Part shown: positions 1 to 64,000 of the stretch, piece after piece
How positions within the stretch are numbered: position 1 is the stretch's first letter
Layout of the letters: each line of letters opens with the position of its first letter
NCBI GenBank assembly: GCA_965228475.1
Contig: OZ245817.1
Span: forward strand, 2,496,001 to 2,560,000
Origin: Myxococcota bacterium
GTDB taxonomy: Bacteria > Myxococcota_A > UBA9160 > JAFDDA01
Length of the DNA stretch: 64,000 nucleotides
Reading direction: 5' to 3'
Translations under genes and position numbers: made by a program
Notes under the pieces: model-generated
What the model was told of the DNA's origin: nothing
What the model saw: only the letters and a program-made list of their open reading frames with translations
The model's database searches: none

Positions 1-892
1 GCCTCTGGATCTTCGCCGCCAGCTGCGCCGGCATTCGCTCGAGCTCGTGCGATCGAAATGACGCGACCAGCCGAACACCAGCGGGACGCAGCTCCCTTGC
101 CAGAGCTTCGAAGAGCACGATAGATGACGGATCACCGACCTGGAGGTCGTCGATCGCGACCAAGACAGGCGAATCCACTGCCAGATCCGACAGCGCCTGC
201 CCAATGGACTCGAACGCATCAAAGAGAATCATGCTTGCGGAGCTCGCCGCTTTCGCCTGCCGGGACTGCATCGCAGAGAGCTCCGACTCCCAGCGATCAG
301 CCAGGCCGAGTGATCGAAACACCTGCTGCCACGGGGTATACGGAGCGCCTCGGCGCGCCTCAGAACAGCGCCCCACCGCAACGCGACATCCCCTCCGTCT
401 AGCCCGCAGCGCGAACTCTTCTATCAGTCGAGTCTTTCCTATTCCCGCCTCTCCCAGCACCAGCGCAACTCCGGTCATCCCAAGATCGAGATCGATCACG
501 CTTGTCAACTGCGAGAGCTCAGTTCTCCTCCCTACAAACCCTTGAGACTCGGTTCGCAGCTCGATGTTCTGATGATCGCTGTCAGCTTCTCGGACATTAA
601 CGAGCCACCGATACCCCTTCCCGTACACTGCCTGGATCGTTGTAGGATTGTCCGCCGAGTCGCCGAGGGCAGTCCTGAGTGAATTGATGGCAGTCGGAAT
701 AGTCGAAGCAGCGATCGCCCGCCCTTGCCAGATCTCCTCTTGAAGCTCGGCTTTTCTGACTACTCGATCGCGATTGCGGATGAGATAAAGGAGCAAGTCA
801 AAGACCAACTGCCCAATCTCTACGGGCTGGCCGCGACGAAGCAGAAGCCGCCTGCCTTCGTCCAACTCGAAGTCCGAGAACTGAAAATGCAT
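1..892 (-). CDS. Winged-helix (OmpR/CadC-type) DNA-binding domain + AAA/STAND-type ATPase transcriptional regulator, 3' end runs off the window
   Basis: Not in the ORF track; translated by hand from ATG at 892: MHFQFSDFELDEGRRLLLRRGQPVEIGQLVFDLLLYLIRNRDRVV..LRTALGDSADNPTTIQAVYGKGYRW (wHTH), then FVGRRTEL, Walker A GEAGIGKT, Walker B VLVAIDDLQ; frame open to position 1. Confidence 0.85.
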   Translation of the reverse strand, partial: MHFQFSDFELDEGRRLLLRRGQPVEIGQLVFDLLLYLIRNRDRVVRKAELQEEIWQGRAIAASTIPTAINSLRTALGDSADNPTTIQAVYGKGYRWLVNVREADSDHQNIELRTESQGFVGRRTELSQLTSVIDLDLGMTGVALVLGEAGIGKTRLIEEFALRARRRGCRVAVGRCSEARRGAPYTPWQQVFRSLGLADRWESELSAMQSRQAKAASSASMILFDAFESIGQALSDLAVDSPVLVAIDDLQVGDPSSIVLFEALARELRPAGVRLVASFRSHELERMPAQLAAKIQR

Positions 893-1018
893 CGGCGATC
901 AGTCTAAGGCGAGGGGAGGCCGGTCTGCGCCGAACCGATGCAAAGAGCCGAAAAGCAAGGTAGAAACCCTCGCTAGATCATCAGAAAGCCTCAGAAGCCC
1001 CGCAAGGCGCAGGGCGCC

Positions 1019-2488
1019 TCACCCGATCGAAACCGAGACCCGAAGCTCCTCGCCCGCGGGGTTGAGTGGCCCGACACTCAGCGGTCCAAAGAAGCCGGCA
1101 CCGAGCTCGGAAGCGGCTGCCAGCTCAAGGGATTCCATGACCCTCGAGGCCACCAGGTCGGGCGCCACTCCAGGATCGAGGGGCACCACCAATGCAACCC
1201 GCCCACCCGCGATGGTGACCCCAATTGTGCCACCTCTCCTAGCGAGCCCGACACAGAGCACGAGGAGCAAAGCAAGGCAGAGAGTGAGACGAGACCTCGG
1301 CCCCGAGACTTTGCCCGACTCGACGTCCGTCGCGATTGAAACCCCGGCCCGGCCCACGGCCGCAGCGATCCCCTCAGCAGCCTCGGAAAGCAGCTCGCTC
1401 AAATCGCACAAAGTGCAAGCCTCGATTCGATCGCTGCGGACCTCAGCGATTAAGTCCTCCAAGACCCTCGCTGGACGGAACCCTGAAGCTAGCAATAGGG
1501 CCGGCGCCGCAAGGACCTTGAGCTGATCGACTTCGACCGACACCGATTCAGCCGGCTCCATCGAGCGAGCGTTCTCGATCGCAAGAGAAACCTGAGAGGC
1601 TAAGCCCTCCAAGAGTGCGCGTTCGGCTGCCCGAAAGGACCTCCCGCCCTTCCGATTGTCAACCACCAACACGCCGACCGCGCCTCTTGGCCCCACAAGC
1701 GGAACAGAAAGGATCTCTTCTGCGGCTAGCTCCACAGCCAGGGTTCTGCCGACCGGGCCGAGCTCCGTCGCGGTCTCTGCAACGACCAACTTCGTCTCTC
1801 CCGAGCGAACGGATTCGAGCCACGGCCCCCCATTTGCCTCGTCGATCGAAAGCTCACAGGCAAGACCGCCATCGGGGTCGGAGCTCTCTGAGCTAGCCAC
1901 CATCGTCAACCGGACTCCTGCCTTGTCGAGGATTCCGATCATCGCAGCATCGAACCCAAGATCTGAGGCCACAGCCCGGACCACAAGCTTTGTGAGGCGG
2001 TCAAGGTCGGATTCAGAGCCGATTTGGTGGCTAATCGATCGGACGGCTGTCAGTTCCCGGAGAAGCGAGTCCTTCTCAGACTCCAGGGCATAGAGGTCGA
2101 TGGCTTGCACCACCACCTGCCTCATCTGATCGGGCGACCAAGGCTTCGGGATGTACCGGTAGATCTTCCCGTGGTTGACTGCGTCCGCCAGGGTTTCTGC
2201 GTCACCGTATGCGGTGACCAAGAGGCGCACTGTCCTCGGGTCGACCTCCCGCACCCGAGAAAGAAAATCGGTTCCCGTCATCTCGGGCATTCGGTGGTCG
2301 CTGAGCACGACGGAAATAGGGTGTTGATTGATCAGGTCGAGCGCGTCAGCGCCGCTCTCAGCCGTATAAATCGTGAAATCTCGACGAAAGGCGAGTTCGA
2401 AGGCGCGCAGGTTCGCCCTCTCATCATCTACGTAGAGGACAGGGAACTCTCGTCGATCCACGAGGCGTTGCGGCTCAGGCTGCATCAA
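1019..2488 (-). CDS. Response regulator: REC + GAF + degenerate histidine-kinase-like C-terminus
   Basis: REC motifs LYVDDE, SDHRMP, LVTAY, KPW; GAF signature VPLVGPRGAVGVLVVDN..LASQVSLAIENAR; C-terminus resembles HATPase but lacks a clear H-box and G-boxes; start TTG 2488 or ATG 2485 overlaps the upstream stop. Confidence 0.85.
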   Translation of the reverse strand: MMQPEPQRLVDRREFPVLYVDDERANLRAFELAFRRDFTIYTAESGADALDLINQHPISVVLSDHRMPEMTGTDFLSRVREVDPRTVRLLVTAYGDAETLADAVNHGKIYRYIPKPWSPDQMRQVVVQAIDLYALESEKDSLLRELTAVRSISHQIGSESDLDRLTKLVVRAVASDLGFDAAMIGILDKAGVRLTMVASSESSDPDGGLACELSIDEANGGPWLESVRSGETKLVVAETATELGPVGRTLAVELAAEEILSVPLVGPRGAVGVLVVDNRKGGRSFRAAERALLEGLASQVSLAIENARSMEPAESVSVEVDQLKVLAAPALLLASGFRPARVLEDLIAEVRSDRIEACTLCDLSELLSEAAEGIAAAVGRAGVSIATDVESGKVSGPRSRLTLCLALLLVLCVGLARRGGTIGVTIAGGRVALVVPLDPGVAPDLVASRVMESLELAAASELGAGFFGPLSVGPLNPAGEELRVSVSIG

Positions 2489-5261
2489 TGTTCTCTTCTG
2501 GGAGCCAGATCTCGAAGCAGGCGCCGTCGCCTAGAACAGAAGACACTCCGATCGTCCCGCCGTGGCTCTCGATAACCTGCCTCGAGATCGAAAGGCCGAG
2601 CCCCGTGCCCTTCCCTGCACCTTTTGTCGAGAAGAACGGGTCGAACAGTCGCGCTATGTCGTCAGGCTCGATCCCGGGCCCATTGTCACGAATCGCCACT
2701 TGAACCCCGCTGGCGTGGGCCTCGATCGATACCGAGATCTTTCCACCCCCTCCTTCTTCGAGAGCCTCCGACGCGTTCTTTAGGATGTTCAGAAGGACCT
2801 GACCGATCGCCTGTGGGTCTCCCACCACAAGAGGAACGCCCTCTGCGCAGCTAACCGCGACAGAGACGTTCTTCTCTGCCATGGAGTGCCGCAAGAATCT
2901 CGAGACAGAATCAACAGACTGGACGACGCTGAAATGGACCTTCTCACCGAGGGCTGGCCTGGAGAAGTCTCGAAGATCTCCTACAAGCTTTCCCGTTCGC
3001 TCGAGGCCTTCTTCAACGATACCGGCGAGCTCTATCACCGCGCTGGACGTATCGCTCAACTCAGCCAGCCGCAACCGCTCGGAAATCTTGGCTTTCTCTT
3101 CACCTGACAGAGGCGGCCCGCTCTCTTGAACCAGCCCACAAACCTCACGAGCTGCCGATACGAGATCCTCGATGTAGGGCTTCATGGCACGGACCGCATT
3201 CACGGAGTAGTTCACAGGGTTGTTGACTTCGTGAGCGACACCAGCTGCGAGTTCGCCTACCGCTGCCAAGCGCTCCGATTGTACGAGCTGGGCCTCCGCC
3301 TCCTTCAGCTCATCCAGCGTCGTCTCAAGTTCGTCGTTCGCATGCTCTAGAGCGCGGTTCCGTTCCGCAAGCTCAGTCTGCAGCTGCCTGAGCCGTACCA
3401 AGCTCCGCACCCGGGCGAGCAGCTCCCGCGAGTGGAAGGGCTTCGTAACGTAGTCGTCAGCCCCCAACTCAAGGCCCTCAATCTTCATCTCGCGCTCTGC
3501 CTTGGACGTGACCAAGATCACCGGCAGAGCTTCAGTCGTCGAATCACATTTCAACGTCTCACAGAGCTCAGTCCCCGACATCTCCGGCATCATCACGTCC
3601 GTCAACACCAGATCTGGCATTCTGCGCCGCACTTCCTCGAGGCCCTCCCGTCCATTCTTCGCCGTCCGGACTGCGAACTCACTCGACAGGACGTGAACCA
3701 AGAGCCTACGCATATCCGGGTTGTCCTCGCAGACCAAGACGTCCGGCATGTCCGCTCCGCCCTGGCCAGCCTGCGCCCCCTCATCGTGCGCACTCCCTTT
3801 CGTACGCTCCCATCGGTCTACCGATCGCTCTAGATCCAGGAGCTTGCTCGCCTCCTCATGGTCCCGCGAGAGCTGAGCGTCCAAATCTGCGAAGCCTGAG
3901 ACCTGCGACCTTTCCCTGGGTGCATCCGCAAGGACATCTTCCCTCGCAACGTCCTCTTCTCCTTGTGGCAAGGTCACAGCCACGTTGGTCCCGAAGCCTA
4001 TACCCTTGCTAACCGCCCAGATCTTTCCACCGTGCAGCTCGACCAGCTCTTTCGAGAGCGCCAGGCCAATCCCCGTTCCTTCGTGCCGACGAGTTGACGA
4101 ACCATCGGCCTGGGCGAAGCGATCGAAGATCCTCTCGCAGTCACGAGGCTCAAGGCCGATGCCTGTATCCGACACTTCGAGCCTTATTCCATCACCATCA
4201 GCACGAGCGCAGACAGAGATCGACCCGCCCGAATCCGTGAACTTCAATGAGTTTCCAACTAGGTTGATCAACACCTTCTCGAGTGCATCCGGGTCCGCGT
4301 TGATCGAGAGAGACTCATCGAACTCGCCAACGCTGAGATTGACTCCCTTCTTGCGAGCCAGAGGCTGAGCTCCCGACACGATGTCTGCCGCAAGCTGAGC
4401 CGGCGATACCAATCGGCGCTCGATCCTAAGTTGATCACTCTCAATCTTCGCCAGATCGAGCAGGTTATTGATCAGCTTCAGTAGCCTGAGCGCATTGACG
4501 TGCATCGTGCGCAAGTAGTCGCGCTGGAGCGGGTTGACTTCGCCGAACTCACCCCCCAGAAGGCTCTCGAGCGGAGCGAGGGTCAACGTAAGGGGCGTGC
4601 GAAGCTCGTGGTGGACGTTCGCAGTGAATCTCGACTTCTGCTGGTCGAGCTCCCGCAGGGTGTCTCGCGCCTTCTCGACCTCTCGACGCCGAACGAAATC
4701 TCGAAAGCGGCTGTTGTCGATAAGCGCGGCACTAGCGATGCAGACGATTCCGGCCGAGAACAAGAACACCGAGCTCATCAAGAATTCACGCCAGGGGATC
4801 TCCCATGGCAAGACCAACGGAGAGCATGCATAGAGTCCGAACGTGCAGACGCTCAAGACTGCCGCTTCTCGTACTGAGAACGGCAACAGGACAGGAACGC
4901 CCGCAAGGAAGAGGATTAGCCCGACGTAGTAGCCGCCAGAGGGCTCGCCGGTACCGAAGATCACCATTCCCAGCATCGCTTCAGTCGACAGAGTCAACGC
5001 CCACTTCGAGACAGGCGCAGGAACCCCACTGGAGGGCGCGAAGAACAGCCCGATCAGTCCGACTTGGAGAGCGCATCGAACCAGGAAGAAGTCTGCGAAT
5101 TGCGCCGGGAAGAGGTAGAAGTCAGAGAAGACGAAGAGGACGTTGACGACAGCAGTCGTCACCACTCCGGTGCGAATGTAAGAGCTTCCACCATAGTGGT
5201 TGAGCTCTCGCCAGTACGCTTCGTAGGAAGCTCTGCCTGCCTCTTCTACCAAACCGGCCAT
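2475..5261 (-). CDS. Membrane hybrid sensor kinase: multi-TM sensor + HisKA/HATPase + REC + second HisKA/HATPase
   Basis: About 5-6 hydrophobic helices; H-box HHELRTPL, N-box NLVGNSLKFT, DTGIG, GTGIGL; REC VCEDN/DVMMP/KPF; second H-box AHEVNNP, NILKNA, DNGPG, GTGLGL. Confidence 0.92.
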   Translation of the reverse strand: MAGLVEEAGRASYEAYWRELNHYGGSSYIRTGVVTTAVVNVLFVFSDFYLFPAQFADFFLVRCALQVGLIGLFFAPSSGVPAPVSKWALTLSTEAMLGMVIFGTGEPSGGYYVGLILFLAGVPVLLPFSVREAAVLSVCTFGLYACSPLVLPWEIPWREFLMSSVFLFSAGIVCIASAALIDNSRFRDFVRRREVEKARDTLRELDQQKSRFTANVHHELRTPLTLTLAPLESLLGGEFGEVNPLQRDYLRTMHVNALRLLKLINNLLDLAKIESDQLRIERRLVSPAQLAADIVSGAQPLARKKGVNLSVGEFDESLSINADPDALEKVLINLVGNSLKFTDSGGSISVCARADGDGIRLEVSDTGIGLEPRDCERIFDRFAQADGSSTRRHEGTGIGLALSKELVELHGGKIWAVSKGIGFGTNVAVTLPQGEEDVAREDVLADAPRERSQVSGFADLDAQLSRDHEEASKLLDLERSVDRWERTKGSAHDEGAQAGQGGADMPDVLVCEDNPDMRRLLVHVLSSEFAVRTAKNGREGLEEVRRRMPDLVLTDVMMPEMSGTELCETLKCDSTTEALPVILVTSKAEREMKIEGLELGADDYVTKPFHSRELLARVRSLVRLRQLQTELAERNRALEHANDELETTLDELKEAEAQLVQSERLAAVGELAAGVAHEVNNPVNYSVNAVRAMKPYIEDLVSAAREVCGLVQESGPPLSGEEKAKISERLRLAELSDTSSAVIELAGIVEEGLERTGKLVGDLRDFSRPALGEKVHFSVVQSVDSVSRFLRHSMAEKNVSVAVSCAEGVPLVVGDPQAIGQVLLNILKNASEALEEGGGGKISVSIEAHASGVQVAIRDNGPGIEPDDIARLFDPFFSTKGAGKGTGLGLSISRQVIESHGGTIGVSSVLGDGACFEIWLPEENIDAA

Positions 5262-5271
5262 TCAGACCAGA

Positions 5272-5297
5272 ATCGGTAGAAAACACAGCTTTCTTGA
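5272..5297 (-). promoter_or_regulatory. Putative sigma28/FliA-like promoter TCAAG-N15-ACCGAT upstream of the hybrid kinase
   Basis: Minus strand reads TCAAG aaagctgtgttttct ACCGAT, 10 nt before the ATG; the same geometry recurs at 40713-40738 and 58576-58601. Confidence 0.4.
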
Positions 5298-5357
5298 GCT
5301 GCTATTGCTGATACCGCAGCGCGCGGTCGCAGCTCCCAGCTGACGCAGGGGACTTGG

Positions 5358-7856
5358 CTAACTGGGCCTTATCGCTGACAGAACGATCGCCTGCGGAGGG
5401 TCACCGAACCCACCGGATGTACGCACGGACGAGAAACCTGCCCGCCGAACCATCTCCTGCAGCTCGACTTCATCCCAAAAGTGGAACCGACCGGCCTCCT
5501 CGAGGTCAAGGATCCGAGCGGCGTCGTTGAGAAACCGACGCAGCGACTCATCAACCGCAGTCTCGCCAACACTCCCTAGCAACTCACTCGCTCGACCGGA
5601 CCTCAACTCCCGAACACCCTCGACAAACAGTCGAGAGATGTCCGCGTCCTTCCGGAGCGTCGAAAGGACCAGCCTCCCCGACGGACGAAGCATCCGATAC
5701 ATCAGCTTAATCTGAGCTTCGGGTTCTTCAACGTAGGAGAGAAATAGGGACGCGAGAAGGGCATCGTACCTGCCCTCGAAGCCACCTGCTGAAACCACCC
5801 CTGTATCGGCGAGGTCGCATTCGATGTAACGAAGAGAGACGCCATGAGGCGTGCCGACCTTTTCGATTCGAGTTCTTGCGTGCTTCAATGCCTCGGGAAC
5901 GAGATCTATCAGGTCAACCGTGATTCCCTGCGGAGCCCCAGACTCCAGCAGCCTAAGCGGGAATGCTCCTGTGCCAGCGCCGACATCCGCGACCCGATCC
6001 CCAGAGCCTAGGCCTAAGGCGAGAATCTGCGTATCCATGAGGCGCTGGTACGGCTCGATCGCATTCATCAAATCGATCCCGAGCCCCCCGTCCCGGCCGA
6101 GCAGGTAGTTGCGCCAGAAGTCCACGGCATTGATCGATGGTGCGCCGACCCGTGCTCGCTCTGCCTTCCTCTTCAGCTCCAATGCCGAAACATCGGGAAG
6201 GCCAGGAGCAAGCTCCATTTCCGTAGCCATCTTTCCGATCTCGACTGCGATCAACTGGAACACTTCGATCGCCTCTTGACTACTCCGCAGCTGATGGCCA
6301 GTGGGTACCTCAAGCAGTTTTCGCCTCGACGTATCGCCGAGCGCCATAATCTCGCGGACGCGGGTCAAGTCTAGCCACGCATCGAACTTACCGTGGATCC
6401 AGGTGATTGGAACGTCGATCTCAGCCATCTCTCGACGAGAGTCTTCCAGAAAGGCTAAGTCGTTCCCAATCGCGTCACTCGCGACCCTATCGATGTCTGT
6501 CGTTACGCCCATCAGTTCCTGAATTCCGAACTCCAGTCCCTGCTCGGCGCCACCGATGAAGTCCAGCCCACCCGAGACCTTCTTCAATCCTGACTGGAGG
6601 TCGGGAGCACCGACAACGCTAACCCAACCTTTGATGAGACCAGTCTGGTCTGCCACAACAGCCCTCCTAGCCTCGATCGATGCGGCGCTGAAGCTGACCA
6701 AAATGGCGGTTTGGGTGGCGAACTCAGGAGAGGTTGAGAAGTAATCAACCGTGGCCTGAATGTCCTTCACGCCCTCGGAAATCGAGAAGTGCAGATTCTC
6801 CATTCCTTCGGTCAGGCACTCGGGGTCATTGTGGGACTCACCTCTTTTCCGAACACCATCGAAACGAACGACCACCACAGGAACGTTTGCTTTCTCGAAG
6901 GTGGCCAGAATCGTCGCCGCCAAGGGGAGCAAAGTCTCCTTCGTCCGACCCCAAGCAGGGGGGATAACGACCAGCGTTGCCCCTCTTCTTTCCCCGACAC
7001 TGTCAACGATCGCCACGATCTCTTCGCCGCGGGAATTTGGGTACCTCACCACCTCGATACGTTCCGAGGTTCGTTTCGCTCGCCCGAGGGCTCCACGAAT
7101 CACAGCACTCGCGCCAGCAGCTGCAAGGCTCAGCTTCTGCCTGATCCGAGAGCCTGCTGGTAGTTGGAGAATCGAAGAACGGCGCTCCACTGGGTAGAGA
7201 TCTGTGGGTCGGACAGAACTAGTAGACAACCCAACCCGGCTCCACCCGGCCCGCGTGGGAGCCGCGGACTTTCGGCGCAGCTGTGCCCAGCGAAGCGCCT
7301 CTCCATGAATCTCCACTCGAAACGAGGACTCTAAGTCCTGCGCGCCTCTTGTCGGCAGCTCAACTTGAAGGCCGTCCGCCGAGAGATCAACAACCCGACC
7401 TCTAGCTAGAGTCGCGCCAGACTCTGAGTAGATCGATACCTCTCGCGCTCCCCCCTCATCAACTCGGCTGCGGCGCCGATCCCGGCGCTCCGCGCGGTAG
7501 ATCCTACTGGGCATGGGCGCGACCACGCGGTCCGCCACCCCACAATCAGAACTAGGCAAACAGACGAAGAAGTACGGGAGGCCGTCCAGAAAGAAATTGA
7601 GAAGCAACGAACTCTTCCGTGCCTTGTCAAAGTTCTTAGTGCTGAGCGATACGGAGTCGGACCCGACTGTCTCCAAATACGCGGTCTCGGGATCATCTGA
7701 GCGATGCCTAGCCCCAGAGAGGGGAATACGCTCGCGGCACACCCTGGCTAGAACCGCCTGGATCTCTTTGGAATCCTTGATTGCGCTGGCGTGAAGCTCA
7801 TCAATGACACCCGGAGCTATCGGCTGCCCTAGGCGGTACGTAGGAGAGGTCTGCAC
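5358..7856 (-). CDS. PilZN/PilZ + alpha/beta-hydrolase (LuxD-like acyl-thioesterase) + class I SAM methyltransferase fusion (832 aa)
   Basis: PilZ motifs ERRDRRR and DLSADG; hydrolase segments PPAWGRTKE, VRFDGVRKRGES, nucleophile elbow SFSAA, HGKFDAWL, PTGHQL; SAM motif VADVGAGTG, LFLSYV, LRPSGRL. Start moved to GTG 7856 (GAGAAAGG upstream). Confidence 0.8.
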   Translation of the reverse strand: MQTSPTYRLGQPIAPGVIDELHASAIKDSKEIQAVLARVCRERIPLSGARHRSDDPETAYLETVGSDSVSLSTKNFDKARKSSLLLNFFLDGLPYFFVCLPSSDCGVADRVVAPMPSRIYRAERRDRRRSRVDEGGAREVSIYSESGATLARGRVVDLSADGLQVELPTRGAQDLESSFRVEIHGEALRWAQLRRKSAAPTRAGWSRVGLSTSSVRPTDLYPVERRSSILQLPAGSRIRQKLSLAAAGASAVIRGALGRAKRTSERIEVVRYPNSRGEEIVAIVDSVGERRGATLVVIPPAWGRTKETLLPLAATILATFEKANVPVVVVRFDGVRKRGESHNDPECLTEGMENLHFSISEGVKDIQATVDYFSTSPEFATQTAILVSFSAASIEARRAVVADQTGLIKGWVSVVGAPDLQSGLKKVSGGLDFIGGAEQGLEFGIQELMGVTTDIDRVASDAIGNDLAFLEDSRREMAEIDVPITWIHGKFDAWLDLTRVREIMALGDTSRRKLLEVPTGHQLRSSQEAIEVFQLIAVEIGKMATEMELAPGLPDVSALELKRKAERARVGAPSINAVDFWRNYLLGRDGGLGIDLMNAIEPYQRLMDTQILALGLGSGDRVADVGAGTGAFPLRLLESGAPQGITVDLIDLVPEALKHARTRIEKVGTPHGVSLRYIECDLADTGVVSAGGFEGRYDALLASLFLSYVEEPEAQIKLMYRMLRPSGRLVLSTLRKDADISRLFVEGVRELRSGRASELLGSVGETAVDESLRRFLNDAARILDLEEAGRFHFWDEVELQEMVRRAGFSSVRTSGGFGDPPQAIVLSAIRPS

Positions 7857-7867
7857 GAGGGCCTTTC

Positions 7868-8056
7868 TCAGTTGAGACGGAGCCTGGAAGGGAACGCAAA
7901 TCCGGCCGTCCTCGACCGATTCCGCCGATCCATCCCGTTTCGCAGGGGCGTGTCGAGCGCTCGCAGGCGCGAGAGGATCTCGACGACCGCGGCGCGGTCT
8001 GCGATGGATTGTCGGTGGAGGGCGCCGAAGGTCGGCTGAGGATTCAGCTGGGTCAT
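7868..8056 (-). pseudogene. 62-aa ORF, truncated paralog of the PilZN N-terminus of the next gene (remnant or mini-protein)
   Basis: LHRQSIADRAAVVEILSRLRALDTPLRNGMDRRNRSRTA aligns ungapped with LHASAIKDSKEIQAVLARVCRERIPLSGARHRSDDPETA of 5358-7856; AAGGA upstream of the ATG; stop lies 11 nt before the next GTG. Confidence 0.55.
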
Positions 8057-8173
8057 GCATCCTTCTTCCGTGAAGTCCGCGCGTAGCCAAGTGGTTGCGA
8101 AACCGCATTCTACTTACGGTAGAAGAAGGGATTCAAGCTGTAGTTGCGAGTTTGGGGTGATAACAACGCGGAC

Positions 8174-9181
8174 TCAGGGCCCGCGGCTGTCCACCTTCTC
8201 GAGCTTCACCCCGGCGTCCGAGAGGATCTCGAGGGAGCTTTCCCCCAGCGGGTAGTCGCCGTTGTAGATCACGGCCACGATGCCCGCGTTGATGATCATC
8301 TTGGTGCACTGCAGGCACGGAGACATCGTCGTGTAGATCGTGCCGCCGCGGACCGGGACCCCGTGGTACGCGGATTGGACGATGGCGTTCTCCTCGGCGT
8401 GGGAGCACAGGCAGGTATCGAGCCCCGCCCCGCTCTGCCCGAAGGCGTTGCAGCGCGGGCAGCCCCCTTCGTTGCAGTTGCGCACGCCGCGGGGGGTGCC
8501 GTTGTAGCCCGTGGCCACGAGCCGGCGATCGATCGTGATGACGGCCCCGACCTTGCGCTTCACGCAATTGCTTCGAGATGCAGCCACCTCGGCAATGTTC
8601 ATGAAGTACTCGTCCCAGTCAGGGCGCTCGAAAAAAAGCGAGCGGGAGAGGATGGTCTGGATCGCCTTGTGGAGTTCCTCCTTGCCGCCGTCGTTGCGCA
8701 GGGTGAAGTCCGCCAATGCCTGGACGGCCGCCATCTGCTGCCCGGCGGCGTTCTCGCCCCCGCGCTCCCGGCCTTCGAGCTCCTTCAGGCGCTCGAGGGT
8801 CTCCGGGTCACCCGGGCGGGCCCTGCCCTTCAGGCGCTCGAGCCGGGTCTCCATGTCTGCGTCGACCCACACGAGCTTGAAATCGCCGTGGGCCTCGCGA
8901 AGGGTCTCGACCTCCGCGGGGTGGCGAACGGAATCGACGACGTAGTTGCGGTCCGGCGCGAGCTTGTCGAGCAGGCGGACGGCCAACGCCCCCGGGCCGT
9001 AGCGCTCGCGCAGCTGGGTGCCGACCTCGATCATGCGCTCGCGCGATTCTTCGAGCCCGCGCTCGCGCAGCTCGTCGCGCAGGACGTCGGAAAGCGAGAG
9101 CGCATAGAAGCTCCGGCTTTCGAGGTACGCCATGACCTCGCCCTTGCCTGCACCGTAGGGCCCCGAAAGACCGAGAATCAT
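8174..9181 (-). CDS. P-loop nucleotide-kinase-like domain fused to deoxycytidylate (dCMP) deaminase
   Basis: GPYGAGKG Walker A, VVDSVRH; RPDWDEYFM, GYNGTP, HAEENA, PCLQC zinc-deaminase motifs; GGAGG RBS before ATG 9181. Confidence 0.9.
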   Translation of the reverse strand: MILGLSGPYGAGKGEVMAYLESRSFYALSLSDVLRDELRERGLEESRERMIEVGTQLRERYGPGALAVRLLDKLAPDRNYVVDSVRHPAEVETLREAHGDFKLVWVDADMETRLERLKGRARPGDPETLERLKELEGRERGGENAAGQQMAAVQALADFTLRNDGGKEELHKAIQTILSRSLFFERPDWDEYFMNIAEVAASRSNCVKRKVGAVITIDRRLVATGYNGTPRGVRNCNEGGCPRCNAFGQSGAGLDTCLCSHAEENAIVQSAYHGVPVRGGTIYTTMSPCLQCTKMIINAGIVAVIYNGDYPLGESSLEILSDAGVKLEKVDSRGP

Positions 9182-9287
9182 GGTGTTCCCCCCTCCCCTC
9201 ACTTATCCCGGTGCGCTGCGGGGGTCAAGCGTTCCGGCTCCGGACCGGCCTCGGCGAGCTTGGCCGGCCCCAGGAGCGGAGACTCGC

Positions 9288-10028
9288 TCACTTCCGGCGG
9301 CTGGCGAGAAGCAGAAGGCCCGCGAAGCCCGTGGCCATGGCCAGCAGGCTGCCCGGCTCCGGTACCGGCAGGCTCACGTTCGTGAATGTGATCGTCGTGA
9401 AGATCGGGAACTGGTTGCCGAGGACTGAGACGAAGGTCGGCGAAACCAGCGTAAGCGGGCCCGAGGCGCCCGCTAACGTGACGATGTTCGTGCCCGAGTT
9501 CACCGCGCCGACTCCCGTGCTGAAGACGGCGGCGTCTATCGTGAAGGGCGAGGCCGTGGCACCCCCCTGACCGAGCTGAGCCGCGTTCAGATCGACCGGG
9601 ATCGGGACGATGACCGGAGTGAAGACGTTCACGAAGCCGTCGAGGCCCATGGCCCCACCGACACCGCCACCCGTGTTGCAGGCGATGCCCGGTGCGACGC
9701 CGCCACCGCACACTTCCCCTGGAGCATGGACCGTCACGCCACCGGCCGAGAACGTGCCAGCCTGGTTGCTGATGGTCATGGCGGCAATCGAGTTGATCGC
9801 CGTGGTGGAGGTTACGGGCACGACGACCGGAGCCGGCAGCGAAACGGTGCCAGCAGCAATCGACACGGTGCTACCGGACACCGAAACCGTTCCGACTTCC
9901 GAGAAGGAAATCGGGCTCAAGCCCTGAATCGTCAGCGTGAAGATGATGTTCGTCGCTACCGGCGCCGCCTGGACGACTCCGCTCACCAAGAGCGACCACG
10001 CGGCCACGATTCCGAAGAACCAACTCAC
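9288..10028 (-). CDS. PEP-CTERM sorting-domain surface protein (Gly/Thr/Val-rich)
   Basis: GTG 10028 after GGAGGAG; signal peptide ending VQA-AP; C-terminus VPEPGSLLAMATGFAGLLLLASRRK. Confidence 0.88.
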   Translation of the reverse strand: MSWFFGIVAAWSLLVSGVVQAAPVATNIIFTLTIQGLSPISFSEVGTVSVSGSTVSIAAGTVSLPAPVVVPVTSTTAINSIAAMTISNQAGTFSAGGVTVHAPGEVCGGGVAPGIACNTGGGVGGAMGLDGFVNVFTPVIVPIPVDLNAAQLGQGGATASPFTIDAAVFSTGVGAVNSGTNIVTLAGASGPLTLVSPTFVSVLGNQFPIFTTITFTNVSLPVPEPGSLLAMATGFAGLLLLASRRK

Positions 10029-10169
10029 GAAAGCTCCTCCCAGCCTGCGGCAACGCCGTCTCCGGACGCCGCGACGACTGACGGAGCCTTCCGCGCCGCG
10101 GCTCCCGAGGCCGCACCGGCCTCGAGTCACGACCCTAACACAGGACTCGGGCGGGCTCGGTACCGGCGC

Positions 10170-11321
10170 CTAGGCCTCGAGCATCGTCACGAAGAGCTCG
10201 CACATGGCTTCGACCTGGGCGGTCTCGACCCACTCGTCGGCGGTGTGGGCCTGATCGATCGAGCCCGGACCCATCACCACCGAGGGGATGCCTTCGGCCT
10301 CGAGGATGCCGCCGTCGGTGCCGAAGGCCACCGTGCCCGGCGCCGTTTCGAGGCCGTGGCGGCGTAGCGCCTCCTGGCAGGCCAGCAGCGCGGGGGCGTC
10401 TTCCGCGGTGCCGAGGGGCGCCTTCATGCGATCGCAGCGCTCGATGGCGACGCAGTCCGCCGCCCCCGAGGCCGCGAGCGCCTGCTCGAGTTCGGCGCGC
10501 ACCGTGGCCTCGTCTTCGCCGGGCAGGAGGCGGCGGTCGACGAGCAGCCAGGCTTCGTCGGGGACGATGTTCGGCGCCTGCCCGCCGCCGACCACGCCGA
10601 CGGAGAGCGTGGCCTCGCCGAGGCGGGGGTCGCGCTTGGCCGCGATCTCGTGGGAGAGCTCGTCGAGCGCCACGATCACGCGCGAGAGCGCGACGATCGC
10701 GTTCCTGCCGAGGGCGGGGTTCGAGCTGTGGCAGGCACGCCCGTGCGCCACGAGCTTCGAGTAGGCGATGCCCTTGTGCGCGGTGACGGGGCGCAGATCC
10801 GTCGGCTCGGTGACGACGGCGATCTCGGGTTTCCGCCCGCCGAGCCAGCGCACGACGTCCTCGGCGCCGACGCTGCCGAGTTCTTCGTCGGACTCGCCGA
10901 CGAGGATGACGTTGCGGCCGAGGCTCCCGCGCGCGAGCACCTGCTCGAGCGCCGCGACGAAGGCCGCCATCCCGCCCTTGGTGTCGCAGGTGCCCCGGCC
11001 GTACATACGGCCCGCTTCGATCTTCGGATCGAAGGGCGGGATCGTCATGCCATCGACGGGGACGGTGTCGAGGTGCGAGGCCATGAGCAGGGTTTCGGCG
11101 CCGGCGCGCGAGGCCTCCGCCGTGGCGACGACGCTCGGGCGCTCGGCATCTCCGATCAGCTCCGCATCGAGACCGATCCCACGGAGCTGCTCCCGCAGGT
11201 GCTCCGCGTAGCGGCGCTCTCCGAGGATCTCGGCGGGCTGGTCGTCGCGCCCCATCGGGTTCACCGAGGGAACGGCGACGTAGTCCCGCAGGTATTCGAG
11301 CGGCTTCGAGATCGTGCTCAC
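10170..11321 (-). CDS. M20 family metallopeptidase (ArgE/DapE-like)
   Basis: SHLDTV, GRGTCDTKGG, DEE, EPT, HSS, GPGSIDQAHTADE motifs. Confidence 0.92.
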   Translation of the reverse strand: MSTISKPLEYLRDYVAVPSVNPMGRDDQPAEILGERRYAEHLREQLRGIGLDAELIGDAERPSVVATAEASRAGAETLLMASHLDTVPVDGMTIPPFDPKIEAGRMYGRGTCDTKGGMAAFVAALEQVLARGSLGRNVILVGESDEELGSVGAEDVVRWLGGRKPEIAVVTEPTDLRPVTAHKGIAYSKLVAHGRACHSSNPALGRNAIVALSRVIVALDELSHEIAAKRDPRLGEATLSVGVVGGGQAPNIVPDEAWLLVDRRLLPGEDEATVRAELEQALAASGAADCVAIERCDRMKAPLGTAEDAPALLACQEALRRHGLETAPGTVAFGTDGGILEAEGIPSVVMGPGSIDQAHTADEWVETAQVEAMCELFVTMLEA

Positions 11322-11472
11322 GCACGGACGTTAGCGCCGCGCCCGGCGTGCGGTGTCGGCGCCCGGCTGCACCCGACCCTTGCGGATCGCGCCCTGGCGC
11401 CGCTTCCCCTGGCACGCCACTTGCTCCTTCCGTCATCATCGGGGCCCGGCGCCAGCCCCACGGGAGGCGGTC

Positions 11473-12756
11473 ATGCACTGGCGAGTTCGTTTGGATCAGA
11501 CGCTCCAGGCTCTCGAGATGGGAGCCAAGCTCGCGGCCGAGAAGCTCGAGACGGGCATCACGTTCAACCCGATGCGCAAGGAGATGCGCTCGGACCCGCA
11601 CCCCTTCTACAAGGCGCTTCGCGAGCGCGACCCGCGGCACCGCTCGCGGCCGGCGGACGGCTGGGTGCTCTCGCGCTTCGAGGACGTCCACACGGTCCTG
11701 GCCGAGCGCCGCTTCTCGGCCGACGAGCGGAACCTCCGCCGCTGGAAGAAGATGGTCGGCCGGCGCCTCCGCGCCGGGCTCGCCGACCCCTACGAAGAAG
11801 ACCGCGCCTCGATGCTGCGCATGGACGCGCCCGACCACACGCGCCTGCGCAAGCTCGTGAACAAAGCCTTCACCCCGCGGGCCGTGGAAGCCATGCGCGG
11901 GCGGATCGAGCGGCTCGTGGACGAGCAGCTCTCCCGCTTCCGGCCCGGGGAGCCCATCGAGCTGATCGGCGATTTCGCCTCGCCCTTCCCCGTCACCATC
12001 ATCGCCGAGATGCTCGGCGTACCGCCCGAGGACCACGCGCGCTTCCGGCACTGGTCCGACGAGGCGATCCGCAACCTCGGCGACGGTGATCTCGAGGACG
12101 CCCGCCACGGCGAAACGGCCATGATCGAGCTCGGCGAGTACCTGAAGGCCGTGGCGGACGCCCGCCGCGACGACCCGCGGGACGATCTCATCACGGGCCT
12201 CGTCCAGGCAGAGGAAGAAGGCGACCGCCTGCGCAACGACGAGCTGGCGACGATGTGCGTCCTGCTCCTCGTCGCCGGGAACGAGACCACGACCAAGCTG
12301 ATCGCGAACTCGATGGTGGCCCTCATCCGGAACCCCGAGCAGCTCGCCATCCTGCGCGAAGAGCCCAAGCGCATCGCGGGCGCCGTGGACGAGCTCCTCC
12401 GCTACGACGGCCCCGTCCAGCTCACCTCGCGCATGGTTCTCGAGGACGAGGACTTCGACGGCTGCCGGTTCGAGAAGGGCCAGCAGATCGTGCTGCTGCT
12501 CGCCGCCGCCAACCGCGACCCGGAGCAGTTCGATCGCCCCGATGAGCTCGACGTGACCCGCGAGAACGTCCGCCACCTGGCCTTCAGCCACGGCGCGCAC
12601 TTCTGCCTCGGCGCGCAGCTCGCCCGGCTCGAAGCCTCCCTCGCACTCGAAGGCCTGGTCACCCGCTTCCCGGACATCGGTTTCGGCGACGCGCCGATCA
12701 CCTGGGGCAGCAACACGGTGCTCCGCGGCCCGACCTCGCTGCCCCTTCGGCTCTAG
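11473..12756 (+). CDS. Cytochrome P450
   Basis: DAPDHTRLR, I-helix AGNETT, ELLR (ExxR), heme motif FSHGAHFCLG; ATG 11473 after GGAGG. Confidence 0.95.
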   Translation: MHWRVRLDQTLQALEMGAKLAAEKLETGITFNPMRKEMRSDPHPFYKALRERDPRHRSRPADGWVLSRFEDVHTVLAERRFSADERNLRRWKKMVGRRLRAGLADPYEEDRASMLRMDAPDHTRLRKLVNKAFTPRAVEAMRGRIERLVDEQLSRFRPGEPIELIGDFASPFPVTIIAEMLGVPPEDHARFRHWSDEAIRNLGDGDLEDARHGETAMIELGEYLKAVADARRDDPRDDLITGLVQAEEEGDRLRNDELATMCVLLLVAGNETTTKLIANSMVALIRNPEQLAILREEPKRIAGAVDELLRYDGPVQLTSRMVLEDEDFDGCRFEKGQQIVLLLAAANRDPEQFDRPDELDVTRENVRHLAFSHGAHFCLGAQLARLEASLALEGLVTRFPDIGFGDAPITWGSNTVLRGPTSLPLRL

Positions 12757-12919
12757 CGCGGGCGGGCCCCGGGTCACCGCCCACCCGGATTCGACGTAGG
12801 CGAAAGGCCGCGGGCACCCCGGAAAGCGCGATGGAAAGCAGCGCTTTACAGGCCCCCGTGCGGCTGCGACGATGGGGGCTCGACACCCTCGTCTCCGACT
12901 TTCCCGAGAGGATCTACCC

Positions 12920-13942
12920 GTGACCCGAGCCACCTGGAACCCCCTCGCTTCGCGCCGCGCCGGCGCGGCCGCGCTGACCCTGACCTGCCTCGCGTTCGCC
13001 TTTCCCGCCCAGGCCGACGAGCGCTGGATCGTCCCGAGCTCCTTCTACACCGAGTTCGCCGGCGGCATGGAGTGGGTGAACCTCTCGGAGACCACGGCCT
13101 ACTTCAGCCCCACGCCGGCAGCCGGCAACGACTTCAGCCACACCGACGACGAGTTCACGCGCTGGTTCGCCGAGGCCGTGATCGGCTACGCCGACCCCGA
13201 CGGCCTGAGCCTTCCGGACCCCTTCGGCCAGAACGCCCGCGTCGAGCTGCGCATGCGCTACAGCGAAGGCGACAGCGACAACCAGGACACCTCGCTGAAC
13301 AACCTCGGCATGGTGAGCCCGGACCTCACGGTCTTCACGACCTTCCCGAACCGCAACACGCTGCGGGCGCTCACCAACACGAGCCTGCAGACGTGGGACG
13401 TGGCCGCCATGTACGAGACCGACGTCGTCCTCGACCCGGTGCTCGTCTTCACGCCTTCGGCCGGAATCGTCTACTCCCGGCTCGACCTCGCGAACGATTT
13501 CAAGATCGTCTCGACCTCGCCGACGCGCCCGACCACGACGGCCGAACTCAACGACGAGATCACCGCCCACTACTACGGCGTGGCGGTCGGTGCCGAGTTC
13601 TCGCTGCGTCCCGCGGATTGGTTCCGCTTCGACATCGGCACCCGCGTGGACCTCATGGGCGCCACCGCGAATCTCGACGCCAGCCAGGACTTCAACTTCA
13701 ACACCGTGAACTTCACCGAGAGCGATAACGACACGAACTTCGCCCCGCGCGTGACGGGAACCGCCGGCATCCACCTGAGCTGGCAGTACGTGTCGCTCGG
13801 CATCGAGGGTCAGGCCCGCTACGTCGGCTACCTGCCCCTGGCCGACCACCCGACCTCCACGACGGATCGCGCCTCGAACATCGACGGCGACGACCTGTGG
13901 AGCATCGGCGCCATGGGCCGGCTCACGATCTGGTGGCCCTAG
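12920..13942 (+). CDS. Outer-membrane beta-barrel protein, function unknown
   Basis: Signal peptide ending AQA; amphipathic beta strands; aromatic-rich last strand LTIWWP; GTG after GAGAGGA. Confidence 0.65.
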   Translation: MTRATWNPLASRRAGAAALTLTCLAFAFPAQADERWIVPSSFYTEFAGGMEWVNLSETTAYFSPTPAAGNDFSHTDDEFTRWFAEAVIGYADPDGLSLPDPFGQNARVELRMRYSEGDSDNQDTSLNNLGMVSPDLTVFTTFPNRNTLRALTNTSLQTWDVAAMYETDVVLDPVLVFTPSAGIVYSRLDLANDFKIVSTSPTRPTTTAELNDEITAHYYGVAVGAEFSLRPADWFRFDIGTRVDLMGATANLDASQDFNFNTVNFTESDNDTNFAPRVTGTAGIHLSWQYVSLGIEGQARYVGYLPLADHPTSTTDRASNIDGDDLWSIGAMGRLTIWWP

Positions 13943-13960
13943 GCCCAGGGTCGACGGGCC

Positions 13961-14662
13961 TCAGTCCGAAAGCAGCGCGTCCGCGAAGGCCGTGAGGCTC
14001 GCAGCGCGAGCGCACTCCCGCTCCGCGTAGCGCCCGAACGGGTCGAGCAGGCACGGCGCGAGCCCGGCGGCGCGGGCTCCGAGCACGTCCACCGTGTAGA
14101 TGTCTCCCACGTAGATGGCGCGCTCGGCCGCCGTTCCGCTGCGCGCGACCGCCCGGTGGAAGATCTCCGGGTCGGGCTTCTCGACGCCTTCCTCGTGGGA
14201 GTCGATCACGTAGTCGAGGCCGTCCGCGAGCCCGGCGCGCTCGAGCACGGCGCGCACACGGCCGTCGGCGTTCGAGATCACGCCCGTGGCGAGCCCCGCG
14301 CCGCGCAGGCGCGCCAGCACGCCGGCGGCGTCCGCGTAGGGAACGCGCCAGAGGTTCTCCTCGAGGTGCGCCGCCCGGACCCGCGGGCCGAACTCCGCCG
14401 CCGCCCCGGCCTCCATCCCGGCCCCGACGAGCAGGTCATGGAAGTAGCCGCCGACCCGCGCCGCATCGTTGTCCTGATCGGCGGAGAGTCGGGTGAGGCG
14501 CTCGTCGACGCGGAGGCGCGCCGCCGCGTCGCCCTCGGGCAGCCGTGCGCGGTCGACCGTTCCCCCCGCGCCGCCGACGACCTCGGCCACGCGGTCGTAG
14601 TCGATGTGGACGAGGGTCCCGCCCGCGTCGAAGAGCACCGTATCGATACCGTCCGGAAACAT
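13961..14662 (-). CDS. HAD-superfamily hydrolase (subfamily IA)
   Basis: VLFDAGGTL, ISN, KPDPEIF, YVGDIYTVDVLGA. Confidence 0.9.
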   Translation of the reverse strand: MFPDGIDTVLFDAGGTLVHIDYDRVAEVVGGAGGTVDRARLPEGDAAARLRVDERLTRLSADQDNDAARVGGYFHDLLVGAGMEAGAAAEFGPRVRAAHLEENLWRVPYADAAGVLARLRGAGLATGVISNADGRVRAVLERAGLADGLDYVIDSHEEGVEKPDPEIFHRAVARSGTAAERAIYVGDIYTVDVLGARAAGLAPCLLDPFGRYAERECARAASLTAFADALLSD

Positions 14663-14703
14663 GGAGCGGTGGTAGCACGGCGGCCCGCGATCGGGCAGCT
14701 TCG

Positions 14704-15573
14704 CTAGGTGCGAAGCCGACGCGCCACCAGCCCGAGCCAGCCTTCCCCGCTCGCATCTTCGAGCACGCATTCGGTGCGGATGGCGAGCCCACTCGCGCCG
14801 AGCGCCTCCTCGAAGGCGGAGCGGTCGCTCGCGAGGAGGCCGGCGAAGACGGCATCGCCGCCCGGCTCGACGCGGGCACCGATCCCCGAGAGGATCGGAA
14901 GCACCTCGCGGCGCAGCAGGTTCGCCACGACGAGCGCGAACGGCGGCGCCGTGACCGCTTCGATGCCCCCGGTGAAGAAGCGCGTGCGCTCGCTGGCACC
15001 GTTCGCCCGCGCGTTCTCCCGGGCTGCCTCGGCGGCCAGCGGGTCGAGGTCGAAGCCCACGGCATGGCCGATGCCGAGCCGCACGCCCGCGATCGCCAGG
15101 ACGCCGGACCCGGTCCCGACGTCGAGCATGCGATCGAGCTCAGCCCGCTCCGCGATCACCTCGTCGAGCAGCGCGAGCGCGAGGCGGGTGCTCTCGTGGC
15201 CGCCGGTCCCGAAGGCCTGGCCCGGCTCGATCACCACCGCCGTCTGCCCCGGGCGCGGCTCGCGCGCGACGAAGGGCGGCCGGACGAGCAGGCGCGGCGA
15301 GATCTCGATCGCCTCGAGCCCTTCCCGCCAGCGCTCGCTCCAGTCCTCCTCCGCCACCGCCTCGTGCGGCGCCGCCGCCGCACCGGCTGCGCGCAGGGCG
15401 TCTTCCACTGCCTCGGCGCACTCGCCGGGCACGTACAGGAGATAGCGGGTGCCGCCCTCGGTCTCGGACTCTTCACAGCCGCTCGCACCGGCCGCGAACG
15501 CCTCGGCGAGCCACCGCTCGCCCGTCTCGGCGTCGGGCGCATCGAGGATCCGCTGGCGGAAGTTCTGGCTCAC
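14704..15573 (-). CDS. prmA: Ribosomal protein L11 methyltransferase
   Basis: EEDWSERW, IEPGQAFGTGGHEST, LDVGTGSGVLAI, VANL. Confidence 0.92.
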   Translation of the reverse strand: MSQNFRQRILDAPDAETGERWLAEAFAAGASGCEESETEGGTRYLLYVPGECAEAVEDALRAAGAAAAPHEAVAEEDWSERWREGLEAIEISPRLLVRPPFVAREPRPGQTAVVIEPGQAFGTGGHESTRLALALLDEVIAERAELDRMLDVGTGSGVLAIAGVRLGIGHAVGFDLDPLAAEAARENARANGASERTRFFTGGIEAVTAPPFALVVANLLRREVLPILSGIGARVEPGGDAVFAGLLASDRSAFEEALGASGLAIRTECVLEDASGEGWLGLVARRLRT

Positions 15574-16564
15574 GCTCGTCGTCCTGTTCGTCTCGTTCGG
15601 CTCGAGTGGCTGCTACTACCTGCACCTGGCCTCGGGCCAGTGGCGCATCCTGCGCGCCAGCCGCCCCATCGACGACGTCCTCGCGGACCCGGCGACCTCC
15701 GACGAGCTCCGGACCCGGCTCGAGCGCGTCCTCGAGGCCCGCGAATTCGCCGCTGTCCTCGGCCTCGACGTCGGCGAACAGTACACGAGCTACGTGCCCT
15801 GGCCCGAGGACCGCATCGTGACGAGCGTCGTCGCCGCGCGCCCGGGAGAGGTCGTCCCGGCCGGGTTCGACTTCCCGATCGTCGGGCACGTCCCCTACAA
15901 GGGCTTCTTCGAGCGGGATCGCGCCGAGGCCGAGGCCGAGCGTCTGCGCGGCGAGGGGCTCGACGTCTGCGCCCTCGCCGTTCCGGCCTATTCGACCCTC
16001 GGCTGGTTCCCCGACCCCATCACCGACCCGATGATCCGCCACGGCGAGACCTACCTCGTCGAGACCGTGATCCACGAGCTCGTGCACGCGACCGTCTTCT
16101 TCGCCGACCACGCCGACTTCAACGAGGGCATCGCGAACTTCATCGGGCAGGAGGGCGCCGTGCGCTTCTATGCCGAGCGCGGCCGCGCCGCGGAAGTGCG
16201 CGCCGCCGTCGCGGACGATCGCCGGGTCGCACAGGAAATGCTCGCCTTCCGCGAGGCGGTGGCGGGCCTCTATGCGGAGATGCCCGCGGGCGAAGCGCGC
16301 GACGCGGCACGGGCCCGGCTCGAAGCCGAGGCGCGGGAGAAGCTCGCGGGCCTCCCGCTCGGCTCGATCGATGCGGCGCGACTCTCCGAGCGGGCGCGCC
16401 TGAACGACGCGTGCCTCTCGATCGCGGCCACCTACGCCGGCGACCTGCCCCGCTACGCCGAGCGGCTCGAGGCCCTCGGCGGAGACCTGCCGGGCCTGAT
16501 CGCACGGGCCATCGCGGCGCGCGACGCCGAGGACCCCCGGGCCGCCGTCCTGTCCCTCGACTAG
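15449..16564 (+). CDS. Putative zinc aminopeptidase lipoprotein (DUF2265-like)
   Basis: Lipoprotein signal RIRWRKFWLTLVVLFVSFGSSG-C; FPIVGHVPYKGFF, AYSTLGWFPDP, HELVH..FNEG (HExxH+E); start uncertain, overlaps the prmA 5' end. Confidence 0.8.
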   Translation: MPPSVSDSSQPLAPAANASASHRSPVSASGASRIRWRKFWLTLVVLFVSFGSSGCYYLHLASGQWRILRASRPIDDVLADPATSDELRTRLERVLEAREFAAVLGLDVGEQYTSYVPWPEDRIVTSVVAARPGEVVPAGFDFPIVGHVPYKGFFERDRAEAEAERLRGEGLDVCALAVPAYSTLGWFPDPITDPMIRHGETYLVETVIHELVHATVFFADHADFNEGIANFIGQEGAVRFYAERGRAAEVRAAVADDRRVAQEMLAFREAVAGLYAEMPAGEARDAARARLEAEAREKLAGLPLGSIDAARLSERARLNDACLSIAATYAGDLPRYAERLEALGGDLPGLIARAIAARDAEDPRAAVLSLD

Positions 16565-17787
16565 AACCCCTCGGCAGGCACGTACACGACGCGAGGCGCG
16601 CTCATGCCGATCGGAATCCCCTCTTCGGCGAGCCCCCGCACGACGAACACGTAGGCGTGCCCCGGCCGGAGCTTCCCGCGCGCCCAGGCCGAGAGCGCCG
16701 CCTCGTGGGTCTCGCCATCGACGAGGACGCCCGCCACCGGCTCGCCGGTGGGCGTCTCGAGGGCCTCGGGCGCCGCTCCGGGACCGAAGCGCTCGAAGGC
16801 GGCTCGGTCCTGGCTCGGAGTCCCGAGGTCCGCGAAGGCGGGGTGCTCCCGGTCGAAGCGCAGGTGAGGGCCGTCCGGCCGGTCGTGTTCGTAGAGCTCG
16901 AGCCGATACGCGCTCGCACCCTCGAGCGGCGCCCAGGTGAAGCGCGTCTCCTTCCCGAGCCGGCTCGCGTGGGGCGGTGCGCGCACGCCGATCACGGCCG
17001 GTGCCGCGCGACCGACGTCGCTCTCGGTGACGTAGTAGCGAAGCGTCGGTTCGACGAAGGCGAGCGCCGGCGTCTCGATCACGAGGCGCAGGAGATGGAG
17101 CCCGGTCACCTCGGTCGGAAGCCGCGGGCTCTCGATGCTCACGCGCCCGCCGCCGGTGATGTAGCGGCGCACGCGCGAGAGCACGCGGAAGACCGGCGTC
17201 CCCGCGGTCGACTCGGGCCCCGCCACCTCCCAGCGCGCGACGAGCTCTCCGTCGCCGGTGTAGACGAGGTCCGCGTAGGCCGTGATCTCGTCGAACTTCG
17301 GAACGATCCGCAGCGGCGAGCCTTCGTCGAAGCGGAGCTGGATGCGGTTCACGTCGAGGGGGCCGCCGAGACCGGAGCCGAACTCGACGATGGCGGCACA
17401 GAGTCTGGGATCGCCCGCGAGGGCCATCGGGTCTGCGTAGGCCCGAACGATGGTGATCCGCCGTGAGCCCGATTGGATCGCGCGCTGCACCGCCGCTTCG
17501 TCCAGGACGACGGTCTGGGTCACCGGCCCGGCCGGGAGCGGCCCGAAGCGCTGGATGATCCCGGCGCCGTCGGCGAGCACGGCCCCTTCGATCGATGCCG
17601 CAGGGAGGAGCCAACGGAACGTCAGCGGACGCTCCGTGCTGCGCCCGATCTGGAGCCGGACGTAGGAAGGCGTTACGCAGGTCGACTGCGCCAGCGCCTC
17701 CTCGGCTGCGCCCAGGCAGGCGAACAGGACGAGCGCGATCCGCAGCGACCGCATTCGGTACCTCGGGCTGGCCCTTCGGAGCTGCAT
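16561..17787 (-). CDS. Secreted hypothetical protein with probable beta-sandwich (Ig/FN3-like) domains
   Basis: Signal peptide IALVLFACLGAAEEALA; FTWAPLEGASAYRLEL FN3-like strand; ATG coupled to the upstream stop (TGATG). Confidence 0.65.
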   Translation of the reverse strand: MQLRRASPRYRMRSLRIALVLFACLGAAEEALAQSTCVTPSYVRLQIGRSTERPLTFRWLLPAASIEGAVLADGAGIIQRFGPLPAGPVTQTVVLDEAAVQRAIQSGSRRITIVRAYADPMALAGDPRLCAAIVEFGSGLGGPLDVNRIQLRFDEGSPLRIVPKFDEITAYADLVYTGDGELVARWEVAGPESTAGTPVFRVLSRVRRYITGGGRVSIESPRLPTEVTGLHLLRLVIETPALAFVEPTLRYYVTESDVGRAAPAVIGVRAPPHASRLGKETRFTWAPLEGASAYRLELYEHDRPDGPHLRFDREHPAFADLGTPSQDRAAFERFGPGAAPEALETPTGEPVAGVLVDGETHEAALSAWARGKLRPGHAYVFVVRGLAEEGIPIGMSAPRVVYVPAEGF

Positions 17788-19853
17788 CAGTAGCCCCTCC
17801 CTTGCCTCGACTGGCTCGGTTGGCCCCACGTCCCCCGCGGCGACCAGACCAGCGTCACCCGACCAAAGACTTGATAAGCGTCCACGGAATTCATCCGGGT
17901 GACTTCGTCGATCGCCGCCTGGTAGAGGCCCAGCACGGCGAAGCTCAGGCCTGGGCGATTCCCCTGGGGCTGGATGGCGTGCCAGCTCGTTTCCGCCGAA
18001 GCCAGCCAGTCCCGGCGGTCCGACGTGCGGAAGGAGTTCTGCGACTGCTGCCAGTCCACGCGCAGGGTGCCGTCGAGCCGCCCGGGCAGGATCTGGTGGA
18101 AGATCGAAGCGCCCAGCCGCTTCGACGTGCTCTTGAAGGCCGGGTCGCGGAAGCGGCCGACCTCCCGGCTCCCGTTGATCTGGAGCGAGAGCCGCTCATG
18201 GATGCGCCACTGAAAGTGGCCGCTGATCGACTTGCTCGCCTGGTCCTCGAAGGGGCTCGAGGTCTCGTCGAAGCGGCGGTCCGTGTAGCTCCCGCCGATG
18301 CTCCAGCGCTCGAAGCTCGTCTGCACGGCGACGTAGAGCGTGCGCGTGGTCCGGTTGGAGACCGGAACGGGAATGATGTCGATGATGTTGAACATCCCGT
18401 CGAACACGAAGATGGGGGGCGGCTCGTTCGCGATCGGCTTCGAGCGATACCGCGACCAGCCGGCCTGGATCGTGGGGATGCCGAAGTACTTCCGCCACCA
18501 CGGGTCGTCGCGCAGGACGGGGGTATAGGAACCGTCGAAGGACCAGCTCTCGTCGCGACGGGTCGTGAGGTCTTCCTCGTCGTCGATGTTGTCCTCGAGG
18601 CGGGCATAGCTGCCGCTGAAGGCGAAGCCGGCCCAGGAGAGATCGAAGCGCGAGTTCCAGCGGTGGAGGTCCACCGGCGATCCCGGGTTCCCGAGGCTCC
18701 GGAAGAAGGGGTCGGTCTCGCTCTCCTGGTAGAAGAGACGCGCGTCGAGCGGATGCCCGAGGACCTCGACGCCGCGCAGGGGCGCCGCCTCGCCGTAGAC
18801 CTGCCAGGCGTGGCCCACGATGGAGGAGGCGCCGCCGCCTCCGTCGAAGTCGAAGCGGGAGCGCGCCCACTCGCCGCCGAGCATCAGGCCGCCGTCGAAC
18901 AATCGCACCTCGGCAGCGCCGTCCATGGCGTGGCCGTGCTCGGTGCCCGGGTCGAAACCCACACCCGCGGTGCTCACGCCGGCTTCACCGCCGGTGGCCG
19001 TGAGCCAGGTGAGCGCCAGCGACATGTCGCCGATCTCGCCGAGGGAGAAGTGGTCGGTGCCGAGCGTGGCGCCGGTCAGCCGGTTGCGGCGATCGTCGAT
19101 GCCGAAGCGCTCGCGGAAGCCCGTGATCGGCTCGGTGCGATAGATGAACCCGCTGGCGTAGGAGCCGACCGGGCCGTCCGCCCGGACCGAGATGCCGCGG
19201 CGGTGGAAGCCTTGCAGGATCAGGCTCGGCCGAGCGGCGCCGTGCTGGCCGATCTGCGCGGAGAACGGTCCGAGCCGGACGGTGCCGAGGAAGTCGGCCA
19301 GGTCCCAGTGGCGCCCGAGGCCCCGCTCCTTGCCACCGCTGTCGTAGAGGAGCGGCGCGTAGATCGACCCGCTGAGCGGACCGCGCTCGAACTCGCTGCG
19401 GACCTGGATGGCGCCCGAGCCTTCCCCACGGTCGAGCTCCGGCGGGTGGGGGATCTGGTTGTCCTGGACGCGGTAGGAACCCTGGCCGTCGACGGCCCCG
19501 GCGAGTTCGACGTAGTACGGCTTCTCGTGCACCTGGAAGACGATCGTCTGCTCGCGCACGCCGTTCGAGATCGCGACCAGAGTGTGGCTGCCGGGCTCGA
19601 GCTTCATCGGGAGCTCGATCACGCGGCGCGAGCCGTCGGCCCGGGCGAAGGCGGTGACATCGACGCCGTCCACCACGAAGACGAAGGAGGCCATGGCGTC
19701 GGCCACGTGGTCCATGACCACGACGAGCGGCTTGCCCGCTTCGATCGAGCCGCCGTCCCCGCCATCCTCGAGGAAGAGTGCGGCGGCCGGCGCTGCGGCC
19801 AGCAGGCAGGTCCCGAGCGAGAAGACGGTCGCGGCGCGAACGAGTGCCCTCAT
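17787..19853 (-). CDS. Large outer-membrane beta-barrel protein with N-terminal Ig-like domain
   Basis: Signal peptide ending AAA; FVVDGVDVT..LEPGSHTL Ig-like segment; many alternating beta strands. Confidence 0.65.
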   Translation of the reverse strand: MRALVRAATVFSLGTCLLAAAPAAALFLEDGGDGGSIEAGKPLVVVMDHVADAMASFVFVVDGVDVTAFARADGSRRVIELPMKLEPGSHTLVAISNGVREQTIVFQVHEKPYYVELAGAVDGQGSYRVQDNQIPHPPELDRGEGSGAIQVRSEFERGPLSGSIYAPLLYDSGGKERGLGRHWDLADFLGTVRLGPFSAQIGQHGAARPSLILQGFHRRGISVRADGPVGSYASGFIYRTEPITGFRERFGIDDRRNRLTGATLGTDHFSLGEIGDMSLALTWLTATGGEAGVSTAGVGFDPGTEHGHAMDGAAEVRLFDGGLMLGGEWARSRFDFDGGGGASSIVGHAWQVYGEAAPLRGVEVLGHPLDARLFYQESETDPFFRSLGNPGSPVDLHRWNSRFDLSWAGFAFSGSYARLEDNIDDEEDLTTRRDESWSFDGSYTPVLRDDPWWRKYFGIPTIQAGWSRYRSKPIANEPPPIFVFDGMFNIIDIIPVPVSNRTTRTLYVAVQTSFERWSIGGSYTDRRFDETSSPFEDQASKSISGHFQWRIHERLSLQINGSREVGRFRDPAFKSTSKRLGASIFHQILPGRLDGTLRVDWQQSQNSFRTSDRRDWLASAETSWHAIQPQGNRPGLSFAVLGLYQAAIDEVTRMNSVDAYQVFGRVTLVWSPRGTWGQPSQSRQGRGY

Positions 19854-19989
19854 GCGGCCGCGAGTGTGAAGGTTTGCGGCCGCCGGGTCCAGCGTTCCGG
19901 CCCGGTTCGGGCCGCACGGCGCCGTGTGCGGCCAAAAACGCCCGGCGACCCCGCACCGCGCCGATCGCCGGTTGCTAGCCTCCGCCGCC

Positions 19990-20517
19990 ATGGGACGCTT
20001 CGTCTTCCTCGACCGGGACGGGACGATCATCCGCGATGCGGGATACGGCCCCGAGGTGCGTGACTGCGCCCTCCTCCCGGGCGCCGTCGAGGGGCTCTCG
20101 CGCCTGGCGGCCGCCGGCTTCGAGCTCGCCATCGTGACCAACCAGAGCGGCATCGGCCGCGGCTACTTCGACGAAGCCCACTACGCCCGTTTCCGGGACC
20201 ACCTCGAGGGGGAACTCGAACGCCTGGGCGTCCCGGTCGCCCGGACCTACCACTGCCCGCACGCGCCCGACGCGGGCTGCGATTGCCGCAAGCCCGAACC
20301 GGGCATGCTGCTGCGCGCCCGCGACGAGCTCGGGGCCGACCTCGCCGCGAGCTGGGTGGTCGGCGACAAGCCGAGCGACGTGGGCCTGGCCGAGCGCGGC
20401 GGCTGCGCGGGCGGGCTCCTCGTCGGGCGTGGCCTCGAGCCGGGCACGGTCACGGACCTCCGGGAGGCGGCGGACCGGATCCTCGGCGAGACCGGGGGGA
20501 AGCCCGGGCGCCCCTAG
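19990..20517 (+). CDS. gmhB: D-glycero-D-manno-heptose 1,7-bisphosphate phosphatase (HAD IIIA)
   Basis: FLDRDGTI, VTNQSGIGRG, CPH..CDCRKPEPGM, VGDKPSD. Confidence 0.88.
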   Translation: MGRFVFLDRDGTIIRDAGYGPEVRDCALLPGAVEGLSRLAAAGFELAIVTNQSGIGRGYFDEAHYARFRDHLEGELERLGVPVARTYHCPHAPDAGCDCRKPEPGMLLRARDELGADLAASWVVGDKPSDVGLAERGGCAGGLLVGRGLEPGTVTDLREAADRILGETGGKPGRP

Positions 20518-21308
20518 CGCGCCGACCAGACCGGATGGGTCTGCGGGATCACCCGGACGTCACGCAAGGTGCCGCCGAGGCGGCGCTCGAGCGCGAGCAT
20601 GCGCTCCGCACCCGGCCGCTCCCTCACGCGCGCGGCCGGTGTCACGGGCTGCAGGACGAGCGGGATCTCCGGGTCGACGGCCGCGATCCGCCGCGCCATC
20701 TCGTCGAGCTCCGCGTCGCTCGACGCCGGCGTCACCACCGCCTTCACGTAGACCTCGGCGCCTTCGCGCGCGGTCCGAAGGAACCGCTCGTGGGCTTCGT
20801 GAAAGTCCGGAACGTCGCCGTGGCGGGGGTCGCTCGCGCGGCGGACGTCGCTCGCGAGCTTCCAGTCCATCGAGACCACGTCGACGTCGCCGATCACCCG
20901 GGCGAGCGCCGCCTCGGCGAGCCCGTGGGTCTCGAGGTAGACGCGCGCGCCGGCCGCGCGGAGCCCGCGCGCCAGGGCGCCGACCGCCTCGGGCTGGAGC
21001 AACGGCTCGCCTCCGGTGATCGAGACGAAGCGATGCTCGGCCGCCCCGAGCTTCTCGCACGCCGCGAGCAACGCGGCCACCGTGAGCGGGTTCGCGGCGG
21101 TCTCGAAGTCGCCCTCCCCGGGCGTGGCCTCGAGGCGCGCCTCCGCGGCAGGCCGCCAGGTTCCGGGCGAGTCGCACCAGGCGCAGCGCAGGTCGCACTC
21201 GCCCAGGCGCACGAAGAGCGTTCGCGTGCCGACCCAGGGCCCCTCCCCCTGGATGGAGGAGAAGACCTCGACCACGTTGACCTCGACGACGGGGTCGGCC
21301 GCAGCCAT
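20514..21308 (-). CDS. queE: 7-carboxy-7-deazaguanine synthase (radical SAM)
   Basis: EVFSSIQGEG, FVRLGECDLRCAWCD, ITGGEPLLQ, LETHG, IPQTH. Confidence 0.9.
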   Translation of the reverse strand: MAAADPVVEVNVVEVFSSIQGEGPWVGTRTLFVRLGECDLRCAWCDSPGTWRPAAEARLEATPGEGDFETAANPLTVAALLAACEKLGAAEHRFVSITGGEPLLQPEAVGALARGLRAAGARVYLETHGLAEAALARVIGDVDVVSMDWKLASDVRRASDPRHGDVPDFHEAHERFLRTAREGAEVYVKAVVTPASSDAELDEMARRIAAVDPEIPLVLQPVTPAARVRERPGAERMLALERRLGGTLRDVRVIPQTHPVWSAR

Positions 21309-21312
21309 GCCC

Positions 21313-24144
21313 CTAGCCTTCGAGGATCGTCCGCCCCATGCCGATCTCGGCGATCAGGGCATCGAGACGCTCCGGGTGCGCATCGAGACCGTGGACGAAG
21401 ACGCGCGCCACGTGATCGTCCGCGGCGAGCGCATCCACCCAGGCGAGCTTCTGCCCGAGGTGCTGTGCCATCGGCACCACGGCCATCGGTCGCGGCGTGA
21501 GGCCCTCGTGGGTGCCGAGGATCAGCAGACCATCGCCCTCGCGCCGGGCCAGGGAGAGATGCGCGCCGTAGCGCTCGCGCACGACCCGGCCCGTGAGGGA
21601 GAGATCGAACTCCGCCGGCACGTCGATGATCACCATCGCGTAGCCGCCGAAGTGGACGATGCGGAAGTCCCGGCTCCCGACGAACTCGACCTCGGGCGGC
21701 GGCGGCGGCATCTCCGCGCGGTCGGCCTCCTGGGCCAGCTCGCTCGGACGCCCCGTCAGCAGGGCCTGGAGCTCGTTGCGATGCTCGCCCGGGCGCGCTG
21801 CGAGGTCGCCGAGGCGCCACCACCAGAGCCGGCCCCAGCGCTGGAAGTCGTGCTCCGTGAAGCGGCCCGCCGCGAGGTCCACGAGCTTGTCCGAGAAGCG
21901 GCTGCGCCGCGAGCAGCGCGGCAGCACCAGCGGAACGCAGGACTCGAGGTTCTCCCGCACGTCGACGAAGTCCGAACCGAGGGCCTCCTTCAGCTGCGCG
22001 AGGTCTTCGGGCGGCCAGGCCTGCGTGTCGTACCACTCGATGCGGCCGGCGTAGAGCGCCGCCGCCTGGAGCGCGTCGCGCGCCGGCGAGGCCTGGAAGC
22101 CGACCACGAAGATCGTGGTGTCGTCGCGCAGGTCCGTCGCCACGCTGCGGAAGAACGTCATCAGCTCTTCCTGCGGATAGATCCAGACGCCCTCGACCTG
22201 GCGCGCCTCGCGCGCGAGCAGCATGGCCGCGGCGATCGAGTGCCGGTCCGCGTGGGCGAGCACCGCGGCGCGGCGCGGGCGGTCCTGACGCAGGGGCTCG
22301 GGCTCCTCTTCGGGCTCGGGGGCCTCCGCGAGGGCGAGATCCTCTTCGTCGACGGTGACGTCTTCGTCCTGGTCCTCGACCTCCGGGGACTCTTCGTCGG
22401 AAGGGTCGGCGTCCGCAAGGCTCGGGCGGTCGCGTCCCGGAGGACCTTCGCCGTCCTCCTCCTCGCCCTCTTCCTGCCGGCGGCCCCGGCCGCCGCGGCG
22501 GCGGCTGCGCCCGCGGCGCTTGCGGCCCGCGCTTTCTCCCTCGCCGAGGCCGAAGCTGTCGTCGAGGTCGAAGCTCGAGAGCTCGGCGAAGCGCGGGCGG
22601 TCCTCGCCGGCGTCCTCCCCGCCGTCGTCGCCGGAGTCGTCCGAGGCGTCGAGTTCCAGCGCCGCCGGCCCGTCCGGGATGTCGCCGTTCTCGGAGGCCT
22701 CCGCGTTGCGGCCTCGGCCCCCGCGGCCGCGCCCGCGGCCACGGCCTTCTCGGCGGCCGCGCCCAGCGCGGGCCGGCGCCTCGGCCTCTTCGCCTTCCTC
22801 GGCGCTCGCTTCGGCTCCGGCGTCTTCACCTTCGTCTTCTTCACCGCGCTCGCCGCGGGTCCGCCGCGGTCCACGACGGCCGCGCCCGCGGCGACGCCCC
22901 GCCCGCTCGCGGCCCTCACCGACGGCCGGCGCCGAGGCCGGAGCGCTTCCGGCGGGCACGAGTTGGGTCCCGCGAACGTCGAGCCTCACGGTCTCGAGCG
23001 TCAGCCCCTCGAGCACGCGGACCGCACCCGGCGTCATGGTCTCGGCGGCCACGACCAGGCGCGGCGCGCGGTCGAGACGAACCGGAGGCAGGGCCGAGGT
23101 CAGCAGGCCCGGAACCGAGGGCTGCAGCGCGGCCCAGGCATCGAGGATCGGACCCAGCGCGGCAACGTCGAGGGCCTTACGGACGGCCACCACGACCACC
23201 GCACCGTCCTCGCCGACGCCGACCGCATCGAGCACTTCGCCATCGCTCCCGCCGAGCGGGAAGGCGACCACGGAGCGGAGGCCACAGGCCGCCGCCAGAT
23301 TCGGGGCCACGCCGGCGCGCAGGCCGTCTTCGCTGCGCGTCACCGTGCCGTCGCGGAGCCGCTTGCGGAGCTGGCCCTCTAGCCCGTCGAGGGCGTCTGC
23401 GAGGCCCTCGGCCGTGAGCCGCTGGGGCCCCGTGCGAGCGCCGAAGGTCTCGAGCTGAACCTGGTCGTCCCGGGTGGAGAGGCGCGCCACGCGGCGCGCG
23501 ACCAGCACCAGCTCGACGCCGGCCTCGGTCCCGCGGACACCGCCGGCATGCTTGGCCGCGAGCCCGGAGAGCCCCGCCAGGGCCCGGCTGAAGAGTTCGC
23601 GCGCGGTCGGGTCGGAAAGGCCCGCGCCGACCTGCTCCGGCGGCAGCGCCTTCGGCGCCGGCGCGGCCTCGGGAGCCACGCCCGGGCCCTCGAGCAGGCG
23701 CCCGGCCTCGATGGGCCCGACCTTCACGTCGAGCTCCCCGATCAGCGCCAGGCGGCGACGCGCCGCCGCGCTCCAGCGGGAGACCACGTAGGCCACGGCG
23801 GGCTTCGCCTCCGGCGTCTCCGCCGGGGCTTCGGGTTCGGCCGCGTCGCCGTCCGTCTCGGGCGCGGCGGCGGGCGCCGGCGCGCTGCGGTGCGCCGCCA
23901 GCGCGAGCAGCGCATCGCCCGCATCCTGCGGTGAGAAGACGACGAGCACCTTCGCGCCGGACTCGTCCGCGCCCTCGCCCAGCAGCGCCAGGCTCGACGG
24001 CACGTTGTCGTCGGTGATCGTTTCGAGTGTCTCGACCGGGACCAGCCCGGCCTCGGTCAGGCGGGCCAGCCAGCCCGCGTCGATCGGCTTGCGCCCATCG
24101 TCGTCACCGCCGCTGCGGCGGCGACGTCCGAATCTGCGTTTCAT
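21313..24144 (-). CDS. 943-aa hypothetical protein: degenerate PD-(D/E)XK-like domain, Arg/acidic low-complexity linker, degenerate DHH/DHHA1-like domain
   Basis: Host-like codon usage; AGGGG before ATG; segments VLDAVGVGEDGAVVVVAVR, AVLAHADRHSIAAA and IEWYDTQAW. Confidence 0.7.
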   Translation of the reverse strand: MKRRFGRRRRSGGDDDGRKPIDAGWLARLTEAGLVPVETLETITDDNVPSSLALLGEGADESGAKVLVVFSPQDAGDALLALAAHRSAPAPAAAPETDGDAAEPEAPAETPEAKPAVAYVVSRWSAAARRRLALIGELDVKVGPIEAGRLLEGPGVAPEAAPAPKALPPEQVGAGLSDPTARELFSRALAGLSGLAAKHAGGVRGTEAGVELVLVARRVARLSTRDDQVQLETFGARTGPQRLTAEGLADALDGLEGQLRKRLRDGTVTRSEDGLRAGVAPNLAAACGLRSVVAFPLGGSDGEVLDAVGVGEDGAVVVVAVRKALDVAALGPILDAWAALQPSVPGLLTSALPPVRLDRAPRLVVAAETMTPGAVRVLEGLTLETVRLDVRGTQLVPAGSAPASAPAVGEGRERAGRRRGRGRRGPRRTRGERGEEDEGEDAGAEASAEEGEEAEAPARAGRGRREGRGRGRGRGGRGRNAEASENGDIPDGPAALELDASDDSGDDGGEDAGEDRPRFAELSSFDLDDSFGLGEGESAGRKRRGRSRRRGGRGRRQEEGEEEDGEGPPGRDRPSLADADPSDEESPEVEDQDEDVTVDEEDLALAEAPEPEEEPEPLRQDRPRRAAVLAHADRHSIAAAMLLAREARQVEGVWIYPQEELMTFFRSVATDLRDDTTIFVVGFQASPARDALQAAALYAGRIEWYDTQAWPPEDLAQLKEALGSDFVDVRENLESCVPLVLPRCSRRSRFSDKLVDLAAGRFTEHDFQRWGRLWWWRLGDLAARPGEHRNELQALLTGRPSELAQEADRAEMPPPPPEVEFVGSRDFRIVHFGGYAMVIIDVPAEFDLSLTGRVVRERYGAHLSLARREGDGLLILGTHEGLTPRPMAVVPMAQHLGQKLAWVDALAADDHVARVFVHGLDAHPERLDALIAEIGMGRTILEG

Positions 24145-24263
24145 CGTTTCCCCTCAGGAGAGCATTCATCCGGTGGGATGCGCGTTGGCTAGGGCACGTT
24201 GCCTTCGTGCCCTCGGGCACGTCGCCGTGCCCCCGTGGCACGCTGCCGTGCCGACCGCCCGCG

Positions 24264-25457
24264 TCAGGGCTTCACCACCAGAGACTCGCTCTCGGTTTCC
24301 GAATCTTCGTTTCCTGCTGCGCGGGTTTCTGCGTCCGCCTGCAGCAGCGGGGCGAGCAGCCGGCCGAGCAGCGCTCGGGCCACCGGGTTGCTCCCCGCCT
24401 CTTGTTCGCGAAAGGCGCGCGCCCCCGCCAGACAAGCCCGGGCGACTTCTTCCTCGCCCGTCTTCCAGAACACATAGGCCGATTCCGCGAATCGCGCAGC
24501 CGTGAGCGCGGAAAACCCTTCATCGTAGGCCGCTTCCGACGCTTCCCGCAGAATCTCCTCGAACCGCTCCTGCCGGGCCGGGCCGCTCACGACGATCTTC
24601 GACTCCCGGACCTCTTCGAGGGCATCGATGGCCGGCTTCAGCCGCTCGGGCGGCGGCGGCCAGGGGCCGAGACGCCCGGTCTCGATGAAGCCGAGCAGCC
24701 GGCTGCGATCCTCGCCATCCGGCTCGGGCAGCTCTGCTTCCGCGACGGCTCCGGGCGCCGCCGTGCCTTCCGGCGCTCCGGTGATCTGGCCGCGCCATTC
24801 GCCGAAGGCCCGGGGCAGCGCGCGGTCGGTGGGCTGGGCCTTCGCCGCGTGCCCGACGAGCCAGCGGGCCTGGTCGGGCGAAACCGGGACCCCGGCGCCG
24901 GCGCCCTCCTTCGTCGCATCGCGCAGGAAGCGGCGCGCCTTGCCGCGCGTCGCCCGGTAGACGTCGCAGCGCCGGATCCCGAGCTGATCGTCGATCACGA
25001 GTTCGAAGATCCGGGCGCCGCCCGCCGGGTTGGTGCCGACGATGACGACCGAGCGCGACCCGCCCGCGTCGAGCGGCGAGACGAAGGCCCCTTCGACGCC
25101 CTCTTCCAACTCCGGGAGCGTGGCGACGCGCGGCGCGGCCGGCGCGTCTTCGAGCTTCACGCCGCGGCTGCGGAGCCGATGGCGAACGCGGCGGAGCGCC
25201 TTCTTCCCGGCCTTGGTGAGCTCCTCCTCACGCAGGCCGCCCACGGCCGCGAGGCCCGCTTCCTGCTCGGCCCACTCGGCCGCGAGCTCACAGCCGTCCT
25301 CGGGAACCTCGGAGAGCATCCAGACGAGGACGCTGTGGATCTGCTTCTCGTCGAGTCCGGCGAGCACGCGGTCCGGGTCTCCGTTCGCGGGCCGGATCAC
25401 GTCCTCGAGTTCGGGCAGCGCCTCGGCGGCGCGGTCGAGCGCGTCCGCCAGGCTCAT
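24264..25457 (-). CDS. Hypothetical protein (alpha-helical)
   Basis: ATG 25457 coupled (ATGA) to the cutA stop; normal residue composition; KKALRRVRHRLRSRG segment. Confidence 0.7.
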   Translation of the reverse strand: MSLADALDRAAEALPELEDVIRPANGDPDRVLAGLDEKQIHSVLVWMLSEVPEDGCELAAEWAEQEAGLAAVGGLREEELTKAGKKALRRVRHRLRSRGVKLEDAPAAPRVATLPELEEGVEGAFVSPLDAGGSRSVVIVGTNPAGGARIFELVIDDQLGIRRCDVYRATRGKARRFLRDATKEGAGAGVPVSPDQARWLVGHAAKAQPTDRALPRAFGEWRGQITGAPEGTAAPGAVAEAELPEPDGEDRSRLLGFIETGRLGPWPPPPERLKPAIDALEEVRESKIVVSGPARQERFEEILREASEAAYDEGFSALTAARFAESAYVFWKTGEEEVARACLAGARAFREQEAGSNPVARALLGRLLAPLLQADAETRAAGNEDSETESESLVVKP

Positions 25458-25792
25458 CGGCCGGACTCCGCACAGACCCACTCGAGGTAGGGAACGCTGC
25501 CTCCCGCGGCGGGCAGGGCCAGCACCTCGGGCAGGTCGTAGGGATGGAGCGCGCGGACGCGCTCGCACAAACTTTCCATGCACTCCTCGGTCGTCTTGAT
25601 CACGAGCAGGACCTCCGCATCGTCCTGCACCGCGCCTTCGTAGCGATAGATCGAACGGACCCGCGGGACGACGTTCACGCACGCGGCGAGCCGCTCGGTG
25701 ACGATCGTCCGAGCCAGATCCGCCGCGACCGCCTCTTCGGGGGCCGTCACCAGCACGACCCGAATCCGTCCGGCCAGCGCCGCCTCGGTCAC
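25454..25792 (-). CDS. cutA: Divalent-cation tolerance protein CutA
   Basis: VVLVTAP, ERLAACVN, SIYRYEG, HPYDLPEVL, YLEW. Confidence 0.93.
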   Translation of the reverse strand: MTEAALAGRIRVVLVTAPEEAVAADLARTIVTERLAACVNVVPRVRSIYRYEGAVQDDAEVLLVIKTTEECMESLCERVRALHPYDLPEVLALPAAGGSVPYLEWVCAESGR

Positions 25793-25814
25793 GCCGCAGC
25801 CTCTCGGGCCCGGC

Positions 25815-26963
25815 TCACCCGCCCTGCCCCACCAACCGGGCATGCTCGGACTGGGCGAAGCGGTCCGTCATGCCGGCAATGTAGTCTGCGATGGCCCTCG
25901 CTTCACCCTCCTCCGGGAAGCGGCTCCGCACGGCCTCCGGCAGCGCCGCGGGCTTCTCGGCGAAGCACTCGTAGAGCTCCGAGAGCACGCGTTCGGCGCG
26001 GCGGTTCACTTCGGCCACCTGGGGATGGTCGTAGAGGTGCTCGAACAAGAACGTCTTGAGGGAGAGGAATCGCTCGGTGACGGAGCGCGAGAACCCGACG
26101 AAGGGGCGCTCGTCGTCGCGCACCGCATCGACGCCGGCGGGCCTCGCCTCCTCGAGCCGGGCCGAAGTCGCTTCGACGAGGTCCGTCACCAGGAGGTTGA
26201 TCAGGCCCCCGACGGTCTGCGCCCGCTTCACGCGCTCCCCCGCCTCCGGCATCTCGGCCTCCACGCGGGCACGCATCTCGTTCCAGAGCGGCGCGTCCTC
26301 GAGCTGCCCGAGCGTCAGCAGGCCGGAGCGCAGGCCGTCGTCGAGATCGTGATTCACGTAGGCGATCTCGTCGGCGCGGTCAGCGATCTGGGCTTCGAGC
26401 GTGGGCTGCCGCCGGAGAGGCGGGAGCGGCACGGGGTGCGGCCAGTTCGCGCCGTGCTTGCAGAGGCCTTCGCGCGTTTCGTGGGTGAGGTTCAGACCGC
26501 CTACGTGCGGGTAGCGCTCCTCGAGCGCATCGACGATGCGCAGGGTCTGGCGGTTGTGGTCGAAGCCGCCCTCCTCCGAAAGGAGCCGGTCGAGCACGCG
26601 CTCGCCGGCGTGGCCGAAGGGCGGGTGCCCGAGGTCGTGGGCCAGGACTACGGCCTCCGCCAGATCCTCGTTCAGCCGGAGCGCCCGGGCGAGCGAGCGC
26701 GTGATCTGCCCGCCCTCGATCGTGTGGGTCAGGCGATTGCGGAAGTGGTCGCCCTCGTGAAAGACGAAGACCTGGGTCTTGTACTCGAGGCGCCGGAAGG
26801 CCGTGCTGTGGATCACGCGGTCGCGATCGCGGTGGAAGACGGTGCGGTAGCCGTGGTGCGGCTCGGGAACCACCCGGCCCCGGCTCTCGGCCGCCCGCAT
26901 GGCCCAGGGCGCGAGCCGTTCGGCCTCTTCGGCCTCGCAGGCCTCCCGCGTGCGCAGGCTCAC
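25815..26963 (-). CDS. dgt: Deoxyguanosinetriphosphate triphosphohydrolase-like HD protein
   Basis: DRDRVIHSTAFRRLEYKTQVF, RNRLTHT, HDLGHPPFGHAGE, AYVNHDLDDG, DYIAGMTD. Confidence 0.93.
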   Translation of the reverse strand: MSLRTREACEAEEAERLAPWAMRAAESRGRVVPEPHHGYRTVFHRDRDRVIHSTAFRRLEYKTQVFVFHEGDHFRNRLTHTIEGGQITRSLARALRLNEDLAEAVVLAHDLGHPPFGHAGERVLDRLLSEEGGFDHNRQTLRIVDALEERYPHVGGLNLTHETREGLCKHGANWPHPVPLPPLRRQPTLEAQIADRADEIAYVNHDLDDGLRSGLLTLGQLEDAPLWNEMRARVEAEMPEAGERVKRAQTVGGLINLLVTDLVEATSARLEEARPAGVDAVRDDERPFVGFSRSVTERFLSLKTFLFEHLYDHPQVAEVNRRAERVLSELYECFAEKPAALPEAVRSRFPEEGEARAIADYIAGMTDRFAQSEHARLVGQGG

Positions 26964-26991
26964 GGGGAGAAGGCCCCGAGCGGGAGCGGTC

Positions 26992-27264
26992 TCACGGAGA
27001 GAGGCCTTCGCGCTCGAGGAGGCCGTCGAGCTCGCGACGGGAGGCGTCGTCGATGTGTTCCCGGACCGGCGCTTCCCGTGCCTCGGTGGCACGGGGCGCG
27101 GGCTTCGGCTTCGCCGGACGCGCGCCGACGGCCGGGGCACCGCGGCTCTCGGCGGATCCGTCGCGAGCCTCGGGAACCGCCTCCGGGCCGGCCGGGGTCG
27201 AAAGCAGGAGCCAGCCGGCGAGTGCGGCGGCGGCGAGCCCGAAGGGAAGAAGGAGCCAGCGCAT
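26992..27264 (-). CDS. Small membrane-anchored hypothetical protein (90 aa)
   Basis: MRWLLLPFGLAAAALAGWLLLS TM helix, Pro/Ala linker, EHIDDASRRELDGLL; fills the gap before dgt. Confidence 0.55.
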   Translation of the reverse strand: MRWLLLPFGLAAAALAGWLLLSTPAGPEAVPEARDGSAESRGAPAVGARPAKPKPAPRATEAREAPVREHIDDASRRELDGLLEREGLSP

Positions 27265-27291
27265 GGCAACGGGCACGATAGGATATGCGCC

Positions 27292-28413
27292 GTGAGCACA
27301 CCCGAAGAAGTCACCGTCCCCGAACGCCTCCTGCTCGGCCCCGGCCCCTCGAACGTGAACGTCCGGGTCCGCCAGGCGATGGGTCAGCCGCTGCTCGGGC
27401 ACCTCGACCCCGCGTTCCTCGACATCATGGAGAGCGTGAAGGCCGGCCTGCGCCGCCTGTTCGGCACCGAGAACGACATGACCCTGCCGCTCTCGGCCAC
27501 GGGCAGCGCGGGCATGGAGGCGTGCTTCGTCAACCTGCTCGAGCCGGGCGACGCGGTCGTGGTCGGCGTGAACGGCGTGTTCGGCAACCGCATGTGCGAG
27601 GTCGCCCACCGCGCGGGCGCGAACGTGCACCGGGTCGATGCGCCATGGGGCGAGCCCCTCCCCGAAGAGGCGATGGTCGCCGCGATCGAGAAGCACGGCC
27701 CGCGCGTCGTGGCCTTCGTCCACGCGGAGACCTCGACCGGGGTCTGCCAGCCCGTCGAAACGATCGCGCGGGCGGCCCGGGAGGCCGGCGCCTTCGTGCT
27801 GCTCGACTGCGTGACGTCCCTGGCCGGCCTGCCCCTCGAGATCGACGCCTGGGGCGTCGACGCCGTCTACAGCGGAACGCAGAAGTGCCTCTCGTGCCCG
27901 CCCGGGCTCTCCCCGGTGAGCTTCAGCCCGCGGGCGGTCGAGCGCGTGGCGGCCCGGCGCACGCCCGTCCAGAGCTGGTACCTCGACGTCTCGCTTCTCG
28001 CCGGTTACTACGGCAGCGAGCGCGTCTACCACCACACCGCCCCGATCTCCGCGATCTACGGCATCGCCGAGGGCCTCCGCGTCGTCGAGGAAGAAGGGAT
28101 GCCGGCCCGGGAGAAGCGCCACCGCGAAGCCTCGGCGCGGCTGCTCGCGGGCCTCGCGCCGCTCGGCTTCGAGCCGCTGGTGGCGGAGCCCTACCGCCTC
28201 CCCCAGCTGAACACCGTGAAGCTCCCGGAAGCCGTCGTGACCCACGGCGAGGGGGCACTCCGAGCCCGCCTGCTCGATCACCACGGGATCGAGGTCGGTG
28301 GCGGGCTCGGCGATCTCGCGGGGAAGATCTGGCGCATCGGCCTGATGGGCGAGAACGCTCGCCCGGAGCCCGTCGAGCGTCTGCTCGGGGCGCTTCGCCA
28401 GGAGCTCGCCTGA
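27292..28413 (+). CDS. Alanine-glyoxylate/serine-pyruvate aminotransferase (class V PLP)
   Basis: LLLGPGPSN, VHAETSTG, DCVTSL, SGTQKCLSCPPG, YHHTAP, WRIGLMG. Confidence 0.93.
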   Translation: MSTPEEVTVPERLLLGPGPSNVNVRVRQAMGQPLLGHLDPAFLDIMESVKAGLRRLFGTENDMTLPLSATGSAGMEACFVNLLEPGDAVVVGVNGVFGNRMCEVAHRAGANVHRVDAPWGEPLPEEAMVAAIEKHGPRVVAFVHAETSTGVCQPVETIARAAREAGAFVLLDCVTSLAGLPLEIDAWGVDAVYSGTQKCLSCPPGLSPVSFSPRAVERVAARRTPVQSWYLDVSLLAGYYGSERVYHHTAPISAIYGIAEGLRVVEEEGMPAREKRHREASARLLAGLAPLGFEPLVAEPYRLPQLNTVKLPEAVVTHGEGALRARLLDHHGIEVGGGLGDLAGKIWRIGLMGENARPEPVERLLGALRQELA

Positions 28414-28434
28414 TCGCCGCCCCTGCCGGCTGGA

Positions 28435-28463
28435 TTGACCCCACACGGGCCGGGCGGTATACC
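28435..28463 (+). promoter_or_regulatory. Putative sigma70 promoter for the riboswitch/TonB-receptor transcript
   Basis: TTGACC-N17-TATACC immediately upstream of the riboswitch. Confidence 0.5.
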
Positions 28464-28481
28464 CGCTCCCGTACGAACAGC

Positions 28482-28670
28482 GCACATGGGTGCCCGGCAC
28501 GTCGCCGGGGTAAAAGGGAAGGCCGTTCAAATCGGCCGCGGTCCCGCCACTGTGAACGGTTGATTCGTCCGCAAGAGGCCACTGGGGTGCGAGCCCTGGG
28601 AAGGCGCGGACGATGTTCGTAGGCTCGGTTGCCTACGGACCACCGTGAGCCAGGAAACCTGCCCACGTGC
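28482..28670 (+). ncRNA. Cobalamin (B12) riboswitch
   Basis: GGTGC..AAAAGGGAA..CCCGCCACTGT..GCCACTG..GGGAAGGC..B12 box AGCCAGGAAACCTGCC; closing stem GCACATGGG/CCCACGTGC. Confidence 0.93.
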
Positions 28671-28759
28671 AAACGTCAGCGCTCTCCGCGGAGGGAGCGA
28701 CGCTGCGATTCCCGCTCACAGGAATCCCGTCGGTCGTCCGTGGCGAGCATGGAGACACC

Positions 28760-30892
28760 ATGACGCCCGCAGACCGGCGCCGCGCGGAAACGGCAGCCGA
28801 ACGAAGCCTTCCCTTCACCCTCGCGATCCTCGGAACCACCCTCCTCTTCGCGTACACGAACGCCGCAGCGGACCCGCCCACAGGGCCGCCTCCGAAGGCC
28901 GCCTCGGTCGGCGAGGTCACCGCGACGGCGGGCCGGACCGAACGCAACGTGCTCGAGACCGCGGGGCACGTCACCGTGCTCGAGCGGAGCGACATCGAGA
29001 CCAGCGGTGCCAAGAACGTCGCGGAGCTCCTCCGGCGCGAGCCGGGCGTTCTCGTCACGAACTCCACGAGCACGCGCGGCGGCTACGAGGTCGAGGTGCG
29101 AGGCTTCCAGAACGGCTCGGGCGGGGGCTCCAGCCTGCTCGTCCTCGTGGACGGCCGACGCATCAACGAGCCCGAGACGAGCGTCACCGACTGGGGCTTG
29201 ATCCCCCTCGACAACATCGAGCGGGTCGAGATCGTGCGCGGCCCGGCGAGTGCGCTCTATGGCGACAACGCCGTGGGCGGGGTCGTCGAGATCACGACGC
29301 GCAGTGGCGAAGGCCCGCCCCGAGCCACCGTCACCGGCCGGCTCGGCAAGTACCGAACGAAGGAAGGGAGCGCCTGGGCCGGGGGCAGCGCGGGCCCCGT
29401 GGCCCTGTCGGTCTTCTTCGATCACTTCGAGACCGGGGGCTACCGCGACCAGTCGAACTTCCGTTCCCGGGACTTCCAGGGTCGAACGGACATCCAGCTC
29501 GGCGACTCGGCATCGCTGTCGCTCCGCGGCGGCTACGTCACGAACGATCGGCCGCCCCCGGGGCCCCTCAACGAGCTCGAGCTCGACGCGGATCGCCAGC
29601 AGGTCGACCCCGACAGCATCGGCAGCGATGCCATCGCACGCCGGCGCTTCGTGGATGGAACGCTCACGGCGCAGCCCGCCGAAGGCGTCACGCTCTCGGC
29701 GCAGGGCTACTACACCCGGCGCAACGACAGCACCGTCGCGCCCTCCGCCGCGGGACTCTTCTCGCGCGGCTTCGAGACCCAGGCGCTCGGGCTGAACGGC
29801 AAGGCCCAGTTCGACTGGCAGGGCCCCGGGGAAACGAAGCTCCGCACCATCATCGGGCTCGACCTGCTCCGCGAGGATCGCAAGGGTGCCGATACGTTCG
29901 TCTCGGCATTCAACCCGCTCTTCAACAGCGACTCGAAGCGCCGTTCCCGGAAGGACAGCGTCGGAGCGTATCTTCAAGCGGAGCTGGAAGTGCTCTCCTG
30001 GCTCCTGCTGACCGCAGGCTATCGCCACGACCGCGCCGACTACGAGATCAACGACGTCGACCGGATCACGCTGGTCAAGCAGGCCGCGGACCCGACCCAT
30101 ACGCTCCATACGCCACGCTTCGGCATCGTGGCCCGCGCCACGGAGACGACCTCGGTCTACGCCTCCTGGGCCCGGGGGTTCCGTCTCCCGAACCTCGGCG
30201 AGACCGGCGGGGTCTTCGCGAACAACCCGAACATCGATCCCCAGCGCTCCAAGGGGATCGAGGTCGGCGTGAAGCATCGCAGCGAGCGGCTGCGCGCGAA
30301 CCTCGCGCTCTATCGCATGGACGTCCGCGACGAGATCCTGCTCGATTCCGAGGTGATCCAGTTCGGTTTCTTCGGGCTGCAGACCGTCAACATGGACCGC
30401 GTTCGCCATCAGGGTCTCGAGGTCTCGTGGTCCTTCGACCTGTTCCCCGCCCTCGAGCTCCACGGCGGCTACACCTGGGACGACACCCGCATCCGGCGCG
30501 ACAGCACCACGAACCTCGACGGCAAGCGCGTCCCGATCACGCCCGAGCACCGCGGCAGCCTCGGTGTCCTGGCCCGGGGCCCCTGGGGCCTCGAAGCCGG
30601 AGTCGACGTCCAGTTCGTGGGCCGGCGCTACGGTGTCAACGACTTCGGCCACCGGCTCGATCAACTCCAGGACTACCGGCGCTGGGACGTTCACCTCGGC
30701 TGGCGGCCGAAGCTCGGCGAGCACGTGGAGCTGGGCTTCACCTTCGACCTCTTGAACGCATCGAACCGCCGCTACGAGGAGACGGGCGGTCGGCCGAGTT
30801 TCGTGGCCGTCGGCGCCACCGCGGTGCCGGGCTTCTTTCCCGCTCCGCGCCGGCACTACATCGGTGGCGTTTCCGTCACGGTGCGGCGGTGA
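28760..30892 (+). CDS. TonB-dependent receptor, probably for cobalamin (BtuB-like)
   Basis: Plug motifs LVLVDGRRIN and IERVEIVRGPASALYG; beta-barrel ending RHYIGGVSVTV; directly downstream of the B12 riboswitch. Confidence 0.9.
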   Translation: MTPADRRRAETAAERSLPFTLAILGTTLLFAYTNAAADPPTGPPPKAASVGEVTATAGRTERNVLETAGHVTVLERSDIETSGAKNVAELLRREPGVLVTNSTSTRGGYEVEVRGFQNGSGGGSSLLVLVDGRRINEPETSVTDWGLIPLDNIERVEIVRGPASALYGDNAVGGVVEITTRSGEGPPRATVTGRLGKYRTKEGSAWAGGSAGPVALSVFFDHFETGGYRDQSNFRSRDFQGRTDIQLGDSASLSLRGGYVTNDRPPPGPLNELELDADRQQVDPDSIGSDAIARRRFVDGTLTAQPAEGVTLSAQGYYTRRNDSTVAPSAAGLFSRGFETQALGLNGKAQFDWQGPGETKLRTIIGLDLLREDRKGADTFVSAFNPLFNSDSKRRSRKDSVGAYLQAELEVLSWLLLTAGYRHDRADYEINDVDRITLVKQAADPTHTLHTPRFGIVARATETTSVYASWARGFRLPNLGETGGVFANNPNIDPQRSKGIEVGVKHRSERLRANLALYRMDVRDEILLDSEVIQFGFFGLQTVNMDRVRHQGLEVSWSFDLFPALELHGGYTWDDTRIRRDSTTNLDGKRVPITPEHRGSLGVLARGPWGLEAGVDVQFVGRRYGVNDFGHRLDQLQDYRRWDVHLGWRPKLGEHVELGFTFDLLNASNRRYEETGGRPSFVAVGATAVPGFFPAPRRHYIGGVSVTVRR

Positions 30893-30896
30893 CGTC

Positions 30897-31307
30897 GTGA
30901 GGCGGTACGGAGAGAGGTTCCCGAGCCTTGCGCGGTTCGCCGCGGTCCTCGCGCTGCTTGGGGTCGGGGCCGGGGTGCCGGCGCACGGACAGGAGCGTGT
31001 GGCCCGCGTGACCCTGGTCGACGCACTGCCCCCGAGCCCGAGCGTCGATGCGCGCCTCGAGACGATCCGCGTGCGCATCCAGAGGGCGCTCGTCTATCCG
31101 CCGAACGCGAGGGCCCGGGAGCTCGTCGGGACCTCGCGGGTGGAGTTCGAGATCGACGGCAGCGGCCAGGCGACCGGGTTGGAGACGGTCGCCTCCTCGG
31201 GCCACTGGGTGCTGGATCGCGCTGCGCGGCGCGCGGTCGAAGCCGCTTCGCCTCTCCCCTACGTCTGGGGGAGGCTGGCCGTCCCGGTCCGCTTCGAACT
31301 CGATTAG
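30897..31307 (+). CDS. TonB C-terminal domain protein (short)
   Basis: YPPNARARELVG..VEFEIDGSG..SSGHWVLDRAA..VPVRFEL. Confidence 0.85.
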   Translation: MRRYGERFPSLARFAAVLALLGVGAGVPAHGQERVARVTLVDALPPSPSVDARLETIRVRIQRALVYPPNARARELVGTSRVEFEIDGSGQATGLETVASSGHWVLDRAARRAVEAASPLPYVWGRLAVPVRFELD

Positions 31308-31343
31308 GGCCGACCCGGGCAAACCCACCGCGCCCGCGGCGGG

Positions 31344-32084
31344 CTAGCGCAGGGTCGAGGAGAAGAGCTCCTTCACGCGGCGCCAGGCGTCCTTCGCGGC
31401 ATCGGCGTCGTAGGTCGCACGCTGGTCGCAGAAGAAGCCGTGATCGCTGCCCTGGTAGACCACGACCTCGTGGTCCGTCCCGGCCTTGCCGAGCGCGGTG
31501 CGGATCGCATCGACCTGATCGGACGGGATCAGGGCGTCCTCGCCGCCGAACAGGCAGAGGATCCGCCCCTCGATGCCCTCGGTCCGCGAGACCGTCGAAG
31601 GCCCGCCCCCGAGGCCCTCGGGCGCCGCGACGCCTCCGCCGTAGAAGCTCGCCGAGGCAGCGACGTCCGCTTCGCAGGCGGTCAGGTAGGCCATGTGCCC
31701 GCCGATGCAGAAGCCCATGCAGCCGACGGCATCGGTCGTGTCGTCCCGATCCCGGGCGTAGGCGACCGCATCGCGCGCGTCCGAGACCATCTCGTCCGCG
31801 ACGAGCTGGTTCAGCAGGCTCATGCCCTTCTCCATCCCCGCGTCGTCGTAGCCGAGCTCGATGCCCGCTCCGGTGCGATGGAAGAAGTCGGGCGCGATGG
31901 CGACGTAGCCCTCCCCCGCCACGCGCTGCACGACGTCCTGAATGTGGGAGTTCACGCCGAAGATCTCCATGTAGACGACGACCGCCGGGTGCGGGCCGCC
32001 CGAGGCGGGGCGTGCGACGAAGCCGCCCATCGTGCCGCCTCCGGAAAGCGGGATCTCGACGCGTTCGGTCTGGACAGGGGCCAT
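31344..32084 (-). CDS. Dienelactone hydrolase family protein
   Basis: EIFGVN, GFCIGG (Cys nucleophile), FGGED, HGF. Confidence 0.92.
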   Translation of the reverse strand: MAPVQTERVEIPLSGGGTMGGFVARPASGGPHPAVVVYMEIFGVNSHIQDVVQRVAGEGYVAIAPDFFHRTGAGIELGYDDAGMEKGMSLLNQLVADEMVSDARDAVAYARDRDDTTDAVGCMGFCIGGHMAYLTACEADVAASASFYGGGVAAPEGLGGGPSTVSRTEGIEGRILCLFGGEDALIPSDQVDAIRTALGKAGTDHEVVVYQGSDHGFFCDQRATYDADAAKDAWRRVKELFSSTLR

Positions 32085-32199
32085 GGGTCCTCCGTGAAAA
32101 GGCGAAAGGGTCCGGGAGAGCGCGCGGCGCATCTCCCACGCCTGGGAACGTGCGCGGAACCGTGCGCCTCGTCAACTGCTCCGCAGCGCGGCCGCCGCG

Positions 32200-33054
32200 C
32201 TAGCGGGCGCGGGCGAGGTGGTCGCGGAGTGCCCGCGTCCACTCGGACGGGTTCTCGAGCTGGGGTTGGTGCCCTGCGCTCGGGATCACTTCGTGGACCG
32301 CGCCGGGAATGGCCCGCGCCAGCTCCTCCGCGGTCTCCACGAACGGCCCGTCCTCCTCGCCCACCATGACGAGCGTCGGGCAGGAAACGGCAGCGAGCCG
32401 CTCGAGCCAATCGGGGTGCTCCGCGATGGCGCGTCCGAAGGGCTCGAGCGCGTAAGGGTCCATGCCGACCATGCGCTCGCGGCGCCACGCCCAGTAGCGC
32501 TCGGAGCCCCACTCCTGCTCCCGGCGCCGGTCGGCGGCGCTGCGCGTCGGGTCGTCGTCGCCCCGGCTCCGCAGGATCTCCTGGAGCGCCTCGACCCCCT
32601 GCTCGATCGCGATCTTCGCGCCCACGGCGAACATGTCCCCGTTCATCCAGTCCATGGCCCGGCCGGCCGTGTCCATCAGCACCAGGGAGGCGACGCGTTC
32701 GGGATGGGCCAGCACCATGCGCTGCACGACGAAGCCGCCCATCGAGTGGCCGAGCAGGTCGAAGCGGTCGATGCCGAGGGCGTCGAGCCAGCCGACGAGG
32801 TCCTCCGCCGCCGCGTCGAGCGTGTACGCGGCAGCGTTGCCCGCGTGGTAGCCGTCGCCGTGGCCCCGCAGCGCCGGCGCCAGGGTCCGGCCGAGATCCG
32901 AGAGGTCTTCGAGGCACGGCGCGAAGTCCTTGCGCGAGCCCGTGAAGCCGTGGACCAGGACGAGCGGCCGCCCGCCCTCCCCTTCTTCATCCCAGACCAC
33001 GTGCACGTCGCCGACGTCGACCTGGTTCGTCTCGAAGTGATGTTCATGCTCCAT
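32200..33054 (-). CDS. Alpha/beta-fold hydrolase
   Basis: HGFTGS, GHSMGG, VGEED, AGH. Confidence 0.92.
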   Translation of the reverse strand: MEHEHHFETNQVDVGDVHVVWDEEGEGGRPLVLVHGFTGSRKDFAPCLEDLSDLGRTLAPALRGHGDGYHAGNAAAYTLDAAAEDLVGWLDALGIDRFDLLGHSMGGFVVQRMVLAHPERVASLVLMDTAGRAMDWMNGDMFAVGAKIAIEQGVEALQEILRSRGDDDPTRSAADRRREQEWGSERYWAWRRERMVGMDPYALEPFGRAIAEHPDWLERLAAVSCPTLVMVGEEDGPFVETAEELARAIPGAVHEVIPSAGHQPQLENPSEWTRALRDHLARAR

Positions 33055-33067
33055 CGAACGAGGGCTC

Positions 33068-33643
33068 CTAGCCGTGCAGCCGCACGAAGGGCGTGCGCTT
33101 GGCGATCAGGTCCGCTTCCGCGGCGAGAATCTCCGAGAGCCGCTCGCGCACGGCCGCGGCCGGCGCCACGGTCTCGGCGAGGTCGACGTAGAGCCGGTGG
33201 TGCCGCGCCTCGCAGGCGAGCAGGCTCCGGTAGAAGGCCGCGAGCTCCGCATCGCCGCAGCGCTCCGCCAGGAGCTTGAAGCGTTCGCAGCTCCGCGCCT
33301 CGATCGTCGCGCAGCAAAGCAGGGTGTCGATGAGCTTCTCGGGCTCGTAGGTCCGCGCCTGGCCGAGCAGCGCCTTCGCGTAGGGGCTCGGCTTCTGCGC
33401 GCGGTAGGGGATGCCCCGCCGCTCGAGCAGAGCGAGGAGCTGCTCGAAGTGCTCGAGTTCCTCGCGTGCGACCTCGGAGAGCGGCACGAGCAGCGCCGTG
33501 CGGTCGGCGTAGCGGGAGATCAGCCCCATGGCCATGCCGGCCGCGCGTTTCTCGCAGTGGGCGTGGTCGAGCAGGAGTTCGGGCAGATCCGAGAGCGCGG
33601 TGTCGACCCACGCCGGGTCCGTCTGGGAAGCCAGCCTCAGCAT
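33068..33643 (-). CDS. miaE: tRNA-(ms2i6A37) hydroxylase
   Basis: LLDHAHCEKRAA, EELEHF, IEARSCERF, EARHH di-iron motifs. Confidence 0.92.
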   Translation of the reverse strand: MLRLASQTDPAWVDTALSDLPELLLDHAHCEKRAAGMAMGLISRYADRTALLVPLSEVAREELEHFEQLLALLERRGIPYRAQKPSPYAKALLGQARTYEPEKLIDTLLCCATIEARSCERFKLLAERCGDAELAAFYRSLLACEARHHRLYVDLAETVAPAAAVRERLSEILAAEADLIAKRTPFVRLHG

Positions 33644-33727
33644 CGCGCGGAGTCTACCGAACGCCGCGCGACGCTCCGCAAGAGAGCGCGCCGGCCTCGT
33701 CGCAGCTCCGCGGGTTACACTGGCGCC

Positions 33728-34684
33728 ATGGAATATCGGAACCTCGGACGCAGCGGCCTGAAGGTCAGCTCCGTCTCGGTCGGCTCCTGGCTGACGTTCG
33801 GCTCGAGCGTGGAGGTCCGGGAGACGGCCCGCCTGATCGAGCAGGCCTACGACCTCGGCGTGAACTTCTTCGACACCGCGGACGTGTACGCACGCGGCAA
33901 GAGCGAGGAGGCCGTCGGGGCCGCCCTGCGCTCGATTCCCCGGCCCTACGTCGTGCTCGCCACCAAGTGCTTCTTCCCGATGTCCGAGAACCCGAACGAC
34001 CGCGGGCTCTCGCGCAAGCACATCGTCGAGAGCGTCGACGCCTCGCTCCGTCGGCTCGGCACCGACTACATCGACCTCCACCAGTGCCATCGCCCGGACC
34101 CCGAGACGCCGATCGACGAGACCGTGCGCGCCTACGAGGATCTGATCCGGGCCGGCAAGGTGCTCTACTGGGGCGTCTCGGAGTGGCGCTCCGCCCAGAT
34201 CGTCGACGCCTGCCGGTCGGCGGCGCTCCATGGCGCCTACGCCCCGATCTCGAATCAGCCCCAGTACAACCTGATCCGGCGCGGCATCGAGCGCGACGTC
34301 CTGCCGACCTGCGAGCGCGAGGGCCTCGGCCAGGTCGTCTTCAGCCCCCTCGCCCAGGGCGTGCTCTCGGGCAAGTACAGCGGCGGGAAGAAGCCGAGCG
34401 GGAGCCGAGCCGCGGACGAAGAACGCAACCAGTTCATGGACGACTTTCTCCGGGACGACGTCCTCTCGCGGGTCGACGCGCTCGGCCCGATCGCCGAGGC
34501 GTGCGGCCTCTCCCTGCCCCAGCTCGCCCTCGCCTGGTGCCTTCGCCAGCCCGGCGTCTCGAGCACCATCGTCGGCGTGACGAGCGAGAAGCAGCTGCGC
34601 GACAACGTCGCCGCGGCGGGCGTCACGATTTCGGAAGAATGCCTCGCACGGATCGAGGCGCTCTTCCCCGGGGCTGGCGTCTGA
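33728..34684 (+). CDS. Aldo/keto reductase (Kv-beta-like subfamily)
   Basis: MEYRNLGRSGLKVS, FDTADVY, GLSRKHI, YWGVSEW, NQPQY, SPLAQG. Confidence 0.93.
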   Translation: MEYRNLGRSGLKVSSVSVGSWLTFGSSVEVRETARLIEQAYDLGVNFFDTADVYARGKSEEAVGAALRSIPRPYVVLATKCFFPMSENPNDRGLSRKHIVESVDASLRRLGTDYIDLHQCHRPDPETPIDETVRAYEDLIRAGKVLYWGVSEWRSAQIVDACRSAALHGAYAPISNQPQYNLIRRGIERDVLPTCEREGLGQVVFSPLAQGVLSGKYSGGKKPSGSRAADEERNQFMDDFLRDDVLSRVDALGPIAEACGLSLPQLALAWCLRQPGVSSTIVGVTSEKQLRDNVAAAGVTISEECLARIEALFPGAGV

Positions 34685-36165
34685 GCCGGACGCTCCGGGC
34701 CGACGCGGTCGTCGTGGGGACCGGCGCCGGCGGCGCACCGGCCGCGGCCGCGCTCGCCGAGGCCGGGCTCACCGTCGTGATGGTCGAATCTGGATCCCAC
34801 TGGACGTCGAAGGACTTCACCGGCGTCGAGGGCGACCTCTTCTTCCGCCTCGGACGCCTCGCCGCCACGCAAGACGGGAGCTTGAACCTCTACGCGGGCC
34901 ATTGCGTGGGCGGCTCGACCGTCGTGAACGACGCCCTGTGCTGGCGAACCCCGCCCGAGATCCTCGCCGAGTGGCGCGAACGCGACGGCCTCGCCGCCTT
35001 CGAGACCGAACGCTTCGCCCCCTTCCTCGACCGCGCCTGGGCCGACGTCCACGCGAGCCCGACCGCGCGGAGCCACATCAACCGGAACGCCCACGCCCTC
35101 GAGCGCGGCGCACGGGCCCTCGGCTGGGCGGCCGAGCCGATGCACCGCAACGTGCGCGGCTGCGCGAAGCTCGGCCTGTGCAACTTCGGCTGCCCCGCCA
35201 ACGCCAAGCAGTCGACGCTCCTCTCCCACGTCCCGCGCGCCCGCGCCGCGGGGGCCCGACTGCTCGCCGACACGCGGGTTCTCCGCGTCCTTTCCCAGGC
35301 CGGCCGAGCCCTCGGGGTCGCCGCCGAGCGGATCGACCCGAATACCGGCCAGGCTCTCGAGACGCTCGAGATCCACGCGCCGCTGGTCTGCCTCGCGGCC
35401 GGCGTCCTCGGCACGCCGCCGCTGCTCCTGCGAAGCGGCTTCGAGCGGGCCGGACGCGGCATCCAGTTCCACTCGAGCGTGCACGTGACCGCCCGCTTCG
35501 CCGAGCCGATCCACGGCTACTTCGGGCCGACCATGGCCTACGCCATCTCCGAATTTGCCGACGTGCTGGGCCGCGGCGGGCCGGGCTTCATGATCGAGAA
35601 CACCACCGTGCATCCCCTCGTGACGGCCCAGAACCTGCCGGCCTTCGGCGATGCCCACGAGGCGGCCATGGCCGCGCTCCCGCACCTCGCCAAGGCCGTC
35701 GTGGTGCTGCGCGATCGCGCCCGCGGGACCGTCTCCGTCGACGACGCGGGCGAAGGCCGCTTCGACCTCGCGCTGGTGAACGAAGACCTCTCGCGCATGG
35801 CCGAAGGGATGGTGGCGACCGCGCGCGCCTACCTTGCCGCCGGTGCGGAGGAGGTCTGGCTTCCCGTGGACGGCCTCGACCCCATCCGCAGCGAGGCGGA
35901 CCTCGCCCGCGTCGAGGGCCGGGTCTTCTCCCAGACCGAACTCTTCTCGCTCTACGCCGTCCATCTCTTCGGTGGCGCCTCGATGGCGCGAGGCGCCGCG
36001 GACGGGTTCTGCGACGAACGGGGCGAAGCCTTCGACCTGCCCGGCCTCTACGTGATGGACGCGGCGGGCCTGCCGGGCAACACCGGCGCGAACCCCCAGA
36101 TCACGGTCATGGCGAACGCCCTGCGGATCGCCGACGGCATCGTTCGGCGCGGAGCCGCCTCGTGA
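34681..36165 (+). CDS. GMC family FAD oxidoreductase (probable CTG start; alternative ATG at 34639)
   Basis: VVVGTGAGG, VGGSTVVN, CAKLGLCNFGC, HLFG, GANPQITVM. Confidence 0.88.
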   Translation: MSRTLRADAVVVGTGAGGAPAAAALAEAGLTVVMVESGSHWTSKDFTGVEGDLFFRLGRLAATQDGSLNLYAGHCVGGSTVVNDALCWRTPPEILAEWRERDGLAAFETERFAPFLDRAWADVHASPTARSHINRNAHALERGARALGWAAEPMHRNVRGCAKLGLCNFGCPANAKQSTLLSHVPRARAAGARLLADTRVLRVLSQAGRALGVAAERIDPNTGQALETLEIHAPLVCLAAGVLGTPPLLLRSGFERAGRGIQFHSSVHVTARFAEPIHGYFGPTMAYAISEFADVLGRGGPGFMIENTTVHPLVTAQNLPAFGDAHEAAMAALPHLAKAVVVLRDRARGTVSVDDAGEGRFDLALVNEDLSRMAEGMVATARAYLAAGAEEVWLPVDGLDPIRSEADLARVEGRVFSQTELFSLYAVHLFGGASMARGAADGFCDERGEAFDLPGLYVMDAAGLPGNTGANPQITVMANALRIADGIVRRGAAS

Positions 36166-36764
36166 CGCCGCGCCGGGAACTCGAGCGCTCCCTCGCCCAG
36201 CTCGACCGCCGGGGCTTCCTCCGGCTCACGGGCGCCGTCGCCGCCGCGGGGCTTCTGCCCGCCGGGTGCTCGGCACCGGACCGGTTTGCCCCACCGCCGG
36301 ACCTCGACCTCCGGGTCCTCTCGCCGCGAACCTACGCCACGCTTTCGGCCGCGAGCGACCGCCTGCTCGGCGCCGAGGCCCGTGCGCGCGTCGAGGCCGC
36401 GGGCTTCGACCTCGCCGCCCGCGCCGACGCCCGCCTCGCCGAGACGCCGGCCCTGACCGGGCTCGTCCAGCAGGCCCTGCTCGCCCTCGAGTTCGGCGTC
36501 TGGCCCCTCGTCCCGAAACTCCGGCCGTTCTCGCGCCTCGACGCGCCGACGCGGGATGCCGTGCTCGGATCGCTGGCTCGCGGCCCCCTCGACCTCTCCC
36601 GAGCCCTCTTCCAGGGCGTCCGCAGCTTCACCTGGCTCGCGTATTACGGCGACACCGTCTCGCATGCGGCGATCCGCTACCCCGGCCCCTTCGGCGGGCC
36701 GGGCGCGCGGGTCGAGGACGCCATGACCTACGATCCGGACACCGCGACAGGAGAACCCTCTTGA
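36162..36764 (+). CDS. Tat-exported lipoprotein, gluconate-dehydrogenase-subunit-3-like partner of the GMC enzyme
   Basis: DRRGFL Tat motif, LPAG-C lipobox, FSRLDAPTRD, AYYGD..IRYPGP; GTGA coupling. Confidence 0.7.
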   Translation: MTPRRELERSLAQLDRRGFLRLTGAVAAAGLLPAGCSAPDRFAPPPDLDLRVLSPRTYATLSAASDRLLGAEARARVEAAGFDLAARADARLAETPALTGLVQQALLALEFGVWPLVPKLRPFSRLDAPTRDAVLGSLARGPLDLSRALFQGVRSFTWLAYYGDTVSHAAIRYPGPFGGPGARVEDAMTYDPDTATGEPS

Positions 36765-37420
36765 GCTTTCAGGTCGATTGCTACTGGTCCTTCCGAAGCC
36801 CCTACTCGTATCTCGCCACACCCCGGCTGCGGGCGCTGGCCGAGGAGCGCGGCGTCGACGTCCGCGTGCGCATCGTCCGCCCCCTGGCGATTCGCGACGG
36901 CAGCTTCTTCGCCAACGTGAACCCGCTCTGGCTGCCGTACCTCGCCCGCGACGTCCTGCGCCTGGCCGAGTTCCACGGCATGAAGATGGGCTTCCCGCGG
37001 CCGGACCCCGTCGTGCAGAAGCCCGAGAACGGCCGCATGGTGACGGACCCGAACCAGCCCTACATCCATCGTCTCTCCCGCCTGGGGCTGCTGGCTTCGG
37101 AGCGCGGCCACGGGCTCGCCTTCATCGACGAGGTCTCGCGGATCATCTGGGACGGAACGACCGAGAACTGGCACGAGGGCGACCATCTCGCGCGCGCGAG
37201 CGAGCGCGCCGGGCTCGACCTCGCCGAACTCGACGCCGCGGCCCGCGACGACGCGGCGCAGATCGACGCGAAGATCGAAGAGAACGAGCGCGCCCACGAA
37301 GCGGCCGGACACTGGGGCGTCCCCACGATGACCTACGAAGGCGAACCCTTCTTCGGCCAGGACCGCTTCGACGTGCTCGTGTGGCGGCTCGAACAGCGCG
37401 GCCTTCCGGCGGCCGGTTGA
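36761..37420 (+). CDS. 2-hydroxychromene-2-carboxylate isomerase / DsbA-like (GST kappa) protein
   Basis: YWSFRSPYSYL, GHWGVPT, FFGQDR; TTGA coupling. Confidence 0.88.
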   Translation: MSFQVDCYWSFRSPYSYLATPRLRALAEERGVDVRVRIVRPLAIRDGSFFANVNPLWLPYLARDVLRLAEFHGMKMGFPRPDPVVQKPENGRMVTDPNQPYIHRLSRLGLLASERGHGLAFIDEVSRIIWDGTTENWHEGDHLARASERAGLDLAELDAAARDDAAQIDAKIEENERAHEAAGHWGVPTMTYEGEPFFGQDRFDVLVWRLEQRGLPAAG

Positions 37421-37422
37421 CC

Positions 37423-38181
37423 ATGCGACTCCGACAGATCGCCCTCGCCGCCCACGTGCTCGAAGACGCGACCGACGCCTTCGAGGCCGTCCTCGGGATC
37501 GACGTCGCCTTCCAGGACCCCGGCGTCGCCGTGTTCGGCCTCGAGAACGCCGTCATGCCCCTCGGCCAGGAGTTCCTCGAGGTCGTCTGCCCGACCGCCG
37601 AGGCCGCGCCCGCGCGCCGCTACCTCGAACGCCGCGGTGGCGACTGCGGCTACATGGTCATGGTGCAGACGGAGGGCTGGGAGGCCGACCGCGCCCGCGC
37701 CGAGGCCCAGGGCATCCGCGTCGTCTGGGAGGCCGAGCTGCCCGACATCCGCGGCATGCACTTCCATCCGCGCGACACGGGCGGTGCGCTCCTCTCTCTC
37801 GACCAGCCCGACCCGCCGGAGTCCTGGCGGTGGGCCGGGAAGCGCTGGACCGAGCACGTGCGGACGGAGCGCGTGGTCGGCCTGCGCGGCGTCACGGTCG
37901 CCTGCCTCGAGCCCGGCGTCGTCGCCGCACGCTGGGGCGAGCTGCTCGACCTCACGCCCAGTGCGGGCGACGCCCTCCCGCGACTCGATCTCGAGGACAC
38001 CTTCATCGAGTTCTCGACGGCGGCCAGCGCCCCCGAAGAAGGCGTCGTCTGCGTCACGCTGCGCGTGCGGGACGCGGCCGCGATCCTCGCCGCCGCCCGG
38101 GAACGAGGGCTCCCAACGGACGACACGAGCTTCACCGCGACGGGAACCCGGTTCCGGCTCGAGGCCGAAGACGCCGCTTGA
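37423..38181 (+). CDS. VOC/glyoxalase-like protein
   Basis: MRLRQIAL, DPGVAVFGLENA, FLEVV, GYMV, HPRDTGG. Confidence 0.8.
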   Translation: MRLRQIALAAHVLEDATDAFEAVLGIDVAFQDPGVAVFGLENAVMPLGQEFLEVVCPTAEAAPARRYLERRGGDCGYMVMVQTEGWEADRARAEAQGIRVVWEAELPDIRGMHFHPRDTGGALLSLDQPDPPESWRWAGKRWTEHVRTERVVGLRGVTVACLEPGVVAARWGELLDLTPSAGDALPRLDLEDTFIEFSTAASAPEEGVVCVTLRVRDAAAILAAARERGLPTDDTSFTATGTRFRLEAEDAA

Positions 38182-38202
38182 AGACCGGCCGCGAACGCGG
38201 CC

Positions 38203-38604
38203 TCAGGGCTCGCGAATCTCGATCTCGATCTTCGCGACCTTGTTTCCGTAGGAGTCGCCCTGGTAGGCGGCGAAGGAGACCGGCAGGCTGTCGCCCTCCT
38301 CGAAGGGCTGCCCGTCGTAGAGGAACGAGTTCCGGTAGTCGAGCGTGGCGCGCGAGAGCGCCGTCCCGGCCGGGTCGTAGAGCGTGTAGACCATGTACCC
38401 GATCGGATCCTCGAGCCGGCGGGTCATGGTGGCCTCCCACTTCACGACCTTGCCGCCGATCACGACCTGCTCCCATTCCTCGAAGCGCACGATGTCCGCT
38501 CCCGCGCCCGTGACGACGACGTCCGGCATGTCCGCCGGCGCGCAGGCAGCGACGGACACCGCGAGGACCGTCGCGAGGGCCGCTCTCGACGACCGCAACG
38601 CCAT
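38203..38604 (-). CDS. Hypothetical lipoprotein
   Basis: Signal LATVLAVSVAA-C; 2 nt downstream of the SPFH gene stop. Confidence 0.7.
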   Translation of the reverse strand: MALRSSRAALATVLAVSVAACAPADMPDVVVTGAGADIVRFEEWEQVVIGGKVVKWEATMTRRLEDPIGYMVYTLYDPAGTALSRATLDYRNSFLYDGQPFEEGDSLPVSFAAYQGDSYGNKVAKIEIEIREP

Positions 38605-38606
38605 GG

Positions 38607-39737
38607 CTAGCGCTCGGGCTCCGGCGGCGGCGGCGGGACCCGGTTGAAGAGCGCCGCGACCGAGGGCACCTCCTGCGCAGCCACCCAGGCCGGCATGCCG
38701 ACCGCCCAGACCAGCGTCGTCGGAAGCACGCGCCCGTTCACGACGGCTTCTGCGAGCTGGGCCGGAGACAGCGGCCCCGAGGCGGCGCCGTTTTCGACCA
38801 CGTGCCAGACGGTGACCGCGGGCGGCGGAGGCGGCGGGGCCGCCTGGGGTGCGGGACCGGCCGGCCCGGGCGTTCCGCCCTGCACGCCCGGCGTCATGTT
38901 CTGGGCGTAGGCCATGCCCATGCCCAGACCGACACCCGCGGCCGCGAGACCACCCGCCGGATTCTCGGCCGCCGAGGGGATGGCGGCGCCGAGCTGATAC
39001 TGCTGGAAGTTCGTGAGGTCCCCGACCACGTTCATGCCCGTCCGCGCATCGATGGCCTTCTCGACCTCCGGCGGGAGCGAGATGTTCACGATGTAGAGCT
39101 GCGGGATGTCGAGGCCGTACTCATCGTCGATCTTCGTGACGACGCGCTGGCGAAGCTCTTCCGAGAGCTCCTGGTAGTTCTCCGCCAGGTCGAGGGCGGC
39201 GATCTCCGCGCTCGCCACGAGCTCCGCGAAGGTGTGATTGATGATCGAGCGCAGGAGCTCGCTGATCTCGTCGGCCTCGAAGTTCGCGTCCGTCCCGACG
39301 AGCTCGCGCAGGAGCGCCCGAGGGTCCTGGGCCTTCAGCGTGTAGGTGCCGAAGGCGCGCAGGCGGATCGGCCCGAAGTCGATGTCGCGCATCATCACCG
39401 GGTTCGGCGTGCCCCACTTGAGGTCCGGGATCTGCCGGGTGCTGACGAAGTAGACCTCGGCCATGAAGGGGCTGTCGAAGCCGTACTTCCAGCCCTGGAG
39501 CGTCGAGAGGATCGGCAGGTTCTTCGTCTCGAGCCGGTACTGACCGGGCTCGAAGACGTCGGCGATCTGCCCCTGGCGGACGAAGATGGCCGCCTGGCCG
39601 GGCCGCACGATCAGCTGGGCGCCGTACTTGATCTGGTTGTGGTAGCGCGGGAAGCGCCACACCAGCGTGTGACGGCTGTCGTCCACCCATTCGATGATGT
39701 CGATCAGCTCGCCGCGAAGCTTGTCCATGAAACCCAT
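38607..39737 (-). CDS. SPFH/band-7 (YdjI/virion-core-like) protein with C-terminal GYF_2-like domain
   Basis: IDIIEW..LVWRF, TKNLPILSTL, SPFMAEVYF, WGTPNP, RAFGTY, NISLP; Pro linker; GPLS..LVWAVGMPAW. Confidence 0.85.
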   Translation of the reverse strand: MGFMDKLRGELIDIIEWVDDSRHTLVWRFPRYHNQIKYGAQLIVRPGQAAIFVRQGQIADVFEPGQYRLETKNLPILSTLQGWKYGFDSPFMAEVYFVSTRQIPDLKWGTPNPVMMRDIDFGPIRLRAFGTYTLKAQDPRALLRELVGTDANFEADEISELLRSIINHTFAELVASAEIAALDLAENYQELSEELRQRVVTKIDDEYGLDIPQLYIVNISLPPEVEKAIDARTGMNVVGDLTNFQQYQLGAAIPSAAENPAGGLAAAGVGLGMGMAYAQNMTPGVQGGTPGPAGPAPQAAPPPPPPAVTVWHVVENGAASGPLSPAQLAEAVVNGRVLPTTLVWAVGMPAWVAAQEVPSVAALFNRVPPPPPEPER

Positions 39738-39802
39738 CGGTTGCGTCTCCCTATCCCTGATTCGTCGCCTGATTCGTCGCGCCGGTGCGTCGAGCCCCCG
39801 CG

Positions 39803-40642
39803 CTAGTCGAGCAGTTCCCAGATCAATCCGAGCACGCTGCGGCCGAACAGGCCGCCTCCCCCTCGGCGTTCGTGGCTCCAGTCCATCTGGAAGTCCGGTC
39901 GCGGGCGCTGCGGCGGCGGCTCGAGGGCCGGCTCCGGCGGCACGCCGCCCTGTTCGAGGATGAAGCCCGCGATGGCCTCGAGTTCGTCCGCGTCGAGCCA
40001 CGTGCCGTGGTCGTGGCAGTGGTCGAGGATCACGCCGGAGCACTTCCGGTAGTTCTTCCGGTGCATGAAGGCTTCGCAGACGGGGCACTTCCGGTACCGG
40101 ACGCTCTGCCGGTACGGGTTCGCACCGGCTCTTCGCGGTGCGCGCCCGGGCAGCTCCCCTTCCTCGGCCTTGCGTACGGCATCGACGGCTCGGGCCACGA
40201 GCTGTTCGAAGCGGTCTCCCGCCACCCAGAGCCCGTTGCAGTTCGGACACTCGTTGGCCGGGATGTCGCCGACCTGGCGCGAGGGCATGAGCCCGCCGCA
40301 ATCCGGGCACGGAAGCTCGTGCTCGCCCGCGACGACCGGCTGGGGGTCGAAGCCGACCCCGCAGGCCGTACAGAAACGGGAATCTTCGGCATTGCGGGCG
40401 AAGCACTCGGGACAGAGCAGCGAGAGCGCGCCCTCGCGGACGACGGGCGCCGCGCAGTAGTCGCAGACCTCCGCGTCCTCGCCGAGTCCGGCGCCGCAGG
40501 AGCCGCAGCGCACGACCCGGGCATCGATCGGCGCATGGACCTCGTTCGCGACCTTCGCGCCGCACGGGCAGGAAAGCTCCGGATCCGTCACGTGCGTGAC
40601 GTCGAACTGGCGGTGGCACGTTCCGCAGGCGACCAGGCGCAA
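39803..40642 (-). CDS. Multi-zinc-ribbon protein (double zinc ribbon + two zf-TFIIB-like domains)
   Basis: About 10 CxxC/CxC/CxxH pairs; CPNCNGLW and CHDHGTWLDADEL; TTG after GGGAGA. Confidence 0.8.
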   Translation of the reverse strand: MRLVACGTCHRQFDVTHVTDPELSCPCGAKVANEVHAPIDARVVRCGSCGAGLGEDAEVCDYCAAPVVREGALSLLCPECFARNAEDSRFCTACGVGFDPQPVVAGEHELPCPDCGGLMPSRQVGDIPANECPNCNGLWVAGDRFEQLVARAVDAVRKAEEGELPGRAPRRAGANPYRQSVRYRKCPVCEAFMHRKNYRKCSGVILDHCHDHGTWLDADELEAIAGFILEQGGVPPEPALEPPPQRPRPDFQMDWSHERRGGGGLFGRSVLGLIWELLD

Positions 40643-40712
40643 GTTGCGTCTCCCTGGAGGCGCACGGAGCACCCCCTCGGCCGGGCGCGTTCCGCCCGGC
40701 ACCGCCCCTTGC

Positions 40713-40738
40713 ATCGGCCCCGCGCCCGACCCTCTTGA
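40713..40738 (-). promoter_or_regulatory. Putative sigma28-like promoter TCAAG-N15-GCCGAT for the zinc-ribbon/SPFH operon
   Basis: Minus strand TCAAG agggtcgggcgcggg GCCGAT, 70 nt before the TTG start. Confidence 0.45.
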
Positions 40739-40852
40739 CCACGCACCGGGCGGCAGGAAACCGGCAACTCCGTGGTAGGATCCGCGGTCTTTCGCGGGCC
40801 CTCGGCCCGCGCCCGAAGTGGCCCGCGATCGGAATGCTCAGGAAGGAGTGCC

Positions 40853-41935
40853 ATGAGACCCGCGGCTCGCAGCGCGGCGCGCATCACCCTCGCGGGCCTG
40901 GCCCTGCTGTCGACCGGCTGCCAGCTCGTCGGGCCGCGCACGGTCGACATCGGCCGGGTTCACTACAACACGGTCATCCAGCGCACCGGGAACGAGCAGA
41001 TGCTGCTCAACCTGGTCCGTCTGCGGTACAGCGACACGCCCTTCTTCCTTCAGGTGGCGAGCATCTCCACGGCCTTCGAGTTCAAGACCGGGGCGAACGT
41101 GGGCATCGGCGTGAGTCCCGGGACGTACCTGTTCGGCGGCGACGTCGAGCTCGCCGAACAGCCGACCGTCACGTACACGCCGCTCGAGGGCGAGCAGTTC
41201 GTGAAGAGCGTGCTCACCCCGATCGACCTCGCGACGGTGCTCCTGCTCTATCACTCCGGCTGGGCCATCGACCGGCTCCTGCGCATCACCGTCCAGGAGA
41301 TGAACGACGTCCCGAACGCGCCGAGCGCATCGGGCCCGACGCCCAAGACCGCGCCCGAGTACGAGACGTTCCTGGGCGTCGCCGAGGCCCTCCGAGAGCT
41401 CCAGTCGCGCGGCGACATCTCCCTGGCCGGCCGCGCCGGCCCGTCCGGCACCGAACTCCAGCTCACCTTGGAGCCCGACGCCGTCGGCAGCCCCGCTCAC
41501 CGGGCCTTCGCTTCGGGTCTCCGGCTCGATCCGGCCCTCGCCCAGTACCGTTTGGTGACGGACGCCGGCCTGCGGGAGCCGGATCAGATCTCGGTCGTCA
41601 CGCGCTCCCTGATGGCGTCCTTTTTCTACGTGTCGCAGGGCGTCGAGGTCCCGGAGGAGGACGAAACCGCCGGCCGGGTCAACACGACGCGCACGGCGGC
41701 CGGCGAGCGCTTCGACTGGAACTTCATCCAGGACGATCTTTTCCGGGTCCACCAGGCCGAGCACCTGCCGGACCAGGCGTCCGTGAGCACCCATTATCGG
41801 GAACGGTGGTTCTACATCGCCGACGCCGACCTCGAATCCGAATCTACATTCGCGTTGCTCATGCAGCTCTTCTCCCTCCAATCGGGAAACGTGCCCTCGA
41901 GCGCCCCCCTGCTGACCCTCCCGGTCAGCCGCTAG
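40853..41935 (+). CDS. Hypothetical lipoprotein
   Basis: LALLSTG-C lipobox; LLNLVRLRYSDTPFFL, PTVTYTPLEG, WFYIADADLES; GGAG RBS. Confidence 0.8.
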   Translation: MRPAARSAARITLAGLALLSTGCQLVGPRTVDIGRVHYNTVIQRTGNEQMLLNLVRLRYSDTPFFLQVASISTAFEFKTGANVGIGVSPGTYLFGGDVELAEQPTVTYTPLEGEQFVKSVLTPIDLATVLLLYHSGWAIDRLLRITVQEMNDVPNAPSASGPTPKTAPEYETFLGVAEALRELQSRGDISLAGRAGPSGTELQLTLEPDAVGSPAHRAFASGLRLDPALAQYRLVTDAGLREPDQISVVTRSLMASFFYVSQGVEVPEEDETAGRVNTTRTAAGERFDWNFIQDDLFRVHQAEHLPDQASVSTHYRERWFYIADADLESESTFALLMQLFSLQSGNVPSSAPLLTLPVSR

Positions 41936-42083
41936 CCGCCTCCCGTCCGCCACGACAGCGCCACGACAGGCGTTGACGCATCGGCCGCCAGACCTGTAAA
42001 AGGAAAGGGCCGTCGGGGGCCTTTTGCCTCCTACTCAGCTTTTGCGCGGAAACCGACCGAGCTGTCCGGTTTAGGGGGATTGT

Positions 42084-43937
42084 ATGCGCGTGCCTCATCG
42101 ACCTCTGTTCATTGCTTTCGCTCTCGTTGCCATGCACTTTCAGATCGGTGTGGGCTGCGCAGAGCCGCTCACCATCAACGTGACCTCACCGAGCCACGGC
42201 GAGTTCTCGACCGCCAGCTCGATCACGATCACCGGGTCCGTGACGGGCGTGCAGCCGGCCAACGCCGCGCTGACCATCAACGGCTCGCCGGTGACGGTCG
42301 CCGGGAACTCGACCTTCTCCGCGAACGTCGCCCTCGATGGCAACATCGTGTTCAACCCGTTCCTGCTCGAACTCACGAACACCAACACGAACGTCACGAT
42401 CCGCGATCGGATCGTGGTGATCGCCGGTGAGTCGGTCGCGGACGGAGCCCTGTCCGAGGACAGCATCGCGCTGCGCCTGAACGACTCGGGCCTCGACTCC
42501 ATCGAAGGGGTCGTGAGCAGCCTGGTCAACTTCGACCTCGCCACGCTCCTCCCGGTCGGGACGGCGGTGATCAACGACTTCTGCGCGATCGACGGCGGCT
42601 TCCTCGGCTGCCTCGGCAGCGTGGACGTCGTGATCGCCAACCCGACGCCGAGCATCTCGGGCTTCTCGATCGACATCGACTCGCTGGTGAACGCCGCCGC
42701 GGGCGACGTCACGATCAACGACCTCGACGTCCGGGCGCAGATCAACGGCTCGGGCATCGCCCCGAGCTGCGGGCTCCGCCTCACCGCGAACTCGCTCGAC
42801 ATCCTCGGGGACTACACCCTCGAGCCCGACGCTCTTGGCGACGCGATCGACGTGAACCTCATCACGTCGCCGCCGGGCATCGTGTTCTCGGGCTTCAACA
42901 GCGAGTTCACGAGCGGCCTGTGCGACTTCCCGCTGATCGGCAGCCTGATTCAGCTGATCATCGGCGACGTCCAGCCGATCGTCGTGAACGGCCTCCGGGA
43001 CTTCCTGGACGATCCGGACGGGGCCGGCCCCGCGGACGCCCCGCTCGCGGAAGGCATCGAGACGGCTCTGGCCGAGATCTCGATCGCCGGCCCGATCGGC
43101 GAGGGCCTCGGCCTGAACCTCGAGGCGCCGCTGTTCGCCGTGGACGAGGACAACGCGGGCATCACCCTCGGGTCCGATGGCCGCATCACCTCGACGCCGT
43201 GCACCCCGCCGCCGAACGCGCCGGACCTGCTGGCTTCCCTGGCCGTGCCGGAGCCGTTCCCGAGCTTCGGGGCGCTCACGCCGGGCGGCCTGCCCTACGG
43301 CCTCGGCATCTGCGTCTCGACGGCGGCCTTCAACCAGCTGCTGAAGGCCGAGACCGAGTGCGGCCTGCTCCAGACCACGCTGACGGAGCTCGACCTCGAT
43401 GGGCCCGGCGGCAACCCGCCGCTGCCCATCACCGCAGCCGTCCTCGCGACGTTCATCCCCGAACTGGCCAACGCCGACCCGTCGACGCCCTTCGCGATCA
43501 ATCTGATCCCGACCCTGGCGCCGGCCCTGACCGGCAACCCGGGGCCTGCGGGTGAGATTGCCGAGCTCCGGCTTGGCGGTCTGGTCGTCGAGGTCGTCGA
43601 GACCATCGGAGGCCAGAAGATCATCGACGGTCAGGTCGACTTCCGCGCCGGCCTGGACTTCAGCTTCGACAGCCAGACCAGCGAGCTCGTGCCGACCATC
43701 GGCGCGGTGGGCGCCGGGGACATCAACGTCGACATCGTGAACAACACGGTGATGACGAACCCGACCCAGCTCGCCTTCATCCTGGAGATCCTGCTGCCGG
43801 GCCTGCTGCCCACCCTGGGCGACTCGCTCGGCTCGTTCCCGCTGCCGGAACTGCTGGGCCTCCAGATCCAGGGCGTGTCCGTCGAGCAGAACGGCGAGTT
43901 CGTCTCGCTCTTCGCCGACCTGGTCCCGACTCCCTAG
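42084..43937 (+). CDS. Large secreted (lipo)protein: N-terminal Ig-like domain + possible BPI/LBP-like long-beta domain
   Basis: Signal ending IGVG-C; ITITGSVTG..LTING Ig-like; ALRLNDSGLDSI and STAAFNQLL segments; paired Cys. Confidence 0.7.
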   Translation: MRVPHRPLFIAFALVAMHFQIGVGCAEPLTINVTSPSHGEFSTASSITITGSVTGVQPANAALTINGSPVTVAGNSTFSANVALDGNIVFNPFLLELTNTNTNVTIRDRIVVIAGESVADGALSEDSIALRLNDSGLDSIEGVVSSLVNFDLATLLPVGTAVINDFCAIDGGFLGCLGSVDVVIANPTPSISGFSIDIDSLVNAAAGDVTINDLDVRAQINGSGIAPSCGLRLTANSLDILGDYTLEPDALGDAIDVNLITSPPGIVFSGFNSEFTSGLCDFPLIGSLIQLIIGDVQPIVVNGLRDFLDDPDGAGPADAPLAEGIETALAEISIAGPIGEGLGLNLEAPLFAVDEDNAGITLGSDGRITSTPCTPPPNAPDLLASLAVPEPFPSFGALTPGGLPYGLGICVSTAAFNQLLKAETECGLLQTTLTELDLDGPGGNPPLPITAAVLATFIPELANADPSTPFAINLIPTLAPALTGNPGPAGEIAELRLGGLVVEVVETIGGQKIIDGQVDFRAGLDFSFDSQTSELVPTIGAVGAGDINVDIVNNTVMTNPTQLAFILEILLPGLLPTLGDSLGSFPLPELLGLQIQGVSVEQNGEFVSLFADLVPTP

Positions 43938-43959
43938 GGGCCCGCGTCTCCGAGCCTGC

Positions 43960-44008
43960 GCCCCCGTGACGGGACGATCCCAGATCGTCCTCGTCACGGG
44001 GGCTTTCT
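43960..44008 (+). terminator. Rho-independent terminator-like hairpin
   Basis: GCCCCCGTGACG-GGACGATC-cca-GATCGTCC-t-CGTCACGGGGGC followed by TTTCT. Confidence 0.7.
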
Positions 44009-44096
44009 CGTTCTGGCCCGGCGGTTTCTGGTAGGATCCCGGGTGGCGAAGGGGCCACCGCCGCGCGTCCGACCGGGCGCCGGCCGGAAACCGCCC

Positions 44097-47000
44097 ATGC
44101 GCCTCCTCCTGCCCCTCCTGCTGACCCTGTTCGCTCTTCCCGCCCCGGCCCCCGCGGCGCCCGATTCGGGCGAGCTCGTCTATCTGAACGAAGGCAACCG
44201 CCTGCGGCGCTTCGACGTCGACACGCTCGGCCAGCGGCTTCCCGCCCAGGACGTCCTCGTCCAGCGCGAGGGGCCCGAGGGCCCGGGCGGAGGTGACGCC
44301 GGCGCGACCCCGAACGGGAACGACATCAACGGGATGATCTGCCCGTTCCCGGACGGAAGCGGGCGCTTCGTCGCCGGTGAGGACACGCACCAGCCGACGC
44401 CGCCCGCAGGCTGGGGGATCTACGCGCCCGACGGCTCTCTGGTCGGCAAGATGACCCCCACCTATCCGACCGTCTCCCCCGAGACCTTCGGCTGCGGGTT
44501 CAACTCCGAGGGCCTCCTCTTCACGACCTCGACCGGCGACCCGGGCATCGGCTTCGGGAACGGGCAGCTGATCCTCTGGTTTCCGCCCTACGAGGGCTTC
44601 CCCGGCCCCCCGGGCGCCTACCCGGAGACGAACGCCCGGAGCGAGAACTTCTGCGTCCTCGCCAACGACATCGGCACCGCCACGGGCGTCGCGATCGACG
44701 ACGACGACAACGTCTACGTCGCTTCGGGCGGACTGCTCCGCGTCCTGCGCTTCGCGCCGCCCTTCCCGACCGGGCTCGGCCCGGGCGAAGGCTGCGAAGG
44801 CACCGACCCCCAGGGCTCCCCGATGGCCGACGCCGTGAACCGCTCCATCGCCGTCCAGGGAAACCTGGCCTCGCTCTACAGCACGTTCACGGGCCTCGCG
44901 ATGGCACCGAACGGGAACCTCTACGCAGCGAGCATCATCAACGGGACGATCGGCGAGTTCCGGCTCGACACGGGCGACCCCTCCCAGGCCTCGACCTTCG
45001 TCCGTCACATCCTGCTGCCCACGGACCCGCCCTTCCCGTTCGAGACCGGCACGCCCCAGGGCCTCGCGGTGGGGGGCGACGGCAGCGTCTACTACGCCGA
45101 CATCGACCTCGTCGGCACCTTCCCGAACCTCGGCCCGGGGCCGGACGGAAAGCTCCGCCGGATCCGCTTCGACGGGAGCGGTGACCCGCTCCCGCCCGAA
45201 ACGATCCGGGACGGACTCGCCTTCCCGGACGGCGTGGCGGTCCTCCCGGGGCATCTGCCCTCGAAGGAGTGGCGCAGCTACGCGGGCGGTCCGGAGCGGC
45301 TCTTCCACAACCCCGACGAGTTCATCCTCGGCGCGGCCCAGGCCGGCTCGCTCGTGCAGCGCTGGCGCTTCGAGACCGACGCCATCATCACCGCTTCGCC
45401 CATCGTGGCGCGCCTCGACGTTCCCGGAGAGGGCCCGCAGTCGATCGCGTTCATCCAATCCTGGGACGGGAACGTCTACGCCGTGCGCGTGAAGGACGGG
45501 ACCGAACTCTGGCGGTTCGCCACGGAGCCCCAGCCCGGGGCGAACTTCCCGAACACCGGCTCCGCCCACGTCGAGAACGTCGACGGGCGCGAAACGGTCT
45601 TCATCGCCAGCGGACACCTGGCCTACGCCCTCGATGCGATCACCGGCGAGGAGATCTGGCGGTTCACGGCCGGCACGGGCTGCCGTGACGAGAACGGCGT
45701 GCCGCCCGGTGCGTGCACGATCGGAGGGGAGCGCAACGAGATCGAGACCTCGGCCATCGTCGCGGACGGGAAGGTCTACTTCGGGATGGACGTGAACGAC
45801 ACCGTGGGCGGCAAGGGCGGCTTCTTCGCCCTCGAGACGACCACCGGGCACCTCGCCTGGTTCTTCGACCTCGAGTCCGGGAAGACCTGCCGGCCCTTCC
45901 CGGGCGATGAGATCGACCAGTTCGACGCCTACCACGACGCCGCCGATCTGAACCTCCCGGCGGACTTCTTCAGTACGCGGCCGGGCTGCGACTTCCCGCG
46001 CAGCCAGACCGGCTGCGGCAACGTCTGGGCGACGCCCTCCTACGACGCGGGCCGCGACACCCTCTACGTCGCGGCGAGCAACTGCGACACGCGCACCGGG
46101 CCGGGGGACGACCCGCGAAAGCCCGACCCGCCGATGCCCCCCTTCGACCTCTCGGTCTTCGCGATCACGGCGCAGGGGACCCCGACCTGGCGCTACCGCT
46201 CCTACGCCGTCGACAACGAGGACTTCGCCTTCGGCGCCTCGCCGAACCTGTTCTCGATCGACGTGCCGGGCCTCGGCTCCGTCGACGTGCTCGGCATCGG
46301 GCAGAAGGACGGCCACTACCGGGTGCTTCCGCGCGACGGCGTGAACCCGCTGAGCGGGATCGACTGCACCGTGCTCGACGCCAACGGCGTCCCGGGCTGC
46401 GTCGACACCAACCTCGGCGGAGCCCCGTCCGAGCCGGCCGACTTCCCCGAGTTCCCCTTCTGGGACACCCAGGTCGTCCCCGGCGGCCGCGCCGGGGGCG
46501 TGATCCTCACCGCCGCCGCCAATCCGGTGGACCGGCGCATCGTCTTCAGCACGGCGCCGGGCTTCGACCCGCTGGCCCCTCAACAGCCGACGCTTCACAT
46601 CCTCGACATGGACACGGGCGACGTCGTGTGGGACGCGAGCCAGCTGCCCGTCCAGGACTCGGTCACCGAGAGCGCGAGCTTCGCACCGACGAGCACGGTC
46701 CCGGGCCTCGCCTTCTTCGGGACGGTGCCCTTCGACCTGCTCCGGGTGATCGCGACGGAAGACGACGACCCGCAGGAGGTCTTCGTCTATCCGCTTTCGG
46801 GCTTCCCGATCTCCGGAGCGGCCTCGGGCGCCATCGTCGTGGACGGCACCGTGCTCGTCGGTCACGGCATCGGCGTCCGCGGGAACCCCCAGGACCAGGG
46901 GACCCTGACCTCGAACATCCCCTCGGCCCTCGTGGCGCTGTGCGCCCCCGGCACGCCGGGCTGCGCGCCCTGCAACGACGGCATCGACAACGACCTGGAC

Positions 47001-48152
47001 GGCCTCGTGGATGGCGACGACTCCGGCTGTACCGGCCCCGGGGATCTGAGCGAGCGCCCCGATTGCATGGACGGCCTCGACAACGACCACGACGGCCTCG
47101 ATGACTGGCCGAGCGACCCCGGCTGCCGGAACCGCCTGCCGCGCTCCGTCGAGAGCCCCGCCTGCGACGACGGCATCGACAACGACGGCGACGGCGGGAT
47201 CGACCGCGACCCGGCGACCGGCGACCCCGACCTCCAGTGCGAGGCCGCCTGGGACGAGAGCGAAGGCGAGAGCAGCGGCCCGAGCTGCGGGCTCCTGGGC
47301 ATCGAAGCGCTGGCCGCGCTCCTCTGGCTCCGCCGGCCGCGTGGACGGCGCCGCGCAAGCGCCCGGCTCGTCGCGGGCGCGACGCTCGGACTGCTTGCGG
47401 CCGGGCTGCCGGCCGGCCTGGCCGGAGCGGCCCCCATCCCCGTGAGCGTCGGCGTGACGCTCGGAGTCGAGTTCCCGGGCGCGACCCTCTTCACCGGCCC
47501 GGAACAGTTCGGCACCGTCACCGTCGATGCCACGGCCCGGACGGTGTCCCTGCCGGCGGGGGTCCTCTCGCTCTCGGGCACGGTCGCCGGCCAGGTCGGC
47601 TTCACGCTCCGAAACCCGGCGGGTACGTTCCGGCCGGGCGGTGCCTCGGCGGGCACGTGCCCCGGGCCGCTCGGCGGCCAGGGCGCCTGCATCCTCGGCG
47701 CCGCCGTCGGAGGCGGCTTCGGCGGGACGCTGCCGCTCTCGGGCACGGTCCGGATCCTGTCCGCGTCGGCGTCGCTCCCGGCGACGGCCATCGGCGCGGC
47801 GCGGACCGCCTCGGCCGCGGGGAACGTCCTCCAGGGAGCGCCCTTCACGACCCGGACCGCGGCGGTCACGACCACGGCCAACGGTTTCTGGACCACCGCC
47901 CGCGGCAACCTTCCGGCAGGCTGGCTCACCGCTGCCGGCAACCCATCGGCACCGCCGGTCCAGAGCCTTCTTCTCGTGAGCCCGGTCCACGTCCAGCTCG
48001 CCGGGAGTGCATCCCCCGTGCCCGTTTTCGTGACCCTGTCGATTCGTGCGATACCCGAACCCGCCGCTGGGGCACTCATGCTGTGCGGCTGGCTCGCGCT
48101 CATGGCTAGCCTCCGGTGGCCGATGCTATGGTCCGCCGTTCTGCGAAGATGA
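44097..48152 (+). CDS. 1351-aa surface protein: two beta-propeller regions (NHL/SMP-30-like, PQQ-like), acidic Cys repeats, internal Cys-TM-Arg sorting signal, then a fused signal peptide + PEP-CTERM module
   Basis: Signal peptide; ATGVAIDDDDNVYVA, PQGLAV; WRFET, GTELWRF, GEEIWRF; SCGLLGIEALAALLWLRRPRGRRR; LVAGATLGLLAAGLPAGLAGA-AP; IPEPAAGALMLCGWLALMASLR. Confidence 0.85.
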   Translation: MRLLLPLLLTLFALPAPAPAAPDSGELVYLNEGNRLRRFDVDTLGQRLPAQDVLVQREGPEGPGGGDAGATPNGNDINGMICPFPDGSGRFVAGEDTHQPTPPAGWGIYAPDGSLVGKMTPTYPTVSPETFGCGFNSEGLLFTTSTGDPGIGFGNGQLILWFPPYEGFPGPPGAYPETNARSENFCVLANDIGTATGVAIDDDDNVYVASGGLLRVLRFAPPFPTGLGPGEGCEGTDPQGSPMADAVNRSIAVQGNLASLYSTFTGLAMAPNGNLYAASIINGTIGEFRLDTGDPSQASTFVRHILLPTDPPFPFETGTPQGLAVGGDGSVYYADIDLVGTFPNLGPGPDGKLRRIRFDGSGDPLPPETIRDGLAFPDGVAVLPGHLPSKEWRSYAGGPERLFHNPDEFILGAAQAGSLVQRWRFETDAIITASPIVARLDVPGEGPQSIAFIQSWDGNVYAVRVKDGTELWRFATEPQPGANFPNTGSAHVENVDGRETVFIASGHLAYALDAITGEEIWRFTAGTGCRDENGVPPGACTIGGERNEIETSAIVADGKVYFGMDVNDTVGGKGGFFALETTTGHLAWFFDLESGKTCRPFPGDEIDQFDAYHDAADLNLPADFFSTRPGCDFPRSQTGCGNVWATPSYDAGRDTLYVAASNCDTRTGPGDDPRKPDPPMPPFDLSVFAITAQGTPTWRYRSYAVDNEDFAFGASPNLFSIDVPGLGSVDVLGIGQKDGHYRVLPRDGVNPLSGIDCTVLDANGVPGCVDTNLGGAPSEPADFPEFPFWDTQVVPGGRAGGVILTAAANPVDRRIVFSTAPGFDPLAPQQPTLHILDMDTGDVVWDASQLPVQDSVTESASFAPTSTVPGLAFFGTVPFDLLRVIATEDDDPQEVFVYPLSGFPISGAASGAIVVDGTVLVGHGIGVRGNPQDQGTLTSNIPSALVALCAPGTPGCAPCNDGIDNDLDGLVDGDDSGCTGPGDLSERPDCMDGLDNDHDGLDDWPSDPGCRNRLPRSVESPACDDGIDNDGDGGIDRDPATGDPDLQCEAAWDESEGESSGPSCGLLGIEALAALLWLRRPRGRRRASARLVAGATLGLLAAGLPAGLAGAAPIPVSVGVTLGVEFPGATLFTGPEQFGTVTVDATARTVSLPAGVLSLSGTVAGQVGFTLRNPAGTFRPGGASAGTCPGPLGGQGACILGAAVGGGFGGTLPLSGTVRILSASASLPATAIGAARTASAAGNVLQGAPFTTRTAAVTTTANGFWTTARGNLPAGWLTAAGNPSAPPVQSLLLVSPVHVQLAGSASPVPVFVTLSIRAIPEPAAGALMLCGWLALMASLRWPMLWSAVLRR
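46971..47210 (+). repeat. Three CxDGxDNDxDGxxD putative metal-binding repeats (coding)
   Basis: CNDGIDNDLDGLVD, CMDGLDNDHDGLDD, CDDGIDNDGDGGID. Confidence 0.85.
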
Positions 48153-48161
48153 GGGTCCGCG

Positions 48162-49985
48162 ATGAACATCCTGGGAATTTCCGCCTACTACCACGACAGT
48201 GCAGCCTGCCTGGTGCAGGACGGCCGCATCGTGGCAGCGGCCCAGGAGGAACGCTTCACCCGCAAGAAGCATGACGCGGAGTTCCCCGCCCATGCGATGC
48301 ACTACTGCCTCGAAGAAGCGGGGATCGGCGTCGAGGACCTCGACCTCGTCGCCTTCTACGACAAGCCGCTCCTGAAGTTCGAGCGCATCCTCGAGACCTA
48401 TCTTTCCTACACGCCGCGCGGCTTCAAGCTCTTCATGATGGGCTTGCCCGTCTGGCTGAAGCAGAAGCTCCATACCCCTCGCGAGCTCGACAAGGGCCTC
48501 GGGGGCAAGTACGACGGCCGCTACGTCTTTCTCGAGCACCACGAGTCCCACGCCGCGAGCGCTTTCTTCCCCTCCCCCTACGACGAGGCGGTCATCCTGA
48601 CCCTCGACGGCGTCGGCGAGTGGGACACGGGCAGCATCGCCGTCGGCCGCGGCAACAAGATCGAGATGCTCGAGGAGCTGAAGTTCCCCCACTCCCTCGG
48701 CCTGCTCTACTCCGCCTTCACCTACTTCACCGGCTTCCGGGTGAACAGCGGCGAGTACAAGCTCATGGGCCTGGCGCCCTACGGCGAGCCGATCTACGCC
48801 GACCGCATCCGGGACAACTGCCTCGACATGAAGGAGGACGGCTCCTTCCGCATGAACATGGACTACTTCGCCTACACGCGGAAAGACGTCATGACGTCGG
48901 AGAAGATGGACTCTCTCTTCGACGGCCCGCCGCGGACGGCCGAGACCGAGATCACCCAGCGCGAAATGGACATCGCGGCTTCGATCCAGGTCGTGACCGA
49001 AGAGATCATGCTGCGCATCGCGCGGCACGCCCACCGCAAGACGGGGATCGACAACCTCGTGATGGCCGGTGGCGTGGCGCTCAACTGCGTCGGCAACGGG
49101 AAGATCCTGCGCGAAGGCCCGTTCAAGAATCTCTGGATCCAGCCGGCCGCGGGCGACGCCGGCGGCGCGCTCGGCGCGGCCCTCTTCACCTGGCACCAGC
49201 TGCTCGACAACCCCCGCGACAACGGGGGCAAGGACTCCCAGACCGGATCCCTCCTCGGCCCCCAGGCCAAGGAAGCCGACATCCGCTCCTTCCTCGATTC
49301 GGCGGGCGCCGTCTACCAGCACTACGACGAGGAAGAGAAGCTCTGCGACGCCGTGGCCGAGCTCATCGCCACCGAGAACGTCGTCGGGCACATGGGCGGA
49401 CGCATGGAGTTCGGACCCCGCGCCCTCGGGAGCCGCTCCATCCTCGGCGATCCGCGCTCGCCGAAGATGCAGTCGGTGATGAACCTGAAGATCAAGTTCC
49501 GCGAGTCCTTCCGGCCCTTCGCTCCGGCCGTCCTCCAGGAGGACGTCCACGAGTGGTTCGACATGAAGCCCGGCCAGGAGAGCCCCTACATGCTCCTCGT
49601 CGCCCCGGTCCGCGAGGACAAGTGCAAGCCCGTCGACGACAGCAAGAGCGGGCTCGACAAGCTCAAGCAGGAGCGCTCGGTGCTGCCCGCGATCACCCAC
49701 GTCGACTACTCCGCGCGCGTGCAGACCGTCGACCCGGAACGCTACCCGCGCTTCTACGGCATCCTCAGCCGCTTCAAGGCCAAGACGGGCTGCGGCGTGA
49801 TGATCAACACCAGCTTCAACGTCCGCGGCGAGCCGATCGTCTGCACCCCGGCGGACGCCTACCGCTGCTTCATGGGCACCAACATGGACGCCCTGGTGAT
49901 CGAGAACTTCGTCCTGCGCAAAGAAGACCAGCCGGACGCCGACGTCGACCGCGAGGCCTACCTCGCGAAGTTCGACCTGGACTAG
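48162..49985 (+). CDS. Carbamoyltransferase (NodU/CmcH family)
   Basis: ILGISAYYHDSAA, QEERFTR, EHHESHA, DGVGE, GEYKLMGLAPYG, GGVALNC, EFGPRALGSRS, RESFRPFAP, NTSFN. Confidence 0.95.
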   Translation: MNILGISAYYHDSAACLVQDGRIVAAAQEERFTRKKHDAEFPAHAMHYCLEEAGIGVEDLDLVAFYDKPLLKFERILETYLSYTPRGFKLFMMGLPVWLKQKLHTPRELDKGLGGKYDGRYVFLEHHESHAASAFFPSPYDEAVILTLDGVGEWDTGSIAVGRGNKIEMLEELKFPHSLGLLYSAFTYFTGFRVNSGEYKLMGLAPYGEPIYADRIRDNCLDMKEDGSFRMNMDYFAYTRKDVMTSEKMDSLFDGPPRTAETEITQREMDIAASIQVVTEEIMLRIARHAHRKTGIDNLVMAGGVALNCVGNGKILREGPFKNLWIQPAAGDAGGALGAALFTWHQLLDNPRDNGGKDSQTGSLLGPQAKEADIRSFLDSAGAVYQHYDEEEKLCDAVAELIATENVVGHMGGRMEFGPRALGSRSILGDPRSPKMQSVMNLKIKFRESFRPFAPAVLQEDVHEWFDMKPGQESPYMLLVAPVREDKCKPVDDSKSGLDKLKQERSVLPAITHVDYSARVQTVDPERYPRFYGILSRFKAKTGCGVMINTSFNVRGEPIVCTPADAYRCFMGTNMDALVIENFVLRKEDQPDADVDREAYLAKFDLD

Positions 49986-49988
49986 CCG

Positions 49989-50435
49989 ATGGCGAAGATG
50001 GTCGAAATCGATTGGAACCCGGATCCGGGAACCCTGCGCCAGTTCGGCTGGGTGGCTCTCGTGGGCTTCTCGCTGATCGCCCTTCTGGCGCACCAGGAGT
50101 GGCTGATCTTCGCTTTCGGCCTCGGCGATGCGCGAATGAAGGTGGTCGTGGGCCTGCTCGCCGTCGGCGCCCTCGCCGCCCTGATCGGCCTCGTCTACCC
50201 GAAGGCCAACAAGCCCCTCTTCATCGGCCTGACGCTCCTGGCCTTCCCGATCGGGTTCGTACTCTCGTACGTCATCATGATCACCCTGTTCTTCGTGATC
50301 ATCGCGCCGATCGGGATCCTCATGCGCCTCGCCGGACGGGATCCGATGGAGCGTGAGATCGACCCGAACGCCGAGAGCTATTGGACGCCGGCCAAACCCG
50401 CGCCGCCCAACAGCCGCTACTTCCGCCAGTTCTAG
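49989..50435 (+). CDS. SxtJ-family membrane protein
   Basis: LRQFG, PIGFVLS, PIGILMRLAGRDPM, SYW, YFRQF; follows the carbamoyltransferase. Confidence 0.85.
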   Translation: MAKMVEIDWNPDPGTLRQFGWVALVGFSLIALLAHQEWLIFAFGLGDARMKVVVGLLAVGALAALIGLVYPKANKPLFIGLTLLAFPIGFVLSYVIMITLFFVIIAPIGILMRLAGRDPMEREIDPNAESYWTPAKPAPPNSRYFRQF

Positions 50436-50476
50436 GGCACCACGCCCTCCCCAAACTTCCACTCCGGGAGCCCGAC

Positions 50477-50674
50477 ATGTCCGATCAAGACGCGAAAGAC
50501 TTCATCGCCGAAGCCAAGGAAGAGCGCAGCGGGCTCGTTGGCGAGTTCACCGACTTCCTGCGAGAGAACAAGAAGTGGTGGCTCGCGCCCATCATCGTCT
50601 CGATCCTGGCCCTGGGGGCTCTCGTGCTCCTCGGCGGGACGGCCGCGGCGCCCTTCATCTACACGCTCTTCTAG
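50477..50674 (+). CDS. SxtK/DUF5989-family small membrane protein
   Basis: FLRENKKWWLAP..AAPFIYTLF; GGGAG RBS. Confidence 0.9.
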   Translation: MSDQDAKDFIAEAKEERSGLVGEFTDFLRENKKWWLAPIIVSILALGALVLLGGTAAAPFIYTLF

Positions 50675-50754
50675 AGCCGGTCTCAAAACTGTGAAGCGGG
50701 CTCGGCCCTCCTGGGCGGGCCGGACCCGCAGGAGATTTCTGAGACGGGCTCTAG
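50671..50754. mobile_element. MITE-like 76-bp palindromic element flanked by CTAG on both sides
   Basis: Left end CTAG-AGCCGGTCTCAAAA; right end reverse-complement CTAG-AGCCCGTCTCAGAAA; inner stem GCGGG-CTCGGCCC/GGGCCGGA-CCCGC. Confidence 0.5.
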
Positions 50755-50779
50755 CCGCGGGAGCGGCCCGGAAGGGCCG

Positions 50780-51427
50780 CTAGCGAGCTTCGTCCGGGAA
50801 GCAGGCGTCGCGCTGGTGCCGGTAGGCGGCGATCAGCCAGTCGCGCGTCTTTTCCCGGGCCACGGAGAGCTTGCCCGGCATGACGGGGCCCCCCGCGATC
50901 AGCAGCGTCAGCGGACGCGTGGCGTCGAGCACGAGTTCGGGAGCCCGCTTGAGCTGGGCCAGGCTCGGGTGCCGGACCGGCTCGCCTCCGAAGACGAACA
51001 GGTAGCTCGCGACGGCTCGGCGGCCGTTCGCGCGGTCGATGATGGTCTGGATCGGGAGCGTCTTGCCGTCGACCTCGACGTGTTCGACCTCCCGCTGCCC
51101 GGCCTCGAACTGCCCGAGCAGGATGCCCGGCGGACGCGTGTAGAGCCGGATCGCATCGAAGGAGCGCACCAGCGCTCCGCGCAGCTCGACGCCCCGCTCG
51201 CCGATGTCGATCTCCGCCTGGGTCCACTGGGGCACGTCCTCGTCGTACCTCTCGAGGCGTTCGGAAAAGGTCCGGGTGAACGGCAGGCCCTTGATCTCGA
51301 GCGCCCGCTCGGGGTCCTGGCAGTCATCGTGGCGGCGCACCTCGAAGCGTGCGACCGCCAGCGGCGCGAGCAGCACCCCGACCGCCACGAGAAGCCACGG
51401 CGCGTGGCGGCCCGACAGATGGATCAT
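50780..51427 (-). CDS. Exosortase-associated EpsI-like protein
   Basis: Single N-terminal TM; SYLFVFGGEPV; ATGA-coupled to the exosortase. Confidence 0.7.
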   Translation of the reverse strand: MIHLSGRHAPWLLVAVGVLLAPLAVARFEVRRHDDCQDPERALEIKGLPFTRTFSERLERYDEDVPQWTQAEIDIGERGVELRGALVRSFDAIRLYTRPPGILLGQFEAGQREVEHVEVDGKTLPIQTIIDRANGRRAVASYLFVFGGEPVRHPSLAQLKRAPELVLDATRPLTLLIAGGPVMPGKLSVAREKTRDWLIAAYRHQRDACFPDEAR

Positions 51428-52530
51428 GCCAGGGCTTCGCGCAGGTTGTCGCGGTCCGACACCATGAACAGGACGAGCAGCACGAGCCAGAACGTCGCGA
51501 CGCCCGAGGCACCGTGGAACGCGGTGTCGAGCAGGTCCGAACCGAACCAGTGCGCCGCGACGACCAGCAGGAAGACCCGCAGCGTGTTGCAGAGCAGCGC
51601 CAGCGGCCACGCCGCCACCAGCAGCGCCAGGCGGCGCCAGTTCGAGCGCGCATAGCGAGCGAGGATCAAGGAGAGCCCGACCGCGGCGTAGAGGGTCGAG
51701 AAGCCGCTACAGGCGTCGGCGACCAGGAAGGTCTCCTTCGGCAGGACCAGGAGCGTGTCCTCGCGAAGCACGGGGATCCCCACGAACCGGATCATGGGCT
51801 CGACGAGCTGCGCCGTCCAGCTGCGCAGGAACAGGTGCGCGCCCATCATGTTCGGGATCGGGATCATGAACACGCCGAGCAGGAGCGGCATCGCGAGCAT
51901 CCGCGTTCGACGGATGCCGAGCAGCAGCAGCGAGAGCCCGGGCAGCAGAAAGACGAAGCCGACCGCAGCCAGGTACGCGGTCCGCAGCGCGAAGTCCGCC
52001 GAGGCCGCCAGCAGCGCGGGTACGACCAGCGCCAGGCCCCAGAGTGACCCCTCGGGCCGCTCGGGATGCGGATCTGCGCGCAGCGCGTTGGCCGCGAGGT
52101 AGGCCATCAGAAAGGGCATGAAGAGCCCGTGCCCGTTCTCCCAGATGTTCCCGGTCCACTTGTCGTAGAGGAAGACGAAGGTCGGCGCGAAGAAGACGAC
52201 CAGCAGCACCAGGGCCAACCAGACCATCGGCGAAATCGAGCGGGCTGGGACGCCGAAGATCGGTGCGTCCGCGGGCGTCTCCTCGACCGGGTCCCACCAC
52301 AGGCGCCACGCCGCCACGCCGATCGCCGTTCCCACGCCGGCGATCAGTTTCACCACGAGCTCCTGGGGCACGAAGGGACTGACGGCGATGGTCACGCCGG
52401 CGACGGCGGCGAGCACGAGAGTCCGGAGCGGTTCCTGGCGCAGCAAGGGACTCCCTGGGATGAAGGGCTCGGGCCGGGGACATCGGGAAACGCCGCCACG
52501 GCCCGACCCGGCCGCGCGGAGCTCGCGCAC
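51424..52530 (-). CDS. Exosortase (EpsH family); start uncertain
   Basis: Multi-TM; HGLFMP, FMIPIP, catalytic VADACSG, CNTLR, FHG. Confidence 0.9.
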   Translation of the reverse strand: MRELRAAGSGRGGVSRCPRPEPFIPGSPLLRQEPLRTLVLAAVAGVTIAVSPFVPQELVVKLIAGVGTAIGVAAWRLWWDPVEETPADAPIFGVPARSISPMVWLALVLLVVFFAPTFVFLYDKWTGNIWENGHGLFMPFLMAYLAANALRADPHPERPEGSLWGLALVVPALLAASADFALRTAYLAAVGFVFLLPGLSLLLLGIRRTRMLAMPLLLGVFMIPIPNMMGAHLFLRSWTAQLVEPMIRFVGIPVLREDTLLVLPKETFLVADACSGFSTLYAAVGLSLILARYARSNWRRLALLVAAWPLALLCNTLRVFLLVVAAHWFGSDLLDTAFHGASGVATFWLVLLVLFMVSDRDNLREALA

Positions 52531-52832
52531 CCGGTGGGCGGCCGGTGGCCCAACCCGACGAGTGCACTTCCTCTGGTTTCGGAGGACGTTACAGCAAACC
52601 TGAGTCGCCGCTGCCGGGGCCGGGGCGGCGAAATCCCGGCGCGCAGGTCAGGCGGGCGCGGTATGCTGGCGTTGCGGCGCGAGCCACCGGAGCGCGCCGC
52701 ACCCCGACCGGGCCGGAGAAGCCCGGCCGCGGCCAGGAGGAGCGGAAATCCTGGTCAGGATCAGCCGGTTACGGGGTATGATTGCCGGCCACGGCCACGG
52801 CGACGACCGGGCCAAGCGAAGGAGAAGGCACG

Positions 52833-53150
52833 ATGACACGATTCCTGGCCCTGGCTGCCGCGTTGGCCCTCGTCGCGGGGACCGCGGTTGCGGACATGCA
52901 CGAGGGCGGTGAAGCCATGATGGAGGAGGCGCCCGCCTACCAGCTCGACACGGAGTTCGTGTGCGGCTCGGCCCTCGAATCCCAAGGCCACTACGCCGAC
53001 AACCTGATCACCTGGCTCCAAGGTCGCTGCCAGGACGGGTTCATCGGGGCGGACGTCTGCAAGGAAATCAACCACTACGTGGCCGCCTACAACGCTCAGG
53101 TCAAGGAACAGGTCGCGGCCTGCCACGAGAAGATCAAGAGCGGCGGCTGA
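52833..53150 (+). CDS. Small secreted 4-Cys helical protein
   Basis: AAGGAGAAGG RBS; signal peptide ending AVA; GC-rich third positions. Confidence 0.75.
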   Translation: MTRFLALAAALALVAGTAVADMHEGGEAMMEEAPAYQLDTEFVCGSALESQGHYADNLITWLQGRCQDGFIGADVCKEINHYVAAYNAQVKEQVAACHEKIKSGG

Positions 53151-53291
53151 TCGGTCCAGGCGAGGACGGCGCGAGGCCGTCCTTCGTCGATCCCGAGCCG
53201 GCCCGGCATCCGTCCGGCCGGCTCGGGGCGACCTCCCGCCCGCGTCTCTCCCCTGAGGCGCCACGGGCCCGCGTCGGGCCCCTCCCCCCGA

Positions 53292-54884
53292 TCAACGTAC
53301 GTAGCCGAGCGCTCGAAGCCGCTCGGTCATGGCGTCGTCGTCGACGCTCCTGCCTTCCGCAGCGGTCTCGGCGAGGCTCGGTAGATCCTCCGCCGGGACG
53401 ACCCGCACCGGATTCGCCGCCAGGTAGGCGGGCGCCAGCCACGCCTTCGGGAAGCGCCCCTCGAGATCGTCCGGGACCGGCTGGCCGGCCAGGTACGCAA
53501 TGAGCGAGGCGATGTCGAGGACGGAGATCCGCCCGCGTTCGGCGACGGCCTTCAAGGGCCCGCCCGCGGCGACGAAGACCGCGATCGGATGGTGGGTGCC
53601 ATCGAAGCGCTCGACGAAGGCGAGATCCCCGGCGCGGACCGGCTTTCCCGCGACGCGCAGGGTGGCGTCCGGGCCGAGCTCGGTCATGCGGCCGTCGTGG
53701 AAGCGGGCGATCACCCAGCCGTGGGCCGGCTCGTCGAACTCCGCGCCGAAGAAGCGGCGTGCCACGAAGCGCAGCCCGTACTGCTTCGCGCGCTCGAACC
53801 AGGAGCGCGCGGCCTCGGCCGGCCGCGGCGCTTCGTCGAGCTGCATCACCCGCATCAACGGAGCGCCCTCGGCGTCGGTGATGGATTCGTAGAAGGCGAC
53901 CACCCGGGCCTGGACCGCGTCGCGCGCAGCGAACGGGCCGGGGTGGATGCGCACGACGGAGATGCCCCACTCCCGGATCACCGTGAAGCCATCGCGGCTT
54001 TCGTCGAGACCCGCGGAGGCGAGGTACTCCTTCGCGCGGCCGACCCAGATCCCCTCGTCGCGTTCCGGGTCCGCCTGGAAGCCGTGGTCCGAAGCGATCA
54101 TCAGCACGTCCTCGGGGCCGAGGGCCGCCGCAATCTGCCCAAGGCCCGCATCGACCTGCCGCATCGCCTCGAAGAGCAGGCTCCCCTCGCGCGGCGCCGC
54201 GCGCCGGGGCCCGTCGCCGAAGTCCTCGGGGTACGCCTCCCGCCAGAAGCGGTGCGACGCGCGGTCGACGCCGTAGAGAATCGTGGCGGCGACCTCCGGC
54301 TCGAAGCGCTCGACCAGCCGCAGGAAGAGACCGGGCTTGCGCGCGAGTTCGTCGCGGATCTGGGCGACGGCCTCCTCACGGCTGAAGGCCGGCTCCGGGT
54401 AGTCGAAGCGCCAGGGTGCGACGCCGGCCTGCTCGAAGAGGTCCGGCGGGAAGACGCTCGGGTCGCGCCGCATCCACCCCGGTGCCGCGAACCCGCCCGG
54501 CAGGCTCGGCGGCGGCCAGCTCACGAGATACTCGAAGAGTCCGACGCGAACGCCCGCCGCTGCGAGGCGTTCGAACACCGTCGGCGTCTTCACGTCGAGG
54601 CGGGTCGCCAGGAAACCGCCGATGCCATGGGCCTCCGGCGAGCGGCCCGTGGCCACGCTCGTCCAGACCACGGGCGAGACCACCGGCTCGACCGTCTCGA
54701 GCTCCGCCGAGACGCCGCGGCGCAGGAGCGCGTCGAAGGCCGGCAGGTGCCCCTCGGCGCGCATCCCGTCGATCACCCGCCAGGAGGCGCCGTCGATTCC
54801 GACCAGCACGACCCGCGCCTCCGCCGCCGGCGGAACGAGGCCGAGCCAGAGGGACAGCATCGCGGCGCGGGCCACGCGACTCAT
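53292..54884 (-). CDS. Alkaline-phosphatase-superfamily protein (type I phosphodiesterase/nucleotide pyrophosphatase-like)
   Basis: VGIDGASW, SPVVWTSVATG, DRASH, ASDHGF, GTH; tail ERLRALGY. Confidence 0.88.
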   Translation of the reverse strand: MSRVARAAMLSLWLGLVPPAAEARVVLVGIDGASWRVIDGMRAEGHLPAFDALLRRGVSAELETVEPVVSPVVWTSVATGRSPEAHGIGGFLATRLDVKTPTVFERLAAAGVRVGLFEYLVSWPPPSLPGGFAAPGWMRRDPSVFPPDLFEQAGVAPWRFDYPEPAFSREEAVAQIRDELARKPGLFLRLVERFEPEVAATILYGVDRASHRFWREAYPEDFGDGPRRAAPREGSLLFEAMRQVDAGLGQIAAALGPEDVLMIASDHGFQADPERDEGIWVGRAKEYLASAGLDESRDGFTVIREWGISVVRIHPGPFAARDAVQARVVAFYESITDAEGAPLMRVMQLDEAPRPAEAARSWFERAKQYGLRFVARRFFGAEFDEPAHGWVIARFHDGRMTELGPDATLRVAGKPVRAGDLAFVERFDGTHHPIAVFVAAGGPLKAVAERGRISVLDIASLIAYLAGQPVPDDLEGRFPKAWLAPAYLAANPVRVVPAEDLPSLAETAAEGRSVDDDAMTERLRALGYVR

Positions 54885-56287
54885 GCGCCCTCCCCCGGCT
54901 TCGAGCGGGTGAAGAAGTAGGCGACGCCGCCGACGGCCACGGTCAGCAGGCCGAGCGAGGATTCGAGGGGCCGGGCCTCGAAGGCCCAGAACATCGTCCA
55001 GGTCGAGATCGCGAGGAAGAGCAGCGGCGGCAGCGGATAGGCCCAGACCCGGAAGGGCCGCGGCAGATCCGGCCGCCGGATGCGCAGCACGATCACGCTC
55101 GCGACCGCGAGACTCCCGAACAGACTCAGCGTGAACCCGGCGTACTGCATGATCTGGTCCACGGAGCCCGCCAGGATGATCGCGCTCGTCACCAGGCCCT
55201 GGAGGAGAAGCGAGCGCAGCGGGGTGCCGTCGGCCTGGGTCTGCGAGAGGAAGCCGAGCGCGGGTGTGTCGCGCCCGACGGCGTAGTAGACGCGCGGGCC
55301 CGCCAGGGTCATGGCCGAGGCCGAGGCGAGCAGCGAGACCGCGAGAACGAGGATCGTCGCCGTGACGCCGCCTTCGCCGAAGAGGCCCCGCGACGCGACG
55401 AGCCCGACCTCGACCTTGCCGGCCAGCTCGTCGACGGAAGCGCCGTAGAAGTAGACCGCGTTCAGGCCGAGGTAGAGCAGCATCACCGTGGCCGTCCCAA
55501 ACAGCAGCGCCCGCGGAAGCGTCCGCTGGGGCTCCCGCAGCTCGCCCGCGAGATAGGCCGCCGCGTTCCAGCCCGAGTAGCAGAACATCACGAAGATCAG
55601 CGAGGTCGCGAACGCCCCGAGCGCCGCGGTCCCCTCGGGCCGCGCGATCGTCTCCGATGCGCGGAACAGCCCCGCGGCGTCGCCGTCACCGACCGCCGCG
55701 GCGCCGAGCAGGATGCCGAGGATGCCCAGGACCTTCAGGGCGGTGAGGCCGTCGTTGATGCCGAGGCCCGCGCGCATGCGCAGTGCATGGGCGGCGATCA
55801 GCAGCCAGACGAGCCCGACGGCCAGCGTGTCGTTCAACCCGAGCGAACCGACGAGATCGGCGTCGGTCCCGAGCACGGGAAAGAAGTGGCTCCCGTAGCG
55901 GACGAGGCTCTCGAGCGCCGAGGCGATCGGCGCCGAGAAACCGGCCGTCAGCGAAACCAGCGCGCTCATGAACGCGAACGCCCCGCCGAAGGCCTCGCGC
56001 AGGTAGACGTACTCGCCGCCGGCGTGGGGCATGGCGGCGCCGAGCTCGCTGTAGGAGAGCGCGCCGCAGAGCGCGAGCACGCCGCCGAGGATCCACAGCC
56101 CGTAGATCCAGGTCGGGTCGCCGAGGGCCTGGGCCTGGAAGCCGGTCGTGGTGAAGATGCCTGCGCCGATCATGTTGGCGACGACGAGCGCGAAGGCCGA
56201 CCGCAGCGGGATGGAGCGCTTCTGCGCTGCGCCGGCCGCAGGCGCGCCCGAGCCCTGCCCTTGCGGGCCTGCCGGTGAATTGCTCAT
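54881..56287 (-). CDS. APC-family amino acid permease
   Basis: NMIGAGIF, ELGAAMPHAGGEY, YSGWN, GPRVYY, RPFRV; about 12 TM helices. Confidence 0.92.
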   Translation of the reverse strand: MSNSPAGPQGQGSGAPAAGAAQKRSIPLRSAFALVVANMIGAGIFTTTGFQAQALGDPTWIYGLWILGGVLALCGALSYSELGAAMPHAGGEYVYLREAFGGAFAFMSALVSLTAGFSAPIASALESLVRYGSHFFPVLGTDADLVGSLGLNDTLAVGLVWLLIAAHALRMRAGLGINDGLTALKVLGILGILLGAAAVGDGDAAGLFRASETIARPEGTAALGAFATSLIFVMFCYSGWNAAAYLAGELREPQRTLPRALLFGTATVMLLYLGLNAVYFYGASVDELAGKVEVGLVASRGLFGEGGVTATILVLAVSLLASASAMTLAGPRVYYAVGRDTPALGFLSQTQADGTPLRSLLLQGLVTSAIILAGSVDQIMQYAGFTLSLFGSLAVASVIVLRIRRPDLPRPFRVWAYPLPPLLFLAISTWTMFWAFEARPLESSLGLLTVAVGGVAYFFTRSKPGEGA

Positions 56288-56422
56288 GGGCGCCTCATCC
56301 CCCGATCCCGTGCACAAGTGGTACGCTGCCGCGCCGGCCGACGCCGCAGTCTAACCACCCCCCGCACGATCGAGGAGTCCCGATCCGATGAAGCCCTTCG
56401 CCGCCCCGGGAGCGTCGACCCG

Positions 56423-57154
56423 ATGAAGTCCTACGCCGCTCCGCTCGGGCTCGTCGCCGTGCTGCTCGCGGGTGCCAACGTCTACCAGTGGCAGACGGCC
56501 GCGTGGTCCTCGGACCGGACGATCGCCGACCGCTTCACCTACGTCTGGGCCAACCAGCCCGACACCTGGTACCAGAACACCTTCATGGGGATCCAGACCT
56601 GGCAGAATCCCCTCGACGTCTGGGTGACCCTCGAGATCATCTGGGACGTCAAGCCCGATGCCATCCTCGAGACCGGCACCTTCAAGGGCGGCAGCGCCCT
56701 GCTCTGGGCGATGTTCCTCGAGCACGCCAACCCGAACGGCCGGGTCGTGACGATCGACCTCCACCCCCAGGCCTTCGACGCGCGCCGCCGCAAGCTCGCC
56801 ATCGAACGCATCGACTTCCACTACGGGAGCAGCACCGACGAAGAGATCGTCGGCAAGGTCTACGAGCAGCTCGAGGGCCAGAAGGTGCTCGCGATCCTGG
56901 ATTCCTGGCACGCGAAGGATCACGTGCTCGGGGAGCTCCGGGCCTTCGCGGATCTGATCCCGGTCGGCAGCTACATCATCGTCCAGGACGGCGCCGTCTG
57001 CGGCCACCCGCTCGACGACGCCGAGCCCTGCCCCGGCCCCTACGAGGCCGTTGAGGCGTTCCTCGCCGAAGACGACCGCTACGTCCCGATCCGGGAGCAC
57101 GAGCGCCACCTGATGACCGCGAACCCCATGGGCTTCCTCAAGCGGGTGAAATGA
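56423..57154 (+). CDS. CmcI/cephalosporin-hydroxylase-family SAM methyltransferase with N-terminal hydrophobic segment
   Basis: QNPLD, KPDAILETGTFKGGSAL, ILDSWH..HVLGEL, GSYIIVQD, GPYEAV, NPMGFLKR. Confidence 0.88.
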   Translation: MKSYAAPLGLVAVLLAGANVYQWQTAAWSSDRTIADRFTYVWANQPDTWYQNTFMGIQTWQNPLDVWVTLEIIWDVKPDAILETGTFKGGSALLWAMFLEHANPNGRVVTIDLHPQAFDARRRKLAIERIDFHYGSSTDEEIVGKVYEQLEGQKVLAILDSWHAKDHVLGELRAFADLIPVGSYIIVQDGAVCGHPLDDAEPCPGPYEAVEAFLAEDDRYVPIREHERHLMTANPMGFLKRVK

Positions 57155-57789
57155 CGGGAGCAGCCTCCGAGAGGCGGCGGAAGCCGACGGGCGACACGCG
57201 GGAGCGCATCCTCGAGGTCGCCGAGGAGCTGGTGGCCCGGCACGGCATGGAAGGCCTGCGGCTGAAGGACGTGGCCGAGCGCGTCGGGATCCAGCCGCCC
57301 TCGGTCTTCGCCCACTTCGGCGGGCGCGAGGCGATCGGCGACGCCGTCGCCCACCGCGTGCTGTCCCGGATCGCCGAAGCGCTCGGCGCCGAACTCTCCC
57401 GGCCGGACTCCCCCGAGCGGCGCCTGCGCGCGGGCGTCCGCACCGTCGCCGAGCACCTCTACGATCACCCCGGTCACACGCGGCTGATCCTGCGCGACCT
57501 CGCCCGCACGCGGACCGGCGACGAACTCTCCCTCTGGTCGCCGGAGGTCGTCCGCCTCGTCGACCAGGTCGATGCCCTGCTCGCGGAGGGCGCCCGCGAA
57601 GGAGCCTTCCGCGAGGTTCCAACGACCTCGTTCTTCCCCATGATCGAGGGCGCCATCGTCGCGATGATCGGCTGGGCAGGCTTCCAGGAGGACGGCCGCC
57701 CCTCGACGTCCGCCTCCCGCGCACAGATCGTCGAACGCGTCGAAGACCTCGCCTGGAGCTACGTCCGGCCGGTAGCCGCGCCGAGCTAG
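57151..57789 (+). CDS. TetR/AcrR family transcriptional regulator
   Basis: TRERILEVAEEL..LKDVAERVGIQPPSVFAHF HTH; ATGA coupling. Confidence 0.92.
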   Translation: MTGAASERRRKPTGDTRERILEVAEELVARHGMEGLRLKDVAERVGIQPPSVFAHFGGREAIGDAVAHRVLSRIAEALGAELSRPDSPERRLRAGVRTVAEHLYDHPGHTRLILRDLARTRTGDELSLWSPEVVRLVDQVDALLAEGAREGAFREVPTTSFFPMIEGAIVAMIGWAGFQEDGRPSTSASRAQIVERVEDLAWSYVRPVAAPS

Positions 57790-58367
57790 ATCTCCGCGCG
57801 CTGCGCCTCGGGCCCCCAGGCCTGGAAGACGCGCTCGGCGTAGCGGCGCGGGATCGGATGCCCGCGGCGCAGGAGCCGCGCCACGCGGGTCGGGCCGGCG
57901 TTGTAGGCCGCGAGCGCCACCTGCACGTCGCCGAAGCGATCGATCAGCTCCTCCAGGTAGCGCACGCCGAGGCGCACGTTCTGGACCGGGTCATAGAGGG
58001 TTTCGGGCCCCTGCCACGGGATGCCGTGGTCGAGGGCCAGGTGGAGGCCGGTGTTCGGGAGGAGCTGCATGAGGCCCCGGGCGCCGGCGTGGGAGCGCGC
58101 GCGGATCCGGCCGCCGCTCTCGACCTCGATCACGGCCAGGACCATGGCCGGGGAGAGCCCGGCCCGCTCGGCTTCGTCCACGACGGCCGGGACGAGGCGG
58201 GCCAGGTCGCGATCGGTCAGGCCCGTCGTGCGGGCCTCGAAGTACTCGCGGACCGCGGCCTCGGGATTGCGCTCGAGGGCCGTCGCTCCCGGCATCTCGG
58301 CCGGAACCCAGTGCACCGAGGTGAGCACCAGGCTCACCGCGAACAGCAGCGCGTAGCGTCCACGCAT
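57786..58367 (-). CDS. Lytic transglycosylase (SLT domain)
   Basis: AVIEVES, GARGLMQL, NVRLGVRYL, ALAAYNAGP; GAGGAG RBS. Confidence 0.92.
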   Translation of the reverse strand: MRGRYALLFAVSLVLTSVHWVPAEMPGATALERNPEAAVREYFEARTTGLTDRDLARLVPAVVDEAERAGLSPAMVLAVIEVESGGRIRARSHAGARGLMQLLPNTGLHLALDHGIPWQGPETLYDPVQNVRLGVRYLEELIDRFGDVQVALAAYNAGPTRVARLLRRGHPIPRRYAERVFQAWGPEAQRAEI

Positions 58368-58728
58368 CTTGGACTCCTCGGGCTCCCGCCTCGAGCCGGA
58401 CCCTGCAGCGAAGCCGCAGGCTCGGCTCTCGATGGGTGCCCTCGACGCCCCTTCGGGCATCGCGGCGTTCCGTCCTGGGATTGTACCCGCCTCGGGGCTC
58501 CCGGTTTCAACCCCGGGGGCCCTGGCCGGGCGGTTTCGTCCCAGGGGGCGGCCTGGGCCCGCCCTCACGGATCTTCACGGCCGATCATCCAGGGCCCTTG
58601 ACCGCCTCGGTCACAGAGTGCCCCCGCGGGGACTCTCGTGGAAGCCGGGGCGGGCCTGCCGCGAATCTTCTGCACGTTTCGCGCTGGCCGACCGATCGGT
58701 AAGCTGGGCGCGCGCCCTGGAGCCCCGC

Positions 58729-60213
58729 ATGGCAACCGAACCCGTCGACAGCGCCGTTCTCGAGACCGCCCCCCTCGCCCCCGGCGAGCTCTTCCGCATC
58801 TGGTCGAAGCACCTGACCTCGCTCTTCCTCCCCGGCCTGAGCCTCGCCTTCGTCCTGACCGGCCCGCACGCGTGGTGGGTCGCGATCCTCTTCGTGCTCC
58901 CGACCGTCTTCATGCACCACGTCGACTGCTCGCTGAAAGTCGAGCGTCGGCAGCCGTCGCGAAGCGTTCCGGCCTGGCCCTTCGACGCGCTCGTCTACGT
59001 GCTGGCGGGGCTGCAGGTCTGGGTGATCGTCGAACTCGTCCGCATGTTCGCCGCCGGCCAGGGCATCTTCTCGGTCGACATGGTGATGACGTTCCTCGTC
59101 GTCGGCGGGAGCAGCGGTTTCTCCATCATCACCGCCCACGAGCTGATCCACCGCCCGCGCAAGTGGGAGCAGCAGATCGGGCGGCTCCTGCTCTCCCTCG
59201 TGCTCTACGAGCACTTCTACACCGAGCACCTGCGCGGCCATCACGTGCGCGTCGGCACCGCCGACGACCCGGCCACCGCGCGCTTCGGCGAGCGCTACGA
59301 GCCCTTCTTCCGGCGCACCGTGCCGGCCCAGTTCAGGAGCGCCTGGCGCCTCGAGACCCGGCGCCTCGGCGACGAGAACATGTCGCTCTTCGACGCCCGC
59401 CAGCTCGGCAACCGCGTCCTCCACGGCCTCGTCTTCGAGTGGGGGCTCGCCCTCGCGGTCCTCGGCTTCTTCGGCATCGCGGCCTTCGTGGCCTTCGTGG
59501 TGCAGGCTTTCATGGCGGTCCGCCTGCTCGAGGCCGTGAACTACTTCGAGCACTGGGGCCTCCAGCGCCGGGGCAACCGCGTCGCCCCCGTCGACTCCTG
59601 GGACACCCACGGCTGGTTCACCTACTACGGCCTCGTCGGACTCTCGCGCCACGCGGACCACCACGCCTATCCGATCCGCCCCTACCAGAAGCTCCGCGTC
59701 TGGGAGGAGGCCCCGGTCCTCCCTTACGGCTACGTCGGCACCGTCGACCAGGTCATGGCGAAGAACGACGAGTTCATGGAGACGGCGACGGTCGAGCTCG
59801 GGCGCCGCCGCCTCGGGCCGTTCTTCGAGGAGGGCGCCGAGCCGCTCTCGAAGGAAGCGTCCCTCGCGCGCCTCGCGGAGGCGGCGGAGGCCGAAGGCGG
59901 CGAGACGACCTACGGGCCGATCAGCGCGCTGCGCGCCTTCTTCGGATGGTTCCGTTCGCCCGCACGCATCGCCGGCCTCGTCATCGGCATGGCCTTGCTC
60001 TCGGCGGGCCTCGTGTACCTCGAGACCGGCGCGGCCGCGATGGGCCTCGGCGCGCGGGCGCTGCTCCACCTGTGGATCTTCGCGTCGGTTGCGGTGTTCA
60101 TCTTCATCGGGCACCAACTGAACGTGAGGACCGAGCACGAGTCCTTCTCCTGGAGCGTGGCCATGGCCGTGCTCGCCGTACTCGGTACGGCTTCGGGAGC
60201 CCTCATCGGCTGA
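58729..60213 (+). CDS. Alkane 1-monooxygenase (AlkB)-like membrane di-iron enzyme with C-terminal membrane extension
   Basis: His boxes HELIH, EHLRGHH, NYFEHWG, LSRHADHHA; DPATARFGE; PVLPYGY. Confidence 0.88.
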   Translation: MATEPVDSAVLETAPLAPGELFRIWSKHLTSLFLPGLSLAFVLTGPHAWWVAILFVLPTVFMHHVDCSLKVERRQPSRSVPAWPFDALVYVLAGLQVWVIVELVRMFAAGQGIFSVDMVMTFLVVGGSSGFSIITAHELIHRPRKWEQQIGRLLLSLVLYEHFYTEHLRGHHVRVGTADDPATARFGERYEPFFRRTVPAQFRSAWRLETRRLGDENMSLFDARQLGNRVLHGLVFEWGLALAVLGFFGIAAFVAFVVQAFMAVRLLEAVNYFEHWGLQRRGNRVAPVDSWDTHGWFTYYGLVGLSRHADHHAYPIRPYQKLRVWEEAPVLPYGYVGTVDQVMAKNDEFMETATVELGRRRLGPFFEEGAEPLSKEASLARLAEAAEAEGGETTYGPISALRAFFGWFRSPARIAGLVIGMALLSAGLVYLETGAAAMGLGARALLHLWIFASVAVFIFIGHQLNVRTEHESFSWSVAMAVLAVLGTASGALIG

Positions 60214-60259
60214 GGCGCGGGCGTGTCCGAACGAGGCACTCCCGGCACGGGAGGCCCGG

Positions 60260-60727
60260 ATGGCCTGGAAGAACTGGCGCAAGGAAGTGCCGGACGTCGC
60301 CGTCGACTTCACCTGCTTCGACGTCAAGCGCCGCACGACCGGCCAGAAGCACGTCCTCTTCCGCCTGGTCGACCCGCTCGTCGTCACGCGCCACGACACC
60401 GGCGAGACGCTCGAGCTCGCGCCGGGCTTCCTGAGCGACGGCTCGAGCGTCCCCGGCGCGCTCTGGGGCGCCCTCCACGCCGATCCGGCGGACCTGCTCG
60501 TTCCCGGCTTCGCCCACGACTACGCCTACCGGAAGAAGGCCGTCTGGCGGAAACCCGGCGGCGCGACGCGCGAGATCGACCGCTACCAGGCCGACCTCCT
60601 CCACATCGCCGTGTGCCGACGCCTACGCATCCGGAAGTCCGACCAGGAGAAGATCTTCTTCGCCCTGCGGGTGGCCGGCGGCTTCTCCTATCGCAACCGG
60701 AAGATCGGCTGGGACGGCACGGGCTAG
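60260..60727 (+). CDS. DUF1353-like protein
   Basis: PGFLSDGSSVP, AHDYAY, RYQADLL, ALRVAGG; GGAGG RBS. Confidence 0.75.
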   Translation: MAWKNWRKEVPDVAVDFTCFDVKRRTTGQKHVLFRLVDPLVVTRHDTGETLELAPGFLSDGSSVPGALWGALHADPADLLVPGFAHDYAYRKKAVWRKPGGATREIDRYQADLLHIAVCRRLRIRKSDQEKIFFALRVAGGFSYRNRKIGWDGTG

Positions 60728-60783
60728 CGCCAGGCCGACGCGCCGCTTGCGCCCGCTGCACCCGCGCTCGTAGGATCGAGCGC

Positions 60784-63006
60784 ATGAAACGATCGTCTCG
60801 GGTGCTGTACGGCCTCTTCGTTCTGATCGCGGCGCTCGCGAGCGGTTGCGGCGGTGAGCGCACCGCGGGCGAGATCACGGGGGAACCCCGTCCGCCCGAG
60901 GCGGTGGCGGCGGCCGCCGCCGCCCAGGCGCAGGCTCGCGAAGCACTCGCGCTGCGCTCGGCCTCTGCTCCCGCCGAGAAGGCGATCCTCTTCGGCGACC
61001 TCCACGTCCACACGACCTGGTCCTTCGACGCCTTCCTCTATTCGCTGCCCGTCACCGGCGGCGAGGGTGCCTACCCGCCCGCGGACGCCTGCGACTTCGC
61101 GCGCCACTGCTCGGCCCTCGACTTCTACGCCCTCACCGACCACGCCGAGAACCTGACGCCCGCGCACTGGGCCGCGGAGAAGGAGAGCGTGCGCCAGTGC
61201 AACGCGCGCGCGGGCAACCCGGAGGATCCGGACCTCGTCGCCTTCACCGGCTTCGAGTGGACCCAGGTCGGCTTGACGCCCGAGACCCACTGGGGCCACA
61301 AGAACGTGATCTTCCCGGGCACCGGCGAAGACGAACTCCCAGCGCGGCCGATCGGCTCCGTCGACGGGGAAGGCGGCCTCGTCTCGGGCTTCGAACCCAT
61401 CGGCGGCCTGCGCTGGATCGACCCGCTCGGATTCGGGGAGTACGCGGACTTCCTGTGGCTTCTCGACGAGCTCGCCGCCCAGCCGCGCTGCGAGAAGGGC
61501 GTCGATACCCGCTCGCTCCCCACCGAGTGCATGGAGTCGGCCACGACGCCCGCGGCGCTCTTCGAGAAGCTCGACCAGTGGGGCTTCGATGCCCTCGTCA
61601 TCCCCCACGGCACGGCCTGGGGGACGTACACGCCGCCCGGCACGACGATCGACAAGCACCTCACGGCCGAGCAGCACGACCCCGAGCGGCAGGGCCTCGT
61701 CGAGATCATGTCCGGGCACGGGAACTCGGAGGAGTACCGCCCCTGGAACTCCGTCGAAACGGGTCCGGACGGCGCACCGATCTGCCCCGAGCCGAGCGCG
61801 GACTTCCTGCCCTGCTGCTGGCGCGCGGGCCAGATCATGCGCGAGCGCTGCGGCGACCTCCCCGAGGCCGAGTGCGAGGCGCGCGTGGAGCTCGCCCAGC
61901 AGCTCACGCTCGCGGCGAACGTCTCGCATCAGCTCGTGTTCCCGGACACCCGCGCCGAAGACTGGCTCGACTGCGACCAGTGCCGCGACTGCTTCAAGCC
62001 CGCCTTCGGCCTGCGCCCGAAGGAGACGGTCCAGTACGCGATGGCGCTCTCGAACCCCGAGGCCACCGACGAGAACGGAGACCCGCTGCGCTTCCGGTTC
62101 GGCTTCCTCTCCTCGAGCGACAACCACTCCGCGCGGCCGGGAACCGGCTACAAGCAGTACGAACGGCGCCGCATGACCGACGCGCGCGGCGTGCGCTCGG
62201 CGTTCTACGAGAGCCTCGTCCGCCCCGAGCCGGACGTCGACCCCCAGGTGCCCCAGCCCGTCGAGGTCCGCGGCGGCCTGACCGACCGCGATACCGAGCG
62301 GGTGCAGAGCTACTTCTACACGGGCGGCCTGGTCGCCCTGCACAGCGAGGGGCGCAGCCGCGAAGCGATCTGGCGCGCGCTCAAGGCCCGCGAGGTCTAC
62401 GGCACGAGCGGCCCGCGCATCCTGCTCTGGTTCGACCTGCTGAACGGCCCCGGCGGCCCGGCCCCCATGGGCAGCGAGCACGACTTCGCGGGGATCCCGC
62501 TCTTCGAGGTGCGCGCCCTCGGCGCCTTCGAACAGAAGCCCGGCTGCCCGGAGTCCGCGACGTCGGCCCTTCCCGCCGACCGCATCGAACGCCTCTGCCG
62601 CGGCGAGTGCCACAACCCGAGCGACACGCGCCACCCGATCGTCGCCCTCGAGATCATCCGCATCCGGCCCCAGGTGCACGCGGGTGAGGACGTCGGTGAG
62701 CTCATCGAAGACCCGTGGAAGCGCATCGCCTGCGAGCCGACGCCCGAAGGCTGCGTCGCCCGCTTCGAGGACGCCGAGTACCCGACCCTCGGCCGCGACG
62801 TCCTCTACTACGCCCGCGCCATCCAGGAAGAGACCCCGGCCATCAACGGCGCCCAGCTGCGCACCACCTTCGACGAAGCCGGCAACGCCCTCGCCACCGA
62901 CCCGTGTTACGGCGACTACCGCACCGACTTCGGCGAGAACTGCCTCGCACCCGTCTCCGAGCGCGCCTGGTCCTCGCCGATCTTCCTGAACGCGAAAGCC
63001 CGCTGA
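60784..63006 (+). CDS. DUF3604-like lipoprotein (PHP-type metal-binding fold)
   Basis: LASG-C lipobox; FGDLHVHTTWSFDA, LTDHAE, GFEWT, HKNV, SSDNHSARPG, EVYGTSGPRI, YYARA, ERAWSSPI. Confidence 0.85.
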   Translation: MKRSSRVLYGLFVLIAALASGCGGERTAGEITGEPRPPEAVAAAAAAQAQAREALALRSASAPAEKAILFGDLHVHTTWSFDAFLYSLPVTGGEGAYPPADACDFARHCSALDFYALTDHAENLTPAHWAAEKESVRQCNARAGNPEDPDLVAFTGFEWTQVGLTPETHWGHKNVIFPGTGEDELPARPIGSVDGEGGLVSGFEPIGGLRWIDPLGFGEYADFLWLLDELAAQPRCEKGVDTRSLPTECMESATTPAALFEKLDQWGFDALVIPHGTAWGTYTPPGTTIDKHLTAEQHDPERQGLVEIMSGHGNSEEYRPWNSVETGPDGAPICPEPSADFLPCCWRAGQIMRERCGDLPEAECEARVELAQQLTLAANVSHQLVFPDTRAEDWLDCDQCRDCFKPAFGLRPKETVQYAMALSNPEATDENGDPLRFRFGFLSSSDNHSARPGTGYKQYERRRMTDARGVRSAFYESLVRPEPDVDPQVPQPVEVRGGLTDRDTERVQSYFYTGGLVALHSEGRSREAIWRALKAREVYGTSGPRILLWFDLLNGPGGPAPMGSEHDFAGIPLFEVRALGAFEQKPGCPESATSALPADRIERLCRGECHNPSDTRHPIVALEIIRIRPQVHAGEDVGELIEDPWKRIACEPTPEGCVARFEDAEYPTLGRDVLYYARAIQEETPAINGAQLRTTFDEAGNALATDPCYGDYRTDFGENCLAPVSERAWSSPIFLNAKAR

Positions 63007-63038
63007 GACCGCCCGCACCCCCGGCCCAAGGAGCCCCC

Positions 63039-63869
63039 GTGCCCGATTCCGATGCCTACGAAACCCTCGACGTCCGCGTCGAGGACCACCTGTGCTGGCT
63101 GACCCTCGACCGGCCCGAGTCGCTCAACGCGATGAGCCGCCAGCTCGTGACGGACCTGCGGGACTTCCTCGCGCGGCTCCCCGAGCGGCGCGACATCCGC
63201 GTCGTGCTGCTACGTGGCGCCGGGCGTGCCTTTTGCGCGGGTCTCGACCTCAAGGAAGCATCCGCCGCTCCCTCGGGCGCCGAGGCGGGCGAATCGGGCA
63301 CGAACCGCGTCGGGGCCGGCCTGCGCGCGCAGCGGCGCATCTCGGAACTCGTGATCGCCATGCGGCGCGCGCCGCAGCCCTTCATCGCGTGCGTCCACGG
63401 GGCGGCCAGCGGAGGCGGCTTCGCCCTCGCGCTCGCCTCGGACGTCCGCATCGCCGGCGAATCCGCACGAATGAACGCCGCCTTCATCCGCATCGGCCTG
63501 TCCGCCTGCGACATCGGCGTGAGCTACTTCCTGCCGCGCCTGGTCGGCGCCTCCCTGGCTTCCGAGCTCCTGCTGACGGGGAAGTTCATCGGCGCCGAGC
63601 GGGCCCTCGCCCGCGGCCTCGTTTCCGACGTGGTGCCGGACGACGAACTCGACGCCGCGGGCGAAACGCTCGCGCGAGAAATCCTGCGCAACTCACCCCT
63701 GGGCGTGAAGCTCACCAAGGAAGCCCTCGGCATGAGCCTCGACGCGGGCAGCCTCGAGCAGGTCATCGCCATGGAAGACCGCAACCAGATGCTCTGCGTC
63801 CAGTCACCCGACGTCATCGAAGGAATGAAGGCGTTCCTGGAGAAGCGGACGCCGAGCTACACGGACTGA
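63039..63869 (+). CDS. Enoyl-CoA hydratase/isomerase family protein
   Basis: LTLDRPESLNAM, AFCAGLDL, GGGFALALASDVR, AFLEKR; AAGGAG RBS. Confidence 0.93.
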   Translation: MPDSDAYETLDVRVEDHLCWLTLDRPESLNAMSRQLVTDLRDFLARLPERRDIRVVLLRGAGRAFCAGLDLKEASAAPSGAEAGESGTNRVGAGLRAQRRISELVIAMRRAPQPFIACVHGAASGGGFALALASDVRIAGESARMNAAFIRIGLSACDIGVSYFLPRLVGASLASELLLTGKFIGAERALARGLVSDVVPDDELDAAGETLAREILRNSPLGVKLTKEALGMSLDAGSLEQVIAMEDRNQMLCVQSPDVIEGMKAFLEKRTPSYTD

Positions 63870-63917
63870 AGGCTACGTCGATGGAGGGGGTGGGATCGCC
63901 AAAGGACGGAGCGAAAG

Positions 63918-63993
63918 TGGTGACCCCAACGGGGTTCGAACCCGTGTTACCGCCTTGAAAGGGCGGAGTCCTAGGCCTCTAGACGATGGGGTC
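63918..63993 (-). tRNA. tRNA-Glu (TTC), CCA encoded
   Basis: GACCCCA acceptor stem, anticodon arm CCGCC-CT-TTC-AA-GGCGG, T-loop GGTTCGAA, 3' ACCA; 76 nt. Confidence 0.97.
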
Positions 63994-64000
63994 ACGGCGG

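Follow-up and report, generated by a model that had tools for sequence, protein, structure and literature searches.

The window analysed here (a stretch of 64,000 nucleotides from contig OZ245817.1 of a Myxococcota genome) opens with four genes that the initial annotation had read as a quorum-sensing-like cassette patterned on phcBSRQ, the operon described as carrying a SAM methyltransferase gene followed by those for a membrane kinase and for receivers without DNA-binding domains (PMC8578825, PMC11960443). Does this locus encode the synthesis and perception of a fatty-acid-derived signal, and how closely does it follow the phc system? The evidence presented below favors phc-like, fatty-acid-ester quorum sensing that employs a new synthase, displays pherotype-like switching between relatives and probably has its signal synthesis tuned by c-di-GMP. 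A new fatty-acid-ester signaling system with strain-specific dialects is likely because the synthase gene adjoins that of a phc-type sensor, and because the two co-vary between close relatives. Of the original proposal, the linkage, the PhcS-type sensor and the LuxD-like hydrolase have stood, whereas the PhcB identity of the synthase, a simple fusion of PhcS with PhcR and an output role for a wHTH-AAA protein were not supported.

The locus

Four minus-strand ORFs encode, in order, the synthase (5358-7856), a sensor kinase (2475-5261), a REC-GAF protein (1019-2485) and a wHTH-AAA-TPR protein (from 892), in agreement with the order and co-orientation first described; Pfam domains found across them are methyltransferase, REC, HisKA, HATPase, GAF, Trans_reg_C, AAA_16 and TPR. 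The low-GC block noted at the outset is equally real: it spans positions 1 to 8150 of the window and about 2.1 kb more to its left, and its 10 kb have a GC content of 0.603, as compared with 0.705 +/- 0.018 for 10-kb windows of the genome, none of the sampled windows lying lower. The GC content at third codon positions (GC3) is 0.65-0.69 in the cassette and 0.86-0.92 in the host; the block is low in GC throughout, and the kinase gene has no internal step, a point that weighs against the favored reading.

Conserved flanks mark the site of the block, with a dCMP-deaminase fusion gene on one side and a conserved downstream gene on the other, and the same genes flank it in many relatives and in a genome of the same genus (89% complete, with contigs that break off inside the block, and in which synthase, sensor and kinase found no match). 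A recent foreign island peculiar to the source genome was rejected, because in relatives, too, the cassette occupies this site, and the synthases of many of them are likewise low in GC3 (24 of 43 lie at least 0.10 under the flanks). One sequencing run, which may be the source sample itself, reproduces window positions 1-9762 without a difference. A scan for promoters and terminators returned chance levels (1 versus 1.5, and 8 versus 7.4).

The putative signal synthase

The putative synthase is a protein of 832 amino acids in which modeling (pLDDT 86.9, pTM 0.87) and Foldseek comparison delineate PilZN and PilZ domains, a linker helix, a LuxD-like alpha/beta hydrolase and a class I SAM methyltransferase. 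Foldseek placed 1THT first and also matched 3kyf; a sequence search of the PDB gave methyltransferases only, among the matches listed, and the leads from the Atlas were all below 0.9. The protein exists in one copy in the source genome, and 379 homologues were collected, conservation being counted over 55 close ones (about 45% identity). A search for short forms containing the hydrolase alone produced 29 matches, apparently fragments for the most part, and tblastn against plasmids with the PilZ and hydrolase regions matched nothing. A literature search, with most subscription papers outside its reach, found neither a PilZ-hydrolase-methyltransferase synthase nor the cassette described.

Translation probably begins at GTG 7856, a start preferred because the resulting length fits that of the family (about 835 residues) and the family alignment begins there; the longer starts at 8108 and 8060 were rejected on the same grounds. 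Position 8056, initially taken as the start, is instead the ATG of a separate 62-residue stub (7868..8056, minus strand) in a different frame, which BLAST and HMM comparisons resolve into the N-terminus (about 51 residues) of a synthase from a different subfamily, followed by a stop. Its best matches are 52% (L038) and 49% (P0045) identical over 42-51 residues, and it matches the synthase family HMM (E 7e-9), while BLAST against the window's own synthase gave no match; its GC3 of 0.78 is intermediate between host and cassette. Contigs from another study span the stub and the REC-GAF gene at about 99% identity without gaps and keep the stub's frame. A single frameshifted gene starting at 8056 was ruled out because the stub duplicates residues 1-51 of a different allele and because the reads agree with the window. 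The stub is likely to be a relic of a displaced synthase allele.

The hydrolase domain (6138..7067, minus strand) was assigned as a LuxD-like acyl-ACP thioesterase/acyltransferase domain by structure comparison and by its motif. Its closest structure in a VIA comparison is the LuxD myristoyl-ACP thioesterase, 1THT (Z 29.4, rmsd 2.7 over 276 residues; runner-up Z 25.6), with which it shares the fold and the Ser-Asp-His triad typical of such thioesterases at 17% identity. The triad (S390-D492-H521) is conserved in all 55 close and all 16 distant homologues. The Pfam family Acyl_transf_2 (PF02273) did not match the window synthase, and two of seven scanned distant synthases surpassed its cut-off (23.5-23.6 bits). 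Unlike LuxD, the domain is fused to PilZ and methyltransferase moieties, and lux genes are absent among the conserved neighbours.

The methyltransferase domain (5361..6128, minus strand; Pfam Methyltransf_23, E 5e-12) retains D624, G626, G628 and G630 in 55 of 55 homologues. It lies outside the PhcB subfamily to which the synthase had been likened: the PhcB motif KPxG[YF]xGD was not found in it, only the Rossmann core aligns with a PhcB-like profile (127 columns, 19% identity), and a search of the source genome with that profile gave zero matches. The solved structures nearest to it are N-, O- and C-methyltransferases, which do not fix the methyl acceptor.

The sensor kinase and its companions

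The sensor kinase (2475..5261, minus strand; 928 residues) consists, by Pfam and conservation, of a six-helix membrane sensor, a HisKA-HATPase pair, a REC domain and a second HisKA-HATPase pair; H218 and the REC residue D555 are present in all 45 aligned homologues and H677 in 44, and the source genome has this type of sensor in a sole copy. The sensor domain (4692..5234, minus strand) was modeled with a pLDDT of 93 and adopts a six-transmembrane (6TM), MASE8-like fold of the adenylyl-cyclase/ImcA type (VIA: AC5, Z 17.2; ImcA, Z 16.4), the fold described as used by CqsS and LqsS for lipophilic autoinducers (PMC4821796). Foldseek gave no match for the model at E 0.001 or better, an NCBIfam scan nothing useful and plasmid tblastn no match. 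The MASE8 family itself (PF20968) matches 8 of 37 sensor members, with E values up to 1 (best 7e-5), the window sensor not among them, and weakly a PhcS-like kinase (E 0.004); MASE8 was also the Atlas lead, at 11%.

Comparison with the phc system was made through a Paraburkholderia plasmid operon judged phc-like from its phcB-phcS-REC-phcQ-like order and from key residues, rather than through the Ralstonia proteins themselves. Residues R22, H233 and R157 of this operon correspond to the published PhcB R22, PhcS H230 and PhcQ R154, and PhcS L161 lacks an exact counterpart (F161, L165). Against its PhcS-like kinase, the window sensor aligns over 192 of 200 positions with 72.5 bits (E 1e-23; shuffled sequences, 6.9 bits at most), and the proposed PhcS-equivalent sensor is therefore upheld by homology to that kinase. 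The idea of a PhcS/PhcR fusion proved too simple, since the PhcS-like kinase is nearer to the second kinase of the window protein (34%, 145 bits) than to the first (25%, 55 bits).

The REC-GAF gene (1019..2485, minus strand; ORF from TTG 2488), recognized by motifs and Pfam, overlaps the stop codon of the sensor-kinase gene and is linked to the synthase in 27 of 61 loci. Its receiver residues are kept, and its REC is 39% identical to a PhcQ-like REC, receivers being broadly similar anyway. The protein had been called a pseudokinase, which is correct for the window lineage, where the H-box and ATP-lid motifs are missing, and incorrect for the family, where 20 of the 23 homologues aligned have an intact kinase part; judged from these alignments, the pseudokinase is a case of local decay.

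The wHTH-AAA-TPR (STAND-type) regulator, of 997 residues, has its 5' part in the window (1..892, minus strand; Pfam), starting at 892 and extending 2.1 kb beyond it. Its GC3 is 0.69, versus 0.82-0.91 in six paralogues elsewhere in the genome. The relay-output role proposed for it is unsupported because Pfam finds no receiver domain in it, because linkage was seen at just 17 of 61 loci, and there with changing gene order and orientation, and because it separates poorly from the genome's own paralogues, a monophyletic cassette-specific clade having been sought and not recovered. It is an accessory member of a variable block. No conserved DNA-binding response regulator was found, and a LysR (PhcA-type) gene was not noticed in the neighbour clusters that were inspected.

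Linkage, sister cassettes and co-variation

A search of gene neighbourhoods, as the initial annotation had proposed, found the sensor linked to the synthase at 51 of 61 GTDB loci and at nearly all distant Myxococcota loci; each of the ten GTDB loci without it has a contig end no more than 2.7 kb away. Across the class, 83 of 225 genomes have the synthase, and 78 of those 83 have the sensor. The MMPL exporter, the sister-cassette enzymes and the synthase-sensor module swap, all described below, had been overlooked in the earlier annotation.

In some loci the slot of the synthase is filled by other enzymes, which are fatty-acid enzymes without exception: a PhcB-like protein with a desaturase (type B, four loci) or a PilZ-PhcB-like protein with a Cfa-like enzyme (type C, three loci). 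The link to PhcB first claimed thus holds for sister cassettes, in the same slot, and fails for the window enzyme. A type C synthase was predicted for the genome of locus L084 and found no match there; the L084 contig stops 200 bp upstream of the kinase.

The GC3 of the synthase follows that of the sensor domain closely (r=0.94, partial 0.93, n=40). In one pair of relatives, the kinase parts are 89% identical, while the sensors are 46% and the synthases 48% identical; identities are bimodal, with a break near residue 190, where the membrane domain ends. The sensor domain and the synthase vary together, as a single module, a pattern that exchange of the module would account for. Against this, the sensor of a 19-locus sub-lineage tracks the REC-GAF distance as well (partial 0.34), and the genomes are not independent of one another. 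A quick tree of the sensors grouped them weakly by synthase type (support 87-92), and 28 and 35 of 500 shuffles were as low.

c-di-GMP, the product and its purpose

The tandem PilZN-PilZ region (7212..7823, minus strand) scored below the Pfam cut-off for PilZ (E 0.013) and was identified by fold (PP4397, 3kyf, E 1e-9) and by motifs, carrying on its barrel both the RxxxR (R125, R129) and the D/NxSxxG (D157, S159, G162) of PilZ c-di-GMP receptors. The source genome contains 18 GGDEF matches. We infer that the PilZ pair binds c-di-GMP, which would then probably tune signal synthesis. PixB, a PilZ-PilZ-enzyme reported to bind c-di-GMP, provides a precedent for the layout (PMC8316039); it is also reported to function during growth without binding c-di-GMP (PMC8316039), and PilZ motifs therefore do not necessarily mean gating.

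Synthase and sensor might form a fatty-acid signaling pair in which the PilZ domains serve structure or docking without c-di-GMP gating, or in which the product is no methyl ester at all (for example, a methylated amide or an O-methyl ether). LuxD-type enzymes can transfer acyl chains to acceptors other than water, and the latter variant also draws on the distance of the methyltransferase from PhcB and on its N-, O- and C-methylating structural relatives; the former draws on the absence of PilZ from type B cassettes and on a second PilZ motif that varies among distant homologues. Set against this are the near-invariant motifs of the close homologues (R124, R125, R129 and G162 in 55 of 55; D or N at 157 in 55 of 55; S or T at 159 in 54 of 55), in spite of their overall divergence, the PilZ with both motifs present independently in type C fillers, and the PAS-GGDEF-EAL or HD-GYP genes that adjoin 8 of 16 distant loci; at the 61 close loci, no conserved GGDEF or HD-GYP neighbour was found (two motif matches each fall within an MMPL frame). 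We regard this alternative as unlikely.

It is less probable still that the product is an envelope or surface lipid, made by the enzyme and exported by an MMPL protein, with the kinase monitoring homeostasis rather than cell density. Of 61 loci, 42 have an MMPL gene with the synthase (the window locus lacks one, as do 19 of the 61, some of them cut by contig ends), MMPL proteins are exporters of structural lipids, and the Cfa-like enzymes and desaturases of the sister cassettes are classic modifiers of membrane lipid. The constant partner at distant loci, however, is the sensor (15 of 16) and not MMPL (1 of 16); that sensor is of the PhcS type, replacement of synthase and sensor domain between near relatives suits signal specificity more than housekeeping, and the distribution is patchy. 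An antagonistic or kin-discrimination role for the lipid, with sensor and wHTH-AAA protein serving self-recognition or protection, is very improbable: allelic turnover at a fixed site, the relic stub and the low-GC STAND-type regulator accompanying the block would fit, but no immunity-type gene is conserved among the cassette's neighbours, and the receptor type to which the sensor is homologous is a quorum-sensing one.

Proposed mechanism

Under the favored reading, fatty-acid-ester quorum sensing, the LuxD-like domain, to judge from fold and triad, would accept an acyl chain from acyl-ACP and release it, and the SAM domain would methylate the fatty acid, most likely at its carboxyl group, a step suggested because sister cassettes place PhcB-family enzymes in the same slot. 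Binding of c-di-GMP to the tandem PilZ would alter enzyme activity. An MMPL transporter, encoded in trans at C1:968,506-970,947 of the source genome, may export the lipid, as linkage elsewhere suggests. The 6TM domain, by its homology to a PhcS-like kinase, would bind the lipid in the membrane and control the HK-REC-HK relay. The target of the relay may be the REC-GAF-kinase in the window; in distant relatives it may be a GGDEF-EAL or HD-GYP protein. Swapping of synthase and sensor domain as a single specificity module would generate signal dialects.

A bolder reading is offered tentatively, and we lean against it: that an undescribed lipid quorum sensing spans the phylum Myxococcota, in which one c-di-GMP-reading polypeptide frees a fatty acid from ACP and methylates it, the cognate PhcS-type sensor feeds back on c-di-GMP, unrelated synthase sets (PilZ-LuxD-MTase, PhcB + desaturase, PilZ-PhcB + Cfa) occupy one chromosomal socket together with the sensor membrane domain, Gram-negative pherotypes switch whole signal chemistry, and phc is a special case.

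Relation to known systems

Fatty-acid methyl ester quorum sensing has been studied chiefly in Ralstonia and its close relatives; if the favored reading is correct, it reaches a large uncultured lineage, and a new type of signal synthase couples autoinducer production straight to an intracellular second messenger. The thioesterase-methyltransferase fusion would be a candidate one-step fatty acid methyl ester enzyme. With phcBSRQ (3-OH PAME/MAME) the cassette shares the methyltransferase gene, membrane kinase and receiver, a PhcS-like sensor and co-polymorphism, phcB and phcS being described as co-polymorphic by signal type under balancing selection (PMC8578825, PMC6580516). Unlike phc, it has a non-orthologous PilZ-LuxD-methyltransferase fusion as synthase, an extra HK-REC module in the kinase, usually an MMPL exporter, and no linked PhcA-like regulator.

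The DSF systems (RpfF-RpfC-RpfG, RpfR) differ in their synthase: RpfF has a crotonase fold, neither Pfam nor NCBIfam detected such a domain in the cassette proteins, and the cassette's thioesterase is a LuxD-type alpha/beta hydrolase in a polypeptide that itself carries methyltransferase and c-di-GMP-type receptor domains. They are alike in that a thioesterase is reported to free the DSF/BDSF fatty-acid signal from acyl-ACP (PMC13660987) and that hybrid membrane kinases are reported to act on c-di-GMP turnover (PMC13220807); distant cassette loci have HD-GYP or PAS-GGDEF-EAL partners. CqsS and LqsS, described as His kinase-linked 6TM adenylyl-cyclase-anchor receptors (PMC4821796), belong to the fold class of the modeled window sensor, fold alone having been compared, and the cassette lacks the PLP-dependent synthase of Cqs and Lqs. 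The ligands of orphan receptors of this type are given as an open question (PMC4821796), to which natural matched synthase-sensor pairs would offer a route. PixB of Myxococcus xanthus likewise joins tandem PilZ domains to a small-molecule enzyme, in its case a GNAT acetyltransferase, and the available text of its report (PMC8316039) describes no cognate 6TM sensor.

Joint polymorphism of signal gene and sensor is described as creating communication groups in comQXP and agr (PMC4408185, PMC6580516). Those systems differ from the cassette, to which they have no homology, in using peptide signals in Gram-positive bacteria. In their pherotypes, too, the break falls inside the kinase gene; the variation there is within species, and that of the cassette is between related species.

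Anatomy of the cassette

The four genes lie on the minus strand in the order initially annotated and encode a synthase (5358-7856), a sensor kinase (2475-5261), a REC-GAF protein (1019-2485) and a wHTH-AAA-TPR protein (from 892). The low-GC character of this block was also borne out: within the host's single-contig, 5.0-Mb assembly its GC content is 0.603 (versus 0.705 +/- 0.018 for the genome), the lowest among the sampled 10-kb windows, and it extends some 2.1 kb beyond the window's left edge.

The synthase fuses a PilZN-PilZ region to a LuxD-like hydrolase and a SAM methyltransferase. Its family is about 835 aa long (best 120 of 379 homologues), and its start is therefore placed at GTG 7856. 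Position 8056, previously taken as that start, is the ATG of a separate 62-aa stub, which is about 50% identical to residues 1-51 of a different synthase subfamily, has no match to the neighbouring synthase, and would be the remnant of a replaced synthase allele. Contigs from another study span the stub and the REC-GAF gene gap-free at about 99% identity; one low-depth contig from another study has a single-base gap within the wHTH-AAA-TPR gene.

The synthase model is confident (pLDDT 86.9), with LuxD as its top Foldseek match and the c-di-GMP-bound PilZN-PilZ protein 3kyf also among the matches; by VIA, the hydrolase matches LuxD at Z 29.4 and the next esterase at Z 25.6. Across 55 aligned homologues there is no variation in the RxxxR arginines, G162, the S390-D492-H521 triad or the SAM motif. 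The methyltransferase is not PhcB: it lacks the KPxG[YF]xGD motif and has only the core in common with a PhcB-like profile.

In the sensor kinase (6TM-HK-REC-HK), the two His boxes are conserved in 45 and 44 of 45 homologues, and the receiver Asp in all 45. The model of its membrane domain is a bundle of six helices that resembles adenylyl cyclase 5 (Z 17.2) and ImcA (Z 16.4); helical bundles can reach high Z scores by chance, but these two matches stand well clear of the following ones (about 10). According to the accessible part of PMC4821796, the lipophilic-autoinducer receptors CqsS and LqsS share this design.

Linkage across genomes

Across 61 GTDB loci, drawn from the best 80 of 90 confirmed stretches, the expected linkage of synthase and sensor kinase was found in 51 (downstream on the same strand in 50); in the remaining 10, the sequence stops within 2.7 kb of the synthase. 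In a survey of 225 genomes of the class, the synthase was found in 83 and the sensor in 98, with both present in 78 of the 83. In two genomes (G126, G178) the matches to both are fragmented and contain stops, which may reflect decay of the cassette or errors in the sequence, and in another (G035) the parts are dispersed along the contig.

A sample of 401 genomes of the phylum gave 17 synthase matches beyond the class, of which 16 loci were retrieved (one weak, methyltransferase-only match was left out). Each of the 16 joins these three parts in a longer fusion and retains the catalytic triad; a sensor kinase lies within 5 kb in 15, and an MMPL (putative lipid exporter) gene in one, in genomes that represent several families but are statistically non-independent. 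Many carry an insertion of about 100 aa within the methyltransferase domain, and some have REC-kinase genes upstream of the synthase or an apparent receiver-type N-terminal extension on it (loci with such features include L097, L100, L108, L109 and L111).

An MMPL gene adjoins the synthase in 42 of the 61 close loci (29 co-oriented, 13 on the opposite strand) and is absent at the window's locus. Some 1.5 Mb away in the same genome (about 968.6-970.9 kb; L071:9645-11951), an MMPL gene whose GC3 (0.94) resembles that of the host nests within the cassette MMPL clade, and is likely either an exporter acting in trans or a relic of an earlier cassette.

The downstream genes are less constant. The REC-GAF-kinase gene is linked in 27/61 loci. 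Of 23 aligned copies, 20 have an intact kinase; the pseudokinase that had been regarded as part of the system thus reflects local decay. The wHTH-AAA regulator would be at most a candidate for the output of the circuit: a domain scan found no receiver, the gene is linked in 17/61 loci in variable order, and in a tree the protein is intermixed with six paralogues from the window's own genome. Its low GC3 and its occurrence in all four type B cassettes (described below) and one further locus, L081, suggest that it travels with the block. A candidate transcriptional output is a cluster of sigma-54-type response regulators (8 loci); at L025:4001-7992 and L063:5574-9621, such a regulator lies upstream of the synthase, together with a second 6TM kinase whose C-terminal kinase is divergent.

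Co-variation of synthase and sensor domain

In 40 loci, the GC3 of the sensor domain follows that of the synthase (r 0.94; 0.93 with the rest of the kinase gene controlled for) rather than that of the kinase part (partial 0.22). The sensor domain falls at least 0.10 in GC3 below the rest of its gene in 14 of 18 loci with low-GC synthases versus none of 22 others, the window being counted among the latter because its entire block is low-GC. When 22 pairs sharing at least 70% identity in the kinase part are compared, sensor identity is 78-98% in 14 (synthases 67-92% in the 10 scored) and 27-46% in the other 8 (synthases 42-48% in the 4 scored), with the step in identity near residue 190 of the kinase. 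Distance correlations (n=40) point the same way, at 0.52 for synthase and sensor given the kinase and 0.20 for synthase and kinase given the sensor (weaker in a 19-locus subset, 0.35 versus 0.19). In trees, the sensors of the three type C loci (described below) cluster, unlike their kinase parts, though support is modest. As the compared pairs have members and kin in common, these are patterns rather than independent tests. A comparable GC signal might also arise if the segment diverged rapidly with no exchange, or if it was polymorphic and lost GC-biased conversion; even these readings point to the synthase and sensor domain as a specificity module. For pherotypes, comQXP offers a precedent (PMC4408185, accessible part).

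Alternative synthases and comparison with phc

The sensor occurs without the synthase in 20 genomes of the class; the synthase slot was surveyed at 16 loci (12 of these genomes plus 4 second sensor copies). In four loci of a single genus (type B), the MMPL and kinase genes are preceded by a desaturase gene and one for a PhcB-like methyltransferase of 330 aa; three loci (type C) encode a PilZ-PhcB-like protein with a Cfa-like methyltransferase. Another six reach a contig edge short of the slot, two lack a synthase and have distant sensors, and in the last the sensor belongs to a second kinase that lies upstream of a normal synthase. In a genome of the window's own genus (G040), the same chromosomal site opens, after the upstream flank gene, with a fatty acid desaturase (L072:1-390) and closes, ahead of the downstream flank gene, with the end of a wHTH-AAA gene (L092:1-345), the middle being unassembled. 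A PhcB-like profile matched 12 of the 225 genomes, 9 strongly (7 already retrieved, 2 new), and all 9 possess the sensor. Several PilZ-PhcB-like homologues bear the JGI name '3-hydroxypalmitic acid methyl ester biosynthesis protein'.

A Paraburkholderia graminis conjugative plasmid (NZ_CP024936.1; L094:5967-12397) encodes a phcB-phcS-REC-phcQ-like operon: a 468-aa methyltransferase, a 445-aa kinase, a REC protein and a 344-aa REC protein, with a Cfa-like gene upstream. It is treated as phc-like because its R22, H233 and R157 fit PhcB R22, PhcS H230 and PhcQ R154, as given in the accessible parts of PMC6989110 and PMC11960443 (L161 has no exact counterpart there). The PhcB-like protein of this plasmid aligns with the PilZ-PhcB-like profile across 391 columns (E 5e-43), and the plasmid sensor scores 72.5 bits against the sensor profile of the window's kinase (shuffled sequences, at most 6.9), a profile with 2,135 matches among cluster representatives at E <=0.001. 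The plasmid kinase domain is closer to the second kinase of the window's sensor kinase than to the first, so a PhcS-type protein with an extra HK-REC module would describe the latter protein better than the proposed simple PhcS/PhcR fusion. The N-terminal part of the plasmid PhcB-like protein, which has no Pfam PilZ match, aligns weakly with the end of the PilZ domain in type C synthases, hinting that the PhcB N-terminus may be PilZ-derived. Matches to plasmid-borne PhcB-like methyltransferases some 270 aa long occur in 143 plasmid records, of which 125 are from Rhizobium.

Proposed circuit and alternatives

A phc-like, fatty-acid-ester quorum-sensing circuit gated by c-di-GMP is, on balance, the probable function. 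The synthase would act on acyl-ACP under c-di-GMP control, and its methyl ester product would be exported and bound by the sensor, which would thereby report cell density. The cassette is predicted to work as phc does (PMC8578825, PMC6580516, in part), but its synthase places it outside that system. Coupling to c-di-GMP, predicted here, is common to DSF signalling (PMC13220807, accessible part), and PixB provides a precedent for a PilZ-PilZ-enzyme fusion (PMC8316039, likewise). No account of a PilZ-LuxD-methyltransferase synthase or of the cassette was found in the literature covered, with most subscription papers and all supplements outside its scope.

The same circuit without c-di-GMP gating, or with a different methylated product, is a distinctly less probable reading. 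No conserved PAS-GGDEF-EAL or HD-GYP-type gene was found beside the 61 close loci; the window's genome has 18 GGDEF matches, and among the 16 distant loci a PAS-GGDEF-EAL gene is adjacent in 7 and a kinase with a C-terminal HD-GYP in one. A role in envelope-lipid homeostasis is unlikely, and one in antagonism very improbable.

Flanking genes

Upstream, a conserved flank of the cassette is a nucleotide-kinase-like AAA domain fused to a dCMP deaminase (8174-9202, minus strand). Beyond it, an ORF (9288-10130, minus strand) ends in a VPEP-type sorting motif, presumably of the PEP-CTERM class; it may be a strain-level indel, since one contig from another study skips 9234-10167.

Follow-up and report, generated by a model that had tools for sequence, protein, structure and literature searches.

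The window analysed here, a stretch of 64,000 nucleotides from a Myxococcota bacterium (contig OZ245817.1), encodes on its minus strand an 832-residue protein (P0001, 5358..7856) that fuses a PilZN-PilZ module, a LuxD-like hydrolase and a methyltransferase. The frame is open over 8108-5358, and translation likely starts at GTG 7856, a choice based on this codon being the last in-frame ATG, GTG or TTG down to 7750, on an AAAGG 5 nucleotides upstream and on homologue lengths (a median of 17 residues before the H22 column, versus 21 in P0001). Three modules are visible in the AlphaFold model (pLDDT 91, pTM 0.90), which runs in order through a first beta-rich domain with modelled strands (residues ~24-121; 7494..7787); a linker bearing the c-di-GMP motif RxxxR (R125-R129, 7470..7484, within ERRDRRR from residue 123); a PilZ barrel (residues 139-213; 7218..7442) with D157-x-S159-x-x-G162 at 7371-7388 (DLSADG from residue 157); a helix; an alpha/beta hydrolase (residues 268-545; 6222..7055) with a predicted triad of S390 (6687-6689), D492 (6381-6383) and H521 (6294-6296), in SFSAA (388), KFDAW (490) and TGHQL (519), respectively; and a class I SAM methyltransferase (residues ~575-830; 5367..6134) with motif I, DVGAGTG, from residue 624 (5967-5987).

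A gap of 97 bp separates P0001 from a 928-residue membrane hybrid kinase on the same strand (2475..5261; sensor-HisKA-HATPase-REC-HisKA-HATPase), the sensor domain of which (4635-5225) is homologous to that of PhcS. It is followed, also on the minus strand, by a REC-GAF protein (1019..2488) with a C-terminal kinase that is decayed here, without its H-box, and by a 997-residue winged-helix/AAA (STAND)/TPR regulator (1..892) that extends beyond the window and is found in 16 of 34 long loci. A kinase-dCMP deaminase fusion (8174..9202, minus strand), an upstream landmark in 16 of the 34 long loci, is probably outside the function of the cassette. No luxC or luxE occurs among the annotated neighbours of P0001, and an MMPL exporter is absent at this locus, the closest one in the genome lying 1.5 Mb away. 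The membership of P0001 in a signalling cassette had escaped the preliminary description of this DNA.

Domains of the fusion protein and their conservation

A homologue search returned 286 relatives, of which 120 were listed, nearly all of these full length and 41-53% identical; 114 full-length sequences were aligned, after removal of the record for the window itself and of five mostly partial matches. The PilZ, hydrolase and SAM motifs quoted in the preliminary description are all present in P0001 and are conserved across homologues beyond chance: both arginines of RxxxR and the residues S390, D492 and H521 are kept in 114 of 114 sequences, 111 combine RxxxR with a canonically spaced [D/N]x[S/A]xxG, and 113 carry the SAM motif. 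Within the fusion, conservation in this alignment is highest in the hydrolase. A hydrolase profile detects 601 cluster representatives at E<=0.001, and among 39 scanned from the best 150 of these, all except one fragment carry a methyltransferase and most carry PilZ. A distant subfamily, with source names such as Nannocystis and Alkalispirochaeta bins, consists of proteins of 900-1200 residues with additional PilZ domains, two of these proteins also having a receiver at the N-terminus; the subfamily retains the triad in 66 of 66 full-length proteins. Close relatives come mostly from metagenome-assembled genomes of Myxococcota or Deltaproteobacteria, and no full-length relative was present in the plasmid collection. 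A search of the open-access literature found no publication describing the fusion.

The PilZ part had been described as one domain with both motifs intact; the motifs stand, but the module comprises two N-terminal beta-rich domains (~24-121 and 139-213) rather than one. Judged from the model, the first is probably the PilZN half of a tandem like that of YcgR and FlgZ: Foldseek matches the P0001 model to 3KYF (PP4397, PilZN-PilZ with c-di-GMP) at E 6.2e-11, and the profile match of the first domain to PilZ is weak (probability 34%). P0001 itself scores 16-18.5 bits against Pfam PilZ, below the gathering score of 22.5, while 16 of 20 orthologues match at E<=1, the best at 2.4e-8. The source genome has 18 GGDEF matches.

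The likeness of the hydrolase to LuxD, drawn earlier from short sequence segments, is borne out by fold and profile. Foldseek with the P0001 model ranks LuxD (1THT) first (E 1e-13). In VIA, LuxD reaches Z 29.1 with the full model (rmsd 2.8, 277 aligned; next esterase 25.2) and Z 26.8 with the hydrolase alone (25.0 next), a modest lead over generic esterases of just 1.8 to 3.9 Z units. Single-sequence searches of Pfam and the PDB did not identify the hydrolase, which alone has no significant Pfam match, and a 20-row hydrolase profile gave LuxD at E 0.14 only; 37 rows were needed for LuxD to appear at E 1.5e-8, with the second-best match at 0.014. The profile alignment, by counting along it, places S390 on Ser114 of LuxD and D492 on D211, and ends a few residues ahead of the predicted triad histidine. 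In LuxD, D211 and H241 complete the triad. PMC6279958 gives Ser114 as the acylated residue. By model and alignment, the P0001 hydrolase is predicted to have a LuxD-type alpha/beta hydrolase fold with nucleophile and acid aligned. Membership of P0001 in the LuxD family was rejected despite this fold likeness, as the protein falls under the family cut-offs (PF02273, NF052253) and PF02273 has no match at the locus; distant relatives pass Pfam LuxD (P0217, 34.6 bits versus 20.3) and fail NCBIfam (33 versus 420).

For the methyltransferase, family searches give nothing more specific than generic class I matches, and among solved structures S-, C- and N-methyltransferases are closest to it (GtmA, Z 23.1; Coq5; CmoA), so that the acceptor is not readable from sequence. 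The Atlas yielded generic methyltransferase clusters only. Comparison with both LuxD and PhcB had been proposed; LuxD emerged as the top match, but PhcB gave 15% identity and a generic class I match, and scores of 14-32 bits. With a PhcB-like profile, seeded by the four short PhcB-like cases described below, no P0001 domain exceeds 10 bits, versus 117-141 bits for PilZ-PhcB fusions and named PhcB, and homology of the P0001 methyltransferase to PhcB was therefore rejected. Identification as BioC (29 bits versus a cut-off of 185) or as a cyclopropane fatty acid synthase (CMAS, 12.6 versus 27) was likewise discarded. CheR and CheB families are absent from the Pfam matches at E<=0.1 and from the listed NCBIfam matches.

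The kinase cassette and the gene that precedes the kinase

Two sets of loci were followed for the fusion gene: 68 from GTDB, of which 50 extend 3.5 kb or more downstream, and 80 distant ones from metagenomes, of which 36 extend 4.5 kb or more downstream. Gene calls from a rough script were sometimes antisense, so kinases and MMPL exporters were recounted by tblastn or HMM; the ACP count still derives from the rough calls. A same-strand kinase lies downstream of the enzyme in 49 of the 50 GTDB loci (L073 is without the sensor), and the same sensor family occurs in 32 of the 36 distant ones. Sensor-less members (4 of the 36 well-covered distant loci, 12 of 12 proteins of that set, and L073) keep every motif. 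Of 47 GTDB loci, 35 have a neighbouring MMPL exporter, and a LolA-like gene occurs in 6 of 68. An ACP follows the enzyme in 10 of the 80 distant loci, mostly accompanied by genes for an acyl ligase and a B12 radical SAM protein; in these loci the kinase stands behind the ACP and ligase genes where the contig reaches. Other neighbours are variable lipid-tailoring genes: desaturase, AurF-like oxygenase, P450, cyclopropane synthase (beside the fusion enzyme in 4 of 68 loci), acyl-CoA dehydrogenase and ketoacyl synthase. A receiver-plus-kinase (PhcR-like) protein is found downstream in 20 of the 34 long loci. The H-box of the REC-GAF protein is kept in 17 of 18 orthologues and lost in this genome, so signal output at this locus may differ or be decaying.

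A 43-row profile of the sensor domain, built from kinases adjoining the fusion enzyme, covers the whole membrane domain of two kinases: one that follows a PhcB orthologue on a plasmid of Paraburkholderia (L217, 75 bits) and one named PhcS (P0534, 60 bits). A broader profile raises these scores to 102 and 91 bits. In the source genome, nothing non-cognate among 11,989 ORFs (~20 of them kinase-like) scores above 9.3 bits. By these profile scores, the sensor domain of the cassette kinase is homologous to that of PhcS. Atlas leads for the sensor are MASE-type, with MASE8 in 9 of 43. In Ralstonia, according to PMC9197120, PMC11298618 and PMC13532016, 3-hydroxy fatty acid methyl esters are the product of PhcB and the signal sensed by PhcS; the primary enzymology of PhcB is that of Ujita 2019, as cited in PMC13220807.

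Across 225 genomes of the Myxococcota class, the enzyme is present in 80, the sensor in 96 and both in 76, a count that is partly circular because the sensor profile was derived from enzyme-adjacent kinases, and that includes kin, which are not independent samples. The four enzyme-only genomes are fragmented, two of these matches being at contig edges. All 20 sensor-only loci were examined for the gene preceding the kinase: seven have a PhcB-like methyltransferase, ten contigs end before the slot, and the others hold a cyclopropane synthase fragment, an enzyme fragment at a contig end and nothing (one each). A second locus in one genome (G165) supplies an eighth PhcB-like occupant. Four of these occupants are standalone 330-residue proteins accompanied by an MMPL gene and a divergent gene (a desaturase in G038); the other four are PilZ-PhcB fusions of ~490 residues with intact motifs, with a cyclopropane synthase directly after them in 4 of 4 cases. 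They stand at 25-30% to the named Cupriavidus PhcB, and relatives of the short form bear the PhcB product name. The class has few PhcB-like genes (14 matches, spread over 12 of the 225 genomes). Eight of these 14 matches precede a sensor on the same strand by no more than 3.5 kb; none occurs in the 68 enzyme loci.

Wherever it is visible, and with the exception of G080, the slot holds a SAM methyltransferase, and as the fusion is not homologous to PhcB, the simplest view is that it substitutes for PhcB and makes a similar product. Cyclopropane synthases are found beside both the fusion enzyme and PilZ-PhcB, which argues that the fusion replaces PhcB and not a C-methylase. In a quick tree the four short PhcB loci, which are close kin, group as a single clade inside the enzyme-linked kinases; neither grouping was rejected by AU tests (p 0.379 and 0.144), and these quick trees and non-significant tests do not establish separate origins of the exchange.

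A proposed c-di-GMP-gated synthase of a lipid signal and its alternatives

P0001 is probably the signal synthase of a phcBSR-like cassette, combining acyl release and methylation under c-di-GMP control, and as such likely a non-homologous substitute for PhcB: with a PhcS-type receptor as its neighbour, and in a slot filled elsewhere by PhcB relatives, it likely makes a methylated lipid signal. The pathway that we infer, comprising both activities and their substrate, methylation of the carboxyl group, control by c-di-GMP and its sign, and sensing of the product by the kinase, would run as follows: unloading of an acyl chain from ACP or CoA by the LuxD-like domain, supplying the free acid; capping of the released acid by the methyltransferase, probably to a fatty acid methyl ester; switching of synthesis on or off by c-di-GMP bound to the PilZ module; exit of the lipid from the cell, likely via the MMPL exporter where present; reading of the lipid by the PhcS-type membrane kinase next door; and transfer of phosphate from the kinase to the REC-GAF(-kinase) protein. 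The order of acyl release followed by methylation, already put forward in the preliminary description, draws independent support from the PhcS-type kinase, the exchange with PhcB and the ACP and acyl ligase neighbours. By cut-off, P0001 belongs to neither the LuxD nor the PhcB family. As the methyltransferase is not PhcB-like and its nearest folds are S-, C- and N-methyltransferases, it is solely the slot exchange that points to the carboxyl group.

An unlikely alternative leaves the cassette and the signal unchanged and turns P0001 into a make-or-break switch, in which a free fatty acid gains a methyl ester from the methyltransferase and loses it again to the hydrolase, with c-di-GMP picking the direction. 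After LuxD, the nearest folds are indeed carboxylesterases and lipases (Z 24-25), 3-OH PAME methyl-ester hydrolases appear in the table and reference list of a review, and standalone PhcB-like enzymes occupy the slot without a hydrolase, so that acyl release need not be built in; yet in the profile search the match to LuxD is roughly a million times better than that to any esterase, and the dedicated ACP and acyl ligase that adjoin some members suit a thioester substrate. It is improbable to the same degree that the lipid signal is something other than a methyl ester, with the hydrolase acting as an acyltransferase to another acceptor and the methyl group going onto carbon, nitrogen or sulfur. 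The exchange of the enzyme with PhcB-like genes before closely related sensors argues for a methyl ester, as do the cyclopropane synthases beside both the fusion enzyme (4 of 68 loci) and PilZ-PhcB (4 of 4), even though the reaction of LuxD passes through an acyl-serine and LuxD is termed a transferase, the methyltransferase is unrelated to PhcB beyond its fold and finds S-, C- and N-methyltransferases as top structures, and variable tailoring genes adjoin the enzyme.

Tailoring of an envelope or membrane lipid for MMPL/LolA export, monitored by the kinase within one cell, would account for the MMPL (35 of 47) and LolA-like (6 of 68) neighbours and for the retention of all motifs in sensor-less members, but we consider it quite improbable, because the kinase is a much more constant neighbour than MMPL (49 of 50 versus 35 of 47) and has a sensor with homology to PhcS. 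Even more doubtful is receptor adaptation, in which a fused CheR/CheB/MapZ-like unit would reversibly methylate the neighbouring kinase: a methyltransferase next to a receptor, together with PilZ and an esterase fold, does call MapZ, CheB and CheR to mind, yet no CheR or CheB family is found among the Pfam or listed NCBIfam matches, the replacement genes are small-molecule PhcB-like enzymes and the remaining neighbours are lipid genes.

If P0001 is a signal synthase, what is new is Phc-type lipid signalling with a non-homologous, likely c-di-GMP-gated synthase. The fusion of PilZ with each of two unrelated synthases that occupy one slot suggests that there is selection for second-messenger gating of the signal output itself. 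In general, c-di-GMP works after quorum signals or at the level of their gene expression; if a synthase carried a c-di-GMP receptor of its own, the internal state of the cell would set signal output. More tentatively, P0001 may represent a widespread, undescribed quorum-sensing class with PhcS-type receptors and interchangeable synthases, the commonest of which in the Myxococcota class would convert an ACP-borne acyl chain into a methylated, diffusible lipid in one polypeptide under direct c-di-GMP control. Phc-type lipid signalling would then extend beyond the Burkholderiales to 80 of 225 Myxococcota-class genomes and to distant lineages, and a LuxD-like domain would gain a role outside bioluminescence. 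P0001 and the neighbouring kinase form a putative, testable synthase-receptor pair, and an enzyme that performs acyl release and methylation in one chain would be useful for the production of fatty acid methyl esters.

Comparison with known systems

The tandem beta domains, the RxxxR motif in the linker and the DxSxxG motif in the second barrel are shared with YcgR/FlgZ-type receptors (PP4397, 3KYF), from which P0001 differs in that its PilZ module is fused to two enzymes; its target is therefore likely intramolecular. With LuxD (1THT, PF02273, NF052253), its best structural and profile match, P0001 shares a nucleophile elbow that departs from GxSxG; however, the two are only 16-17% identical, and the P0001 hydrolase is fused to PilZ and a methyltransferase. 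The cassette kinase has LvrA as its best NCBIfam match (312 bits versus a cut-off of 1200), and Leptospira LvrA/LvrB form the same pair of HK-REC-HK and REC-HK proteins, but LvrA is cytoplasmic with PAS input, according to PMC5863495, in contrast to the membrane sensor domain found here; identity with LvrA was rejected, the architecture being alike and the input different.

The closest likeness in gene order is to the phc systems of Ralstonia and Cupriavidus (phcB-phcS-phcR/Q; 3-OH PAME, 3-OH MAME), in which a SAM methyltransferase gene likewise directly precedes a membrane kinase, the kinase has a homologous sensor domain, and a receiver-plus-kinase protein (PhcR in PMC9102662) follows, of which a counterpart is found in 20 of the 34 long loci and is decayed in this genome. 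The cassette kinase is a 928-residue HK-REC-HK hybrid versus ~445 residues for that of the phc system. Burkholderiales PhcB proteins are without the PilZ motif (0 of 41), and a hidden PilZ domain at their N-terminus is unsupported (probability <3%), whereas P0001, which is not homologous to PhcB, has a hydrolase and a PilZ module of its own.

Composition and downstream partners of the cassette

The cassette (window 1-8100 and the approximately 2 kb preceding it) has a GC content of 58-64%, compared with 70% genome-wide, and in 20 of 33 loci the enzyme gene has a GC content over 3 points lower than its flanks, whereas in seven it lies above them. This low GC content of the cassette and of the enzyme gene fits a module that is mobile or has long been distinct. 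Among the downstream partners, the REC-GAF protein (window 1019-2488, minus strand) is 489 aa long, compared with approximately 555 aa in its relatives; its C-terminal kinase has decayed, although the reading frame is unbroken. Just before the window lies a gene (L021:5120-5884) for a conserved protein of approximately 220 aa that has a hydrophobic N-terminus and no match in Pfam; of 34 long loci, 19 encode such a protein after the response regulator. Elsewhere in the window, the protein encoded at 9288-10130 (minus strand) carries a PEP-CTERM motif at its C-terminus.

Variant loci of the fusion enzyme

In five loci (L164, L172, L175, L180 and L193), genes for the enzyme, an acyl ligase, an ACP and a B12 radical SAM protein lie immediately upstream of the sensor kinase, as a self-contained pathway to a lipid that is possibly branched. 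In two other loci (L051:3281-7221 and L104:4836-8883), the region upstream of the enzyme encodes a second PhcS-type kinase together with a sigma-54 regulator, and this additional kinase suggests two receptors at one locus. The enzyme relatives of L117-L133 have no sensor wherever coverage permits checking, and they retain all catalytic and PilZ motifs; many have a DinG-like helicase on one side and a hexapeptide-repeat transferase on the other. The single-contig genome G003 has the N-terminal part of the enzyme, its remainder and the kinase at three far-apart sites (L073 and L112-L113), a separation that is a rearrangement or a misassembly. Two distant members, P0248 and P0258, possess an extra receiver domain N-terminal to the PilZ domains, so that phosphorylation might be an additional means of control.

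PhcB-like methyltransferases, PilZ-fused and plasmid-borne

PilZ domains are also fused to PhcB-like methyltransferases in four loci (L198:6676-8136, L202:6815-8353, L211:3908-5497 and L213:4656-6110), with c-di-GMP motifs intact. Downstream of each fusion come genes for a cyclopropane fatty acid synthase and for a kinase of the PhcS type. The PilZ-PhcB fusion is a second candidate for a c-di-GMP-gated synthase. Standalone PhcB-like methyltransferases occur in 125 Rhizobium plasmid records (plasmid matches H1-H30), and a conjugative plasmid of Paraburkholderia graminis (L217:4583-11013; NZ_CP024936.1) encodes a cyclopropane synthase, a phcB orthologue, a phcS-like kinase and two response regulators.

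Follow-up and report, generated by a model that had tools for sequence, protein, structure and literature searches.

A conserved fusion gene with an internal cysteine-type sorting tag and an internal signal peptide in a Myxococcota bacterium, and its predicted processing into two exported proteins

In the 64,000-nucleotide stretch of Myxococcota DNA analysed here (the window), the reading frame 44097-48152 is open over 1351 codons and encodes a single product of 1351 amino acids. This product holds, in order, a signal peptide, two beta-propellers, acidic repeats, a Cys/TM/Arg tag, a second signal peptide, an all-beta domain and a degenerate PEP-CTERM tail (Table 1); we call the propeller half module 1 and the all-beta domain module 2. 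The best explanation, judged from sequence, is that the gene is an in-frame fusion of two neighbouring exported-protein genes with both sets of signals retained. As the junction is conserved and recurrent, the cell likely cuts the chain in two, and we put the probability that the single product would become two separately anchored proteins at roughly 0.62.

Table 1. Features of the fusion gene and related genes in the window
Feature	Position	Strand	Basis
Signal peptide 1 (aa 1-20, MRLLLPLLLTLFALPAPAPA)	44097..44156	+	sequence; hydropathy peak
Predicted cut of signal peptide 1, before A21			inferred from Ala-x-Ala rule
Module 1, first all-beta propeller-like domain (aa 21-385)	44157..45251	+	weak NHL / ScyE-family matches; AlphaFold2
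Module 1, PQQ-dehydrogenase-type beta-propeller (aa 386-950)	45252..46946	+	PF01011, PF13360, Foldseek
Three acidic double-disulfide repeats (stalk)	46959..47246	+	NF033662; starts aa 959, 990, 1023
Internal Cys tag and helix 1, CGLLGIEALAALLWL	47286..47330	+	same tag terminal in 21 other proteins of the genome
Arg cluster, RRPRGRRRASAR	47331..47366	+	sequence; positive-inside rule
Internal signal peptide 2, ending A-G-A	47367..47429	+	alignment to the signal peptides of standalone paralogs
Module 2, Gly/Ala/Thr-rich all-beta domain, unnamed secreted family	47430..48050	+	paralogs; structure model
Degenerate PEP-CTERM tail (IPEP, hydrophobic helix, LRR) and stop	48051..48152	+	weak model matches
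Free-standing module-2 paralog with own signal peptide and canonical PEP-CTERM	9288..10028	-	profile and sequence searches
Exosortase, one of two in the genome	51424..52530	-	PF09721 E 2e-50; TIGR02602 above cut-off

The sequence-only reading of this DNA had described a complete first signal that runs, without a stop, into a second one ending AGA-AP in the same frame, and this description holds. The stop-free junction passes from C1064-GLLGIEALAALLWL through the Arg cluster to LVAGATLGLLAAGLPAGLAGA, after which module 2 begins with APIPV. It had also seen no start codon ahead of the second signal, and indeed no ATG, GTG or TTG stands in frame in codons 1056-1111, which offer only the near-cognates CTG, ATC and ACG without a clear Shine-Dalgarno sequence.

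Other assemblies preserve the reading frame across the junction. Runs X1 and X2 are identical over 46500-48500, where both may share a sample with the source genome, and the diverged strain X4, which spans 47163-48500, has 44 substitutions and one gap that lies outside the reading frame. Among the X4 differences listed for module 2, 19 are synonymous and 4 non-synonymous; beyond those listed, X4 may carry further substitutions across the junction. Together with a full-length variant that has four residue differences (P0125), these assemblies rule out an assembly error. The two-module fusion is also present in P0126, P0127 (76% identity), P0057 (51%), P0244 and the cluster mates P0321-P0323; module 2 is 35-66% identical among the orthologs, whose source label is BamB. 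A recent fusion, which had been raised as the alternative, is ruled out by the fused orthologs at 76% and 51% identity.

A comparison of fused and split versions in relatives found both forms, so that homologs are not all split. One partner pair occurs as split neighbours (G017, G061), as a read-through with a spacer and a Met (G088) and as a tight fusion (G055), and in G005 the module-2 family is fused behind a subtilase instead. Of 193 genomes, 24 have a module-1 match, and in none of these did we find a split module 1 beside the exact module-2 family; two of the loci in this search end or break before the tail. Junctions of tag and signal peptide, which the earlier reading had proposed to look for elsewhere, are recurrent and have many partners. 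A junction profile, which also matches terminal tags, hits 124 of 193 genomes and none of the 3 in family f9. On these comparisons the fusion is old and conserved and has arisen repeatedly. It would nevertheless be dispensable, because P0128, which among database sequences stands nearest to module 1 in our tree (P0251 was too short to be included), is unfused. The idea of a 1:1 output finds no sign of selection, since module 1 has two different partners, also stands without one, and in addition occurs as half of a split pair.

The internal tag has the signature C-G-(L/F/V/I)-(L)-G-x-E, followed by a helix and an Arg cluster, and this tripartite form of invariant Cys, helix and Arg cluster has 22 carriers in the genome. 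In 21 of the 22 the tag lies 22-37 residues from the stop, and none of 34 tag-like matches from unbiased pattern scans is internal; false pattern matches (P0297 and P0198, and in the genome two for the Cys tag and one for PEP) were left out of the counts. The tag had been called MYXO-CTERM-like, and while the Cys/TM/Arg tag is real, the family assignment does not stand by its model. TIGR03901 (MYXO-CTERM, cut-off 20) gives no match to it at E<=10, and none of the 24 matches of this model in the genome is at a Cys-tag site. None of the NCBIfam CTERM models reaches its cut-off on the tag; the JDVT-, Synerg-, CGP- and GlyGly-CTERM models likewise stay below theirs on tag fragments and on five terminal-tag proteins, one of which gives traces (GlyGly 10.4 vs 15.5, Synerg 9 vs 22.5). 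The best myxosortase match in the genome (NF040914, Mrt_core) has 27.1 bits against a cut-off of 100; given the failure of TIGR03901 and the lack of a myxosortase at cut-off, we do not class the tag as MYXO-CTERM. Across 193 genomes of the order Mrt_core is above its cut-off in one only, and its six best matches in the order do not indicate one shared ortholog in this genome. The genome has six generic CPBP proteases, none of whose genes adjoins a terminal-tag gene in the neighbourhoods viewed.

The internal signal peptide has a basic n-region, an h-region and an Ala-x-Ala in register with the mature start of its homologs, and a signal peptidase I cut is predicted before A1112. In an alignment with the free-standing paralogs, all 9 rows have the -1 Ala and the +2 Pro. 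Three aligned orthologs all keep the -3 and -1 Ala, all change -2, and have 2 of 5 positions identical from -8 to -4. Of 23 junctions, 20 have an Ala-x-Ala after helix 2; among 75 control hairpins from the genome, 22 do (Fisher p 1.2e-6). The 23 junctions are not mutually independent, and the profile used to find about half of them favours Ala at this place. The motif could be partly inherited from an ancestral signal peptide. Our automatic Ala-x-Ala test missed the site of this very protein and that of P0003. From the well-established positive-inside rule we infer that the Arg cluster is a cytoplasmic loop common to the Cys tag and the second signal peptide.

Module 2 belongs to a family with seven free-standing, full-length paralogs in the genome. 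The one at 9288-10028, to which the sequence-only reading had tied it, is a true relative (phmmer E 7e-6) but a distant one on the minus strand (BLASTP 33% over 101 aa, E 5e-4). The structure model of module 2 is all-beta with a pLDDT of 73. Foldseek finds no match for it at E<=0.001, the ESM Atlas gives no usable match, and the best VIA score (Z 7.4, to YceI-like and small barrels) is within the range of unrelated matches. The PEP-CTERM signal said to end the protein is there as IPEP, helix and LRR, yet it is degenerate, with a best E of 0.003. On TIGR02595 and PF07589 this copy is below cut-off while the ortholog P0057 (TIGR02595 19.8 vs 16) and the paralog P0002 pass; IPEP is kept 4/4 across three orthologs. 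The genome has 54 PEP-CTERM model matches and two exosortases over cut-off, and the nearby one, correctly named beforehand, likely processes PEP-CTERM tails. The second exosortase adjoins a PEP-CTERM gene. Export machinery in the genome includes three signal peptidase I matches and GspD.

The first propeller-like domain of module 1 is modelled as all-beta by AlphaFold2 (pLDDT 88.5) and is also a stand-alone protein in relatives (L013-L016). The second matches PF01011 at E 1e-14, as well as PF13360; its top Foldseek matches are PQQ alcohol and methanol dehydrogenases (E 1.5e-20, 14-19% identity), and as modelled it has a PQQ-type propeller fold. It lies far under the cut-offs of TIGR03075 and TIGR03074. 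A pqqC gene is present in the genome. The three acidic stretches score 38.2 bits with NF033662 (cut-off 41), and matches to these repeats dominated our first homolog search.

The polyprotein of two proteins proposed from the letters remains the best reading given the conserved junction, the register of the second signal and the many partners; the sorting enzyme of the first tag was not found. Sec would export module 1 behind signal peptide 1 until helix 1 stops transfer, with the Arg cluster remaining cytoplasmic, and helix 2 would then restart export so that module 2 reaches the periplasm. Signal peptidase I would, we expect with some confidence, cleave between AGA and AP, and module 2 (20 kDa) would have its PEP tail handled by an exosortase. 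On balance we also expect that the enzyme of the 21 terminal Cys tags would lipidate and/or cut at Cys1064, giving a 109 kDa module 1 and freeing a 47-residue helical hairpin. Such fusions may arise easily, because one lost stop makes the Arg tail a ready n-region, and they would last, since both original products are regained on processing.

Were signal peptidase I alone to cut, module 2 would be sorted and module 1 (about 114 kDa) kept in the inner membrane by a two-helix hairpin, an outcome that we consider fairly unlikely. Searches of the genome and order for a cognate Cys-tag enzyme found none, as this would predict, and intramembrane proteases may refuse a tag that precedes a second helix. 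Use of the tag is favoured instead by the C-G-L-x-G-x-E motif, which no fused ortholog has lost although helix 1 diverges (CGL-G-E is invariant in six of six aligned), and by the internal tags that, in the accessible text of the two papers, are processed in Haloferax (PMC6098224) and proposed to be so in MXAN_5598 (PMC11980579).

An uncut junction is unlikely. The result would be a tethered membrane protein whose two extracytoplasmic domains hang on a hairpin and a PEP tail, the signals being tolerated relics. Helix 2 is weakly hydrophobic (Gly/Ala-rich and under the hydropathy threshold of 1.9 reached by helix 1 and the other signals), the final PEP tail is degenerate, and in this Ala-rich proteome 486 of 2107 non-first helices have an Ala-x-Ala, which makes the motif a common one; all of this would suit such a protein. 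What speaks for cutting into two proteins is that the -3 and -1 Ala are retained position-specifically in orthologs despite the divergence of module 2, that the same site pattern occurs with unrelated partners, and that split forms show each half to work as a separately exported protein.

We regard it as very improbable that module 2 comes mostly from its own in-frame start inside helix 1 (e.g. CTG at 47310), with the long product a by-product. Although in-frame CTG codons stand at aa 1067 and 1072 and a linker Met or GTG is kept in some relatives (G088, G008, P0253, G005, G063), the junction has no conventional start or clear Shine-Dalgarno sequence, no sigma-70-like promoter was found in 43800-48400, the free-standing paralogs all have clear ribosome sites with ATG or GTG, and without a stop the fusion would still be made and have to be handled. 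Finally, a meaningless assembly error or very recent stop loss is hardly credible: the genome consists of a single long contig, X1 and X2 possibly come from its own sample and homologs in other assemblies are frameshifted after an intact junction (L045/L067 in G158, L333 in G109), but strain X4 has no indel and fused orthologs from different sources reach down to 51% identity.

In Bradyrhizobium japonicum, FbcH yields cytochromes b and c1 from one precursor via an internal signal peptide. It is likewise one bacterial gene for two proteins through an internal signal sequence, and differs in forming a respiratory complex without sorting tags. As in the PEP-CTERM/exosortase system (TIGR02595, PF07589, PF09721), module 2 and its paralogs have (V/I)PEP, a helix and basic residues at their C-terminus; here, however, the substrate begins inside another protein and the tail of this copy is under cut-off. 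The name of NF033207, 'midcut-by-XrtH protein', states mid-protein exosortase cutting; the junction gives this model a trace match of E 0.51 and 10.4 bits, far below the cut-off of 45, and no paper on these terms was found in the literature searched.

Internal sorting tags are already published, as the accessible texts make plain. MXAN_5598 of Myxococcus xanthus is a gene fusion with an internal MYXO-CTERM whose N-terminal part is proposed still to be processed (Guo, Haft, Wall 2025, PMC11980579). It too has a Cys/TM/Arg sorting tag left mid-protein by fusion; there, however, the enzyme MrtX is known and the tag is MYXO-CTERM, whereas our tag fails TIGR03901 and our searches found no MrtX-type enzyme. 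Its second part is an outer-membrane barrel with no second signal peptide mentioned in the accessible text, while module 2 carries a PEP-CTERM. A Haloferax volcanii ArtA substrate likewise arose by natural gene fusion and has its tripartite tag in mid-protein, in that case a central PGF tag whose cutting was shown experimentally (Abdul Halim 2017, as reviewed in PMC6098224). By the accessible account it is strain-specific, a Tat substrate with a NifU domain downstream and no second export signal described, unlike our fusion, which is conserved and has export signals on both halves. The described Cys-type C-terminal signals, MYXO-, JDVT-, Synerg- and CGP-CTERM with CPBP-family myxosortases (Haft, 10.1101/2023.06.07.544157), share with our tag the invariant Cys, helix, Arg cluster and many terminal carriers per genome; as far as that account goes, ours differs in its C-G-(L/F/V/I)-(L)-G-x-E signature, in scoring below all NCBIfam CTERM cut-offs and in that its cognate protease was not found. 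A description of the tag/signal-peptide layout was not found in the main texts of the mostly open literature searched.

The interest of the fusion is tempered by the internal tags already in print. If the chain is cut as predicted, secretory polyproteins in bacteria would be commoner than assumed, and the tag-Arg-signal cassette would be a natural device by which one gene co-exports two proteins. By definition, sorting tags are C-terminal and signal peptides N-terminal; therefore annotation tools call one protein and overlook the second product. The fusion can also serve directly as a reporter, as its long C-terminal half would expose Cys-tag cleavage and so offers a way to the tag's enzyme; archaeosortase activity was first proved by the same trick. 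More tentatively, and with the odds somewhat against it, the order may use a hitherto undescribed Cys-type sorting system, the sixth of its kind (tag C-G-L-(L)-G-x-E, some 20 substrates in each genome, an enzyme outside the modelled myxosortases), and routinely chain tag-Arg-signal-peptide cassettes into virus-style secretory polyproteins, here bridging two systems so that three membrane proteases would turn one precursor into a PQQ-propeller enzyme anchored by lipid and a partner anchored by exosortase. Four further fusions in the genome have the layout PEP-CTERM, signal peptide, PEP-CTERM.

The gene at 44097-48152 (plus strand) is an open frame of 1351 residues which, as the sequence-only reading had described, runs without a stop from an apparently finished sorting tag into a second exported protein. 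Its genome (G000) is a single 5.0 Mb contig (C1; G+C 70%, completeness 96%), and homologs in relatives carry source labels such as Myxococcota bacterium; the order is UBA9160. The product begins with a signal peptide and continues into module 1, whose first domain gives weak NHL/ScyE matches and is followed by a PQQ-type propeller; a structure model and fold comparison suggest that this second half resembles PQQ alcohol dehydrogenases, and pqqC is present in the genome. Three acidic double-disulfide repeats lie between the propeller and the Cys tag (Cys1064, helix 1 and an Arg cluster), after which come helix 2, only mildly hydrophobic, and a predicted cleavage site, AGA|AP. Codons 1056-1111 contain no in-frame ATG, GTG or TTG, which agrees with the earlier claim that the second signal has no start of its own. 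After APIPV, about 207 residues lead to IPEP-helix-LRR, with an unusual W-P-M-L extension (48120-48149) after the PEP helix in place of an immediate basic cluster, common in the alignment to the three closest fused orthologs, including P0126 and P0127.

Coordinates of the junction, of further PEP-CTERM fusions in G000 and of nearby or related genes
Feature	Position	Strand	Detail
Junction sequence	47286-47444	+	CGLLGIEALAALLWL-RRPRGRRRASAR-LVAGATLGLLAAGLPAGLAGA-APIPV
Internal PEP-CTERM, second signal peptide, second PEP-CTERM protein	C1: 1533312	+	pattern scan of G000
Internal PEP-CTERM, second signal peptide, second PEP-CTERM protein	C1: 3337527	+	pattern scan of G000
Internal PEP-CTERM, second signal peptide, second PEP-CTERM protein	C1: 4197822	-	pattern scan of G000
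Internal PEP-CTERM, second signal peptide, second PEP-CTERM protein	C1: 1690879	-	pattern scan of G000
Truncated module-2 family copy	C1:3282864-3283145	+	signal peptide + ~40 residues
Secreted protein, Ig-like start	42084-43937	+	617 aa
Carbamoyltransferase, SxtJ-family membrane protein, small membrane protein	48162-50674	+	9 bases past the stop
Unannotated ORF	50780-51610	-	overlaps end of exosortase gene

The junction is real and conserved. Contigs from two other assembly runs, either of which may be the source sample, show no differences over 46500-48500, and a third agrees as far as 47363. A diverged strain from another study, covered over 47163-48500 by one low-depth contig, differs by 44 substitutions; the one gap in its alignment, at 48159, falls beyond the ORF. 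Of the differences listed within the ORF 28/35 are synonymous, and in module 2 the listed ones are 19 synonymous vs 4 non-synonymous, with 28 further rows of the difference table standing outside these counts. An artefact is ruled out by the diverged strain, free of gaps in the covered part of the ORF, by a full-length variant from another assembly (P0125, four residue differences) and by fused orthologs. Among the best 120 module-1 homologs, five carry the tag internally: P0125, P0126 and P0127 (76%) and P0057 (51%) continue into the same module 2, and P0228 into a different PEP-CTERM module; 23 terminate at the tag and the remainder have other tails. P0244, too, is fused to this module 2. 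A recent fusion, the alternative first offered, does not fit orthologs at 76% and 51% identity that join the same two modules. A tree built from 122 module-1 sequences places these fusions at three separate points, with the unfused P0128 as sister to the window's protein; this indicates fusion together with fission, or fusion more than once.

A six-frame scan of G000 for C-G-x-(x)-G-x-E/helix/Arg gave 24 filtered matches, two of them false; 21 of the 22 true tags sit 22-37 residues ahead of a stop, the window's protein being the sole internal case. In public genomes and metagenomes, scans found the pattern 229 times; 34 of these matches, some of them duplicates, were tag-like, and none of the 34 was internal. 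These counts indicate, from sequence context, that the Cys tag is a C-terminal signal of the lineage, much as 47286-47430 had been read. The 21 terminal carriers (e.g. C1:963838, 511440, 4105379) are large secreted proteins ending in C-G-(L/F/V)-(L)-G-x-E/helix/Arg, a form common in the order and matched by none of the NCBIfam CTERM models tested; a junction profile had matches, most of them to terminal tags, in 124 of the order's 193 genomes. The tag, described earlier as MYXO-CTERM-like, is not MYXO-CTERM by the curated model. The myxosortase core model reached at best 27 bits in G000 against a cut-off of 100, identifying no protease for the tag there, and exceeded the cut-off in just 1/193 genomes (L354, G094:C14), possibly through acquisition or misbinning; L354 has no match in G000. 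By architecture the tag would act as a Cys-type tag, and it belongs to no modelled family tested.

Module 2 is also a protein in its own right, as its proposed paralogy to a free-standing PEP-CTERM protein implied: G000 encodes seven full-length paralogs, each with its own start, PEP-type tail and a signal peptide ending x-x-Ala ahead of Ala-Pro, and more occur in relatives. Its predicted structure is all-beta (pLDDT 73, from 8 sequences), and fold searches with this model gave no decisive match. A truncated family copy lies immediately ahead of two full paralogs. In an alignment of five fused and four free members the -1 Ala and +2 Pro are invariant, so that the internal site coincides with the position at which the mature free proteins are predicted to begin. 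Three aligned orthologs retain the -3 and -1 Ala (3/3 each), the -2 residue in 0/3 and positions -8 to -4 at 2/5. By an automatic rule, Ala-x-Ala follows helix 2 in 20/23 junctions vs 22/75 helix-Arg-helix-soluble-domain control proteins from G000 (p 1.2e-6), although the junctions are related, many came from a profile favouring Ala, and inheritance by itself would yield some excess. The rule missed the window's protein and P0003, choosing a mature-domain strand; alignment places the site in both.

Loci were compared in 24 genomes matching the C-terminal half of module 1. In four (G055, G088, G171, G126) this half is joined to a PEP-CTERM module other than module 2, and in G109 such a fusion is disrupted by a frameshift. 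The parts are separate neighbours in G017 (14 bases and a ribosome site from stop to ATG) and G061 (stop, three bases, in-frame ATG), and G088 is intermediate, having lost the stop and retained the spacer and original Met. This is the series expected if the stop were lost first and trimming followed until the Arg tail doubled as n-region. A subtilase in G005 bears the window's module-2 family behind a junction. The junction profile, searched against 1.84 billion representatives, gave 77 matches. Leaving P0125 aside, 14 are true internal junctions, 10 of which were not among the seeds, and they connect subtilases, phosphoesterases, beta-helix, cytochrome c and pentapeptide modules. To judge from these sequences, the tag/signal-peptide cassette is portable between partners. 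Among 74 pattern matches G000 holds four further PEP-CTERM/signal-peptide/PEP-CTERM fusions (one more internal match was false), and in the fusions L049/P0245, P0252, P0256 and P0319 the Cys tag ends both halves.

The most likely course is that module 1 would be exported, helix 1 would act as stop-transfer and helix 2 would re-initiate export, with a putative signal peptidase I cut at AGA|AP, an exosortase acting on the PEP tail, and Cys1064 processed by whichever enzyme serves the 21 terminal tags. The predicted products are ~109 kDa, ~20 kDa and a 47-residue hairpin; G000 encodes signal peptidase I, exosortases, CPBP proteases and a type II secretin. The sequence-only reading had inferred a 1:1 output. 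Given the varying partners and the split forms, a fusion that is tolerated and corrects itself is a more economical account than selection for such output. According to PMC11980579, MXAN_5598 likewise acquired an internal sorting tag (MYXO-CTERM) by gene fusion, with processing proposed; a mid-protein tag in a natural fusion is shared with a Haloferax ArtA substrate, for which a review describes demonstrated cutting (PMC6098224). NCBIfam contains a model named midcut-by-XrtH. A literature search, thin in subscription journals, found no paper on tag/signal-peptide polyproteins with PEP-CTERM or on the Cys tag. To these precedents the gene adds a mixed junction that bridges two distinct sorting systems, a Cys tag to which no model or known enzyme has been matched, and a full series from split to fused forms.

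Among the neighbouring genes, the unannotated ORF matched no family in domain and family model searches, and its overlap with the exosortase gene suggests a candidate exosortase-associated protein. The secreted protein just upstream shows a weak LBP/BPI/CETP match at its C-terminus (E 0.013), and the three genes downstream form a common trio.
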